The notes under the pieces: generated by a model
Told to the model about the DNA's origin: nothing
Seen by the model: the letters and a program-made list of their open reading frames with translations, nothing else
The model's database searches: none
Part shown: positions 1 to 64,000 of the stretch, one piece after another
Layout: every line of letters starts with the position of its first letter
How positions within the stretch are numbered: position 1 is the stretch's first letter
From: Guillardia theta CCMP2712
Taxonomy: Eukaryota > Protista > Cryptophyta
Assembly (NCBI RefSeq): GCF_000315625.1
Contig: NW_005434634.1
Span: forward strand, 524,191-588,190
Direction: 5' to 3'
Length of the DNA stretch: 64,000 nucleotides
Position numbers and translations under genes: made by a program

Positions 1-921
1 CAGCATCGACCACAAAATGCTGGAAATGATTCGGCCCCTAACCCTCCTCCTCCTCCAAAGGGGCAAAACCCACGGCCAGCCTTCGGGCGGGCCCAACGAC
101 CATCAAGCAATCAACCAATCATTATGAGCGTCAGGCCGTCTCCCCGTCAAACATTCAGACCTGTCAAGATGTCAAATGCTCTGGAATCCAACAAGAGCAG
201 GAATGCTCTAGCACTACCAGGGCTGCAGTCTGAGAATCGGCAGTCAGCGAGTAATCAAAAATTCCCTTCCATTCCCGCCCCTCCTCCTCGAACACTTGCA
301 GGCTCGCGGAATAGGCCATCGTTGACATCCAACAGGAGCATCTCGACAAGAAACCTTCCTCGGCGCTTGTTCCCTCTCAATTCAGCAGTGAGGATGGGAG
401 TACGAGGAGAATCCTCAAACCTTTCAAACCTAAAAAGAGGTGGCAACGTGAGGATGACAGGCTCCAGGAGGAATCAAATCCCTTCCTCGGAGACGCTTCC
501 ACTACCAACCGATGCCTATGGGCCTCTAAGCCCAATCGAAGAGGGTGATGAAGAGCGACGTGAAACAGCAACTTTACCAACTCGTGTCAAACCAGCACGA
601 CTGCTTGCACAACGGAGGCTAGATTGGTTGCGAAAACAACTCCTGGACAAATCGCAGGCTCGTGTCAACGACCTTCAGCTTTTGCTACCACCGAAATTCT
701 CTGTAGCAGTTTACATTCTGGCGATGTTATGGATGCTGCTGTGCTCGTACTTCATTGTCATCCATGGGATTCGATTCTCACCCCAAATGGAGGAGGCTTG
801 GCTGGTCGCTTTTGTCGTCTCAGTAATCCAAGATATCCTCATACAACAGGTATTGGTCATCGTTTTCAAATCTACTTTCCAGAAAGTTCTGCTTCCAGCA
901 GCTCTGAAGAACGTCGTTTAA
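1..921 (+). CDS. 3' part of a membrane protein ending in a polycystin-1-like TM4-TM5 hairpin (5' end outside window)
   Basis: Frame is open from base 1 to TAA at 921. A long disordered region is followed by two TM helices, 'LLCSYFIVIHGIRFSPQMEEAWLVAFVVSVIQDILIQQVLVIVFK', resembling the PKD1/PKD1L 'YG..F....WL.S...S.......QP.KV' segment. Confidence 0.55.
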   Translation, partial: QHRPQNAGNDSAPNPPPPPKGQNPRPAFGRAQRPSSNQPIIMSVRPSPRQTFRPVKMSNALESNKSRNALALPGLQSENRQSASNQKFPSIPAPPPRTLAGSRNRPSLTSNRSISTRNLPRRLFPLNSAVRMGVRGESSNLSNLKRGGNVRMTGSRRNQIPSSETLPLPTDAYGPLSPIEEGDEERRETATLPTRVKPARLLAQRRLDWLRKQLLDKSQARVNDLQLLLPPKFSVAVYILAMLWMLLCSYFIVIHGIRFSPQMEEAWLVAFVVSVIQDILIQQVLVIVFKSTFQKVLLPAALKNVV

Positions 922-1077
922 GTGATCGAGTCAGATTGAGCTAGTCGCAACACGCAAGGTGATGTTTTCCTGTCAACTTGCAGTGAGGCCTCCCTAAACT
1001 TAGCCTAAGAGAGATCAGTAGCTTTATTTCAACTAAGTAAAATCAATAATTCTGTAATACTAAAAGATGATGGACTG

Positions 1078-2328
1078 CTAAACAGGTGCTACAAAGGTCC
1101 TGATGTTCCACATCATGTGGACAGCAATAGGGACGATCAGATTCCCAGTTCGGAAGTAGAGGAGAGACCACAGGTAACCCATCAGATAAAGATGTGCAAA
1201 GGCGCGCGGATTCATATGATTCAAGGCAAACACCAAGCTTGCCAAGTCTGTAGCAGTTGACAACGGCATCATGTGACTGAATGATTGCAACAAGTAGCCG
1301 CGGTACAAAATCTCTTCCCATATCGGACCTGTGAAGCAAGGCCCGATGCCTCCAACCACTCGAGCAATGAGGTCATCTCCTTCTGGTCGTTTCAACTTGT
1401 CCACAACGGTCTCTGTCGCGCTCTCCGGAAGCGATTGCATCATATCATAGAAATTCCTCAAAATAGGAAGATTGAGAGACGAGAGAAATGTTCCCATGAG
1501 AAGCCCGAACGACGAAACAAAGCACGTGATCAAGTAGCCTACAATTATGCTAACAAATGTGATGTGATTGGGTCTTTCGATTCGGAACCAATCCTTCGAC
1601 GAGAAGAAGTTCTTCGTCCTGTTCTGGAGGATGAGACTTCCAGTGAAGACCCAGAACAAGTGCGAGAGGAGCACTTGCAGGGCACGTGAGAACCCGATGG
1701 TTATCGGCACATCCAAGATAGAAAGAGCACAGAGAAGGATGTCAATGAACTGACTCAGATACGAAGAGCTCAGGTAGGCCATGCCCAAAAGGATGTAGGT
1801 CTCCGTGGTGTGGGATTTGCTTTGCGACGTGGCTGTGCTCGGCAACTTATCTTCATCAGTAACTGAGAGAGCAAGGTTTGCAACACCCTTATCAGATCTC
1901 CGAGATCCATAAAGAACTAAACCTAGCAGTGTGATGCCCCCAACGATCACTTCGCCAGACACACTTGGTCCCTTGGGTCCGAGGGGAGAAAATGAGCTTG
2001 GAGACACAAATTTCACATGTAGAGCAAACGCTATGATTGCACCCAACGCTGCACCGAGAGTCTTTAGTGACACTGGAAAAACTGCTGAGGATCGCTTGCC
2101 ATCACTGCTAGCTCGGATCTTAGTCCTGATGCTCTGCACGATTCTATGACCAACCCACGGACGCATGTATGTCTGAGATCTTGGGTGCAGAGGCATGGAG
2201 GCAAGCCGTGATCGGCTGTTGACCCTTGTTATGAATTGAGGGGAGAAAGCATCGATAATCCCCCAGCAGGCTGCCACCAGCAGCATCCCCAGCTTCCTCC
2301 TCCATTGCCGACGACGGCCTCCGTGCAT
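1078..2328 (-). CDS. CPBP/Abi (CAAX type II) intramembrane protease, plastid-targeted
   Basis: Motifs 'GPIWEEILYRG', 'FALNH' and 'HMMWN', with multiple TMs. The first ATG (2328) gives a signal peptide ending 'IDA|F' plus an R/S-rich transit peptide. Confidence 0.85.
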   Translation of the reverse strand: MHGGRRRQWRRKLGMLLVAACWGIIDAFSPQFITRVNSRSRLASMPLHPRSQTYMRPWVGHRIVQSIRTKIRASSDGKRSSAVFPVSLKTLGAALGAIIAFALHVKFVSPSSFSPLGPKGPSVSGEVIVGGITLLGLVLYGSRRSDKGVANLALSVTDEDKLPSTATSQSKSHTTETYILLGMAYLSSSYLSQFIDILLCALSILDVPITIGFSRALQVLLSHLFWVFTGSLILQNRTKNFFSSKDWFRIERPNHITFVSIIVGYLITCFVSSFGLLMGTFLSSLNLPILRNFYDMMQSLPESATETVVDKLKRPEGDDLIARVVGGIGPCFTGPIWEEILYRGYLLQSFSHMMPLSTATDLASLVFALNHMNPRAFAHLYLMGYLWSLLYFRTGNLIVPIAVHMMWNIRTFVAPV

Positions 2329-3225
2329 TGTCCCGACAAATTCGAGTGTGAACCGGTAAACTGGGTGACCACCGGCTGCCGGAGGCTGCGCCGCTCCAGG
2401 CCGGGCTGCCAAACAGAAGATTTCGGATCATCGCGCAAGTTATGGCACCCAGGCCTTTCTTCCCTTCACTGCAGGTACGGATGGTCTTCTTCATGCTGAC
2501 GCTGAAGAAGATTTTCTTTCATACAGGGCTGTTTGATGTGCAGCTAGAGAGTGAACCGAGGCTCATAACCGACGGAGCACAAGTTTGTTAGAATGGTACT
2601 GTGCCAAAGTAATGCAGACATCCGATATCGACCTCAGCTGCAACAAGACAGTTTTTGCTCAAGACTGAGTTTGATGCACATGAAACATAGAAGGGCTCCT
2701 CTTCGACACAAGCTTTACATTGCCGCCTCGAAAACAGTGACTCGCCACGTACCGTACTACTGAGGGTACGGTCACCGACGCCGGTCGTCTTCAAGAGAGT
2801 TCTGTTAACTCGGAGACACGGCTGGCATGCGATCCATCACTTTACTGTTGCCCAAACAGGCTGTCATCAATGATGCCTGCCAGATTCCCGGTGAACGGAC
2901 ATTTGTGCCGCGGCCTCGGACCAAGTTCAGTGAGTATGTAGTAGTTTATTGACTGAAAAAGAAAGGCAAACCCGCCTCAATAAAATACTGCCAGCATGCA
3001 CGTAGTCACTGAGTAGTAGCACTGAGTAGGTCTCGTAGAAGGAGAATGATTCTCTTTTGATTGACTGAAGGCTTCGGACTTTTGACTTTTTTTTCCCCTT
3101 CTGACGGCCATCAAGACCAAGAGCCGGTGGGCAAGGAGTGAGAGGGGAGCGGAGGAAGGTAAGAGAGGAGAGGAGGGAGTCAGTGATGCCCATTACTCAA
3201 TTTTCAGCTTAGCGGGCAGGAAGTC

Positions 3226-5856
3226 ATGGCATCGAAGATAGAAAGGATAGAGGATAATGTCTCAGAGGTAATGATACTTCGACTGTGTGTTATGCATGAT
3301 GTTGAGTCAACAGTCCGGAGATCCATCTGCATTTCTGAACAAACGCTGCAATGTACGGAAGGTTTACAATGTTGTCAAAGCAAAGCTTCATGCTCGAAAA
3401 CTAGGAGCATCGGTATGTGGAGGCATAGCATCGAAACTGATGCTTCCTGACTTCGTTCAGTTTATGCGGTATGGATGCTTTTTAGCAATCTACATAGCAG
3501 TGGTTCTGGATCAGAAAAATGCGACAGTCAAGCAATCCCTGGATAATGCGTTCGACACATACTTTGTGAAAGGTTTTCAGGAATTCTGTGTATTGATTTC
3601 AAGTTGACACGAATGATCAAGCAACTTTCCGAGATCCATCTTCTCTCGAATTTAAAGGATGGTATGACATCGTCACCATTGACGATTTCTGGAATTGGTT
3701 AGAACACATTTGTAATGATTTCATGGATGACCTGGTGAATGTAGGCACCAATATCTTCTTATTCCTCGCTTGATCATCGAAGACAATTACGATTATGGCT
3801 CTCCGCCACTTCTTCCAGAACAGGCTAGTAGAATGGATGCTGGGGAGAAATTTTTTGTATGACAGAATATCAAAAACACAGAAGTACAAAATCTTAATGC
3901 ATAACAAAATTACTGGTGGATTCACGATGATGCAAAGAAGAGCCGACACTCGGTAAAACTTTGAATTTCAGATAAGTGAATAACTCATGTCTCGACTAGG
4001 ACGTGTCCGATCTTACGCAAGTATCTTGAATTCATGCCACACTGCACCTATGAGTTATATGCCAGCGGCACTGTGGGCAAAGTCAATCGGTAAATACCTG
4101 GATTGCATAGCGCATGATTGAAAAGTGTGTGTGTAGGTCAACATTCATTGGCGCGAGGGGCGAAGTATTTCGATACGACGAAAGGCCTGCTGTTTTCCCT
4201 TATCAGGACTTTGGGTACTTTGAAACCTTTCCGAGGAATCAGAGTCTCGCTCTACAGAGGCTGCTCGAGTTGAAGGTAGTTGCTGTTCTGTGACAATTGC
4301 TTCTGACCGATTCCTCCATTCAGTCACAGAGATGGATTGACGCTCAGACAAAATATTATCGATTGGATTTCGTATCTTTGAATACCAACGTGGGGCTATT
4401 CACGTATGTGAAGCTAGTTGCAAGATTCAGCAACACAGGATCGATTCTTCTTAGTCATGATATTTCAAATCTTCCGGCGTCAACATACCGAACCTCTCGT
4501 CAAAAACTGAGGTATTGCTCGATGGTATGCCACCGACATGACTTATGGTTGCAGGTTTGCCGGTGAAATCATCCTGATTCTTTTATGGTCATTGTACGTC
4601 CTACACGAAATAAAGGTGATTAGGGAGAGGTCAAGAGAAAAGGACAGTCTGGCGAATGCCTTGTATCAAAGTGCAAAGCGGCTATCAACTCTGCAGCTCT
4701 TGATCTTTGCCTGTATTATAGCAATGTGGGCCACAATTGTGCGAGAGCTCGAATCTAAGTACTCCAACCTGATCATCACAAGCCACGCCATTACCACCAA
4801 GAACCCGCCGAATCAACCTCCAGACTTTTTTTATGTCATTGCTCTGGTGGATGCCTATTTCATCTTGAACGGCATCAATATGCTCTTGTCTTTCTTTCGA
4901 TGTATCGAGTACTTGGAATTCAATTATTCTCTTTCTCGATTGACGGAAACATTCAAGTTCATGAGGAAAACTTTGCCGCAATTCCTTTTGATCTTCTGCA
5001 TAGTTGTCCTTTCTTTTATGCTAATGAGTCATCTCATGTTTGGATCGAAGTTGGCGATGTTCTCATCTTTTGGATCGGCACTGTCAGGAATCTTCTCAGT
5101 GTTGATTGGTGACATCAATTACTTTCAGCTCATGGACGCGGACTCGGTGGCAGCGCCCATCTTCTTCTATCCGCTTCTGTTTGTGATGATCTTCGTGGTT
5201 TTGAATCTCGTGATTGCAATTATCATCGATGCTCATGTGGCGATGACGGCTGAGAAGGATGTTGCTCTCCGCTCATGGATGAAAGATGTTGTCGACTTGC
5301 CCCTTACCACGCAGCTCTGGGATGGTGTCCTTCATTACCTGGAGCCGATTCGCTTCCTGTTGCCACATGCTCTGTCCGCTAGGTACGATCGAGTGAGCAA
5401 GGAGAACATCATCGACGCCTTCAACGTCTTGGAAGGGATTGAACTTCCCAGTCATGACAAATCACAAGTCAACCTCGAACGTATCTCTCTCATGGACTTG
5501 CGGCTGCTTCTTCGGGATCGCAACATCACCGAGCAGAGGCTGGCTTCGATCTTCGAGCATTATGGAGCATGGGCTGAGGAGGAGGAGCCGGTGGATACTG
5601 AGGTGACTTGTTCAAGATTTCTTCCGACACTGATAGAACTTTTCAGAAACTTGCAGATACTGACAAATTGGCGTATGCTGAGTTGCTACAAGAGGCCACG
5701 AGTGGTGCGTGTTGTTCGCTTGCGATTCAGTTCATGACGTTTCCAGCAGAGATCGAGAAGCTGTTGTCAGAGATCCAAGCCTCCATGCAGTTTTCTCAAG
5801 ACCTGCAGAAGGAGGCTGAAGAGCAGCTGGACTTGCTTATTGACGCTCACATCTGA
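3226..5856 (+). CDS. Polycystin-2 (TRPP)-like cation channel, multi-exon
   Basis: Contains 'RWIDAQTK...DFVSLNTNVGLFTYVKLVARFSNTG' (TOP domain), six TMs, pore region 'SHLMFG...FSSF...LIGD' and 'FVVLNLVIAII', and a C-terminal coiled coil. Exons are joined by ~50-nt GT-AG introns. Confidence 0.85.
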
Positions 5857-5973
5857 GAGGTGCTAGGGATGTACTATGAGGAGGAGGAGCGAGGGCGGAC
5901 AGAGAAGGGAGGGGCTTGCCAAGGGGGAGGCAGGAAGGCATAGACATTGTAGATTTAATTGCAGAAGGAAATT

Positions 5974-8900
5974 TTATTTGAGGGACTGGCGGCTCTTCAA
6001 GACGCTCTTGACCTCGTCCCATTCCTGCAAGAAGTTGAGAGGACCAAAGGAATGAGGACCCTTGCCTTGGAGGGAGCTATCCTCTCGTACATCCCCAGCT
6101 CCTCCGGCATCTCCCCGAACTCCCTTGGCCTCTGTCCGTTGAGAATCTAGAGGAAGTCAGCGCCAGCTCCCCTCCCCTCCTCTCCCTCGCACAGCTGCGA
6201 TGTCGCCCGATAGTTCCTTGTCGACATGCCACCTTCCCCTTGAGCGTTCGGTCATTCTCCTCTTCAGCATCCTGCATGTTCTCACAACCCCCGGAGCTTC
6301 CCTAACTCTCTCACGTGGCCATGACTTCTCGATCAAAGGCAGGAGCAGCTGCAACCTTGAGAGTATCGCGGACGAGAGCATCTTTGACCTACGAAAGCGT
6401 TGGTGACGAACAGCAGAGGAGAGGGAGAGGGGGGGGAAGCACCTTGAAATCAAGATCGTTGTCTCGCGACAAGCTTGGCGACGCGTTCACCTCAATCAGC
6501 CAAGGACGTAGATCTGGGAAGCATGAACAAGCGGAGAAGAAGGACAGAAGGAAGGAAGAGGAGAAGGCCAGGAGGATGAGAAGGAGGAGCACCCGAGTCT
6601 ATCAGAATGTCGAACCCGAAGAGCTCGAAGGCGTTGGGGTGCTGGGGGATGCGGTCTTGTACGCAGAAGAGCGTCTTGAGGACCACCAGCGCTACCCGCC
6701 CCCACAGGCTCTTCCAGTCGATCCCAAGTGCTCTCAGCCGCCGCTGAAGCTGCTCAAGAGAAATCTAAAGAGAATTTAGCGTCCTCCTCACTCACTCGTG
6801 GAGCAAACCTTGGAGCCCCCGGATGCATACCCGTCCGACCTTAAGTTTCGCTGCTGGAGCTCGTTGACATTGTGGCGGTTGATGGAGCTGAGGAAGGAGA
6901 GAAGAGATGAGAAGAAGGTCGGAGAGACGACCAGAGGACGAGGAGGCGCCAGCAGATGAGGAGGAGGTTGGGAGGAGCAAGCATCTCCTGTCACCTATTT
7001 GTCAAGTGAATGAAGCGGTTTGCGATGTCTCCGGCATCGAGGCTGCAAGGAGTCATTAGGAACGGTCGTGGTCTGAAGGAGCAGCTGCGAACCTGTACCG
7101 TTCGGAGCTGAAGCGAGCGAAGCCCTCCTGGTACAAAAACGCCTCGAGGGGGTTCATGCTGGTGACGAGGACGTAGAGGCGAAGGTCGAACTTGTAGCCC
7201 TCGAGGAGGAGAGGACGCTCGATGTAGGCCTGCACGATGACGCACTCGGTGTAGGAGACGGCAGCGATGTCGTTGAACACGAAGATGCCACGACCTCGCG
7301 AGGACCCCGCAGGCTTCATGATCCACAAATTCTTCGAGGTCGGGAGGTCTGCTTTCCTCGCAAACTCCGTACAGAACTGAACGTACTCACCAGGAAGCGT
7401 GAAGGTGAGCTGTGAGTGAAATATGTAAGAAGTGAAAAGCGAGGAGCACACAGCGGAGAATGAGCAGGGAGAGCAAAACAAGCAGCGGAAGAGCAAAGCA
7501 AGCAGCGGAAGAGCAAAGCAAGCAGCGGAAGAGCAGCAGACGTACAGGAGTTATGTCGAAGTACTCTCCGACTTTCCCCGGAATGTTTCGATACCTTGCA
7601 ACGTTGCGTTTGAGATTATCCTGTGAAGTGTGAGGGGAAAAGTATGCTCGTACTCAAACCTTTCGAGTCAGATGCTTCGCTTCTGGGAAATGATTCACTC
7701 GCTGCCAGATGTTGAGGTCTGACCACTGAATCTGCAGCACACGTTTGAATCCTACACGATCACATGCCTTCCTCACTTTCGGCTTGCTCCACGTCCACAG
7801 CAGGTTCCAGCAGGAAGAGTTCTTCTGCTCGAGCAGAGTTAGACAAGCTGAGAAGTGGGACGGAAGGGATGGTACGTGCGAAGCAGGCATCTCCGTCCAG
7901 TCAGCTGAATCATCTCGAAGGCTCAAGAATGCTTCAGACACGATGGAAGCGACCTGACGGGACACTCAGGAGGCGAAACGATACGGGGGCAGCTACTTCT
8001 GGTCGGTTCTGTACGACTCTGAAGAGAAGCTGGGCGGAGCTCCTCTCCTTCTGGTACGCCGACGCTCTGCCTCCTGGTCACCTCCTCGAGAAAACGTTTC
8101 AGCAGCACCTGTCCGAGCAAGCTTGAAGCGCGTCGTCCAGCTCCTTGTCTCCCATGTTGATCTTCACCTCATTCTTGCCGTGCAAGTCAATTTCCTCGAC
8201 CTCGCCTCTCCTCCTACTCGTACCTTCCGCCATCGCCCGAAGGTTGCCTTGAGCGATTCCCACTCCTTGATGAACTTCTCCGCTACCTCCGCAAACCTCT
8301 TCCTCTTCATGTCAGCCTCTCTACTTGTGAATGCTCAGCACCTGAGGATTTTCTTTTTCTCCAAGATGATGAAACGTGAAAATCTGCTCCACGGACTTGA
8401 ACTGTGATGAGTAGAGAGTAGCAGGAACTTCTGGGAGCTTCTGGCAGACAGTTTCCTTGCTCAAGGTCATCTCCTCTTCCCTGCTCGGGTCTTGGGAAGT
8501 AACAGGAGGCTCCAAGTCAAGAGCTTGACTTTGGGGTCCAACACTTGACGACTGTGTTTCTGTCGTACCTGATTGCTGCACAATCTCATTCGATGCTGCA
8601 GCCCCCAGCGGCTCAGCCTCATCATCATCACTTTCAAGTCCATCGGAGAAGGCAATGAGTTCGAGCTCATGCAATTTTCGCCTCCTGTCCCACAAGGAGT
8701 TAGGGAATTCATCTCGTCTCTCCAGCCTCTCACGTCTCCTCGTTGAGATTCTTCTGCCAGCCATCCGACGACGTCGCAAGCTCCTCTGCCTGGTCTCTGA
8801 GAGAAGGATCGTAGAAGTCTTTCTCATCCTCGTCCAGTCTGGCATGTGCCGGTTGGATCCATGGCTCTGGTGATGTCCGTTGTTCCCCTAAGAGCAAGAG

Positions 8901-11040
8901 GTCAAAAATCGCTGCGACAAGACAAACGAGCACAACCGACTGAGTCCTCAGCATCCTCAACTTCGCGCTCGTCACGACGGCGAGGAGGAGAGGGCGACGA
9001 GAAAGTCAACCCCTCAAGATCTGAATACCTGTCACTTCTTTCTTCTACCTCTTGCTCCTCCTGTGCCTCCTCGTGGCGGTTATATTGCTGTTGCTGTTGC
9101 TGTTGCTGTTGCTGATGGTGCTGTGCTTCCTCGTATAAAGCATGTTCAGGCTCTTGTGCTAGAGTATGTCCTTCTTCTGTTTGTTTGCTTCCTGTCTGTC
9201 GTTTCCTCATCTCTGCCGTGTAAGACGACATTTCTGCAGTAGAGACAGCATCGGCAACCAACTCCCCGTCTTCGTCCTCATCCTGTTCCTCTTTCTCGTC
9301 CTCGTCCCCGCCGTCGCCGTCGCCCTCGTCCCAGCCTTCGTCCTCGCCATTCTCATTCTGCTGCTGATTAGTTAGGTAAAGTTCTGGGGCGTCCTGCTCT
9401 TCTGTGCTTTGAGCAGATTCTGATTCTGTCGCTTCGCTTCCCGACCCAAAAACGTTCGAGAGCAGTTTCTTTCTCTCTACACAATTCCCTGTTCCACCTT
9501 TTTGCGCTTCTCTGCTTTCCTGCTTCTTGTTTCCCTCCTTCCCACAATTGTCTACATTCAACAGATTCCCGTCATTTTCCGCGCTAAATGTGAACTCTTC
9601 TTGTCCTGATGTCGTATCCTCCGAAGTAGGATGATCAAGCAAGCCTCTGTTCACTTCGTCTCGGCAATCTCTTGACTCGTTCACATCAGAATTCTTCCTG
9701 GCTCCTTTCTCCGCTTGGAGGACATTCTTCACTCGCCGACCTTGTTTGGAAGTAATGTCGTTAGTTTGACTTTGATGCAATTCTATGCTCGATTTGAAAG
9801 ATGCTGAGCTAATTACGGAAAGCCGCTCTTTCTGGTTGGACTTGGTAGTTTCCTCGGAAACGTTTTGCTTCTCCACTTGTTTTCTCTTGTGCTCTGCTAT
9901 CCTCTGAAGAATCTTCTTCTTTTGCTCTTTGTGCAGCTCCAACTGCTGTTTTTCTTGTTGCTCCTTTTCAAGTTTCTTTGCTTGTTTCTCCTGCTGTTTC
10001 TTTTCTTTGTCTGCTCGGGCATCGGCTTCCTTCTCATCCTGTCGTTTGCTTTTTGTCTTGGTGCGGTTCGATACTCCCGACGTCATGAAGCAAACTTCAA
10101 CCTTCCCTCCCCCTCCCAGAGAGAATGCCTGAGATGGAGGGGGCTTCGGCCGCGGAATCCATGGGCGATCACGAGATATCTGACTTCCGCGAGAGGTCTT
10201 GACCTGCAAACTTTCCTTCCCCACTGCGTTTCCGTCCCGTGAGTTTGATGATTCAGATGATGAGCGAGCTCGCTTCAGTTCTGCTCCTCCAGATGATGTT
10301 TTGGGTTGGATGGGAATCTTAGAAGAGAAAGCAGGTGCCTGATTGACTGAAGCACTCCGTGTGGAGCTAGCGAGAGGTTTGATAGGGTCAGACGTTATAG
10401 GCAGGGGTCTAGGTTGGTCTGGTTGCTGGGAGGGAGGAGGAATCGCCTCCAACTTGATCAGACGTCCTTCAGCACGTTCCTACAAGAGCGTGCGTCATTG
10501 GCCATCGAGCTGTCAAACTCCATCTTACCTTCAGTTCTAGATTCAGAAACATGATAAGCTTGTCTGCATTGTCTGGTGCATATCCTTGCGATTTGGCCTG
10601 CATGTAAGTTGTCAAGAAGATTTTCTGTCTCAGTCTCTAGTTGATGTTACATGTTGAAGCATCAGGAGCCTGCCCTTGATACCCTCCGTGGTCATCGCAA
10701 AGACTTCTTCCATCTCGAACTGCAGAGCAGCTGCCACCTGCAATGGTCTCAGAATCCTGGAAAGAGAGCGGAACAGCAAAGGACCTGCTCGGTGAAGAGG
10801 CTTGTGATTTCCCTCTGCATCTTATGTGTTGTTGAACTGGATGCAACGCTCTTCTCCTGCGAACTTCTGACTTCTCAGCTGGCCAATGCTTCTGTGCCGT
10901 GGACGGTAGTTTTCATATCCATCTCTTGCAACGCCAGTCAAAGCTCTCCGCCCTCTTCATTTTCCCTCATCTTCCACTTGTTCCTCCTTGTCGGCCTCTA
11001 TCATGTCAGTTGCAGCGGTGTGCTGCTTCAGCAGGACCAT
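5974..11040 (-). CDS. Tubulin-tyrosine-ligase-like glutamylase (TTLL2/TTLL1-like) with long charged low-complexity N-terminus; 5' end approximate
   Basis: TTL motifs 'QRVNHFP..KHLTRK', 'WIMKPAGSSRGRGI', 'KFDLRLYVLVTS', 'IHLTN', 'FELFGFDILID' and 'PWLIEVNASPSL' lie in 6470-7900. Upstream ORFs 8321-8845 and 8902-10452 on the same strand are inferred to be further exons. Confidence 0.8.
7480..7536. repeat. 20-bp tandem repeat (aagcagcggaagagcaaagc) x~3, intronic
   Basis: Directly visible. Confidence 0.85.
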
Positions 11041-11245
11041 CCCAGTCCCTCCGCTTCCACCACAGATTCAACTCCCATGGCGTTCCCCCGATCGATTTGA
11101 TTCGAATCAATCATTGCCATATGAACAGTTGAACCGAAAAAAGTCACCAAATTCGATTTCAATCGGTTCAAACAATTTTGAATCTCCAATTCCCGCCATG
11201 CAGAATTTTGTATCCCCTCTCTTCTGCCCCTTATGGTAATCCCTT

Positions 11246-11346
11246 CCTCCCCTCCTTCCTTCAACTAGCTCCTCCTCTCCCTGCCATACCTCCCTACCTC
11301 CCCTCCTTCCTTCAACTAGCTCCTCCTCTCCCTGCCATACCTCCCT
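11246..11346. repeat. 51-bp direct tandem duplication between the divergent TTLL and PIBF1 genes
   Basis: cctcccctccttccttcaactagctcctcctctccctgccatacctccct occurs twice. Confidence 0.9.
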
Positions 11347-11487
11347 CTCACAGATTCTTCAAACTACATCCCCGATGGCTCCCTGCGATTGATCTCAGAC
11401 AAGGTTAATCGGGTGTAGCGGTCTACGACAAGTTTCGTCTTCAGTGAATAGTATTGCCTTGTTGTCTCAATCAATCAAAGAATCAGC

Positions 11488-13856
11488 ATGGCAGCCAAGA
11501 GCGATGTAGAAAAGCTGCTTGAGGAGGTTCAGATCACTTCCAAGTCTTGGCTGGGTGATGAGTTGATCAGCGCACTCAGCTCAGAAGATCTTGAAGGCTT
11601 GGACGACGAATGGGCAGACGGTCAAGATTCAGACCTGGATGATATCAGCTCGTTGACCTTCTCTGATATATCATTAGCCAAGCCTTCAAGAGCAGCAAAA
11701 GCAGACGACGATTATAGGCATCTGACTTCCAAATCAGATTCAAAGAAAGGAGACAAAGACGAGATCATCAAATTGAGGGCACAACTGGAAGAGCTGCGAA
11801 ATCAAAACGAAATTCTAGAATTTAAACTGAATCATGCGCATCGCAGACGAGAAGACGATATTAATCAGGTTCGCGAAAAACAACTAAAGCCCGCATTAGA
11901 GACGATCTCGCAGCTTGAAAGGATGCGCGACAAATGGAAAGAAGATGAGAAGATTCGAAAGGAGGACTTTCTACATGCTCTTGAGATCTCGCAAAGAGAT
12001 TACCAGGAAATTCAATCTGTCCCACCAGAAAATCGTGATTTGAAGCAAGAAGTAGCATTGCACGTTTGGGAGCGAATAGCTGAAGTTCAGAAAGGAAGGA
12101 CTGCGGCAAGAAGAGAAGCCGATGCTTTACGTGAATCTCTGAACTTAGCCAATGCTGAATTGCGAGACGTCCATGGAAGGTGGGAAGAATCCGAGAAGAT
12201 TGCAAACGCAAGATATGTAGAATACAGTCAGAACTTGAAGACTTGGCAGGAAAAATGTTCAAACCTTCAGCGTAATCTGGATGCCCTAAATGAAGCCATA
12301 ACCTTGCATGAAGAGAGAAGTCGAAGATGTGACGAAGCAGAGGCTCGAGAGAAGAGAACAGCACAGGAATTGAACAATGCTGCAATCCGGGTTGGAGAGC
12401 TGGAAGCCGTCATAGCAACTTTGCAGAACGAAATGAAGAATGTCATGGAAGACTCTCAGGAAAAAACGCGCGTTTCGAGCATCCTTCAATTGGACAAAGA
12501 CTACTTGCAGAAAGAAAACGCGGATCTCTTGTCCAGATGTCAGAAAGCAGAGGAAAAATTGGAGAAGAAAGCTTTCAAAGTGAAGGAGCTTCAACGAAGC
12601 AAGGAGCAGCTGGAATTACAGATGAGAGAACAACAGATCTTGACAGTAACAAGCAATGAGGAAAGAATCCAGTCACAGATCGCAGCCCTGCAAGAACGTG
12701 CTCAGCAGGAGATTGGAGAGATAAAGAAGAACACAGCCGAGTTTTATGAGAGACAAAATCAAGCCCTCCTCGATGCCAAGGAGGAAGCTTTGTCTGAACT
12801 TGAAAGACTTCGCAAGAGGTTATCCGATGTTGAGAAGGCCAAAGAGCTTGCTGTCCGAGAGCACCTGGAGTTAGTCTCGACCTTCGAGTCAAGAGTAGGA
12901 GAAGCTCGAAGCCAGGCAAAAATCAAGGCAGCAGAACTTGAAAGAGCACACATTGCTCAGGAAGACGCTCAGGCTCTGATCCGACAGCTTAGACTCGAAG
13001 CTGAAATGTATCGCGAGAAAGTTGAGCTGCTGAGAACTGAGCTGAGCTCGCTGCAGACGTCCTCTGCCACTAGAATCACAGAACTGGAGGCGCAAGTTAC
13101 AAACAATGACGCGAAGTTAAAATTGTTTGAATCCATCGAGAGTGACTTGGTAACCATGACAGACGACATGAAAGGCACTCTTTCGTATCCGGAATACGTG
13201 CTGCAGTCTGACTCCCGTGCTCTCGGAAAGATTTCTTCCTACGATCACTCGAGAAGAATCGCTCAAGCAATGTCGCTCGCGCGGAAGGTGATGGAGCAGC
13301 AAAAGGAGATCGCGGGCCTCAAGCAGACCATCGACGAGCAGGAGTCTCACATTGCGAGGATCTCAGCTGAGCTCAGTCAAACGAGCTCGTTGCTGTCCAA
13401 GTCCCCGCAGCCTCAGGATGTGCTTATCCAGGCCATCTGCGCCCGGGACGAGGAGCTCAAAGTCCTGCGGGCGGACATGAAGAGGATCAAGAGCGTGCAT
13501 AACCTGTTGAAAGAGGAGCGAGACGCTCTGAGCTCGCAGTGCGAGCAGCTCAAGTCAGACTTGAACAAGTTGTCTCGCGTCAAGAAAGCGTCAGAAGATG
13601 TTCAAGCAGCGATCGGTCAACTGCAGTTCCAGCAAGAGGTGATGAGATTGTTTGATGTGATGCTCGTGACAAGCTGTCTCCAGCTCAACATGCAGAGGAT
13701 CCAAGAGATTCGAAAGGTTGAAACGAAATCGTCAGGTGACATTCCTAGATAATCTACTCTGTCATGATGTGGTGACCGAATGAGCTAGATTCAATAAGAC
13801 TAAAGGAGAATCAACCTCACGCCATCTGGTTTACTAAGCTCAAGAACAGGAAATAG
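11488..13856 (+). CDS. PIBF1: PIBF1/CEP90 centriolar coiled-coil protein
   Basis: Family-typical blocks 'LQLDKDYLQKEN', 'EFYERQNQALLDAKEEA', 'SSLQTSSATRITELEAQ', 'RRIAQAMSLARKV' and 'SPQPQDVLIQAICARD'. The last exon reads 'WFTKLKNRK*'. Confidence 0.85.
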
Positions 13857-13946
13857 TAGAAAAAATCACAGGGAAGTAGAAACATATTTCAAATAGTTTT
13901 GCAATCCATGTCAATGATTGAATGTAAATGAAGGAAAACTTTCGGA

Positions 13947-15836
13947 TCAGGTTCCCGCGCTCAACAAGTTACGTTTCCTGGACAAAGCTGCATGCTTAGA
14001 CACCAGAGACTTAAAGGCTGGTAGCTCCGTCTTCCCTCGCTCCTTGAGCGATTGGATGCCATCCTCACACTGCCTCAGCGCGACATCGATGGCGTCAAGA
14101 GCAGAAGCCACGGACAACTTGTCCATCCTCGTCTGGTTGGTTATGTTCTGACAGTGCTCTCCGAACCGCAGCGCCTCGATAGTCTCGTCCCCATGGCTGT
14201 CTTCCAGCGTGCCAGTGACGAGAACGTACGTTCGGCTAGAGCCTCCAAGAGCGCCCTTGAGCAGCATGGTCAGCCGAGACTCGAGGAAGGGAACGTGACT
14301 GCGCTCCTCGTTGAGGGCCTTGATGCACTTCTTGAGCACGAGCAGACCGCTGTTGATGGACGCTGCTTCTCTCTTCGCGCTCCCCTCCACCTTGGACTTA
14401 CTGATGTGCTCGCACCCTGCAAGATCTGCGAGGACGAGCTGCGAGCGGATGATGAGCTGCTCTGTCCTGTCGACCCCAGCTGAATCCTTGCTCCTGTTCT
14501 GCTGGAGGTTGACGACTAGGATTGTGTGAGCTCTACTCGATCGCTCGTTCATGGCCGTAGCTCTGTATCGCTTGTTCTCCTCTCCTCGTCGAAAGACTTC
14601 CAGCAAATCTCGACGAGATGCTACTGTAGTTTCAGCGGCTCCATGAAGTTCAAATCCAGAGGAAGAGGTTCGGAGATTGACTTTCTTGCCGTCCACAAGG
14701 TCGGTGACGACCTCCTGATAGACCTGCACGTACTGCACTGAGATCGCAAGCGCTGACAACTTCTCTCGTGCCATCTTCTCTCTCGCGTCCAGCAGCTCCC
14801 ACATGCTCCGCACGACGATTCCGAGCTTCGAGCTGGTGCCTTCAAGCTCGTCCATCCACTGTGGGGGACCGAAGAGCGAGAAAGTCTTGCCGCTTCCTGT
14901 CTGCCCGTACGCCAGCACACAGGAGTTGAATCCGTTGAGCGATGAAATCACCGCGTTCCTAGCGAAGTTGGAGTACACATCCTCCTGCCCGACCTGTGCG
15001 TCCATGACGTTGGAGAAGCGAAACGAGCGGACGCCAACCCCCGGGATGTATGCAGCTACGCTCGACTTATCGACCGAGAGAACTTTTGACCTGCCGAACA
15101 TCCGTCGCTGCCCCTCGTTCTCATCAGCCGCTTGGGAGCCATCTGGGCCTCGCTTCTGTCCGCCTTCGCCCGCACGTGCCTGACTGGGATGGGCTGAATC
15201 GATGTGCATACGATGTACCTCAGCCTCTTCTGGTCTTACCTCGCCAGCAGAGCCTTGACTGTAAGAGCTCGTCCTGTCGTCTTGTTGAACACTCAAGTGG
15301 GACACGTTGGTTCTCGCATCAGATTGTGCTCTGCTGTTGGCAAAGAAAAGGTTCTTAGCGTCCTGCAGCATCTCCATTAGCTCCGAGGAGATGTCACTTT
15401 CATTCCCAAGGAACTTCGATTTGATCTCACTGACTGACAGCTTAAGCTCTCCCATCGCCTCCTCCCTTGTAATCTTCTGCCCTTTCTTCAGCATCTTGAG
15501 ACGCTGATGCAACGGCAGAATCAGCCCAGTCTCCTCTTGATGTCCGGGTTTGAAGCGAACCGCCACCCGTATCTTGTGGTCGTGAGCAACTGAATCGCAG
15601 CTGCTCCACTTGTTCCTTGCGGGAAAGAGGTGATCCCAGAAGAACGCTCGCCACTCGACCACCAGCCCCTCGGGCACGTAGAGCGCGAGCTCGTTGGATA
15701 TGATGCGAGAAATGAGGGCCCATCCGTCTTCTCCATCATCGATCCAGCTTCTGAGCGTCCTTGATACGCATCTGAGCATGACCTGTCGCGAGTGATCAAT
15801 AGAATCCTGAGTCAACCTTGGAAACCCAAAGCTCCA
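13947..15836 (-). CDS. Kinesin motor protein with N-terminal F-box-like segment and split motor domain; start approximate
   Basis: 'IRVAVRFKP', P-loop 'GQTGSGKT', switch I 'NERSSRAH', switch II 'DLAGCE' and 'HVPFLESRLT'. Confidence 0.9.
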   Translation of the reverse strand, partial: WSFGFPRLTQDSIDHSRQVMLRCVSRTLRSWIDDGEDGWALISRIISNELALYVPEGLVVEWRAFFWDHLFPARNKWSSCDSVAHDHKIRVAVRFKPGHQEETGLILPLHQRLKMLKKGQKITREEAMGELKLSVSEIKSKFLGNESDISSELMEMLQDAKNLFFANSRAQSDARTNVSHLSVQQDDRTSSYSQGSAGEVRPEEAEVHRMHIDSAHPSQARAGEGGQKRGPDGSQAADENEGQRRMFGRSKVLSVDKSSVAAYIPGVGVRSFRFSNVMDAQVGQEDVYSNFARNAVISSLNGFNSCVLAYGQTGSGKTFSLFGPPQWMDELEGTSSKLGIVVRSMWELLDAREKMAREKLSALAISVQYVQVYQEVVTDLVDGKKVNLRTSSSGFELHGAAETTVASRRDLLEVFRRGEENKRYRATAMNERSSRAHTILVVNLQQNRSKDSAGVDRTEQLIIRSQLVLADLAGCEHISKSKVEGSAKREAASINSGLLVLKKCIKALNEERSHVPFLESRLTMLLKGALGGSSRTYVLVTGTLEDSHGDETIEALRFGEHCQNITNQTRMDKLSVASALDAIDVALRQCEDGIQSLKERGKTELPAFKSLVSKHAALSRKRNLLSAGT

Positions 15837-16190
15837 TCCTAACTTTTAGAAATGCAAGCTCCTCCCTTCACGCGTCTTCCCTCCCCATGTCTGCATCATC
15901 ACCTCTGCTCTCCTCTCTCCTCCTGCTTACCGCATGTCGCCATCCCACAGCTGGCAATGTCAAACAAAGCGCTTGCATTGCCGTTGAACCAGCAAGTCAT
16001 GATTCAAACTTCTCCTCTAGAAATTCAAATCATAGAGCAAGATTTGCATCAGGAGTGAAATGACAAAGTACCTAGCAGGCGCAATGGGACGAAGGCTCAG
16101 GAGCAGTTCCTCGAGGCGTGAGGGGAGGAGGTAAGAGGAGCAGGTTTGAGAGGAGGGAGTAGGAAGCACACTAAGAGGACGAGCTCTCCA

Positions 16191-17222
16191 ATGCGCTCTC
16201 GCCATGCTGTCGCCTTTTCTCTTCTGGCAGCGATCTTGACGCATGCCGGGGTTCCAGGATCGCGCGGGCGCATCCCAGGACGAAGGATGGCATGTTGGCA
16301 GATGCTGAGATTGAGGGGACATGGAGGCGAGTTTGATTACTTGCCGGATGAAGGTCTCTTCATGAGTACTGAGGAGGAGGAGCCCCGGCCGCGAGAAGAA
16401 GGAGCGCCGATCACAAGCCTCCCGGAAGCTATCCTCACCCGAGCTGAGTTAGAGCAAGTCAAGTACTGGAAGAGGGTCGAACGGTCCATGGAGGCTGAAG
16501 AGCAGGATAGCGCCAATGACACCATACCGTATCCCGTTGAGAAACTATTCGTAAGCAGCAACACTACGGACACTTCTTGGCGAGCCATGGAACTCATGAA
16601 GGAGTGTACCATGAACGCAGTGCAAGGCAACGCCGAGATGTCAGACGGATTTCTCGTGTTTCAAGACATGTTCGAAGTGGGAGAACAGTTGGGACTGTCG
16701 TTTTTCCATCAATTCTTGAGGTTTGTCATTGCGCTCGCCAGAGATGGCAAGGCTGAGACTGCGGACGGGGAGAGGGTGTTCGAGTTCATTGTAAATCAGG
16801 GGATTCGTCCTACAAAAGAAACTTACATCCTCGTGATGAATGTCATATGTGAGGGAGCTAAACAGGACCCACAGCGAGGATATCTTTCGGAAGGATATCG
16901 ATGGTATGCAAAATTCCGGAAAGACGGGTTTGAAAGTGACGAGGAAGTAAGAGAGGCGTATTTTGAGGTCTACGAGGCGCAGAGCCCCAACGTCTATGAC
17001 GTGGATTTCTATCGAGATAACTGGTGCGTGCTCTATAGTGCTGAAGACCGCCTGTGGCAAGGAATTCCTGAATTCGGGATAGAACCGCACGGTTCCTACA
17101 TTGATTTGATCCCTGAAGAAGATTTATGTAACAGTACTATACAAGAGATTTTCAAGGGAGAAGACAACGAGACATCTTCAGACATCAACATGACTGAGAG
17201 CGAATATTCGAGTTCTTTCTAG
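16191..17222 (+). CDS. Signal-peptide protein with degenerate PPR-like repeats
   Basis: Hydrophobic N-terminus followed by 'MLRLRGHGG'. 'ERVFEFIVNQGIRPTKETYILVMNVIC' and 'EGYRWYAKFRKDGFESD' resemble PPR motifs. Confidence 0.65.
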   Translation: MRSRHAVAFSLLAAILTHAGVPGSRGRIPGRRMACWQMLRLRGHGGEFDYLPDEGLFMSTEEEEPRPREEGAPITSLPEAILTRAELEQVKYWKRVERSMEAEEQDSANDTIPYPVEKLFVSSNTTDTSWRAMELMKECTMNAVQGNAEMSDGFLVFQDMFEVGEQLGLSFFHQFLRFVIALARDGKAETADGERVFEFIVNQGIRPTKETYILVMNVICEGAKQDPQRGYLSEGYRWYAKFRKDGFESDEEVREAYFEVYEAQSPNVYDVDFYRDNWCVLYSAEDRLWQGIPEFGIEPHGSYIDLIPEEDLCNSTIQEIFKGEDNETSSDINMTESEYSSSF

Positions 17223-18099
17223 CTGAGGATGCCGATCCACTCGGTTGGGAATCTTCCTCGTCGGGTGCCTCCTCATCGCTTGCATCGGACTGAGTTGACG
17301 AGTCTGGTTGGTGCCATGCAGCCTCAGCAGCGACATCTTCGACTACAGACAACCTGGAAGGAACAAGACGTGAGGTCCTGACTATCTTACATGCAACAGC
17401 ATACCGCACGAGGCTTTCGAAACCGAGGGGAAGAATGGGGATGGAAGCAAGGAAATCCGCAAGAGCAATCGGATCAAAGAAGCGTGCAATCTTGTCGCAG
17501 ACGTCTTCAAGATTCTCCCAGTGCGTTAAGATTCTTTTCTTGACATGGTGCAGATCTCCTTCGAAGTAGATGAGACATTGTTCCAAGTCTTTCTCGAGGT
17601 CCTCGTCGAGGTCCGAGGGGGCAGGCGGTTTCGACGTTGGAGGCCCAGATTCGAGAAGCTTGTAATTTACCCTGTATTCAATAAGTTTATATCTGTCCTG
17701 TTTGATCTTGTACTCGATCTCAATCCTGTTCCCATGATTTGTTGCATGAACGCGTGCCGCAAGCGTCATTCTCTTCGGCTTGCATTCCCATGCAACACAT
17801 TGAAGCTCTGACATCAACTTCCTACCCAGCTCCACAGAAGTCCTGCTCTTTTGGCACTCTTACTTCGGGTCACACTGAAGACAGAAAGCTCAACGTACCA
17901 GAGAAACATCGTCGGAGTTCCACCTCAGAGAAGTTGCTTTCAGTAAATTCTGGAATCGGGTTGGGTCTGACTGGAAGGGATACGTTGATAATCTAAGTCT
18001 GTTTGTGTTTGAAGCATTGGAGACAACGAGGGATGAAGAGAGTAGGAGAGCTCGTAAGATCATACAGCAAACTGCATGCTTTACCAGCCTCCTCGCCAT
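17185..18099 (-). CDS. Hypothetical signal-peptide protein
   Basis: Exon 1 'MARRLVKHAVCCMILRALLLSSSLVVSNA...' splices in frame through an intron at ~17850-17898 to the 216-aa ORF. No family recognised. Confidence 0.55.
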
Positions 18100-18211
18100 C
18101 GCTATCTGACCGGTCACATCGATATGAGCATTCCTGTGCTTGGTTTTTTAAAATCTGTAAAAGATAGAAAATCTCTTGTAAAACAGAAGGCAATGGCGTG
18201 AGGTGGGGAGG

Positions 18212-21200
18212 ATGCGAGCGGTCGGGATGGAGCTGCTTGTCACTCTCCTCTTGAGCTTCATCCTCGCACATCCTGCAGCAAGTCAGACGCTCTCATGCAC
18301 CAAGAAGATGAAGCTCCGCGACATCATCGCCACTTCAGACCTACTCGAAGCCTCCGACAGCCTCGGGGAACTCGTCAAGTGCTTGAAGATCGCGGTAGCC
18401 AAGGACAAGACATCCTCTCAGCTATGGCGGCGGTTGTCCTCTGCTGTCGTGAGATACGATGCTGTCGAGGCCTTGCGGCTCATCGAGGATGGTCTGGCTG
18501 CTGTCGAGCAGGCGAACGCCCCGGGCTCGGTTGGCCTGTGGGCCATGAAGGCAGAATTCCTTGACAAGCTCGGATCGGACGAGCAAGCAGAGGCAGCATA
18601 CAAGGAGACCAGAGCGTTGCTTCCACAGTCAGACCTGACATGCTACAATCTTGGCTTCTTCTACATGACCAGGAACAGGTATGATGAGGTAAGTGTTGTG
18701 GTGCCAAGTGATCGACAGAACCTAAGATGATCCTAGGCTCTTGCCGCCTTTCTTGAGGCTGCGAAGCTCAACCCAAGATCGGGACGGAATGCTGAGGCTG
18801 TTGGAGCAGTCTACTTCGGCAACGGGATGGAGGAGGAGGCGCTTCCATGGATGAGAAAAGCTGTCGAGCTCTCACCCGATGAACCCAATGCGAGGATGAA
18901 CCTTGCGAATGCGCTGGGGAAATTAGAGAAGTCAAACGAGGCTGTGCAAGCATACATGAATGTGCGACTTTAGGTTTAGCTCTCTCAGATTGATCCTTCT
19001 TGAAGGTGTTGAGGTTGGATCCCACCAACGAGGACGCCGCCTGCAAGTACGCTTATTTCAGTATCCAGGTACGACGACTTTGATTTCTGTGCGGAAAGAT
19101 GAAACTTCAGGCTGAAGGTTTGCAATTGGAAAGACTATAACAACTACATCAAGACGATCAAAACCATCGTCAAGAATTCAATTCGTCAAGGACGGAAATC
19201 AAGTTTGACTCCTTTCAACGGCTTGATCATGCCGATCAGCATCAGCGATCAACTGCTTCTCGCTAGAAGCTACGCGTCAGCCTCTAGAGCTCAACAGCTT
19301 CCTCCTCCTTCCCGCTTTCATCGACGGTCTCTTGCACCTCCAATGGCTGGAGCTGACATGCGGCAGAGATCGCGTCCGAGTCGGCTACCTGTCTGCTGAC
19401 TTCCGCAACCACCCCATGGGCAGAGAGCTGTCTGCCCTGCTGCCTCTGCATAATCGATCAGGAATGAGAATGCGCATTGTTTTGCGCTCTCCTTGACCCT
19501 GCCATCCAGATTTCGTCTTCATTTGTTACGCTCAGAACCCCCCGCACGCAGTTCACGACGGGAAGTACCGGAAGATGGTGAGGAGGACGAGGACGAGGAG
19601 GACGAGGACGAGGACTCACTCGTGCTGACCGTGACTGCCAAGTTCGTCGACTCGTCGGAGGCGCTGAGAGAGATCAACCCGCTGTCGGACGAGGAGGCAG
19701 CAAAGATGGTGGGAGCACAAGAGTTCGCCCTCCCATGGAAGTGACAGTTCGCCTTAGATCCGAGACGACCAAATCGACATCCTCGTTGACTTGATGGGAT
19801 ACACGCACGGGGCGCGGGAGGGGTTGCTTGCAATGAAACCAGGTGCTCCTCTGCCTTGGCTCCTGCTCTTCCTCCACAAGCTTCGCTCCTCCTTTGCTTC
19901 TCCAACCCAGAATGTCCGTCCTTCCGTGATGACATGGAGCAGGGCGCGTGCAACTCGGCTTCAAGGGCTACATGAGCACGACAGGAGGAGATTTTCTATC
20001 CCACCTGGTCTCTGATGCAGTTAGTGTACCTCCTGAGCTTGCTGTCTTTTACTCCGGTCAGTTGTTGTTGAGAAGGAAACCCATGACGCTTCCTAGAGAA
20101 ACAGCTGCAGCTCGGAATGCTTTTCTCGTCCTCCACTCATGCTATCAATCACCCGGAGATGCTGTCCTCCAGTCTGATCTCGTGAGCCTCTCCTTGCACC
20201 CTCCTGCAAGTTGCTCCAGTCACACCACAAGGACAGCCGTAAGGAAGCTGGTCTACCCGACAAGATGTTTATCTTCGCATGCTTCAACACGCTCTACAAG
20301 GTATATCCTTCCTTTTTTCTCCCTTTCCTCTCTCTCCTCTAGCTCATCACTCGTTGATCTTGAGCAGATAACTCCAACACTCTTCCTTGCATGGCTCAAG
20401 ATCCTCAAGAACGTCCCCAAGAGGTTTCAGATCCCCAGCCCATTTGCAGTTGACAGCTCGCAGTGTCCTCTGGTTGCTCGAAGAACCGGCAGACGCGAAG
20501 GCACACTTATGCAACTTTGCACGCGAAAGAGGAGGTTGAAGGAGGAGGCGCTGGTGGTGATGGTGGTGGTGGTGGTGGTGGAGGAGGACGAGGAAGAAGA
20601 GGAGGACGAGGACTCATCAGTGACTCTCTCCTACTCAAGTTGATTGCAAGCGCCTGATCTTCACCAAGAAAGTTCCCCTTGAGAAACATCTGCAGGTGTG
20701 CCAGTAGTCTGCTAGGTAGCGGGAGCAGAGATTGTGACAATCTGTCAGGTGAAGGCGAACGCAGACTTGTTTCTCGACACACCCATGTACAACGCTCACT
20801 CAACAGCCGCCGACGCCTTATGGGCAGGGTGAACCACTTCGTTGCCTCCCCCCCCTCCCCCCCCTCCCCACCCCCCCCTCAGATGTAGTTGCTGTCTGCC
20901 TGCCGTGTATCTCTGCTCCTGGACTCGAACTCACTTCCTCCTGCGCGCCTGTGACGCACTCATGACAGCGTTCCCGTCCTCACGCTTGCGCGAGAGAAGA
21001 TGGCCGCACGAGTGGGAGCCTCACTTGCTCTCAGCCTGCACATGCCTGAAGTACCCTAGTGTCCTCCCCTGCCGCTCTGATTCTTCACCAGCTCATCGTC
21101 AGGAACATGGAGGAGTATGTGAGCGTAGCGACCTTGCTGGCTAGGAGGAGGCGGAAACTGCAAAGAATCAGAGAGAAGCTTCTCAGGATGCGGAAGGATA

Positions 21201-21372
21201 ACAAGGTCCTGGCATGCGCGGGAGGAAGTGACAGGAGGTGAGATAGCAGCAGGTCAGGACGTTCGACGTGCAAGGATGGATGGCAAGTTTTGAACGATCA
21301 CTTCGGATTAGTCTCGACTTACAGTCGCTTTCTCTTCACTCACATTTCCACATCATCGCGTACTCACAGTGA
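18212..21372 (+). CDS. TPR + GT41 O-GlcNAc-transferase-like protein with signal peptide, multi-exon
   Basis: TPR repeats, then 'RVGYLSADFRNHPMG', 'DILVDLMGYTHGAR', 'GYMSTTG', 'ITPTLFLAWLKILKNVP' and 'DLFLDTPMYNAHSTAADALWAG'. Confidence 0.85.
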
Positions 21373-21466
21373 AACCTGAATCTACTTGCGGACTGAACAA
21401 TACGGGCCATCAACCACCTTTTTCTCTGCCGCACACATTTCCTGAACATCCCCTTCCCTCATCAAC

Positions 21467-22894
21467 TTACATCTTCCGTTCCTTACCCAGTCCAACCATT
21501 GCAAGCACAGTTGCAGCAGGCACTGGAGCAACGCTCAAGCTGTTCTGAATGTTCTCGAGCGTCCTCTCCCATGGCTTGTTCTCTAGGAACGTAGGAAGCT
21601 GCCGGCTGAGCAGCTCAAACGACATGAACATGATGGCTGTGTTGGGCACCACACGCATCAGGTGAGGCCCAAGGCCTGAATAGAGACCCCTCCTGCCTTC
21701 CTCGCGAGCGATCAAGGCGATTGATTGAAACATGCTCCTGTATCTCGTCGAGGCCGCTTCCCTCATACGTGTCCGCACAACCTCATGAGGATACGTTAAG
21801 ATGGACGCAGCAGCCTTGGAACTCCCAGCGGCCAGCAGGTACTGCCAAGTCGTGAGCTCCTCAGAACCTGACGAGCCCTTGAGGTTGGAAGCCTTCATGC
21901 TTGCCTTCATCTTCTCGTAGAGGAGGAACTGGACAGCTCCCTCCGACAATCCCCAGTAAGAAGCAAGAAGACCTCTGTACAAGCCCTTGGGGCCCTCTTC
22001 TGCCAAGATCTTCTTTGCCGTGGCAACCATCCCCGTGCCTTGTAGCTGCATCCTCGTCTTCACCATCCACAGGGGGCAGGTGACTGTGCTGCTCAAGCCT
22101 CCCGCTGCCACTGCTGATGCCATGTGAGTGGCCGGTCCGTCTCCTATCACAGGCTCCAGAGCATTTTTCGTTGCCCCATAAGCCCAGAAGTAGCAGGACC
22201 GGGTCGGGATGATTCCAACGAGCGATAGCGAGAGTCCTCGATACAGTCCACCTACTCCCTGCTCCTTCAGTATTCTCGCTCCGACTCCGAGAGGATTCAG
22301 CCCGAGCCCAGCGTTAGCTCGTGATTGCAAGTTCGTCTTCACCACCTCCAGCGGACACGTGATGGCAGATGCTATGGCCCCAGCAACTCCACCAGCGAGG
22401 AAGTTGCAGACCCCCTGTACCGAAACCTTAGGCATGCGAAGTTCGGGGAGCTTCAGCTGGGGAATAGAGACTTGCGGGAAAGACTCGATCGAGTCAGCTA
22501 GCTTCCCCATCCCTGGGCTGTGAAATGTTCCAACAAACCCTCGAGGAGGAACCCTATACTGCTGTCCTTGCTGCAAAGAAGCTCCAGCACTAGCCGAGGC
22601 GGCACTCACTAGAGATATTTGAGCTATGAGTATGCAAGCCGAAGCTCTCAGACGTCCTCCCAAAGATCCCCTTCTACTTCCAGAAGATGCACAATTAGCA
22701 GTTTGTGCAGAACTCGAGGCACGAGGCAACAAACTAGAAGATCGCGTGGACTGATGGAAGGATGTAGTCGTAGGAGAGGACGAGGAAAGGGAGCCGCACA
22801 GATATGCGGAGGAGGAAGATGATGATGACGACGACAAGCAGCAGCAGTGGCAGGACGAGGAGCAGGATCGCCGCCCTCGACCGGCCGGGTGCAT
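21467..22894 (-). CDS. Mitochondrial carrier family protein, Rim2/SLC25A33-36-like, with long N-terminal extension
   Basis: Three carrier signatures, PLEVVKTNLQ, PLWMVKTRMQ and PHEVVRTRMR, plus 'ASYWGLSEGAVQFLLYE' and 'RVVPNTAIMF'. Confidence 0.9.
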   Translation of the reverse strand: MHPAGRGRRSCSSSCHCCCLSSSSSSSSSAYLCGSLSSSSPTTTSFHQSTRSSSLLPRASSSAQTANCASSGSRRGSLGGRLRASACILIAQISLVSAASASAGASLQQGQQYRVPPRGFVGTFHSPGMGKLADSIESFPQVSIPQLKLPELRMPKVSVQGVCNFLAGGVAGAIASAITCPLEVVKTNLQSRANAGLGLNPLGVGARILKEQGVGGLYRGLSLSLVGIIPTRSCYFWAYGATKNALEPVIGDGPATHMASAVAAGGLSSTVTCPLWMVKTRMQLQGTGMVATAKKILAEEGPKGLYRGLLASYWGLSEGAVQFLLYEKMKASMKASNLKGSSGSEELTTWQYLLAAGSSKAAASILTYPHEVVRTRMREAASTRYRSMFQSIALIAREEGRRGLYSGLGPHLMRVVPNTAIMFMSFELLSRQLPTFLENKPWERTLENIQNSLSVAPVPAATVLAMVGLGKERKM

Positions 22895-22899
22895 GGCGG

Positions 22900-24210
22900 G
22901 GGGCCGGATGGAAGGGTCACGGGGCGGGTGACTGATGGGGGTGGTGGGGGTACGGGGCGAATTCAAAAGGCGAGGTAGGGGTACTGGTTTGATGAATCGG
23001 AAGGGGTAGGGGTAGTGAGATCCAGGAAAAGACTAGAAAGACGGGTACTCTGAAGTACTTCTAGGTGTGTAGAACGGGGGGTGGTGATGAAAGAGGGTGG
23101 TCATATCTGGCATCAGAAGGGTGGGGTCTACTGAACAGCAGGGTCATTGAGCAGGTATCGAGGTACGCCCGAAAGAAGGGATGAGAGGGGGTAGGGGTAA
23201 GGAGAATGCTTCTGTGTAGGGTAGGGGGGGTAGGCGGAGGGATCTGGCCTCCGATCGTGCGAACGGGGATCCAGTACGGGTGCGTTCCTTGAGAAAAAGA
23301 GGGGTGGATCGTGCGAGGGGTGCAATCAATTAGGAAACGATGGGGTGGTAGTATCCAACGGTTTCTGCAACGGAAATTGAAGCGACCAGTGAGCTTTGAG
23401 ACGGTGAAGAAACTTTGTGAAGGGCGGCAGCCGCGGCCCGGGCACTGATGAGGATTTACCTTGAAGTAAACCGTTAGTTAGGCCCCGTCGAGCTGGCAAG
23501 GCCCCCGGGCCGCCCGGGCCCCCGGTCGCGTTGAGTGGGTACGTACCGGCGGCGCGGCAAGTTAGGCCGCAGTACGGTAGCCTTGGGCACTGCATGACTT
23601 GAACCGTTCAATTGCCAGCCCAGTCACCGAACGGCGGACCCACATCCGGGCCCGGCGGTCAAGTCGACTCAGTTGAAGTCATTCAGTAAAAGCCTCGACG
23701 TCTGGCAAGGGCCAGTAGTCTGCCGACCGGTGGCACTGGCTTGAAAGTTCTGGCTACTCGAACGGTGCCGCACGTGCTGCTGCGAGCAGCTTGAGCTGTT
23801 TATATGTCTCAGTGCCAACGTCACCCCATCACCCCCTAAAAGCCTATCTAAACAAGGGGTATATGTCAATACCCACCCGTGTGTGATGAAAGCTTACGCA
23901 CTAGGGCAGTGGGGGGTAGTCACCAGGGCCCTCTAAACCCACTTGCTACACCCCCACCTCCCTCCCCCCTTGCCTCCCACCCCCTAGTCAGGCAAAAAAA
24001 TACCCCACCGTCTAAGATTTACCTCGAATGTACCCCTCACTTTTCCCAGTATGTACCCACCCTTCTGAGCAACTGCACCTTCCCTTACCCCCATGCCTAT
24101 ACTCAAGCACCCACCCTTACAAGCAGCTCTTCCTGCAGGGGGGAATACCCCCCTACCCAATTATTTGACGACAAACGTACCGGTACTGTAAGGTACCTAA
24201 CGCGAACCTG
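22900..24210. promoter_or_regulatory. Bidirectional intergenic region: GGGGTA tract, GC-rich palindromic core, TACCCC tract
   Basis: Lies between the divergent carrier and TypA genes, with mirror-image base skew around a core at ~23430-23790. Function is inferred from position only. Confidence 0.5.
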
Positions 24211-24212
24211 AG

Positions 24213-26504
24213 ATGGCGGCCATGGCTCAGAGGAAGCGAACGGGAAGCGGGATCAGCTTGCGCCCTCGCCTCCTCCTCTCTGTCCTTCCCTGCCTTTCGC
24301 TCCTTCTGCTCTCAGCTGTAGATGCGTTTGTCATTCGGGGTTCTCTCATTCCGCGCAGGGCAACCGCCTCAAATTGGTGCTCCAACCAAAGGATGCCCTC
24401 CCTCCGTACGGCTTCCCGTCCCAACATTCTTCGCATGACAGCCACAGCTCCGGAAGTTGAGACAAACTATGACGAGGTCACTGTTGACAACATCCGCAAC
24501 ATCGCAATCATCGCTCACGTTGACCATGGCAAGACTACCCTTGTCGACAAGCTTCTTGAAGCCGCGAAGGAGAACATTGACAACGAAGACGGAGGCGATC
24601 GTGCGATGGACAGCATGGACTTGGAGCGCGAGAGAGGGATCACCATCATGTCGAAGGTGACATCCATGGCATGGAACGGCGTTAAGCTGAACATCGTCGA
24701 CACCCCTGGCCACGCTGACTTCGGAGGAGAAGTCGAGCGAGTGATGTCCATGGTTGACGGAGTCTGTCTTCTCGTCGATGCCACCGAAGGACCGATGGCT
24801 CAGACGAAGTTTGTGCTGATGAAGGCGCTTGCCCGCGGTATCAAGCCGCTGGTGGTCATCAACAAGGTCGACAGGGACACGTCCAGGGTCGACGAGGTCG
24901 AGGGCGAGGTCTTCGACTTGATGTGCAACTTGGGCGCCACAGATGAGCAGCTGGACTACACGACTGTGTACGCTTCTGGTAGAAATGGCTGGGCTACTCT
25001 GTCGCACCCTGATGGACCTCGTGAGAACATGAACGACCTTCTCGACACCATCGTCAAGACGGTGCCCAAGCCTTCTGTCTTGGATCGTCCGAGCTTTTCC
25101 ATGGTTGTCACCATGATCGAGGGAGACTCCTTCCTTGGAAGGATCTGCACCGGCAGAGTGAGCTCTGGCGTAGTCAAGGTCGGTGACACTGTCCAGTCAC
25201 TCTCTGCCGACGGCCAGAAGGTTGACACTGGACGTATTACCAAGATTCTTGCAAGGAAGGGAACGGGCAAGGTTCAGTTGAACTCAGCGAAGGCTGGAGA
25301 CATTGTACAAGTTGCTGGTCTGCAGAAAGCAACAGTCGCACACACTATCTGCTCGCCAGATGTGGAAGAGCCTTTGCCCTCGGTTGCCATCGATCCTCCC
25401 ACCCTCGCCATGACCTTCTGTCCCAATGACTCTCCTCTCGCGGGCAAAGACAAGCTTTCAACCAAGCTCACGTCTCAGATGATTGGAGAGCGTCTCAGGG
25501 CGGAGGCAGAGAACAACATTGCCATCCGTGTCGCTCCATCTGAGGAGAGGTCGGAGGCCTACGACGTTATGGGACGTGGTGAGCTTCAGCTGGGCATTCT
25601 AGTCGAGAACATGCGCAGGGAAGGCTTCGAGCTTGGCGTCTGTCCGCCTCAGGTGCTCTACAAGACCGGGCCCAAGGGTGAAAAGCTGGAGCCAATCGAA
25701 GATGTAGTCGTCGAGGTGGACGATGAGTTCTCCGGAGCTGTCATCAACAAGCTCTCCGAGCGAAAAGCCGTTATGACCGACATGCGTCCAGCTGCAGAAT
25801 CTGGTCGTACTCGTATCACTCTCGAGTGCCCCACTCGTGGGCTTCTGGGTTATCGCTCCATCTTCTTCACCGACACCAGAGGAACTGGTGTTATGATGCT
25901 GCAGTCAGTTGACTCGATCTGACTGGTTGGTAGGAATCATGACCAGGGCCTTCAAGGCCTACGAGCCATACAAGGGTGACTTGGAGAATATTCGCAAGGG
26001 AGTTTTGGTCTCGATGAAGACGGGAGTTGCAACTTCCTACTCCCTCGGCAAGCTTCAGGTCTGCATTCACCTCCCTTGCCTTAAAGGGATCTGACGATAG
26101 CTGCAACTCAGCCCCGAGGAGAGATGTTCATCAACCCTGGTGTGGAAGTCTACCCAGGGATGATCATTGGGGAGCATTCACGCGATAACGATCTCGAAGT
26201 CAACCCAATCGAGGCCAAGCAGGTCTGAAGCTCATCGTTGGAGTACCAATCGTTGCTTATCGCTTGGCAGTTGACCAATATGCGTGCTGCCGGAGCGGAT
26301 GAGAAGATTCAGCTCACCCCACCCAGAGATTTCACCCTGGAGGAGATGATCCCCTACCTTCAACCCGACGAGATGGCTGAGGTTCGCAACGCCTTTCCTT
26401 TCCTTTGAGTCCTCAGGTCTGAATCCTTCCTGCAGGTTACTCCCTCGACTATCCGCATGAGGAAACAGATTTTGGATCCGAACCTTCGCAAGCGTAAGAA
26501 GTAA
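24213..26504 (+). CDS. typA: TypA/BipA translational GTPase with bipartite plastid presequence
   Basis: '[16 protein letters not shown]', 'ERERGITI', 'DTPGHADF', 'NKVD' and '[18 protein letters not shown]'. Signal peptide ends 'VDA|F'. Four short 3' introns. Confidence 0.95.
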
Positions 26505-27188
26505 GGAGCGAATTTTCCCGTCCTGCCTTTAGCTTCCTTTCTAGATTTGTTATCTTTAGCTGTGCTTTAATTGAGTTTTGAGTACCTCTAAATCTCATGT
26601 CATCGTTAAATTGCATTTCTTCTTGCAAACATTCGCCCTATTGCCATATTTTCTTTCTTTGAGACACGAGTATCTATGTCCTTCAGTCACACCAACTTTT
26701 GCAACGTCCCCGTCATCATCAATGTGATTTTCATGGTCCAAGTGCTCGTTTCCCTCCTCCCTCTTGTCCTCCTCATATTCCTCTTCCTTATATTCCTCCT
26801 CATCTCATCATCCTTATCTTCATCATCTCCCTACTCGTCCTCACATTGCTCATCGTTCTCATCTTTCTCATAGATTCCTCATCTTCTTCTTTCTCATCTT
26901 GAATCTCCTTCAGCTTCTCCATTTCCTAATCGTACTCTTCGTGGCTACCATGAACCGCTACTAACAAGGTGGGGTCCTTTTCAAGTGCAATCATGGGGTC
27001 ATTTGCAGTAATCGAATCCCACGGGTAACTGGACAGGAATTAGAGGGGGTGGTTTGGGGATGGCTGGAGTATAGGGTGAGGTAGTTGGGATTCCATATGA
27101 AGGGGTGGGGTGAAAAGGCTAGAGAGCAGGGGTGAAGAATAGATGGACTTGTTGGGGGTGGGGTGGAAACCACATTCGAAACGGCGGC

Positions 27189-29544
27189 ATGGAGAATTTG
27201 AATCTCAATGTCATGCGGGCGAAGGAAACATGGCAGGTAAGCTGAAGAGAGAAGAAGAGGCCTGGATGATGATGCAGAGAGATGGATGCAGATGGGAAGA
27301 GGAGCGAGACGAGGGAGAAGAAAGGGAGAGGAGGGATTGGAAAGAGAGAGGAAAGGGAGAGGAGAGGTAATCAAGTAGAAATGAGGACAAGGAGGGAGAG
27401 ATGGAAGAGAAGAGGAAAGCAAAGATATGAGGTGAGGGGATAGACGGAGAGGAGACAACTTCAATACATTCCGATTCATATCATAACCATTTCGGCATAG
27501 GAGGACTTGCAAACAGAAAGAGAGTACCTCGCCACCAAGGAGGAATTTTCCAAGACAAAATTTGTTTATCTTGTATGTCAGCTGTCTTTCCTGTCAGTCG
27601 TTTGATTGAGATCAACAGGAGCTAGCTACCAAGAGCGAGTTTGTGAAGGAAATACTAGCAGGCACAGAAGTCGATGCGGATACAATCGACAAAGCGGAAG
27701 AAAACTTGGCAGAGGTATGAGGAAAGAAGGATATTTGGATCTCCTTAATGGATGTCTTGCTATTGAACAGTCAAAGTCAAGCTGCAAGAAGATCAAAAAC
27801 AAATGCAAAGCGATGAAAGATGAAATTAATCAAATACTAGTCCAGACTCTGCAAAAGCAAAGTGAGCTTGAAGCCAACGCAGCTGAGCTCGAGGTCGCAT
27901 GGCCTTGCGTTGTTCTTGTTGATCTCACTGGGATGAAACTCGATAGGCTTTGAAGAACGGGCAGAGAGATGAGGAGAACCAGAGCTTGGAAGAGAAGGAG
28001 AAGTTGGAAGCGAAGATTACAGAAAAGCAGGTGGGGATCATGCCTCGTAGTAAGCCAGAGCTGACAGCTGTGATAGAGCGTGTTGGCCCAACAGGAGGAC
28101 GACATGCGGGAGTTGGGGCAGAAGAAGCAAGAGCTCGAGATCAGAGGTTGCTTTCAACGTCAATAATGTCTTGATAACGGTCATGTAGTCCGAAACCTCG
28201 AGCAAGAAGCGGAATCTCTCGCTGCGGACGTGAAGGTCAAATATGGTATGCTTCCCTTGAACAAGATTGTTACATGTTTGTTCTAGCATTCTCCCGTCGA
28301 CATCCACAACAGCCGAATCGCGTCGTGGTACAACAGTGCGAACTCGCTGCTCAACTCGTTGAGCGGAGGTAGTCTTGCATGACCTGATCCACCTCTGTCG
28401 CTCACCCTTCCCCAGTCAAACAAGTTTCCATGCAAGAAAACGCCATCCTCATCGAGTTCGAGGTCCAGGCTTTCCATCGAAGGTTCTCCTTGCTCTTTGG
28501 CACATTGCCGTCTGAGGCTCGATCAGCGACAAGAAGCTGTACTCCATGACTGTTGTTCTCAACCCTTCTGCGACTCTCGCCTACGAGGTCAGGACTTCTT
28601 CCCCCTACATCCCTCCCAGTGTCATGACGTGTTCGTGCAGCTTCGCCTTGAACCGCCTGACATCGATGCGTCTGACCTAGAGAATGCCTACTTGATCGAG
28701 GTTCCTCGCTCCCTCCTGCTGCACCTTCACGCGCTCCTTCCTTGATTCTCTCAGTTCCCTCCCTCTTTTCCAACCCGGCATCGCTACTTCTTCGACTCAT
28801 CTTTGTCCCTCCAGTGCCCCGACGGCAATCTTGCCAAGTTGTTTCAGGTTCGATCCCCGTCCGCTAGTCACCGGACTCACTCAACTACAGGAAGTGAAGA
28901 ATCGGCTAGCTTGCCGACTCGCTCTGGAGAGCGAACTAGACACTCTCCGAAACAAGTTCTCGGTGCTGCCTCTCCCTGCCTCCCGCCAGCATGATGCTCT
29001 TGGCAGATTGAGATCGCAGAGGAAGGAAGCCTCCTCGTCGTCTGCGTTTCTCCTCTCGCCTCTCGGAACCTCGCCAGGTGCCCCCCCCTCCCTCCCCCTT
29101 ACAGATTCTCTGCATCTCTCCCTCCCTCCTCCCATCCCCCCCCCCAACTCTCTCTCGATCCTCCCTTCTGCGTCTCTTCTTATCGCTTCCTTCAGGTCTC
29201 CGGCGAAGGCTCTCCCCAAGTGGCAGTGTGAGGTACACCAGCTGCTGGTCCCCCACTCCCCTCACCCTCTCTCAGATAAGCATCGAGGCTGACTATCCTC
29301 GGCCGCACATCCTCCCCGAGCTCGTTCAGGTCCAGCAGGCGGTGACTCACCAACGTCTCACTCGCGCCATCAGGTGCGGTCGGGCGCCTTCGCTTCTCCC
29401 GGCATGAAGCGTGAGCGCGCCATCATGGAGGTGGTCAACCGGACGGGCCACAGGTGCCGACAAAATCTGCATGTTCCAACACTCACTTCCCGCAGAACCG
29501 TCGCTGCCATGGTCGCCGACGCCTCTGCTAGGTTGGGGCTCTGA
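27189..29544 (+). CDS. Outer-kinetochore Zwint-1/Kre28/Sos7-like protein (coiled coil + probable RWD), multi-exon
   Basis: The spliced product reads 'KEEFSKTKFVYLELATKSEFVKEIL', matching the Sos7/Kre28 motif 'F.KL.F.Y.E..TK..F...I'. A coiled coil follows, then RWD-like 'ISIEADYP'. Confidence 0.65.
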
Positions 29545-29638
29545 GGCTGCAGCTGATGGAGGCGTGAGCTGTGCTTGTATAAGTGAGATAAGATTAAAGA
29601 TTGAACTAGAAAGAGTAGGAGAAGAAGTGACGAGAGAA

Positions 29639-31879
29639 TCAGAGCTGCACATCCGAGGCGATGCGATGGCGCTTGAGGATGGCGGCATGACAGTTTGTTG
29701 CCTGTGCAATAGTTAGAGCAGAAATGAAACTATGTCTCACAATCGACCTGATCCTTGCGCAAGGCGATGACTCGGTTGTCCTCGAGGACGATGAGGTGAA
29801 AGTCTTTGTCACCCTGCGGCAGCCGTTAGTGCAGCAGCAGCAGGAGCAGAAGCGAGGGGTTGGCACCTTCTCGCCCTCGCGAATGAGTTGGACGAGATGC
29901 TTGAGGTTCAACACTTTGACGTCATTGCACATGAGGACCTGCCATCGACATTTTCACACATCAACCTGCGAGCTCAAGGACATCTTGCCTGCATGTTACA
30001 GAGAGCCTCGTACCCTGCGTTTGTGCTGTCCTGCAGCACCTGGAGGACATTGAGGGAGGGAGTTACGATCTGCTCTTACCTGTGAGAGAATGACGGCCTC
30101 CTGGTCCTCGATCTGCTGCTCTCCCATGAGGGCTCGGTCGCATAGCCGACGAGGACTTGTGTTGTACCTGCGTGCAGTCCAGTCAGGAGCCACTAGAGTC
30201 GCAGACATCTGACCAGTCATCGCCATATTCATGCAGGTAAGGCTGAGACAGCGGAGTGAAGACCAGGCCTGAAAAAAACTTATCTTGATGTAAGGGAGCA
30301 GCGAACCGACCTGCGTAGATGAAGTAGCGGGGAAGAAGATCGTACTGCTGGATGGGAACCAAATGCTTCAGAGGCTGCGCCTCAACCTTACAATTTCATC
30401 CTCAGACATCTTTCAGCACCAAGCCGGACCATACCATTATCTTCATCCTCTCTCCATTTCGCAGAATTCCCATTTCTATCTTGTCTCCTGAACAAGACTG
30501 AGTAAAGTTGGACATCCTGCAGCCGGGACTGACCTGCAAACTTGCGAGAGAGCACATAGTCGAAAGAAATCCTTTCTCGATTGCGAAACACTACAGTCCC
30601 ATCGTTTCCGACCACTTGGCCGTCAATTTCAAGAATCACGTCGTGCTCCTTCAACTGCGAGGGGTTAGGATGAGCTGAATCCTTTCACAAGCTCATTCAC
30701 CTTCTGAGCACTGTCAGTCAGTGGGCGAATCTTGCATATGAGCACTCCAGTCTCGTTGGTTTTCATGCCGTAAAAGGATCGTAACTGTTGTCCTCTTCAC
30801 CCAAACTTGCTTGCCGGCACCAACAACGATTCACCTGAGTGTTTTCCATGGCCTGACAGCTGATGCCGAGGGCAGGGAATCCCTGTAACGAAAACTTAGG
30901 ATCCTCGAGGAAAAACTGCTGCAAGAGCAGCACCACATAGACTCCACTGTTCTTCTCCACATCTCGGAGGAAATGATTGATGATCGGAACCGGGATGATG
31001 AAGCCGATGTTTTCAGCTCCCTCCAAGCTCTGGAAAGCAACACCTACGACCTAGCGGAAGCGTATGAGAAGCATCACAGACATCAGCAACCTCAGCCTGC
31101 TGACCTCATGGTTGATCAATGCCGGCCCTCCGCTGTTTCCTGGGTTGATCGCTGCATCGATCTGGATGGCTGGAAACCCGCAGGTCAGAGGCATCAAGCA
31201 ACATGTCCCTTCGAGGATGCACACCTAGCAGTGAGGTCGCACCATGCACGTACTGCTGAGGCTCGACTCGTGAGACGACGCCGACGCTCACTGAGATGTT
31301 GTCTCCCCCCGTCGGATAGCCGACAACAGCTACTGGGTCTTGTAGCTCAGGGATGCCTCCGAACGTCAGGGGTCGAGTTCCCTCCCAGAACTCCTCGGAG
31401 TCAGTGGTCAGCAGGGCAAGATCGCACTCGTGTCCCACTGCCACCACCCTCGCAGTGTACTTGGTCGGGTCTCCGTGCTTGCGAATCATGACATGCGCCT
31501 GGTCTGCGACGCAATGTGCGTTGGTGATGATCCTTCTCCCTTCGATTATGAACCCAGACCCGGTGCTCTCCCTCTGCTGCTTGGTCTGCCATGGCATGAA
31601 CCAGTTCGGACTTGCAGCTACTGTGTAGACTTTGATGATCGAGTTGAAGGTCATGGAAAGGTCCACCGAATTTCCCCATTTTGAGTGCGGCCATGATAAA
31701 GAGCGGACTCCAAGCGCGGTGCGGGAGGCCTTGGAAGGAGAAGCAGGCAACCTCGATCCAGTAAGAGATCTGGATAGCGAAGCTGCTCTGCTTGCGGGAG
31801 GAGCAAGAATCCCCTTCAGAACCAAATTCTCTTTCTTACTCGAGACTGCACAAGAAAGAAATCTTCGCAGCATCGCCAT
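29639..31879 (-). CDS. DegP/HtrA serine protease, Deg10-like, probably mitochondrial; multi-exon
   Basis: 'ITNAHCV', 'ECDLALL', '[13 protein letters not shown]', '[10 protein letters not shown]' and PDZ exons. Basic N-terminal presequence. Confidence 0.92.
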
Positions 31880-32155
31880 GGTTGATCAGCAGTGAACTTC
31901 TTGCGTTCAGTCCAAGGAGAAGGGGAGGGAGGGAGGGAGGAAGAGGTCGAGGAGGAGGAGGAGGAGGTCGAGAAGTCTCAGGACCCCTACAAACCGAACG
32001 TCTGCAGCGGCTGCATCGCCGACAGCATCGCCGAGGAGAACCAAAACGGTTGAGCGGGGATGAGGGCTACATGTCAAAACTGATCCGGAATTCCTTCTTG
32101 TGACAGAGTCTTCCCGGAGTCGATTCCTCAGCCCTCGTTCGTCCTCGTTCTCGTT

Positions 32156-32196
<41 letters not shown>

Positions 32197-32341
32197 TCTC
32201 GTGCTCGTGCTCGCCCTCGTCTCATTGTTATCCTTCACTTTGTTAGATGGCCGACGTGCTCTGCCTCTCTCACTCGCTCTTGCTCTTGAACATCAAGTTT
32301 AGCTTTCGTTCTACACCTCGATTTTACAACATTAATATTGT

Positions 32342-33514
32342 TTATTGCAACTCACTGGGAATCTTCCATCGAGTTTCCTTGGTCAAAGTGTTCAAATAAT
32401 ATGATTTTCCTGACCTCCTTGATATCTTTCGAACCCACTCACCTTGAACATGATCGTCTGTCTTCTTTTTCGCTTGATCTTCACGCAAAGAATCTTTCGC
32501 TCCTTTCCCAGCCTTCATGCTTGGTAAAACAAGGGGAAAGATATCATCTCCAGGCTGTTGGAAGCCTTTCTCGTCCTTTCTCACATTTCGTTGAAGTTTT
32601 CTTGTCGTTTCACTTGAAAGAAACAGCTTCAATCGTTCGACAGCTGATTGTAATACAGTCTTGATTTGATCTGAACCATTCCCTCGCCCTCCGTTTGCTG
32701 CTTCCTTACTTTCATCCGTGCCTCGCCTCAGCCTGGACTTGCAAGTCTGCGGTCGTTGTTGCACTTGACAAGTGGTATCAGCAACGCATGGAAACGAAAA
32801 GGAAGAATTACCATCTCGAGAAGTCTTGACAAACCTCTCCATCATCGCTTGCTCGTTCGATTTGCTTGAACTTGCCTGGTTTGATTGCCATTGCAGCCTG
32901 ACGCGACTTCTGTGTCGCAATTTTTGCATCAGGATGGACCTTTGTCTTTCCATCTCTACATTCATCGCGTCATGGAGGGCAGCACTCTCGCGATCGTGTC
33001 TGAGGAAGACACTTTCTTCTTCTAGACCTTCACGGTCATTCAAGACGTCGCACAAAGAGTGTTGATGATGGCTAACAATCAAGTTCCTCTCCTTCTCCGG
33101 AAGGTCTGGGATGTTTCCGAGCGATGTATACAAGGCTGTTCTCAACTTTGACTTCAACAAGTGTGCCAAGTCCGACGGTATGTAGCTTTCCATCTTCACA
33201 TCCGGCCTCTTGAAAGTCTGTAGCAACGAGTCCGAGGCTTTGCAAGCGTGAGATGTGATGGTATCGGCACTTGAAAGTCTTGACTCATTCCAGTTCATTC
33301 GCCGTGAAGCCTCAAACTCCCGCTCACTTGACTGGTCCATCTTGTACTTGAGATAGAGAGGCATGGCGGAGAAACTCTCCGTTGTCTTCGATGAGCTTGC
33401 ATACGCCCTGGCACGAAGTCGTTTCCAAACACTTCCTTCTTCGTAGCCAGAGCTCGCAAATGTCCCACCTGGTACGACATGCAGGAGTGGTGGATCCCCA
33501 CAACCCGACATCAT
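32342..33514 (-). CDS. Hypothetical protein with C-terminal WW domain
   Basis: 390-aa ORF ending 'GEWVRKISRRSGKSYYLNTLTKETRWKIP'. Confidence 0.75.
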   Translation of the reverse strand: MMSGCGDPPLLHVVPGGTFASSGYEEGSVWKRLRARAYASSSKTTESFSAMPLYLKYKMDQSSEREFEASRRMNWNESRLSSADTITSHACKASDSLLQTFKRPDVKMESYIPSDLAHLLKSKLRTALYTSLGNIPDLPEKERNLIVSHHQHSLCDVLNDREGLEEESVFLRHDRESAALHDAMNVEMERQRSILMQKLRHRSRVRLQWQSNQASSSKSNEQAMMERFVKTSRDGNSSFSFPCVADTTCQVQQRPQTCKSRLRRGTDESKEAANGGRGNGSDQIKTVLQSAVERLKLFLSSETTRKLQRNVRKDEKGFQQPGDDIFPLVLPSMKAGKGAKDSLREDQAKKKTDDHVQGEWVRKISRRSGKSYYLNTLTKETRWKIPSELQ

Positions 33515-33775
33515 ACGATCCTCCTCTTCCCCTCTCTCTCTCCGCCTTCAAGTCTACCTCGCCCCAACCCTCGACGCCTTGCGGACGTCGCTATCATGCC
33601 ATAGCCGTTGAAACTGTGAATGACTCTCCTGTACACCCACCCCACCTTCTCATATTAAAACTACCCCACCCCTGGCATTCCCTGCACCACCCCCAATCCG
33701 TCTATCAAATTCACCCCCATGCTCTGCTTTCGGTTTTTCGAAATCGGAAATGAAGGGAACTGGCGAAAAGGAGTA

Positions 33776-33830
33776 GAGGCAGGGCAGAGGGCAGAGGGCA
33801 GAGGGCAGAGGGCAGAGGGCAGAGGGCATG
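33776..33830. repeat. (AGGGCAG)n heptamer microsatellite
   Basis: About 7 copies directly visible. Confidence 0.9.
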
Positions 33831-34253
33831 GCAGGGAAGGATCTGAGATGTGATGAGGACAGGGGTCACGATGAAGACACAGCGATAGGAAGAGGATGAC
33901 AAGAAAAATCACGACAACAAAGGAAGATGCTGGACGGGATGGTCAAGGTAGGAAAGCATACATAGGCGAGAGGCTGCAGCCGAGGAAATATGGACGGAAA
34001 GGGAGTCCCATAGCAATAGGGAGAGAACTATAACGCTCACAGAATGTCCATTCTCAAAACCATCTCAGCTCATGAGTGGAAACGGCGAGTGAGAATTCTA
34101 TTTCACCAATTTCAGGAAACGATCGAACTGGAGGGTAGCATGCCTGTTTTCAGGGTCGAAGTTCCATGATTAAGATTATGGCGTGCCCCGTCAAGGATCC
34201 GAGAGCGGATATCACCATGACGTTGACGAGATTTGTCAGGTTTCGCACATTCC

Positions 34254-34865
34254 ATGGCGGATTTTGGGTTGGCCAGCAATGGAACTACGGTCATGTTCTC
34301 GTCCTGTGTTGATGATAGATATCCTCCTGAGAACATAATCGATGGGTAATCTGTTTGAATGTGATCTCATGACTCATCTGACATGTTTCGGTCAAGGAAT
34401 GACAGCACTTTCTGGATCACAACGGGGCTGTGAGTCTTGTGCTGCTCCCTGAGGAATCGTTGACACATCGCTTTCAAGATATCCACAGCAATTTATTCTA
34501 CAATTCGACGGCGATATCAAGATCGACCGTATCAAGACGATCACAACGGATGTAAGGAAACTCAAGGTCCTTCCACGTTGTGAGGGGAGCGAGGGACTCA
34601 AGTTTCTCCTTGCCAGTTGGAACGATGCACAGAGAAAGCGCCGACGAGCTTCGAGGAGATTCATCAAGTGGAGTTAGCACACAAGGGAGGAAGAGTTCAA
34701 GTCGAGTCGAGTCAGGTGCGCAGCCCTCAGCGACATGCAGGTGCTGAAGCTCTTGAGCAGATCAGTGGCAGCCCGACTGCATCCTTCTTGCGCGTCACGA
34801 TTGAGAGCGGGTGGGATGACTTTGCTGCTGTGAGGCGGTTCACGATAGAAGGGAGCAAGGCTTGA
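34254..34865 (+). CDS. IFT25: Intraflagellar transport protein 25 (HSPB11), multi-exon
   Basis: 'YPPENIIDG', 'TFWITTG', 'YPQQFILQF' and 'FLRVTIESGWDDFAAV'. Confidence 0.9.
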
Positions 34866-34976
34866 CTTGTGCGATAAATGTTTGCCGTCCTGTCTTGTGA
34901 CTGGCATCTAATGTAGATTTTGTCATTACCTCGAAGCAATGTTAGTGAAAATTTCTTGACGTTGGTCAAGTGCGAA

Positions 34977-37383
34977 TCAATAGAGGATGGTAACTGATCG
35001 GATGGCGTCAAACCGCTTCAGATCCTTCGGCTCTGCCTTGTGGAAATTTCTTCGCAAATCCACTCGACGAAGAGACTTGGATGAGGCCACTTGAATGAAG
35101 CGCAATGCACCGGCCAAGCTGATGTGTTGACACCTGACTGCATGACACGTCATCAGCTTCCCGCAGTTGTCGGCGATGGCCTCGAGCTCGTTGTCGCCTA
35201 TGTTGGTGTGCGAGACGTTGAGAGTCTCGAGGGACATGCTGAACTCCGAGATGTACTTGAGGCCTCGCGGCGTCAGAGACTCGCACCACGCCAGGTTGAG
35301 CACCTTCAGCCCCCCGCACCGGCGCACTAGCATTCGCAGTCCGATGTCGTCGAGCAGCGAGACGTAGCTCAGGTCCACGTCCTCCAGGCTGGAGCAGTAG
35401 GTTGCGATGGTCTGCACGGTCTTGGAGGAGATGTTAGGCAGCATCATGCACTTGAGACTGATCAGCTGAGGACACTCGGACGCGAGCACCACGAGCGATC
35501 GATCAGTCAGCGTCATGTTGCCACTGAGATCCAAGCTGGAGAGATTTCGAACTCTCCGGATGTTCGAAACTCCTTCATCGCTGATGTTCTCACACCCGGA
35601 CACGTCCAAGGAAGACAAGAGGGCGAGAGAGTCGATGATGGCGGCAAGAACCTCGTCGGTGAGGGCTGAGTTGAGGCTCAGGTCCAGGGTCCGCAGCGAC
35701 TTGGAGAAACTGATGGCTCGGAGTCCTTCTGAGGTGAGCCCGGAGCACTGCGAGACTCCGAGCTGCCAGAGGTTTTGACAAGCGCTGGTGATCAGAATGA
35801 TGGCGTCGTCTTTCAACCATGGGCAGCGATTGAGAATCAAGCTAGTGATCGTGATGTTTCCATGCGCAACGATCGAGAACACTGTCCGGTTCGTCAACTT
35901 TGAACAGCCGGCAAAGTTGATGTACTCAAGGCTGTTTTCACAAGACCGCATGATCCGATTGGCAGACTCATCTTGTATCCTGGATCAAGCATCAGTGATC
36001 TGCACGTTGCAATGGAAGTCCGTTCTTACCGTTCACAGTCTTCAAACTCCACACACCTGAGTTTGCCTGTGATTGTGTTTGCAAGCAGCTCGAATCCATC
36101 CTTGTCAATGTGTTTGCAGCCTGAGAGGTTGACGCTTTGAGTCTCCTCGAGCGGCGACAGTCGCAAGAAGAAGCTCAAGGCAGAAGAGGTGAGGTGCTGA
36201 CAGCCCTTGAGGTTCACGTCGGTCCACGTGATGGGCAGGGAGCAGCACCTCCTCCACGTGCGGCTGACGCACCTCACCGTCTGATAGATGAAAGCAGAGT
36301 GCAACGTAGAGAAGAGAGCTGCCAATCCCAGACAGTCCTGGTCTGACTTGAGCTCTGAGATCCTGCACAGAGGTGTTCGGTTGTCAAACAGTGAGTTGTA
36401 AGTCTCCAGCAGGGTGATAGCTAGTCGTTTGTTGCTCGTGCTGACGGATCTATCCCAGAAGACCTCAGACACTTTCAACGACATACTGTTCTGTGACATG
36501 AGGTATGTCGCTCGAGTCTCCCCGCACAGGGCCAACAAGGCGCTCAGCGACTCATGCAGCATGCTCGCGGAGTGTCTTGCCACAACGAACTCGATCAACT
36601 TCGGAACTGCTCCGTTGCCGATGATTCTAGCGCGTAGCTGAGGGAGACGCAGCAGAGCTTTGCGATCGCTGCCGTACACCCCTCCTTCACCATCAGATAG
36701 GGGCTTGTCTCGAGGTAGTCCACCAGCATGTAGATAATCTTCCCTTCCTGCGCATGCTCTGCGCACTCTCTGTTGGAGATGATCTGTACGAGCGCGCTCA
36801 GCGCCCGTTGCCTGACTGAGTGAGAGACTATGTTGAGCATCCTCAGCAGATGCAAGATGCAAGTTCGCGATTCAGGAATGGCTGGGATAACCGCCAGCAC
36901 GGCTGCGCCTGCCCCTCGGACCTCGAGGTCGTCATCCTGAAGCATTCGCTCTATCTTGAACAGCAGAGCCTTGCATTCTAAAACCTTCTTGCTGTATCCC
37001 AGCTCAACCACTGACACAAGAATGTCGCTGCTAAGTATCCTTGTTGTTGAACACGTCTCTCCCAGCAAGGTCACGAAACGAGTCAGCCCGTTCATGGCTA
37101 TCAGAGCTTGACACACTTGCTTCGCATCGAAGTCGGACGCGGAGGACAGCAGGTCAGCAATATCCTTGAGTGCAGCAGTCCTCTTGCTTCCTCCGAAGGT
37201 GATCAACTCGAACAGTGAGGAAAGAAAGCCTTCAATCTCATCCGCCTTGTTCTCCGCCGCCCGGAGACTCGGCTGCGGGACCAATTGTACGACAGTGTTA
37301 AGATTCCAGTTTCCATGAGACGGGCGGAGAGGATGAGGAGTAGGTCTCCCGATAGACGAGCTCGCCGTCCTCCTCTTGTTCAT
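34977..37383 (-). CDS. ARM-repeat + F-box + cysteine-containing LRR protein (FBXL-like)
   Basis: ARM-like helices, F-box-like 'VRCVSRTWRRCCSLPITWTDVNL', and more than 10 LRR_CC repeats ('LDVSGCENISDEGV'). Frame change near 36640. Confidence 0.85.
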
Positions 37384-38178
37384 CCCTACCTTCTCCCGGC
37401 CTTGTTCACCTCGTCCTCCCGAGTCCCGGAGTCCTTTCCCTTCAATGTGCCAGTTCTAGTATCTCGTCCCCGGAGTCCTTTCCCTTGTTCACCTCGTCCT
37501 CTTCCTCTTCAATCCAGGGCCTCCTCCTCCACTGCCCCTCTTCACCTTCTCCTCTTCCTCTTCATCTCCCGGCCCTCCTGCCATGTCGGCGCTCACAGTC
37601 AGTCACGGCGCGGGTCTGGCGATGAGTTCGGTTCACGGTTACTGACTCAGCCGGCCCTCTTCCCCGCTCTGTCCTCCGTAGGAACGTACCTGTACAGGTA
37701 CCTGTACCCCACCCAACTTCTTGTTGCACCCCAACTTAAGAGGCCCCTACCCCATGCTTAATCTGAATTGTCTCGATTGAAGGTGGGGGTACTTATGGTA
37801 TGTTAGATAACCCCCACCCCTCAAAGCGGGAGGCCGCATCGGTGTGAGGGATAAAAGAATGAACAGGGGGAGCAGCAGAGGAAGGCAAGTAGCGCAGAGA
37901 AGAGGAGAATAGCACAAGATAGGTAGGAGAGGAGAGTAGGAGGGGAGAGGAGAGTAGATCGAAGATGAGGGCCAGGGTAAGTGTAGCTCAAACAACATGG
38001 AAACAAGGGAGTAGGGAACAGGTATGACCTAGTGGCTGTGACCTCAGGAAAGGAACGATTGGATTTTCCCTTATGACATGAATGTCGAATGCGGAGAGGC
38101 TGAATTGAAACCAGAGCGATGTGTTGATCTTTCCCCGTCGTCTTACCTCTTGGCTTGTTGCAGGGAGGTTTCACCACT

Positions 38179-40411
38179 ATGCCGCACTTCTTTGGGGCAC
38201 GAGTAGATGGTGTAATCATGACTGGACTGAGGGCAGGACGGCAGGGGCTCATTCACTTGTCGCAAGCTCAAGGATGCATCAGCAGGAAACTCTCCACGTC
38301 CAAGGGCAGCGATCTCAATGCGATGGGAAGGACAAGCAGCATGGACCTGCTGAATCCCATTCCAGTGAAATCAAGAGGCAAGCAGGTCACAACATCTGAG
38401 CAGAGGAAAGACTTTCTCCGTGAGGACATTCCCTCGGTGAAGCGAGTCGTCATCAAAGTGGGCACCTCTGTTCTCACGCGGGACAATGAGTTTGGAGTGT
38501 CTTTGACTCGTCTCGCAAGCCTGGTCGAGCAGGTCAGCGCGCTAGTTCACTCGGGGAAGGAAGTAATCATCGTGACCTCTGGAGCTGTTGGCTTCGGCAA
38601 GATGAGGCTTCAAGTTCAGAACGTGCTGTCTCAGACCGTGAGGAACACTCTCTCCTGGGGAGCAAACGCTTCCCCTCCCTCGTTGGACTCTCGAGCCTGT
38701 GCTGCCGCCGGGCAGTCAGGGTTGATGACCCTTTATGACGCCATGTTTTCCCAGTATGGAGTGTCGATCGCGCAGCTTCTCGTGACGATGTCAGATTTTC
38801 AGGTCGATGCTCATCGCGCAAATATGTGCGAGACGATCAAGGAGCTGATCAAGCTGGGAATCGTCCCAGTCTGCAACGAGAACGACGTCTTCTACAGCAA
38901 CACGGAGTCACGGGAGTTCATTATGAGCCATCAGAACACGACCATAACATCGTTCAATCCGAATTTCAAACAAAACATTGACAACGGTATCGACGACGGT
39001 GTTGACCGAGGGGACAAAGTCGTACGTCTTACCGCCAACGACTCGCTGTCTGCTCTTCTTGCCGTGGAGCTCGACGCCCAGCTGATGATCGTGCTGAGCA
39101 ATGTGGATGGGCTATACACAGCTCCTCCAGGTCGCCTGTCGTCCATGGGAGCCACTCCAAAATTATTGCACACGTTCAACCCCGACGATCCTCAAATGGA
39201 GCGACTGGAGTATGGCCGGGACCGGCGAGTCGGACGAGGAGGCATGGCGGCTAAGGTGGACGCGTCAAAGTTTGCGCTGAACCATGGAGTACACTGCATC
39301 CTTGCCAATGGTCATCAGCATGACGTCATCTCCAAGATATTCGAGGGCAGGACCATCGGCACCTTGTTCACCCGCGCGGCTGGACGCGACTCGACGCCCT
39401 ATGTCAAGGGAACGGAGGCGAGGAGCGCTTCTCGGGAGATGGCAAAGTTGCCTTCCAGTGTCAGGAAGAAGGTCCTTGAGCAGATCGTCAAGGATATCAC
39501 GAGGAAGGAAGACGTCATCCTCGCAGCAAACAACGAGGATCTGCAAGAGGCGCTGAGAGCCATCAAGTCCGAGGGCGCCGTCGGTTCAGACCACCGACCT
39601 GACCAGCTCCCTCTCTCCCTGTCAAAACGCAAGTTAAGGTCGCTTGTCCAGAAGATCGACCAGATGACGGCGACGGCTGGCAATGTCGTGGGTCGGAATG
39701 TGAAGTGGTGTAAGGTGACGGACGGGCTCTATCTTGAGCAAGAGACTGTTCCCATTGGAGTGGCTCTGTGCGTGTTCGACAAGGCTTGTCCTGACGTCGT
39801 TCCCCTCCTGGCAAGTCTCTGCATTGCCTCCGGCAACGCTGTCATCTTCAAGTCCTCGCGCGAAAGCTTCCACACTACTCAGATCTTCCACTCGATCATC
39901 ATCTCTGCGCTGAAAGCAAACAATATCTCCGAGAACGCGGTCATCAACCTGGAAGGACGAGACAACCTCGAGGACTTCTTGGTTCTGCAGGATCAGATCG
40001 ACATGGTGATCCCGCGAGGATGCAAGCAGCTCATAGAGTATGTCAACACGCGCACCAAGATTCCCGTCCTCGGAGACACTGAGGGCCTCTGTCACGTGTA
40101 CGTTCACAACGACGCAAATCTGGAGGTTGCAGCTCGAGTGCTGGTGGACTCCAAGTGTGAAGCAAGTTATGCTGGGAGGTATGGAGTGGAAACCATCCTC
40201 GTGCACTCCCATTGGATCGAGACTGGCAAGTTCGAGGAGCTGTTGGAGCCCCTCACCAGCAAAGGAGTCGCTCTCTTCGCCGGCCCTCGCCTCCGCGCTC
40301 AGTTCAAGTCTCAGTCTGCCAAGATGCCTCCTGCATGGTCTTTGAGATGCGAGTATGGATCAAGCGGGTGCGCTGTTGAGGTTGTTGACAGCCTCGAGGA
40401 AGCGATCCAGG

Positions 40412-40449
<38 letters not shown>

Positions 40450-41054
40450 ATTTTGACTTGAATGTGTTGCTAGCATGTCAACGATTACGGAAGCCATCAC
40501 ACGGATGTCATCGTTTGCGAGAGCGGTTGATTCCTCCTCCTCATCCTCCTCCTTCTCTCCTCCTCCTCCTTCTCTCCTCCTTCCCTCTCCCTCCGCTCCT
40601 CTCCCTCCAGTCATGAGTTCTTTGTCAGAAATGGACTCGCGCAAGTTCTCGAGGGAAGTCGATAGCGCCTGTGTCTTCCAGAACTGCAGCACGCGATTCT
40701 CAGAGGGATACAGGTCGAGCCTCATCCTCTTCCTTCTGGCCCTCACCTCTTGTTGTAGCTTTGGGCTTGGAACTGAGGTGGGAGTGACGACCAAGCGAGT
40801 GCCCATGCGAGGGCCGATCGGGATTGAGGGGTTGATGACTTCCAAGTACATCTTGAGGGGCAAGGTAGAATAGAAGAGCTCCTTTCTCTCAAGGCTGATC
40901 CTGTTGCTTCAGGGGCATGCAGTCGCGGACATCGCAGACGGAAAGTCAAAATGGTGAGTGTGGGAGTAGGGAAGAGGGGAGGAGGAGAATCTGATTGTGA
41001 CTCAGGGTCCACGAGAAGAAATGTGTCACTTGCGGTTTGCAAGTGCGCGACTAA
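38179..41054 (+). CDS. P5CS: Delta-1-pyrroline-5-carboxylate synthase-like (glutamate 5-kinase + degenerate glutamyl-phosphate reductase)
   Basis: '[10 protein letters not shown]', '[10 protein letters not shown]', 'GRGGMAAKV', 'DMVIPRG', 'FGLGTEVGV' and '[18 protein letters not shown]'. Last exons read 'GHAVADI...WVHEK'. Confidence 0.9.
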
Positions 41055-41108
41055 GCGATGGATTAAGATGTAAGAAGCTCTTAAAGTTCTCACACACTTT
41101 CTGAGCCC

Positions 41109-41210
41109 CAACACCTGGAGTGATGGTAGTCAGTGCCCCCCTCCCTCAACACCTGGACGGTGATGGTAGTCACACGGTGCCCCCCCTCCCTCAACACCTG
41201 GATGGTGATG
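41109..41210. repeat. ~40-44-bp imperfect tandem repeat x2.5
   Basis: Repeated unit caacacctgga..gtgatggtagtca..gtgcccccctccct. Confidence 0.85.
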
Positions 41211-41391
41211 GCTGTCTGCTGCCGCTCGTCGCCATTACGAGTAAAACAAGACTCAAGACTGGGGAAGGGGAGGGAGGGGGGGCACTGACTACAGGAAGAA
41301 CCTGAATGAGAAGAACTGTCAGCTATCTGAGGCGAACTTGCTATTGAATTTGACTAAAACATATTCCGGTCGGTGACAAGACGGTGGCAGG

Positions 41392-43482
41392 ATGAAGCCT
41401 CACCTGATGGTGCTCTGGTGGGTGGGGCTGGTGCTGCTGACCTCGCTCATCCTCCTCCTCCTCCTTCAGCTCAGAAGGAGCAGGCAGCATACAGCTGTCA
41501 GTGACAGGGAGGAGAGACGAAACCGACAAAAGATGTTGAAGAAAGCAAAGTCAAACCCTGCCGCAGTCACTCCGGCACAAGCTCATGCTGAAGCAGAGAA
41601 GGTAGAGGTGGTCCCAAGGAAAGTTAGGAGAAGAAACCTGGAGGAGAGAGCAAAGGAGGCAGCGAAGCAGAATCCTGATCTCCCGGTATTCGAGGGGAAG
41701 GCAGAGGATCCGAGGCTGTCGAAGCCAACCAACAAGGTACAGCAGGCAGACGAATTTCTCCAGCAGGTGCGCAGGCTGCCGCCAACTGCAAGGAAGGAGC
41801 TGGAGGCATCAGCGAATGTGAGCAAAGCCTGGTGGGGAAACCCCTTGCAAGTCTCCGATGAGAACACAACGAGAATCGAGATGAAGGTGAAGGGCAGAGG
41901 GGACGGCTGTTCGCACCTCCTCTCCCTGGTGTTGACCATCCCGCCTCGGTATCCTGCTCAGCCTCCACATGCAGAGCTCTCCTCCTCTGAGGTATCGGAA
42001 GCAGCCCTCGCCCACTTGAAGGCATGGTTGACGTCGCGAATGAGGCAGTGGGAAGGCAGCGCCATGCTGACAAGAATCTTCGACTTGCTCGAGAGCGACG
42101 CAGCTCGGGTTGCGCACGAGTTCGACGTCACGAGCTGGAGCGCAGCAGAGCAGGAGAGTCTTGAGGCTGCACTGCGAGCCGCTCCTGCTTCCATGGACGC
42201 CAACGAAAGGTGGGAGGAGATCGCGCGGCTTGTGCCCGGGAAGAGCAGGCAGCAGTGCGTCGCACGCTTCAAGTTTGTGCGAGAGAGGCTGAACAAGCAG
42301 ACCGTCGAGCCTCTGGCTGATGAATGGTTGGATGAACAGGCTGATGGTAATGAGCATGCTGGAAGAACCCGCCACGCGCGCGATGACCTGATGAACTTGG
42401 GCTTCATGGAAGAGGAGCTCGTCGAGGAGGAGGAGGAGGAGGACACTGACTCTGGAAGTGAAGATGGAGAGGAGGAGTCTGATCTTGATGATGACGAAGA
42501 AGATGAGGATGGAGCGAAAATCTTCATAGGGGAGGGAGAGGAAGGAGCAGCAGGCAGGCATCAAGGCACTCAGATCAGGATCGATCAAGCGCTCTTCCTC
42601 GGAACCTCTGTGGCTCAGATTTCTCAAGTTCGTCTCCTTCTCGCCTGCGAGAGATGTGGGACGCAAGTCGAAGCTTCCTGCGGGCGGCAGAGGGCATGGC
42701 AGAGGAGCTGCTCCAAGTGCAAGAGGGAGCTGACCGCTGGTTTCCGCCCCGACATTCTGCATCCCTCGAACTCGAGCGGAGGGTATCTCGACCTCACAGC
42801 ATGTCTCGTGCAGCAGCTTCTTCCCATCGACCTCTGGCTTGCTTGCAGTGCTTGTGGCATGGAGTCTGCCGTCAGGAACGTTCGCTCCTCCACCCGAGCT
42901 TCCGTCTCCTGCTGCGGCTGCTTCGCGCAGATGTGCTTCGGCTTCGGGGGCAGCAGGCTCATCACCGTCTCCTCCACCTCCAGCGTACCTGGAGGAGGAG
43001 GAGGGGAGGGCGGGGACGGGAGGAAGAAGCTCAAAGCTGTGCCGAGGAAGAAGGAGGAGGGGCTGGTGGTGGGAACTCCGCTGCCCAACAAGGGCGCGTG
43101 CTCGCACTTCCGGCTGTCGCGGCGATGGCTCTGCTTTCCCTGCTGCGGTCGCGCGTTTCCCTGTCCTGTCTGCCACGACGAGGCTGTCAAGGGCGAGCAC
43201 GAGACGATGTGGGCAAGCAGGATGATCTGCGGTAGCTGCAGCCGCGAGCAGCCAGTCCACAACAAGCAGTGCGAGTGCGGAGCGAAGCCGTGCGGAGGGA
43301 CGGCGAGGAACTGGCAGGGAGGGGCGGGCCTGCGAGACAGGAGCAAGCTGGACAAGAAGGACAAGCGACACACAGACGCCCGATGGAGCGAGAAGAAGAC
43401 GACGAGCAAGAAGAAGGAGCGGGTGGGAGAAGCCGCGAAGAAGAAGAGGGAAGAACGAAAGGAGGGGAAAGCGAAGGCTTGA
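41392..43482 (+). CDS. Membrane-anchored RWD + SANT/Myb + Cys-rich + CHY zinc-finger protein (intronless)
   Basis: N-terminal TM, RWD 'IPPRYPAQPP', SANT 'WSAAEQESLEAAL...RWEEIARLVPGKSRQQCVARF', and CHY 'CSHFRLSRRWLCFPCCGRAFPCPVCHD'. Confidence 0.85.
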   Translation: MKPHLMVLWWVGLVLLTSLILLLLLQLRRSRQHTAVSDREERRNRQKMLKKAKSNPAAVTPAQAHAEAEKVEVVPRKVRRRNLEERAKEAAKQNPDLPVFEGKAEDPRLSKPTNKVQQADEFLQQVRRLPPTARKELEASANVSKAWWGNPLQVSDENTTRIEMKVKGRGDGCSHLLSLVLTIPPRYPAQPPHAELSSSEVSEAALAHLKAWLTSRMRQWEGSAMLTRIFDLLESDAARVAHEFDVTSWSAAEQESLEAALRAAPASMDANERWEEIARLVPGKSRQQCVARFKFVRERLNKQTVEPLADEWLDEQADGNEHAGRTRHARDDLMNLGFMEEELVEEEEEEDTDSGSEDGEEESDLDDDEEDEDGAKIFIGEGEEGAAGRHQGTQIRIDQALFLGTSVAQISQVRLLLACERCGTQVEASCGRQRAWQRSCSKCKRELTAGFRPDILHPSNSSGGYLDLTACLVQQLLPIDLWLACSACGMESAVRNVRSSTRASVSCCGCFAQMCFGFGGSRLITVSSTSSVPGGGGGEGGDGRKKLKAVPRKKEEGLVVGTPLPNKGACSHFRLSRRWLCFPCCGRAFPCPVCHDEAVKGEHETMWASRMICGSCSREQPVHNKQCECGAKPCGGTARNWQGGAGLRDRSKLDKKDKRHTDARWSEKKTTSKKKERVGEAAKKKREERKEGKAKA

Positions 43483-43537
43483 AGGGAGGAGGGAGGAGAC
43501 AGCTTGTCTTGGTTCATCTTCACCCATATCTCGTCCT

Positions 43538-45950
43538 TTACATCCTTCCCTGCTCGTCTATTTTGCCCTCCTCTTCTCCTCTCCTTCGCTTCTGCTCTGC
43601 CATCTCCGTTTCAACTCCACCAGCCTCCTCATCGCCGTCAGCTCTTTCCCCAGGTCCTCTGACGCCGACGTGAAGTTGGCGCTCAGCGCAAACCTGCACG
43701 CAAGTCAGTCCAGCTGACCCACAACAGCTTCTCTCGTACATCTCCCGACGGAGACCTGCTGGGAGGCTGCCGTAGAGCTTCTCGGGGTCACAGGAGGCGA
43801 CCAGGAGCGAGAGGAGGAGCGCGCTCGTGCGCGAGGCCCTCCAGCTGCCGATGCCATGCCGCACAAGCTCGTCCTGCTCACTAGATCATTTCCACCACCA
43901 CCACCTCCTCCTTCCCCTCCCCCCTCTTGCTCCTCTCCTGCTGTTGTCTCATCACCTGTAGGATAAACTCTACCCGAGTGTAGAGGGTAGTAACCCGGGC
44001 AGTGTCCAGCACCTGAAGGAGGGTGAGGCCTGAGGCAGTAGTAGCTCCTGCTCCTGCTCCTGCTCCTGCTCCTCCATAATCCTTCCTACCCACCATCTTC
44101 TGCTCTATCCTTCTCCTCAGCTCTTCCTCACCTGCCACAGAGTCTCTCGGTGGAGGGGAAGGAGCCCTTCCCCGTGCGCCACGATCCTCTCGTAGCGATG
44201 GAGGTGCTGAACGAGATGCCCCCGAGACCTGAGGAGGAGGATGAGGAGAGGAACGAAGCTGACAGGAGCTGGTACATCGCAGCAGCGATCAGAGCTGCTA
44301 AGACGCCTCCTGGGTCCCTCGCGTGCTGGATGACTGGCGGAGCCATGCTCTGACACGAGCATCAGAGGGGCGAGATGCAGGGAGAGAAAGAAGACGAAGA
44401 AGAAGAAGAAGAAGATGATGATGATGAAGACGTGCAAGAAGAAGTAGAAGAAGAAGAAGTAGTAGAAGATGCAGGATGAGGAGGAGGAGGAGGAGGAGGA
44501 GAAGGAGAAGGAGAAGGAGGAGGAGTAGATGATGATGATGATGAGGAGGAGGAGGAGGGTGACGATGAAAACAACGAGGAAGAGACAGCGGCCTACCTCG
44601 AGCGCAAGGATAAAGTCCTGCATAGGGAGCAGGTTTCCTCCTAAATCTCTAACACAGAAGAAGCTCAGCAAGCCCGTCTGCTGCTCTTCTGCTGCTCTCC
44701 TGCTCCCATCAAGCCGCATGAGATTGAAGCAGGGTAAGGAGGAGGGAGGAGGAGGAGGGGAAGGTGGTGGTGGAGGAGAGGGAGGAGGAGAGGGTGGAGG
44801 AGAGGGTGGAGGAGGAGGGGAGGAGGAGAAGGAGGAGGAGAAGGAGGAGGAGAAGGAGGAGGAAGATGAGATGGAGATGTTCTCACTTGACCGTGATGAA
44901 ACCTCTCTGTTGCCCTGAAGTTGCCCGGTGAAGAGGAGGAGAGATGCTTCTCCACAACTCCTTGAGCGACATCCAGTACACCCTCTCTCCTCCTCCTCCC
45001 TTCCCGACCTCAAGCACCAACGTAATGTCGCGAGCAGCCGAGTAGGCGCAGAGACACGCGAAGGAGGAGGAGGCGGACTGATCGTCCTCGTGGCACATCA
45101 GGGCAATGACACCGACAGGCGCCTCCTCCTCCTCCTCTCTCACGACTCCACGCTCATCGATGTCGGGCGTCGAGCCAAACACAGAGGAGCGAAGGACTTG
45201 GCGAAGCTCCTCCTCCTCCGACTCCTCCGCAAGGTGCACGCGGACTGACGCTCCTGCTACCTCGCCGAGGTCAGCGAGAAGCTGCAGGCTAGCATCGCTC
45301 TCTGCTTGAGGAGGGAGGAGGAGGCGGAGGGAGGAGGCGGAGTGCCGCTGCCACGGCCCCTTCCACAACCTTCCGCCTTCTAGCTGCACAGCATTGAGAA
45401 CGAGAGCAAGAGCTGCGAGGTGGCGGAGGTGAGGAGCAGGAGAAGGAGAAGCAATCTCCAGCACTCTCAGCGTCATCGCTTCCCCCCGCGGGCCAGACGT
45501 CTTGAGGATTTTCCTTCCTGTCACAGGCTCACTGCAAGCAACTTCCTTTCTCCTCCCTCCACTCCCTCCTCACCCGCTGCCTCCCTCCCCCTCCCTCCCT
45601 TCGCCCGTCTCCTCTCTCCTCTCAATCATCACCTTCTTCCGTACTGAGGCCAACGAGGTGGGAGGGGAGGGGCAGGCGATACATGGCGAGCAAGCTCGGT
45701 TCTGCTTCCTCGTCGTCTCTTCGCCAACTGCCGGCGGGAGGAGACGAGCATCGCGTGCTCTGCTCGAACTTCTGCCGCTCCTGCAGCTGCTCCAGCAGGT
45801 CCTGAATCTTCTCCGCCTGCTCCTTCAGCTCCATCCTCCTCTCTGCCGCGTACTTCTCGAACTTCGCCCTCTGCACCCGCAGATCTCCGAGCTTTCCCTC
45901 CCCGAGCTGCTCTTCTTTCTCCCTCTTGAGCTCTGCCAGCCTGTTGACAA
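43538..45950 (-). CDS. Exons of an uncharacterised protein, probably the continuation of the WD40 gene
   Basis: Protein-like segments between microsatellite-rich GT-AG introns. Structure is uncertain. Confidence 0.4.
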
Positions 45951-48203
45951 TCAGCAGAAAACAGTACGAGGAGGAGGAGGAGGAGGAGGAGGAGGAGGAG
46001 GAAATTTGACAGAGAGACGGTAGAAGCACCTGTAGCCGGAGTAGGTGGCAGCTTTGATGAGATGCTTGAGCTCTTCGCTGCTCATCCCTCCTCCTGCTCT
46101 CTCAGCGTCGAGTTTCAGCTGCTGCATCGCATCTTTTTCGCTTCTGATTCTTTCCTCGAAAGCCTCTCTTCCCTCCCTCTGCGCCTTCACCATCATCTCC
46201 AGCTCCTGCAGCTCCTCCGACTTCTCCTCGTCCTGCAGCTCCTCCGCCTCCTCCTTCACCTCTTCAGGCTCCTCCTTCCAGTCCTCAAGGGCCTCAGTGA
46301 TAGACTGAAGTTTCTCCGCGATCTCAGCTGCTTCCTCTCTCCCTCCTCCTTGGCCGCGCCCTTCTCCCTCCAGCTTACTTTCCTCCCCGCTCATTGTTTC
46401 TGTCGCTTCCGCTACCGCGTCTGCAGCATGCTGGAGCCGAGAGCGGTACATGGTCCAGTACAGCTCTCGCGCACGCTCCTCCTCCGTCTTCCCCTCCTCG
46501 CGCTCTTTTCGTATCCTCTGCAACTCTTCTTCGCTGATCAGGCTTCCCCGCCACAGCTTGCTGATCCCATCGATCAGCGGCTTCGCAAAGTTCTCCTGCC
46601 TCTTCATCTTCCCCGTAAAGATCTTCATCCGCTGCGCCATGCCCTCCACCCTTCCTTCCCGCCCTCGTGTCCCTTCCTGCACCTCCGAGCTGCCGACCTT
46701 TCCTGCCTCCTCCTTGTTCCCTTGCCCCTCTTCTCCCCCCTCCTTCTTCTGCTCTTCTTGCCTGTCTTGCTCGAGCTCCTGCTGCTGCTGCTGCTGCTCT
46801 TGATACACCTCAGGCTCTCTGGCAAACTTGCTCGCAGCTTGTCTGCTAGGAGGATGCGATGGCGGCAGCCCCCGAGCTCCTCCTCCCTGCCTGTTCACCG
46901 ACCAGAGGCGCACAGAGCCATCGCGGGAGGAGGAGGCGAAGAAACTGCCGTCAGGAGGCAGCGCAACGTTGGTGATCATCTTGCCATGCCCGAGCACGAC
47001 AGCAAGGCACCTCCACTTCCACCTCTCACCCTCCTGCAGCGGCTGCAGCTGCATCCTGTCTCCTCGCTCCACGGGGCCCCACACCCTCACTGAGTTGTCG
47101 CTTCCCCACATCAAGTTTCCCTCCCCCGAGATCAGCAGCTCTCCTCCATCGCCTCCTCTTGCGTCGAACGCTAGCGTCCTGACCGCTCCCCTGTGGCCAG
47201 ACAGCGAGCTCACGACCTCCCCGTCCTCCACTCGCCACAGGCGGATGACGGAGTCGCTCCCCCCCGAGGCGAGGAGGTGACCTGAGGGGCTGAAGGAGCA
47301 GCACCAGACCTTGGCTTGCGCTCTGCCTCCCAGCACTCTCAGCTGCTCTCCGCTCTTGGTGCTCCAGAGGCGCAGGGAGCAGTCGAGGGAGCCGGAGGCC
47401 AGGAGGCGATCAGAGGGGTGGAACGAGAGGCAGGTGACCTCCTTCTCGTGCCCCCGCAGGGTCCGCGAGACTTCACCGTCGGACAGGCGGAAGAACCGGA
47501 TCAGCTTGTCGGAGGAGGCGGCGGCGATGAAAGTGCCGAGAGGGTCGAACGAGCAGGCGAGGAAGTTGATCCCTCCCGCTCGCATCACTCGCACGCACTT
47601 CCCGTTGCTCACGTCCCACACGCGCAGGGACCCGTCGAAGGAGGCAGAGACGAGCAGCTCCCCCGACGGCGAGAAGCTCAAGCTGTAAACCCACTCAGAG
47701 TGACCGCGAAGAACGCGCAGGCACTCTCCGTCCATCCGCCATAGCCTCACGATACGATCTCCTCCTCCACTCGCAAGGAGGGGGACCAGCGGGTGGAACG
47801 CACAGCACCAGACCGGAGCCTCATGCTCGTTCAGACTCCGAACCTCCTCCACCTCGATCGACTCAGGATAACCGCCCGGCAACGAACCAACCGGAGCCTG
47901 CGCCCTTGTTCCATACAAGCCATCCCCATGCTGATGGCCACATTCCTGCTCCTCTACCCTCCTCTCTTGCTTGGGGGTGCAGGGATACCATGAAACGACC
48001 GAGGGAAGACAACGGAAGGCGCTCGGAGGCTCCAGCACGGTGACCTCGCGGTTCGAGGATGCCAGAAGTTCGTCGCCACCGTAAGATCGAGCGATCAGAT
48101 TCTCGGCAAGAGCGACTCGCCTCTTCTCGGCTTCAAGAGCAGCAACAAGCTCTGAGATCCGACGGTTGCTGTCCTCAAGCTCTTGTTCCAGAGATCCCGT
48201 CAT
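45951..48203 (-). CDS. WD40 beta-propeller (~7 repeats) + coiled-coil protein
   Basis: Repeats such as 'GHSEWVYSLSFSPSGELLVSASFDGSLRVWD'. Confidence 0.9.
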   Translation of the reverse strand: MTGSLEQELEDSNRRISELVAALEAEKRRVALAENLIARSYGGDELLASSNREVTVLEPPSAFRCLPSVVSWYPCTPKQERRVEEQECGHQHGDGLYGTRAQAPVGSLPGGYPESIEVEEVRSLNEHEAPVWCCAFHPLVPLLASGGGDRIVRLWRMDGECLRVLRGHSEWVYSLSFSPSGELLVSASFDGSLRVWDVSNGKCVRVMRAGGINFLACSFDPLGTFIAAASSDKLIRFFRLSDGEVSRTLRGHEKEVTCLSFHPSDRLLASGSLDCSLRLWSTKSGEQLRVLGGRAQAKVWCCSFSPSGHLLASGGSDSVIRLWRVEDGEVVSSLSGHRGAVRTLAFDARGGDGGELLISGEGNLMWGSDNSVRVWGPVERGDRMQLQPLQEGERWKWRCLAVVLGHGKMITNVALPPDGSFFASSSRDGSVRLWSVNRQGGGARGLPPSHPPSRQAASKFAREPEVYQEQQQQQQELEQDRQEEQKKEGGEEGQGNKEEAGKVGSSEVQEGTRGREGRVEGMAQRMKIFTGKMKRQENFAKPLIDGISKLWRGSLISEEELQRIRKEREEGKTEEERARELYWTMYRSRLQHAADAVAEATETMSGEESKLEGEGRGQGGGREEAAEIAEKLQSITEALEDWKEEPEEVKEEAEELQDEEKSEELQELEMMVKAQREGREAFEERIRSEKDAMQQLKLDAERAGGGMSSEELKHLIKAATYSGYRCFYRLSVKFPPPPPPPPPPPRTVFC

Positions 48204-48998
48204 CCTCCCCGGGATCTCGTCTCTTCGCTACTCTTCCACTTGTGCTGCTGGGAGGCCTTGAGCTCAGCTCGCACACCCTTCACAACCTTCCTGCCTCCTG
48301 CCTCCTGCCTCCTGCCTCCTGCCTCCTGCCTCCTGCCTTCAACACCCACAAGTTCCTGCTCTGTCCTCTGGTCCCTCGTCGTCCACTCTCACTCCGTCCT
48401 TGCTTCCCCTCCGCTCTCCCCGATTCCTCCTTGTGCTGACTCGTCGCCCTCTACCTCATCACCCTCATACCCATCATCACCCTCGTCCCACGTAGCCCTC
48501 ATCCCCTCATCTCTTACTCATCACCCTCATACCCTCCGGGACCCACTGCAAACTGAGCCTGCCTCGGAGATGCCTCAAGGCTGATCTCAAAGATTCAGGT
48601 CGGGGCATGTGTATACGAGGGTCTAGGAGGGGGGGTAAAGGTCACTGATTTCATATGTCTTGATATAATGGATAGAGAAGATCCTCGGACTTGTTGAATC
48701 CAGGTCATATGCAAGTGTTGTTCAAGAATGGGGGTAGGGGTACTTATTTACTACTCAATACCGGTGTGATGCCACATGCAACATTTGGGAATAGGTGGGG
48801 TAGGGTCATCGATCTCCCTATCCATTCGGGGTAGTAAAGGGTGGGGTAGGGTGTAAAAGATTTGCCGTTGAGGCCGCTCGCCTTTTCCTGACCCCCCCCA
48901 CCTGCTTCTCTCCTCCTCCTCCTCCTCCTCAAGCCCTCTGCTTCTGCGAGCTCCCTTCTCCTCGCCTCGTCTCATCTCCATCTCAAGATCTTGCAACC

Positions 48999-49366
48999 AT
49001 GATCTTCATCAGGCCGGACGATGAGCAATCTACGACAACCGTTCATGGTAAAGCTCCCATGTACGAGGATAGGGGAGGAGACGCAAAGTCCTTTGCTCGA
49101 AGAGGAAACGCCCTGTCGGATGTCACCAACTACCTCCAACCAAACTCATCAAAGCAGAACTTTCAGCAGGCAGACATGGCAAAGAAACGGCAGATGACAT
49201 CAGGAGGGTTAGGACGGATTGATCCGATGCATCAGAGCATGAAGCCTGCAGGCAAGCAGTTGCATCATGACGCTTCTCGGCAATCCATGCAGTCATATTA
49301 TGTTGACCAAGAAAACCAATACAAGACTATGCAGTACCCTCAACCTCAACAGAAGAAGCTACAGCC

Positions 49367-49405
<39 letters not shown>

Positions 49406-51146
49406 GCAGTCGGTTCGCCTGCAGATCCAGCAAACTTCAGGCACTAGACAGCAGACCACCTTCCAACCCCCGCAACAGCCACACCATCAGCAACAATTTC
49501 AGCGCCATCAGCAGCATCAGCAGCAGCAACAACTACTTCTACAGCAGCAGCAAGTACAGCAGCAGCGCCAGTACCAAACGCAGCAGCAGCAGCAGCAGCA
49601 GCAGCGTGGACAGCAAGGATCCTTCCAGTTCTTCCCTCTCTTCAACCGCCAAGTCTACCAGGCCCGAGATCAAGCGCCTGTTCGGAGCCAGCAGGTCCAG
49701 GCATACAGTCAGTACCAGTCGAGCGATTACATGGCCGCGCGATCTGCTGACTTGCAGCGACAAGCCATGAACAGGGGGGCACCAGCACCTGCCGACCTGA
49801 CTTATCAGATGCTCTACTCTGCCCAAGTCGCCAGCGTGCCGACGGCTTTTGCTCAGTCTTACATGATACCTCAGAAGAACAGGAAGAAGAAGCGAACTGG
49901 AAAGAAGCAGCCTGTTGTTCGGGGTTACAACCCCCTCCTCAGCCCCCTCACCGAGAACACCCTGGGTGAGTTGTCAACCCCCGCCAGGACGGAGCTGGAG
50001 AAGGAGATCTGTGCTAAGTACTCGATCCCTTACATTCCGTCGCCTCTGGCTGATGCAGATGAGGTCGAAGTTCTGGTCACCCAAGAGAATGCGCGGCCCG
50101 GAGATGTGGTGAAGATTGCCAAGGAATTCGCTCGACTTCCCTTCTTCAGAAAGTACTCAGGACGAACAGGTGGGATGTTTGTAGGTCATGCTGCGGCCTA
50201 TTGAGGCTGACTAGTTCGTCTGACAGGTCTCTTGTTGCGAAGCTGCGAAGCTCCTGGAGGGAGCGGGTGGATTGTGAACTTTGGGGAGCATCTTGGAAAG
50301 CAGTTTTTCTGCACAGGAGGGGAAGGAAAGATGAATCACCTGGCGCATTACATCCCTTCCAGAAAAGATTTCATCGACGAGACCCTTACACGAAAGTTCC
50401 TCGACGAGTCTTTCAAGGCAACGCAGGAGCAGAGCAGGAAAGAGAGTGCGGATCACAGGTCGGCGGTCAAGAGGGAGGAAGCAAAGTCTTCGACGGTGTT
50501 GCGCGAGAAAACGCAGGACGGAGTTAACGGCCATCATAGCAAGTCGAAGCGACATGTCGATCAGCTGGAGGCCCCTGGTAGTGAGAGGGACGACGAGCCT
50601 GCGCTCGAGTCTGCCCAGAAGATGTCCAAGAATACGCAGGATGTTGTAGCTGAGAGTCAGCTGGAAGACAGGAAGAAAAGCTTTTGGATCCCAGAGCTGC
50701 AGTCCTTGTACTCTGACATCGACGCTCGAGGTCGAGACAAGGTTGAAGCCGCAAGTCTTGTCGTGTCTCTTGTCTGATGTTGTCGATCCCAGGCTCACCA
50801 GCCTTGTGCTTCCATTGCCGCCAAGAACGAGACTCAAGAAGCGGGAAACAGCAGTGCCAGTCAGGGGGAGGTAACAAAGAAACCCGATGAAGAGAGGTAG
50901 AGCACTGACATGGGGGATGCAGAAGAAGAAGCAATCGACGAATGTTCTCGGAGCATCCGAATGCAACAAGATTGGTAGCGACAACAGCGCGCAAGGGAAT
51001 GTTGAAGGACGCCAGCAAGAGCTGGGAAAGGAGGGCGGCAGGTAAGAAACTTATCCTCCTGCTCCAGCCTTTGATTTCTCTACGTAGCGAGAGAAAGTTG
51101 AAGCTGCACAACCCCCTCGATCTCCTCAAGGTAGGCTGAGGGCCCT

Positions 51147-51184
<38 letters not shown>

Positions 51185-51300
51185 TCTCACTCAGGCTCTT
51201 CCTCGTCCTCTCACTCTTCTCCTCATCATCATCTTGATCCTCATCTTCTGATGTCTGACTCGAGCGGCAGCATGGATCCCCGACGTTCTGGTTGGCTTAA
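48999..51300 (+). CDS. Gln-rich protein with a possible divergent Mib/HERC2 (SH3-like) domain, multi-exon
   Basis: PolyQ tracts. The spliced segment reads 'PGDVVKI...GGMFVGLLL...GWIVNFG...FFCTGGEGKMNHL'. Confidence 0.55.
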
Positions 51301-51607
51301 TGATCTGATCTGATCGCCAACACATACTAACAGCTGGAGCCGAGCTGAACTGACAACTGAGATGAGACTACTAATGTGAGAAAAATTAAATATCTCGCTT
51401 CTGGTACACTATGTACATGCACACAACAAAACCTTGCGGCCCCGGGTCTCTTCCGCCCATCAGTCTCCTCCTCCTCCCGGTCGTCCGACGTCGTCTCGCC
51501 GCAGTGAGCGACCGGGCCCGCCGCCGGGTGACTCACTCGCGGAAGTTTGCCTAAAAAAAGAAGAAACTGTAAAAGAAAACAAAAACTTTTTTTATTTTTC
51601 GTGAGGT

Positions 51608-53178
51608 ATGGCGCGAGCAGGGATAGCGGTGATGGTGATGCTGGTTCACTTGACGGGAGGAGGAGAGACGAGGAGAGGAGGAGGAGGAGGAGGAGGAGAC
51701 CTGGAGGAGATCAGACTGGCGCATGCTGGTAGCTCCTACCTGAACCTCCTCGATACAAGAAGGAGATGCGACTCCTCGAGCTTGAAAATGGTTAAAACAC
51801 TTGGCTTTGCCATGCTGGCTTAGGGCGACTAACTTTCTTGGCATCTAGTTACGCTTGAGAGGAGGACAAAGAAGAAGATATGAGGGAAGTCAGGGAACCA
51901 GGAAGAATGATGACAGGAGGCCAGGCAAGCATGCTCTTCAGTAAATTTTCAGAATCCGCTCACTATGTTTCAGATTCGTCGCCTAGGATGTTCTTGTTGG
52001 TGTCGATGACAGACTCAGCCGACCCTGGTTCATGTTCACAAAGCAAAACAAGTATCTGACAGTCATGCAACAGAATGCATCGTCAACGATGTGATCAAAG
52101 CCTGCGCTGAAGATGTAGAAAGCAACGAAGACGAACCATTTCCGTCAATTGGTCGCACCGTCAGGTGCTGTGCATATGTGGCAGGTGGCTGATGTGACTG
52201 GAACGTGAGCAGGTTGTCGAAGAGATGTACTGGAGTACATTCAAAGCGAGCAACGTTCTTGCTGGCTCCACGGAAGGACCCCACCCATCTCCTAGATCTC
52301 CTCAAGGTCGTGGACGGAGTAATTCTATTGCACGCAGGTGAAGTTGACTCCCTCCCTTTTCCCTCTCCTCATCTTCAAGCCCAGGCGTTGAAATGCCTTC
52401 TCCCTCCTCCATGACGCACTCGCTCGACGGCTATCGGCTCCTTCCTGGTGGCCATGGTGCTCTGGCAGTGAACCTTCTGCGAGCTCAAGGGCTACCTGCT
52501 ATCGTCGCTGCCTCGTACGATGACAAGAACCTGTCGTCGTCAGTGAACGTCAAGGTTGCCTCAGCTTCTCGTCCTCCTTGTGACCGCAGCATGCAGATTC
52601 GGAAGGGGAGGGCGCAGTTTCTATGCGCAGGTACGAAGCAAGGGCAGTGAGTTATCATGACGATTTCGGCAGAGGGACTGGGCGAGGAGAAGGATTTGAG
52701 ACCGTTCGACCTGCACGACAAGCAGCAAGTTGAAGGTGTGAGCGCCTCGTGGGTCTTGTTCGATGACGAGGATGGGGCAGGCATGATCCGCTCTCTCATG
52801 AACCGAGAGCCCAAAGGGCCGGCATGGCGGCAACCATACGCCTACATGATGGCGAGCAATTGCTACTTCTCCTCCTACGTGAACAGCTCAAGTGAGGCCG
52901 ATGAGATGCTGGAGAATGGGAAGGAGGGGACGAGCGAGAAGCTCGTGACTACCGTCGTGATCGAAGGATTCCTCCGCTCCCGGCCTCTGAGCGCGGATCA
53001 GCTCGTGCACGTGTCAGGAGTTGGAACGTTCAAAGTTCACTCGATCTCGCTGACTTCTCCAAGCAAGGAGTTGATCAGCAAGAGGAAGTTCTCACCGACA
53101 GAGAAAGTCGGAGAGCAGGAGAGCCGACCAGAGAACGATCAGGAGGACGAGAGTGAACATGCGAATCTGGATGTCGGT

Positions 53179-53213
<35 letters not shown>

Positions 53214-55988
53214 GGAGGAAGGGGAGCACGGACCAGCTTCTAAGAGGCTCCGTAAACCAGAATACTTTCAAGATTGGGAAGGTGCCGCAGTTGACGGCAT
53301 TTCTGAAGCCGAAGAGGTAGGAGACCATAAGGAGGGCAGGCAGGTCGAAGCAGCCGGTGGAGTGAGAGAGGAAGGGAGCAACGTTTCTGGGATCCAAGAG
53401 CGGCTCCAGGAGGTTAAGACGAAGCGACACATTGCAAGCTTGTTCGTGGGGACGGAGAAAAAGAAGATGCATCCTCATACCGCCTCCTTCCTCGACGAGC
53501 GAGACCCTTCCAACCCCCTCAAGATGTTCTCCAACCTTCGTTCCCTCTCTGCTGCCCAGCAAGCCCTGCCGCTTGATGGCAAAGCTGACGGCGAAGTGAA
53601 CGGCGTTGCGCTTGTTTCCCATCAAGGCGGCAAGGCTGAACGGCGACTGCGAGCGCAGCTGAGAGGAGATGAGTGGGAGTTCCTAAAGGGGCTGGAAGGT
53701 AGGGAGAGTCTTTGTACGCGGGAGGGTTCAAGTCTAAGTGACAGGACTGGGAGAGAAGATCGACTTGGAGGCAGAGAAGGCTGAGTACCTGAGACTTCGA
53801 AGGTGCGGGAGGGATCAGTGAGGGAAGAGGAGGAGGCAGGAAGCTGGAGAAGGAGGGAGGGAGGGAGGGAGGGAGGGAGGGAGGAAAGGAGGCTGGTTTA
53901 ATTAGCAGCAGGGAAATTGAAGATCAAATTCTATTTCCGGATGAAGTTGACACGCCGCTCAACGTCTCCGTCGTCGACGTGATTCCCCTGCCTCCCTCGT
54001 CTGACCTTCTTCATCCCAACCTTCTACCTCGCTTCCTCTACCTATGTCCCTTCCTCTGCCTCCCGTCCTCTCTCTCTCTCCCCTCCTCTGACTTTGTGCA
54101 GACGTACGGCGACTTCACCCCCCTGCACGATCTTGAGAAAGCCTCTTGGGACCCAACAGCCAACCTGCCAGCAGAGTATCGGTGAGATCAGCATTCCACA
54201 TGCCTCATCCTCCTCCTCCTCCTCCTCCTCCTCCTCTCCTCCTCCTCCTCCTCCTCCTCCTCCTCCTCCTCCTCCTCCTCGCAGTTTTCAACTTCATGAT
54301 CCTTTCGACTGTCTCGGCCTCATCTCGTCCTCTCGCTCCTCTATTTTCCCCGTCGCTGGGCCTCATCGACTCATCTCAGTCTCGCAGACGAATCTATCAG
54401 TTCAGCAACTTCAAGGTCAGACCGTCTTGCCTGTCGTCGCGTCTGAGCGACTTCAGGGGATCCAAAAGCGATCGTTGAAGGCCAACGACCAATTCCTCAA
54501 GTCAGCCAATGCAGGAGAAGTGGAGGTGATCATCTCGACTTGACCTCCTCCTCCTCCCTCCACCTTCTCCATCTGCCTGCTTCCTTGATGGTTTCACTTT
54601 CTATTCCAGGCCGCTCAGCCAGGGCAACACATCGCCGTCAAGCTTCTTGGAGTTCCCGAGGGACAGGCAGGAGGAGGAGGAGGAGTTCGGTGGGGCGGGA
54701 GAGGGGAGGGAGCAAGGGGAGAGGGGAGGAGGAAGAGGAGGAGTTGCGAGCCATTCGCTGAGGAAGAATCAGGTCGATGCGATCATGCGGATGCACGTTG
54801 AAGGCAAACCAGTGCTATTGTCCTCCGTTCTTCGACATGAGAACAAGAGGCAAGGAGAGCGGGGAGGAGTGGAGAAGAAAGATGAGAGATGGGGAGAGGA
54901 GAGGAGAGGAAGGGAGAGGTGAGAGAAGGGACGATGAGAGGAGAAGAGAGAAGGGAGGAAGAGAGAGGAGAGGGATGAGAAGGGAAAGGAGAGAAGCGAA
55001 GGGAGAGGAGGAGGGATTGCCCTGACACCTATGCAGAGGACTGCTGAACATGCAAGTGGACAGACACGCGAGCCTTCCAGAACGAGAGATTGTTGAGAGC
55101 GAGGATGTAAGAGAGGAGGAGGAGGAGGAGGACCAGGAGGAGAGAGAGGCTGAGGGCCTTGTAGGAGCTGGAGTTCCACCTGGGGTTCAGACGAGAATCC
55201 GGTCGTCCGATTTTCTCGCATGCTGTCGGCAGCACCAGCACGGGACAGTTGAAATTCATTGTGCAGAAATTTCTACTGTACGAGAAAGGTAAGGGAGGAG
55301 GAGGAGGAGGAGGATGGACATAACTGGCAGCAGGCAAGGTCTTTGCTTCCATCTTCGCTCCAACCGTGTTTCCCAACGTTCCTGTCCTGATGTTTCGTCC
55401 CAAAGACTCTAGGTGTCCCTTTGCTGCTCGCATCTCCTTCTGATCTCATCTCATCTCATCTCATCTCATCTCATCTCGTCTCATCTCGTCTCTATCCAGG
55501 CTTGTGGGCACGGGCACAACCATTGACATGGATTGCGATCGGATCCTCTTGAAGAGAATCACCTTGACAGGATATCCCTACAGGCACCTCTTCTTCTCCT
55601 CCTCCTCTCTCCTCCTCCTCCTCCTCCTCCTCCCCCTCCTCCTCCTCCCCCTCCTCTTCCTTCTCTCCCTCCTCTTCTCTTCTCCTCTCCTTATCGTCGT
55701 TCAGGATCCACAAGCTCACTGTTGTCGTCCGCTGGATGTTCTTCTTCGAATCCGACGTTCGCGCCCTGACCGGCTGCAAGCTGGTGAATCTCGAGCTCTC
55801 ACTTCCCAGCTGACCGCCAGCAGACGAGCAAGTTTGGGCTCGAGGGGGAGCTGCTGGGGCCTCTGGGAACGCGCGGGCTGATGAAGACCAAGTGGAGCGA
55901 CAGCGTCTCGTTCAAGGACACAGTCTGCCTGCACCTCTACAAGCGAGTCTTCCCTTCCCCCCTCTCTCCCCCCTCCCCTGTCTCTTAG
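51608..55988 (+). CDS. TSR1: TSR1 pre-40S assembly factor (BMS1/TSR1 family), divergent, with signal-like presequence; multi-exon
   Basis: 'LLDLLKVVD', 'GFLRSRPLSADQLVHVSGVGTF', 'FPDEVDTP', 'WDPTANLPAEY', 'RILLKRITLTGYP', 'VVVRWMFF', 'PLGTRGLMK' and 'DTVCLHLYKRVFP'. Confidence 0.88.
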
Positions 55989-56539
55989 TCTTCCCCTCCC
56001 TTCTCCTTCCCTCTAACTCCCTTCCCTTCTCCGTTTTCGCTCTCTCTTCCTCCACCACTGCTGTCCCTCCTCCTCTAGTTCTTTTTTCCTTCCTCGCCCT
56101 TGGCTTCATAGGTCCAATCCCTCCTCCTCCTCCTCCTCCTCCTCCTCCTCCTCCTCCTCCTCCTCCTCCGCCTGCCTTCCATCCCCTCAGCCTCATTTTC
56201 AACGAGCAGCAAAGAGCAGCGGTTTGTTGTCTTGTCCTTTCAATCATTTCTGTACAGCTTTCTTCCACCCCTCATATACTCCTTACCCTCCTCCTCCTTC
56301 TCCTCCTCTTTCATTACCTCCTCTCCTCTTTGCGCTCATCACGGATGAGCTTCTTCTTCGTCGTCAGTCATCCAATCGCCTGCTCACTCGTCAAACCCTT
56401 CTTGTCCTCGTCTCTCTTCACATCAACTCCTCCTCCTCCTCCTCCTCCTCCTCCTCCTCCGCCCCTTCCCAGCCTTCTCACCATCCTCATCGCCTTCTTC
56501 GTCCTGTTCATGCCATCATCACAACGACAGGAAAGAAGC

Positions 56540-59106
<2,567 letters not shown>

Positions 59107-59540
59107 TGCGCCATCACGTGCGATTCGACCCCTCATCCCCCCTCATATACCCGCAGTCGGGGCGCCCACCTGGGCGCCCTGCGGGGGAGGAACTCCCAAT
59201 AAAAGGGTTTAGTACCGGTATTTTTGTATGCGGGGCGCCCGGCCGGGCCAGGGCGCCGGCCAGGGCGCCGGCAGTCTGTGGCGCAGTCGTGCGGCGCAGT
59301 CGGGGCCCATGGGGGCTGCCTGGGGGCTCCCGGCCCGGAGTGACTCCGACTCGGCGAGGCTCGGCTCCAGGCCGATCTTAGAGGGCCATGAAGTACCGGT
59401 AGTGGTGGAGCAGACGATCGTTGGCTGTGCCATCGTCGACAACTTTAGACAATGTAGAAAGTTAAATTATCACGTGACATCAGTAGATTACACGTGGCCG
59501 CGAAGTTGACCCTGACTGTCACACAGGGGGCCCCCAGTTG

Positions 59541-61444
59541 CTATATACCAGTCTCCTGCTCCTCCTCCTCCCGGATGTCACCATCATTATCTTGCAGTAC
59601 AGCAGCAGGAAACTCTTCTATATCAGAGAATGAAAACATCTCCGGCAGTCTTGGGTCCTCCTTCCAACTCTCCTCCACTGCGATGCCTGCTGGAGCTTGA
59701 TCCCTGATGCGGGTCAGCACACCTCGCAGCCTCTCCCCGCCTGCAAACATGCCGTTCTCCTGGTCCATCATCATCGAGTGCATGTAAGATGCTTCCTGTA
59801 TCGTCTCGCCTCTTTCCGTCCTCCTACTCATGCACATGCTCCACCCAGTGGGCAGATCAACCGCGTGCAGCTGTGGCTGGTCAGGAACCATGGTCCTGCA
59901 ACCATCCACGAGCAGCAGGACAGGAGGCCGTGGATGCTCGAACCATTTGGTCCAGAGCTTCACAATGTCCCCGAGCGTGACGGCGCCTTCAGGTTCTTCA
60001 TCGAGGCGATCGAGCCAGGAGGCGTCGAAGTCTTTCAGGAGGAAGCAGAGCTCGCCTGACTTGCCCTCCTTCAGCACATGCCCCGAGAAGGTCACCAGGA
60101 TCCAGGACGGGGGAAACTTGGCGATGACCTCCAAGTGTTTCTCGAGGAGGTAGAGGAGGTCATTCTCAGTCGGGTCTGAGATTTCCACCCCGCGACATCG
60201 AGGCATCCGCCTAAGCGCATGGAGGAAGTCATGCGAGTCTCTGAGGGCTTGAGGGAGCGGAGGGAGCATTTCGTATCCCCCGACCCCGATGCAGAGCGCA
60301 AAGACCTCAAGTCGCTCCTGCAGCACAAGGTCGAACTCCTCCTCCTCCTTCTGTTTGAGCCCACCCCTCACATTTCGAATAGTCTCCTGCTTGCTGCATG
60401 ATGGTACATGTCAGTGATCAGATATCGGTCTAACGCTCTTTCCCCTCCCCTCGTTCTTTTCATTGCGTTGCTTCTTCCACGTCGTTCTTCTCCTGCCTCC
60501 TCGTTTCTACATGCTGTCTTTCTCGGACAGACGTCTGCCTCCCTCNNNNNNNNNNNNNNNNNNNNNNNNNNNNNNNNNNNNNNNNNNNNNNNNNNNNNNN
60601 NNNNNNNNNNNNNNNNNNNNNNNNNNNNNNNNNNNNNNNNNNNNNCCCTCCCTCCCTCCCTCCCTCCCTCCCTCCCCTCCCTCCCCTCCCTCCCTCCCTC
60701 CCTCCCCTCCCTCCCTCTGCTGCAGCTATCTTCTCTGTCTGCTATGATTGGCTTACCTCTCTGTCTCAGTGTGGTACACGCGCAATTTTGTGCTGCCCGA
60801 GCAGCGTATTCGAGCACCTCCTGCACTTGTTGATATATCTTTGGGGATTTGTTCCTATCCAATGCCGGCAGCTTGTTAGGCCTCTCATACCAGTCCCACT
60901 CCAGGTCTTGTGAACGATCCAAGTAATTTCGCCAATGTCTGCGAAGGTGCGGGGAGCAGGGGAGCACCGGCAGCCCGTAGAGCTCTACATCTTTAAAGTA
61001 CCCCGTCTCGTCCCTCCTTGCGCATCGGCGAATGTTGACGGCGGTGATGCGACGAGCTCGGTCCCACACATGCTGCTCCCTCTCGCTCCACTTCTTGAGG
61101 GTGTGCACATGGAGACTGTAGCGCTCGAGGTTGTTGTTGCCCACCCGGAAGGCATACATCCTCTCGAGGAAGGGCCCGAGGCCGCGGTCCTGGACCTGGT
61201 TCCCTTCGTCGCGGTAACGGAAGTCGATGACGGACGTGAGCGTCACCTGACGCTTCTTCAAGCAGAAAATGAACGATTTCCATAGGTCGTCGTTGTCGAT
61301 ATGGAGTTTCCCCCGAAGAACCTCGACCCATGCTGTTTTTCCTGAACTTTAGGTCATACCCCGGCATGCGACATCAGTGACATCCTACTACCTCATCCGC
61401 TTCTCCCTTGGCACGCTATGGCCTCTCCAACTGCAGAAGTGCAT
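59541..61444 (-). CDS. Caspase-like (peptidase C14) protein with unknown N-terminal domain
   Basis: 'ALCIGVGGY..LPPL', 'VTFSGH' and 'LLLVDGCR' (His/Cys dyad). Upstream exons 'MHFCSWRG..' and 'KTAWVEVL..' splice in frame, but the link across the gap is inferred. Confidence 0.7.
60546..60645. other. Assembly gap (N run)
   Basis: 100 Ns. Confidence 1.
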
Positions 61445-61569
61445 CAGCAGGTCGTCGACCAATCAAGCAGTTGCTAGGGCGATCAAGCAAGCAGAAGAAA
61501 GTTATGATGAGACAGCTACGAGGGGGAGAGAGCGACTAGCCACAAGCTACAAGTCCCAGGTCATGGTCA

Positions 61570-62380
61570 TGGCCGGGCGGCCGGTCCATCATGGCATGCC
61601 ACAGATCCGACGCGACTCGGAATCACCGTGAGATCCGACCACAACTCGGAAGTGACCGTGCCACACTCGGACCGCCTGGCCCGACTCGTCACTGTCACAT
61701 TGAAAGTTGTCAAAGCTTGAGGCTCTAAGTTATCGGTCACACCGGGCCACCGTTTGACTCAGTGAGTCACGGCGGAGCCTCGGAGTCACGGCGGGTCGGG
61801 CTCGGATCGGCCCGACGGCGTCCCGGGCTCAGCCTCACGGTGACCGGGCTCCCTGGTCAGACCTGGCTCAGTGCCAAGCGCCGGCCCGGCGGGCTCAGCG
61901 GCTCTGACTCAGAGGGCCGAGTCACTGCCGTCAAGTTGTCACGTGACGATCGGTGGGACTTTTGCGGGGATGAGGTCACCAATTTGTCCTTTACAGCGCC
62001 CCATCACGCTACCCACCCTCCTGGGGTCACAAAATAGCACTAAAAGAGGGGGTAGGGGTGTAGGATAGACTGGGGTTATAAAGGGGTGAGGGGTGATTTC
62101 CGATGAAATCGAAGGTCAAATAGAGGGTGGGGTGGTAGACCCCATCGGACAGGAGCATTTGGAATGGAAAAATGTGGAGGAAGGAGAAATTGGTGGTGGG
62201 GGTAGTGACAAGGGGGGTAAGTTTGAATGGAGTTGGGTAGGGGTAGATGATGAGGGGTCAAATTCTATTGAAAATTAGGGGTACTTGTAACCATGTTGTT
62301 CAATTTTTATGGGGTACTTGTGAAACAAAGGGGTGATGAAACGGGTCGGGATAACATGGGTGGGGGTGGTCACATCTAAA
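61570..62380. promoter_or_regulatory. GC-rich TGACTCA/GAGTCAC island followed by GGGGTA tract
   Basis: Dense motif copies, e.g. tgactcagtgagtcacggcgg at 61756, between divergent genes. Confidence 0.5.
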
Positions 62381-62996
62381 CCATCAGGCAGCTACAAGAG
62401 ACGCCCGTGATGGTCTTTGATGCTTCTGAAGCATGCTCATGCTGCTACACTCCGACCCCGCTCCTCTCCTCCATGTCTCCTCCATGTCTCCTCCATGTCT
62501 CCTTTTCCTCTCTGTAATCATCCCAACCTTCATCGTTGTTCCTTTGTCCTGCTCCTGCGCATACTCCTGCTTCTGGTCCCGCTACTACTATGCACCCGAT
62601 TCAAATAATGCTGTCAGGGCACCAAAGGGTGCACCGTGTTCATCTGATACTCTTCATGTTGAATGTCCCCTTTCCTTTGCTGATCATGCTTGCTTTGCTG
62701 CTCTTGCTGCAGAAGAACTCATACGTACTCATATCAATTTTTTTCGTGGCATCCGGAAAAAATTGAGAATTTAGGGAGGTCCCTGCAGCAGGAGCACGCA
62801 CCCTCCTCATTGTACAGTTAGGCTTTTGATGATCTTCCGCATCAGATATGTTTTGATCGATCTCCATATGCTTTTTAAGCGGCCTTGCTCCGTTCGAGGG
62901 GAACTAAAGACGGTTCTAATGGTTTTCTCAGGGTGATTTCTTTCATACTGCATTCAGAATGTGCGAAAGTCTGTGACGGTTCCACTTGATCATCCC

Positions 62997-64000
62997 ATGT
63001 CATACTTGCTCATCCTCCTCCTGCTAGCCTTCCACGCTCCGGCTTCCACATCTCTCTCTTCCACTCCTTCCTATCCTCTTCAGTCGGAGCAGCATGTCCC
63101 CACCCTCCGAGGAGGCAAGCCCTTCGGCTCCCCGATGCTCGATGTGTCCAAGGTGACGAGACCGCAAGCAGCTGAGCTCGCGACGAGTCCAGCAGCAGGC
63201 GAGCAGGAGAAGCCGCAACGGCAGAGGAGCAGGGAGATGTCCAAGCCCAGCCTGCTGCAGATCGACTCAGCAGATGTGCAGAAGCAGGTGGAGGATTTCA
63301 TCAAGAGCGCGGCAGAGCTGCTGCAGCAGACGGAAGAGCTTCTGCGGCCGAGGAGTGGTCACAGCGTCACGAGACTCGCTCAGCGCAATCGGCTGTTAGT
63401 GCAGCGCGCAAAGATCCTCCGTTTGCAGTCTGTGGATCCCTCGACCCACAAGAAGGTGACGCGGCTCTTCTCCTCTCCCTTCTCGCCCTGGCTCATCTCG
63501 TGCAGATCGATGAGAAGATCGCTCAGCTCGAAGCCGCTTGGAACGCTTACGCTCAGATCTCACCACTTGAAACCCAGGTGAGGCAAATCGGCCATCCCTC
63601 CTCCTCTAACTCGCTCTCGCAGGAGTCTCTTACCGCTGTTCCAATGGAGGTGAAGGCGGTTTCAAGCTTGGTGAGCGAGGAGGACGAGATGCGGGCGAAC
63701 AAGAAGTGGGTTCCTTCTTCTCCTCCGCCTCGACTGCTGATCCTCTTCATCGCCGTGCAGGAGAGTTCCTGTGACCTTCACTGTGAGCTGCAATTATACG
63801 GACGTGGGCGATCAATTGCTGCTGATAGGGGACCAGCCCGAGCTAGGTGAGAGCGAGACGGAAGGAGGGGAGGCTGAGCCGTATGACAGGCTCTTGGAAC
63901 CCTCTGGCATCGGTTCTCATGACGACGACGCCCACCATGTATCCGCTGTGGCAGGCGACTGTTGACCTACCAGCGGGACAAACTGGCGCCCCTTCTTTTT
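62997..64000 (+). CDS. Signal-peptide protein with CBM20 starch-binding domain (runs off window)
   Basis: 'MSYLLILLLLAFHAPA..TLRGG', then CBM20 'VTFTVSCNYTDVGDQLLLIGDQPELG|SWNP...YPLWQATVDLP'. Confidence 0.85.

What the first reader, a model, noticed from the sequence alone, without database searches (positions are those of the whole stretch)
51608..51866. Ubiquitin-tail mimic (LRLRGG/LRGG) ends the presequence of three unrelated proteins: candidate deubiquitinase-cleaved import tag for the periplastid compartment
Seen: removing the phase-0 intron 51791-51848 from TSR1 gives 'MARAGIAVMVMLVHLTG...SSLKM|LRLRGG|QRRRY', the exact last six residues of ubiquitin. The ORF track misses this. The CBM20 gene has signal peptide + 'TLRGG' (63105-63116) and the PPR-like gene has signal peptide + 'MLRLRGHGG' (16302-16328). 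None has a ubiquitin fold. The two stromal-type 'A|F' proteins (CAAX protease, TypA) lack the motif. Established: deubiquitinases cut after LRGG, complex red plastids import through the ubiquitin-dependent SELMA machinery, and cryptophyte starch and nucleomorph ribosomes reside in the periplastid compartment (PPC). Inference: a ubiquitin-specific protease acts as the transit peptidase for PPC cargo. RGG-ending presequences may already have been remarked on in other algae, so check the literature before claiming novelty.
Basis: partly seen in the sequence, partly recalled or inferred. Interest (0 to 1): 0.85.

Follow-up and report, generated by a model that had tools for sequence, protein, structure and literature searches.

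The report
Ubiquitin-tail motif ends periplastid import leaders
In the alga Guillardia theta, proteins sent to the remnant cytoplasm and nucleus of its red-algal endosymbiont carry an import leader that ends in a copy of ubiquitin's last residues (LRLRGG), most likely the site where a still unidentified, probably ubiquitin-type, protease cuts the leader off.

Summary
Real and general. The genome is Guillardia theta. The three strings are present. The TSR1 intron is well formed but no RNA could be laid, and a motif-free splice is not excluded. Genome-wide, 17/30 LRLRGG-pattern hits follow an in-frame Met plus signal-peptide-like stretch, against 3/60 for permuted motifs (p=8e-8; roughly 200 genes). 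All six G. theta proteins GFP-localised to the periplastid compartment (PPC), and the antibody-localised nucleomorph H2A, carry the motif. None of about 84 aromatic +1 (stromal-type) cryptophyte leaders does. Relatives of TSR1 and EF-1alpha keep it while the rest of the leader diverges; several diatom PPC homologues have xRGG. A published diatom N-terminome holds one acetylated N-terminus directly after IPRGG, in the PPC deubiquitinase homologue. Best reading: it is the cut site of the unknown PPC leader peptidase, probably a deubiquitinase-type enzyme (about 0.6); the enzyme is not identified. The PPR-like example (LRLRGHGG) is doubtful. I found no description in searchable papers, but could not read Gould 2006 or Curtis 2012. 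This scan already reported the motif on other pieces of this genome.

The parts
51608..51790 (+). TSR1-type gene, exon 1: Met, signal-peptide-like stretch (about the first 18 codons, no aromatic residue after it) and Gly/Ser/Arg-rich transit-like linker
51791..51848 (+). 58-nt phase-0 GT..AG intron with CTAAC branch point; predicted, not confirmed by RNA
51849..51866 (+). LRLRGG, identical to the last six residues of ubiquitin; proposed end of the leader and cut site (after the second Gly)
   Evidence: same position in TSR1 relatives
51867..51924 (+). basic start of the proposed mature TSR1 (rest of exon 2)
   Evidence: relatives also have a basic stretch after GG
51925..51973 (+). predicted GC..AG intron needed to join exon 2 to the conserved next exon
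   Evidence: tblastn of a relative to the next exon
52810..53052 (+). AARP2CN domain of TSR1; one of three AARP2CN loci in the genome
62997..63104 (+). leader of the CBM20-like gene: signal-peptide-like stretch plus Ser/Pro-rich linker
63105..63116 (+). LRGG at the end of that leader (shorter form; Pro at the -6 position)
   Evidence: CBM20 hit weak
16191..16304 (+). leader of the PPR-like gene: signal-peptide-like stretch plus Arg-rich linker
16305..16328 (+). LRLRGHGG, a deviant form that lacks the RGG ending; doubtful member
   Evidence: single-Gly variants are at background genome-wide
24213..24500 (+). control: A|F (stromal-type) leader of the TypA-like GTPase, no motif

Best explanation
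The motif (mostly [LMI]-x-[LMV]-[RK]-G-G) is the C-terminal end of the transit-peptide-like part of the bipartite leader of nucleus-encoded PPC and nucleomorph proteins. The signal peptide is removed in the ER and the protein crosses the periplastid membrane through SELMA (established). In the PPC a protease that reads the ubiquitin tail then cuts after Gly-Gly and frees the native N-terminus. Shown here: the motif marks PPC cargo, sits at the leader/mature boundary and is conserved. Supported by one published data point: cutting after RGG in a diatom. Inferred: cutting in G. theta, its location in the PPC, and that the enzyme is a deubiquitinase (USP, UCH, OTU or ZUFSP type).
For: Enrichment: 353 pattern hits against 187 and 167 for permutations. 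Signal-like leader upstream in 17/30 against 3/60, p=8e-8. Gly-to-Ala variants equal their reversed controls (92 vs 104; 144 vs 145). Cargo: nucleomorph H2A (L017 = P0065; antibody localisation in PMC5443833), EF-1alpha and carbohydrate phosphorylase, Trm112 and cytosolic-type LeuRS (by eye). Six of six GFP-localised G. theta PPC proteins carry it. About 0 of 84 aromatic +1 cryptophyte leaders carry it; FBPase, aldolase and thioredoxin paralogue pairs split cleanly by +1 Phe versus motif (counted by eye). It abuts native starts: EF-1alpha GG|GKEK, Trm112 GG|MK, TSR1 relatives GG|KM and GG|RM. It is conserved in six TSR1 clusters that form one group, support 94/85, and in 4/4 metagenomic EF-1alpha hits. 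T. pseudonana protein 21460 has an acetylated N-terminus at residue 233, directly after IPRGG. No Pro follows GG in 17 leaders (weak). A TPL peptidase is postulated but not named (PMC5756292), and a putative nucleomorph-encoded deubiquitinase exists (Gt2_270; PMC6559170).
Against: No cleavage data for any cryptophyte protein. The one measured site is in a deubiquitinase and may be self-cleavage. Toxoplasma PUBL is not cut at its internal RGG and does not need it. ptDUP has no cryptophyte orthologue. No USP or UCH locus lay next to a listed exact LRLRGG on scaffolds 1-22 (inconclusive). From my own knowledge, most deubiquitinases need the ubiquitin fold and cut short tail peptides poorly. Many diatom PPC homologues lack RGG. 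One A|F diatom transporter has PRGG (TPT4b) and diatom Omp85 has LRGGG, so the split is not absolute outside cryptophytes.
Confidence: 0.62

Rival explanations
1. The leader is cut after GG, but by a di-glycine-specific protease that is not a deubiquitinase, for example a CE-clan Ulp1/SENP-like enzyme or a membrane protease of the periplastid membrane.
For: Position 5 varies freely (R, S, P, Q, G, H) and diatom sites are looser. From my own knowledge, adenovirus protease and coronavirus PLpro cut linear xxGG sites without a ubiquitin fold. No cryptophyte ptDUP.
Against: The commonest form is the exact ubiquitin hexapeptide, not the SUMO tail; Arg or Lys at position 3 is constant in all leaders seen. 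The G. theta PPC ubiquitin precursor ends its first unit in LRVRGG, so a ubiquitin-type cutter is probably needed there anyway (inference).
Confidence: 0.18
2. The motif is a sorting or retention signal read by a ubiquitin-tail-binding component of SELMA or a PPC receptor; cutting is secondary or happens elsewhere.
For: Near-perfect split between PPC and stromal leaders. PUBL's RGG is not cut.
Against: The +1 residue already explains PPC versus stroma sorting (PMC12136025). The motif abuts native N-termini, and one measured N-terminus follows RGG.
Confidence: 0.12
3. The motif is a passive relic: leaders arose from ubiquitin-fusion genes or were copied between genes by exon shuffling, and it has no present role.
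For: G. theta has many ubiquitin-fusion genes (PMC6332867). In TSR1 an intron sits directly before the motif.
Against: Flanking leader residues show no conservation between genes or species while the motif is kept. Codons vary freely among hits. Single-Gly variants are not enriched.
Confidence: 0.04
4. Local rival for this gene only: TSR1 is spliced 51791-51861 and has no motif.
For: One canonical intron gives an open frame to the conserved exon and needs no GC donor.
Against: It skips the first AG after the branch point. Six related TSR1 clusters have xLRGG followed by basic residues at this point. The gene has another apparent GC donor.
Confidence: 0.1

Closest known systems
Bipartite targeting sequence for the periplastid compartment (signal peptide + transit-peptide-like region without +1 Phe; Gould et al. 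2006, ASAFind 2.0 PMC12136025)
   Same: Same architecture and the same proteins; TSR1 and the genome hits fit it.
   Different: In the texts I could read it is defined by the +1 residue and the composition of the first 20-25 residues, with no conserved C-terminal motif and no named peptidase. The LRGG end is an added feature.
Ubiquitin-fusion precursors (polyubiquitin, Ub-S27a, Ub-L40, algal Ub-NiSOD; PMC6332867)
   Same: LRLRGG directly before a mature protein, cut after GG by deubiquitinases.
   Different: No ubiquitin fold precedes the motif here; a signal peptide and a variable linker do.
SELMA ubiquitin system: ptDUP and PUBL (PMC12412216, PMC5487736)
   Same: Same compartment; the T. pseudonana ptDUP homologue itself starts after IPRGG in vivo.
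   Different: ptDUP is proposed to remove conjugated ubiquitin from cargo lysines, not to cut leaders. It is absent in cryptophytes, and PUBL's internal RGG is not processed.
Linear di-glycine sites cut without a ubiquitin fold (coronavirus PLpro LxGG, adenovirus protease, USP1 self-cleavage); from my own knowledge, not tested
   Same: A ubiquitin- or SUMO-type protease cuts a short tail mimic to mature a protein.
   Different: Those are viral polyproteins or single enzymes; here it would be a compartment-wide import peptidase acting on hundreds of host genes.
Stromal processing peptidase site of complex plastids (PMC3774753)
   Same: Removes the second part of a bipartite leader.
   Different: Acts in the stroma on +1 Phe leaders with Leu at -2; no RGG was found in the held transit-peptide table.

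Membership tests
PPC bipartite targeting sequence | N-terminal signal peptide | tested here: met
   Hydropathy heuristic only; the TSR1 h-region is short. Relatives P0045 and P0059 have clearer ones.
PPC bipartite targeting sequence | No aromatic residue at +1 of the transit-like part | tested here: met
   By eye for the three window genes and the published PPC set; cleavage sites not predicted with SignalP.
PPC bipartite targeting sequence | Linker rich in Ser/Thr and basic residues, poor in acidic residues | tested here: met
   20 residues before the motif: 23% S/T, 12% K/R, 5% D/E; after GG 19% D/E. The TSR1 linker itself is more acidic and Gly-rich.
PPC bipartite targeting sequence | Extension absent from cytosolic-type relatives | tested here: met
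   Cytosolic-type TSR1 relatives start without extension; three AARP2CN loci in the genome; only one H2A has an extension.
PPC bipartite targeting sequence | Experimental localisation of the three window proteins | not testable with these tools
   Only other motif-bearing proteins have published localisations.
Ubiquitin-fusion precursor | Ubiquitin fold before the di-glycine | tested here: not met
   Leaders are about 30-110 residues of signal peptide plus variable linker with no ubiquitin sequence, by inspection.
Deubiquitinase substrate site | L-x-G-G / LRGG tail with both glycines required | tested here: met
   Both Gly-to-Ala variants at background; not met by the PPR-like gene.
Deubiquitinase substrate site | Cleavage directly after the second glycine | tested here: inconclusive
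   One published diatom N-terminus, 2 acetylated spectra; none for cryptophytes.
Deubiquitinase substrate site | A deubiquitinase in the same compartment that cuts it | tested here: inconclusive
   USP and UCH loci mapped but their 5' ends could not be fetched; nucleomorph candidate Gt2_270 from the literature.

The most novel reading that the evidence does not exclude
Algae with red-derived complex plastids use a deubiquitinase-type protease as the general leader peptidase of the periplastid compartment. Hundreds of host genes carry a ubiquitin-tail mimic as the cut site, the rule is shared at least by cryptophytes and part of the diatom PPC proteome, and it has not been described.
Probability: 0.45. 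Interest if true: 0.92.

Novelty: new variant of a known kind. Interest (0 to 1): 0.8.

Why it matters
The peptidase that removes PPC leaders is postulated but unnamed in the papers I could read, and PPC proteomes are predicted mainly by the absence of a +1 Phe. A positive six-residue mark gives (1) a much sharper predictor of the nucleomorph-supporting proteome, about 200 genes with the exact form in G. theta; (2) a precise cut site and enzyme class to test with GG-to-AA mutants and ubiquitin activity probes; (3) a link between SELMA's ubiquitin machinery and cargo maturation, and a character shared by cryptophytes and diatoms that bears on how complex plastids spread. For this gene it implies that the nucleomorph's small-subunit ribosome assembly draws on a host-encoded TSR1.

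Tried and rejected
The spliced TSR1 model was searched exon by exon only; the joined search was left out. The reversed-pattern control is inflated by GGNGG repeats and was replaced by permuted and Gly-to-Ala motifs. The H2A homologue search was swamped by animal histones. The methyltransferase and TSR1 searches gave no new relatives. A one-intron rescue search added no leaders. Other xRGG strings in the window (37824-, 61516+, 20888-) have no Met-signal leader and were rejected. Not held: Gould 2006 MBE, Curtis 2012, Stork 2012 and two Eukaryotic Cell identifiers that I tried for the G. theta starch papers. Five motif-directed paper searches found no description of the motif. Rejected: chance (p=8e-8), ubiquitin-fold fusion, and a general secretory or stromal motif.

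Full report
Source. The assembly has 87,145,349 bases in 669 contigs. Proteins of fetched loci match Guillardia theta CCMP2712 records at 98-100%, so the window comes from this cryptophyte, which keeps a nucleomorph and a periplastid compartment (PPC).

Observation. The three strings are at the stated places. In TSR1 the frame from ATG 51608 stops after 71 codons unless spliced. The 58-nt intron 51791-51848 has a GT donor, a CTAAC branch point and ends at the first AG after it, which puts LRLRGG in frame. Reaching the next conserved exon then needs a GC-AG intron, 51925-51973; a single 71-nt intron to 51861 would give an open frame without the motif. The spliced model was searched exon by exon only. 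The gene is TSR1-type (AARP2CN) and one of three AARP2CN loci. The CBM20 call is weak (E 4e-4). The PPR-like call rests on Atlas look-alikes, not Pfam, and its LRLRGHGG lacks the RGG ending.

More than chance. The degenerate LRLRGG pattern has 353 hits in the genome; the permutations RLLRGG and LRRLGG have 187 and 167. Among the first 30 hits of each, an in-frame Met with a signal-peptide-like stretch 18-140 residues upstream was found in 17, 2 and 1 (Fisher p=8e-8). The signal test is a hydropathy heuristic and misses some leaders visible by eye (L013, L026). Scaled up this is roughly 200 genes with the exact form in one exon; variants and intron-split cases such as TSR1 come on top. Replacing either glycine by alanine gives counts equal to their reversed controls (92 vs 104, 144 vs 145), so both glycines matter.

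What carries it. The motif-bearing loci encode eukaryote-cytosol or nucleus proteins that have no use in the stroma or the secretory path: EF-1alpha, histone H2A, carbohydrate phosphorylase, a zinc-knuckle protein, a methyltransferase, and by eye Trm112 and a cytosolic-type LeuRS. The H2A is annotated as nucleomorph-targeted. PMC5443833 shows by antibody that the one H2A with an extension lies in the nucleomorph. In the ASAFind 2.0 supplement (PMC12136025), all six G. theta proteins localised to the PPC by GFP fusion carry the motif before the mature domain: ugg-t, EF-1alpha, 14-3-3, RRM1, cyclophilin and Ubc8. HemE and Iddi were only 'listed as examples', have an aromatic +1 residue and lack it. 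In the same paper's 101 cryptophyte 'plastid' sequences I counted by eye about 84 with aromatic +1 and none with the motif in the leader. Five of the other 17 have LR[LM][RK]GG: an FBPase, a thioredoxin and an aldolase, whose +1 Phe paralogues lack it, and two nucleotide transporters. Chaperone and protease homologues that look like ER or secreted proteins also lack it.

Conservation. The closest relatives of this TSR1 are a Hanusia phi protein (71%, N-terminus missing) and unnamed environmental proteins. Six clusters show MRLRGG, LQLRGG, LRLRGG or LGLRGG, one apparently split by an intron, followed by basic residues and often a Met. Most cytosolic-type TSR1 proteins start without an extension. 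The leader-bearing proteins form one side of a branch with support 94/85 (short alignment, not starred). A metagenome scan for LRGG directly before the EF-1alpha start gave four hits. Three show a signal-type leader, the fourth is cut at the contig end, and none has a ubiquitin fold; two of the four look like the same organism. Their taxa are not named; cryptophytes is my inference. In Thalassiosira pseudonana, homologues of PPC proteins show a looser xRGG at the same boundary (sCdc48, sCdc48-2, Der1-1, sSec14, TrxH, sPUB, ptDUP), but many others do not.

Is it a cut site? The motif abuts native N-termini: EF-1alpha continues GKEK, Trm112 continues MK. Composition switches from Ser/Thr-rich and acid-poor to acid-rich across it, and no Pro follows GG in 17 leaders. 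One direct measurement exists. The T. pseudonana N-terminome (PMC3774753, Table S5) lists protein 21460 with an N-terminus at residue 233, seen in two acetylated spectra; the paper treats acetylation as proof of an in vivo end. That protein is the ptDUP homologue, and the peptide begins directly after IPRGG. It is a single case, in another lineage, and could be self-cleavage. Three other candidate identifiers were not found in the held tables. Against general cutting, Toxoplasma PUBL keeps its internal RGG uncut and does not need it.

Which enzyme? The exact ubiquitin hexapeptide points to a deubiquitinase. A TPL peptidase in the PPC is postulated without a name (PMC5756292). ptDUP is absent from cryptophytes (PMC12412216), while all four nucleomorph genomes encode a putative deubiquitinase of UFM1-peptidase type (Gt2_270; PMC6559170). 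I mapped USP and UCH loci but could not fetch their 5' ends. None lay beside a listed exact motif on scaffolds 1-22, which is inconclusive. From my own knowledge, most deubiquitinases need the ubiquitin fold, while some viral and CE-clan proteases cut linear xxGG sites, so a non-deubiquitinase di-glycine protease stays a live rival. My odds: motif marks PPC leaders 0.95; cut after GG 0.8; by a deubiquitinase-type enzyme 0.62.

Novelty. It works like a ubiquitin-fusion junction but is not one (no ubiquitin fold). It belongs to the known PPC bipartite leaders, to which it adds a conserved end. Five motif-directed full-text searches found no description, and the main text of the 2025 PPC predictor paper does not mention it. 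The motif is plain in the six sequences of Gould et al. 2006, which I could not read, so an earlier remark is possible. Earlier agents of this scan reported the same motif on other pieces of this genome. I read these after forming my view and do not count them as independent support. Verdict: real, general and testable; interest 0.8.

Noticed in passing
PMC12136025 Appendix S9: XP_005839318, XP_005829422, XP_005842093, XP_005823901, KAJ1484853: Five sequences in the published cryptophyte 'plastid' scoring set lack +1 Phe and carry LR[LM][RK]GG; they are probably PPC or periplastid-membrane proteins, which would imply PPC FBPase, aldolase, thioredoxin and a nucleotide transporter.
   Followed up: partly
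window 51925-51973 and 54850-55036, + strand: Two apparent GC-AG introns in the TSR1 gene; not confirmed by RNA.
   Followed up: partly
window 18212-19600, + strand: Signal-peptide-like start followed by TPR repeats, with neither +1 Phe nor LRGG; looks like an ER or secretory O-GlcNAc-transferase-like gene.
   Followed up: no
L006 (G000:C1 about 1200040, - strand): Carbohydrate (starch/glycogen) phosphorylase with signal peptide and LRLRGG: candidate PPC starch phosphorylase.
   Followed up: partly
L027 (G000:C6 about 516440) and L029 (G000:C6 about 1148270): Trm112-like and cytosolic-type leucyl-tRNA synthetase genes with the same leader: candidate imports for nucleomorph translation.
   Followed up: partly
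gt_155024 in PMC12136025 Appendix S3: The putative PPC ubiquitin precursor has a signal peptide, a divergent ubiquitin-like unit ending LRVRGG and then ubiquitin; a possible source of the leader motif.
   Followed up: no
PMC2222254 and PMC5635587: Diatom Omp85 (LRGGG) and the A|F transporter TPT4b (PRGG) have the motif although they go beyond the PPC; envelope membrane proteins may be trimmed in transit.
   Followed up: no
window 45951-48200, - strand; 38155-40458, + strand; 4538-5734, + strand: WD40 propeller protein; amino-acid-kinase plus aldehyde-dehydrogenase fusion (P5CS-like); polycystin-type channel. Ordinary neighbours.
   Followed up: no
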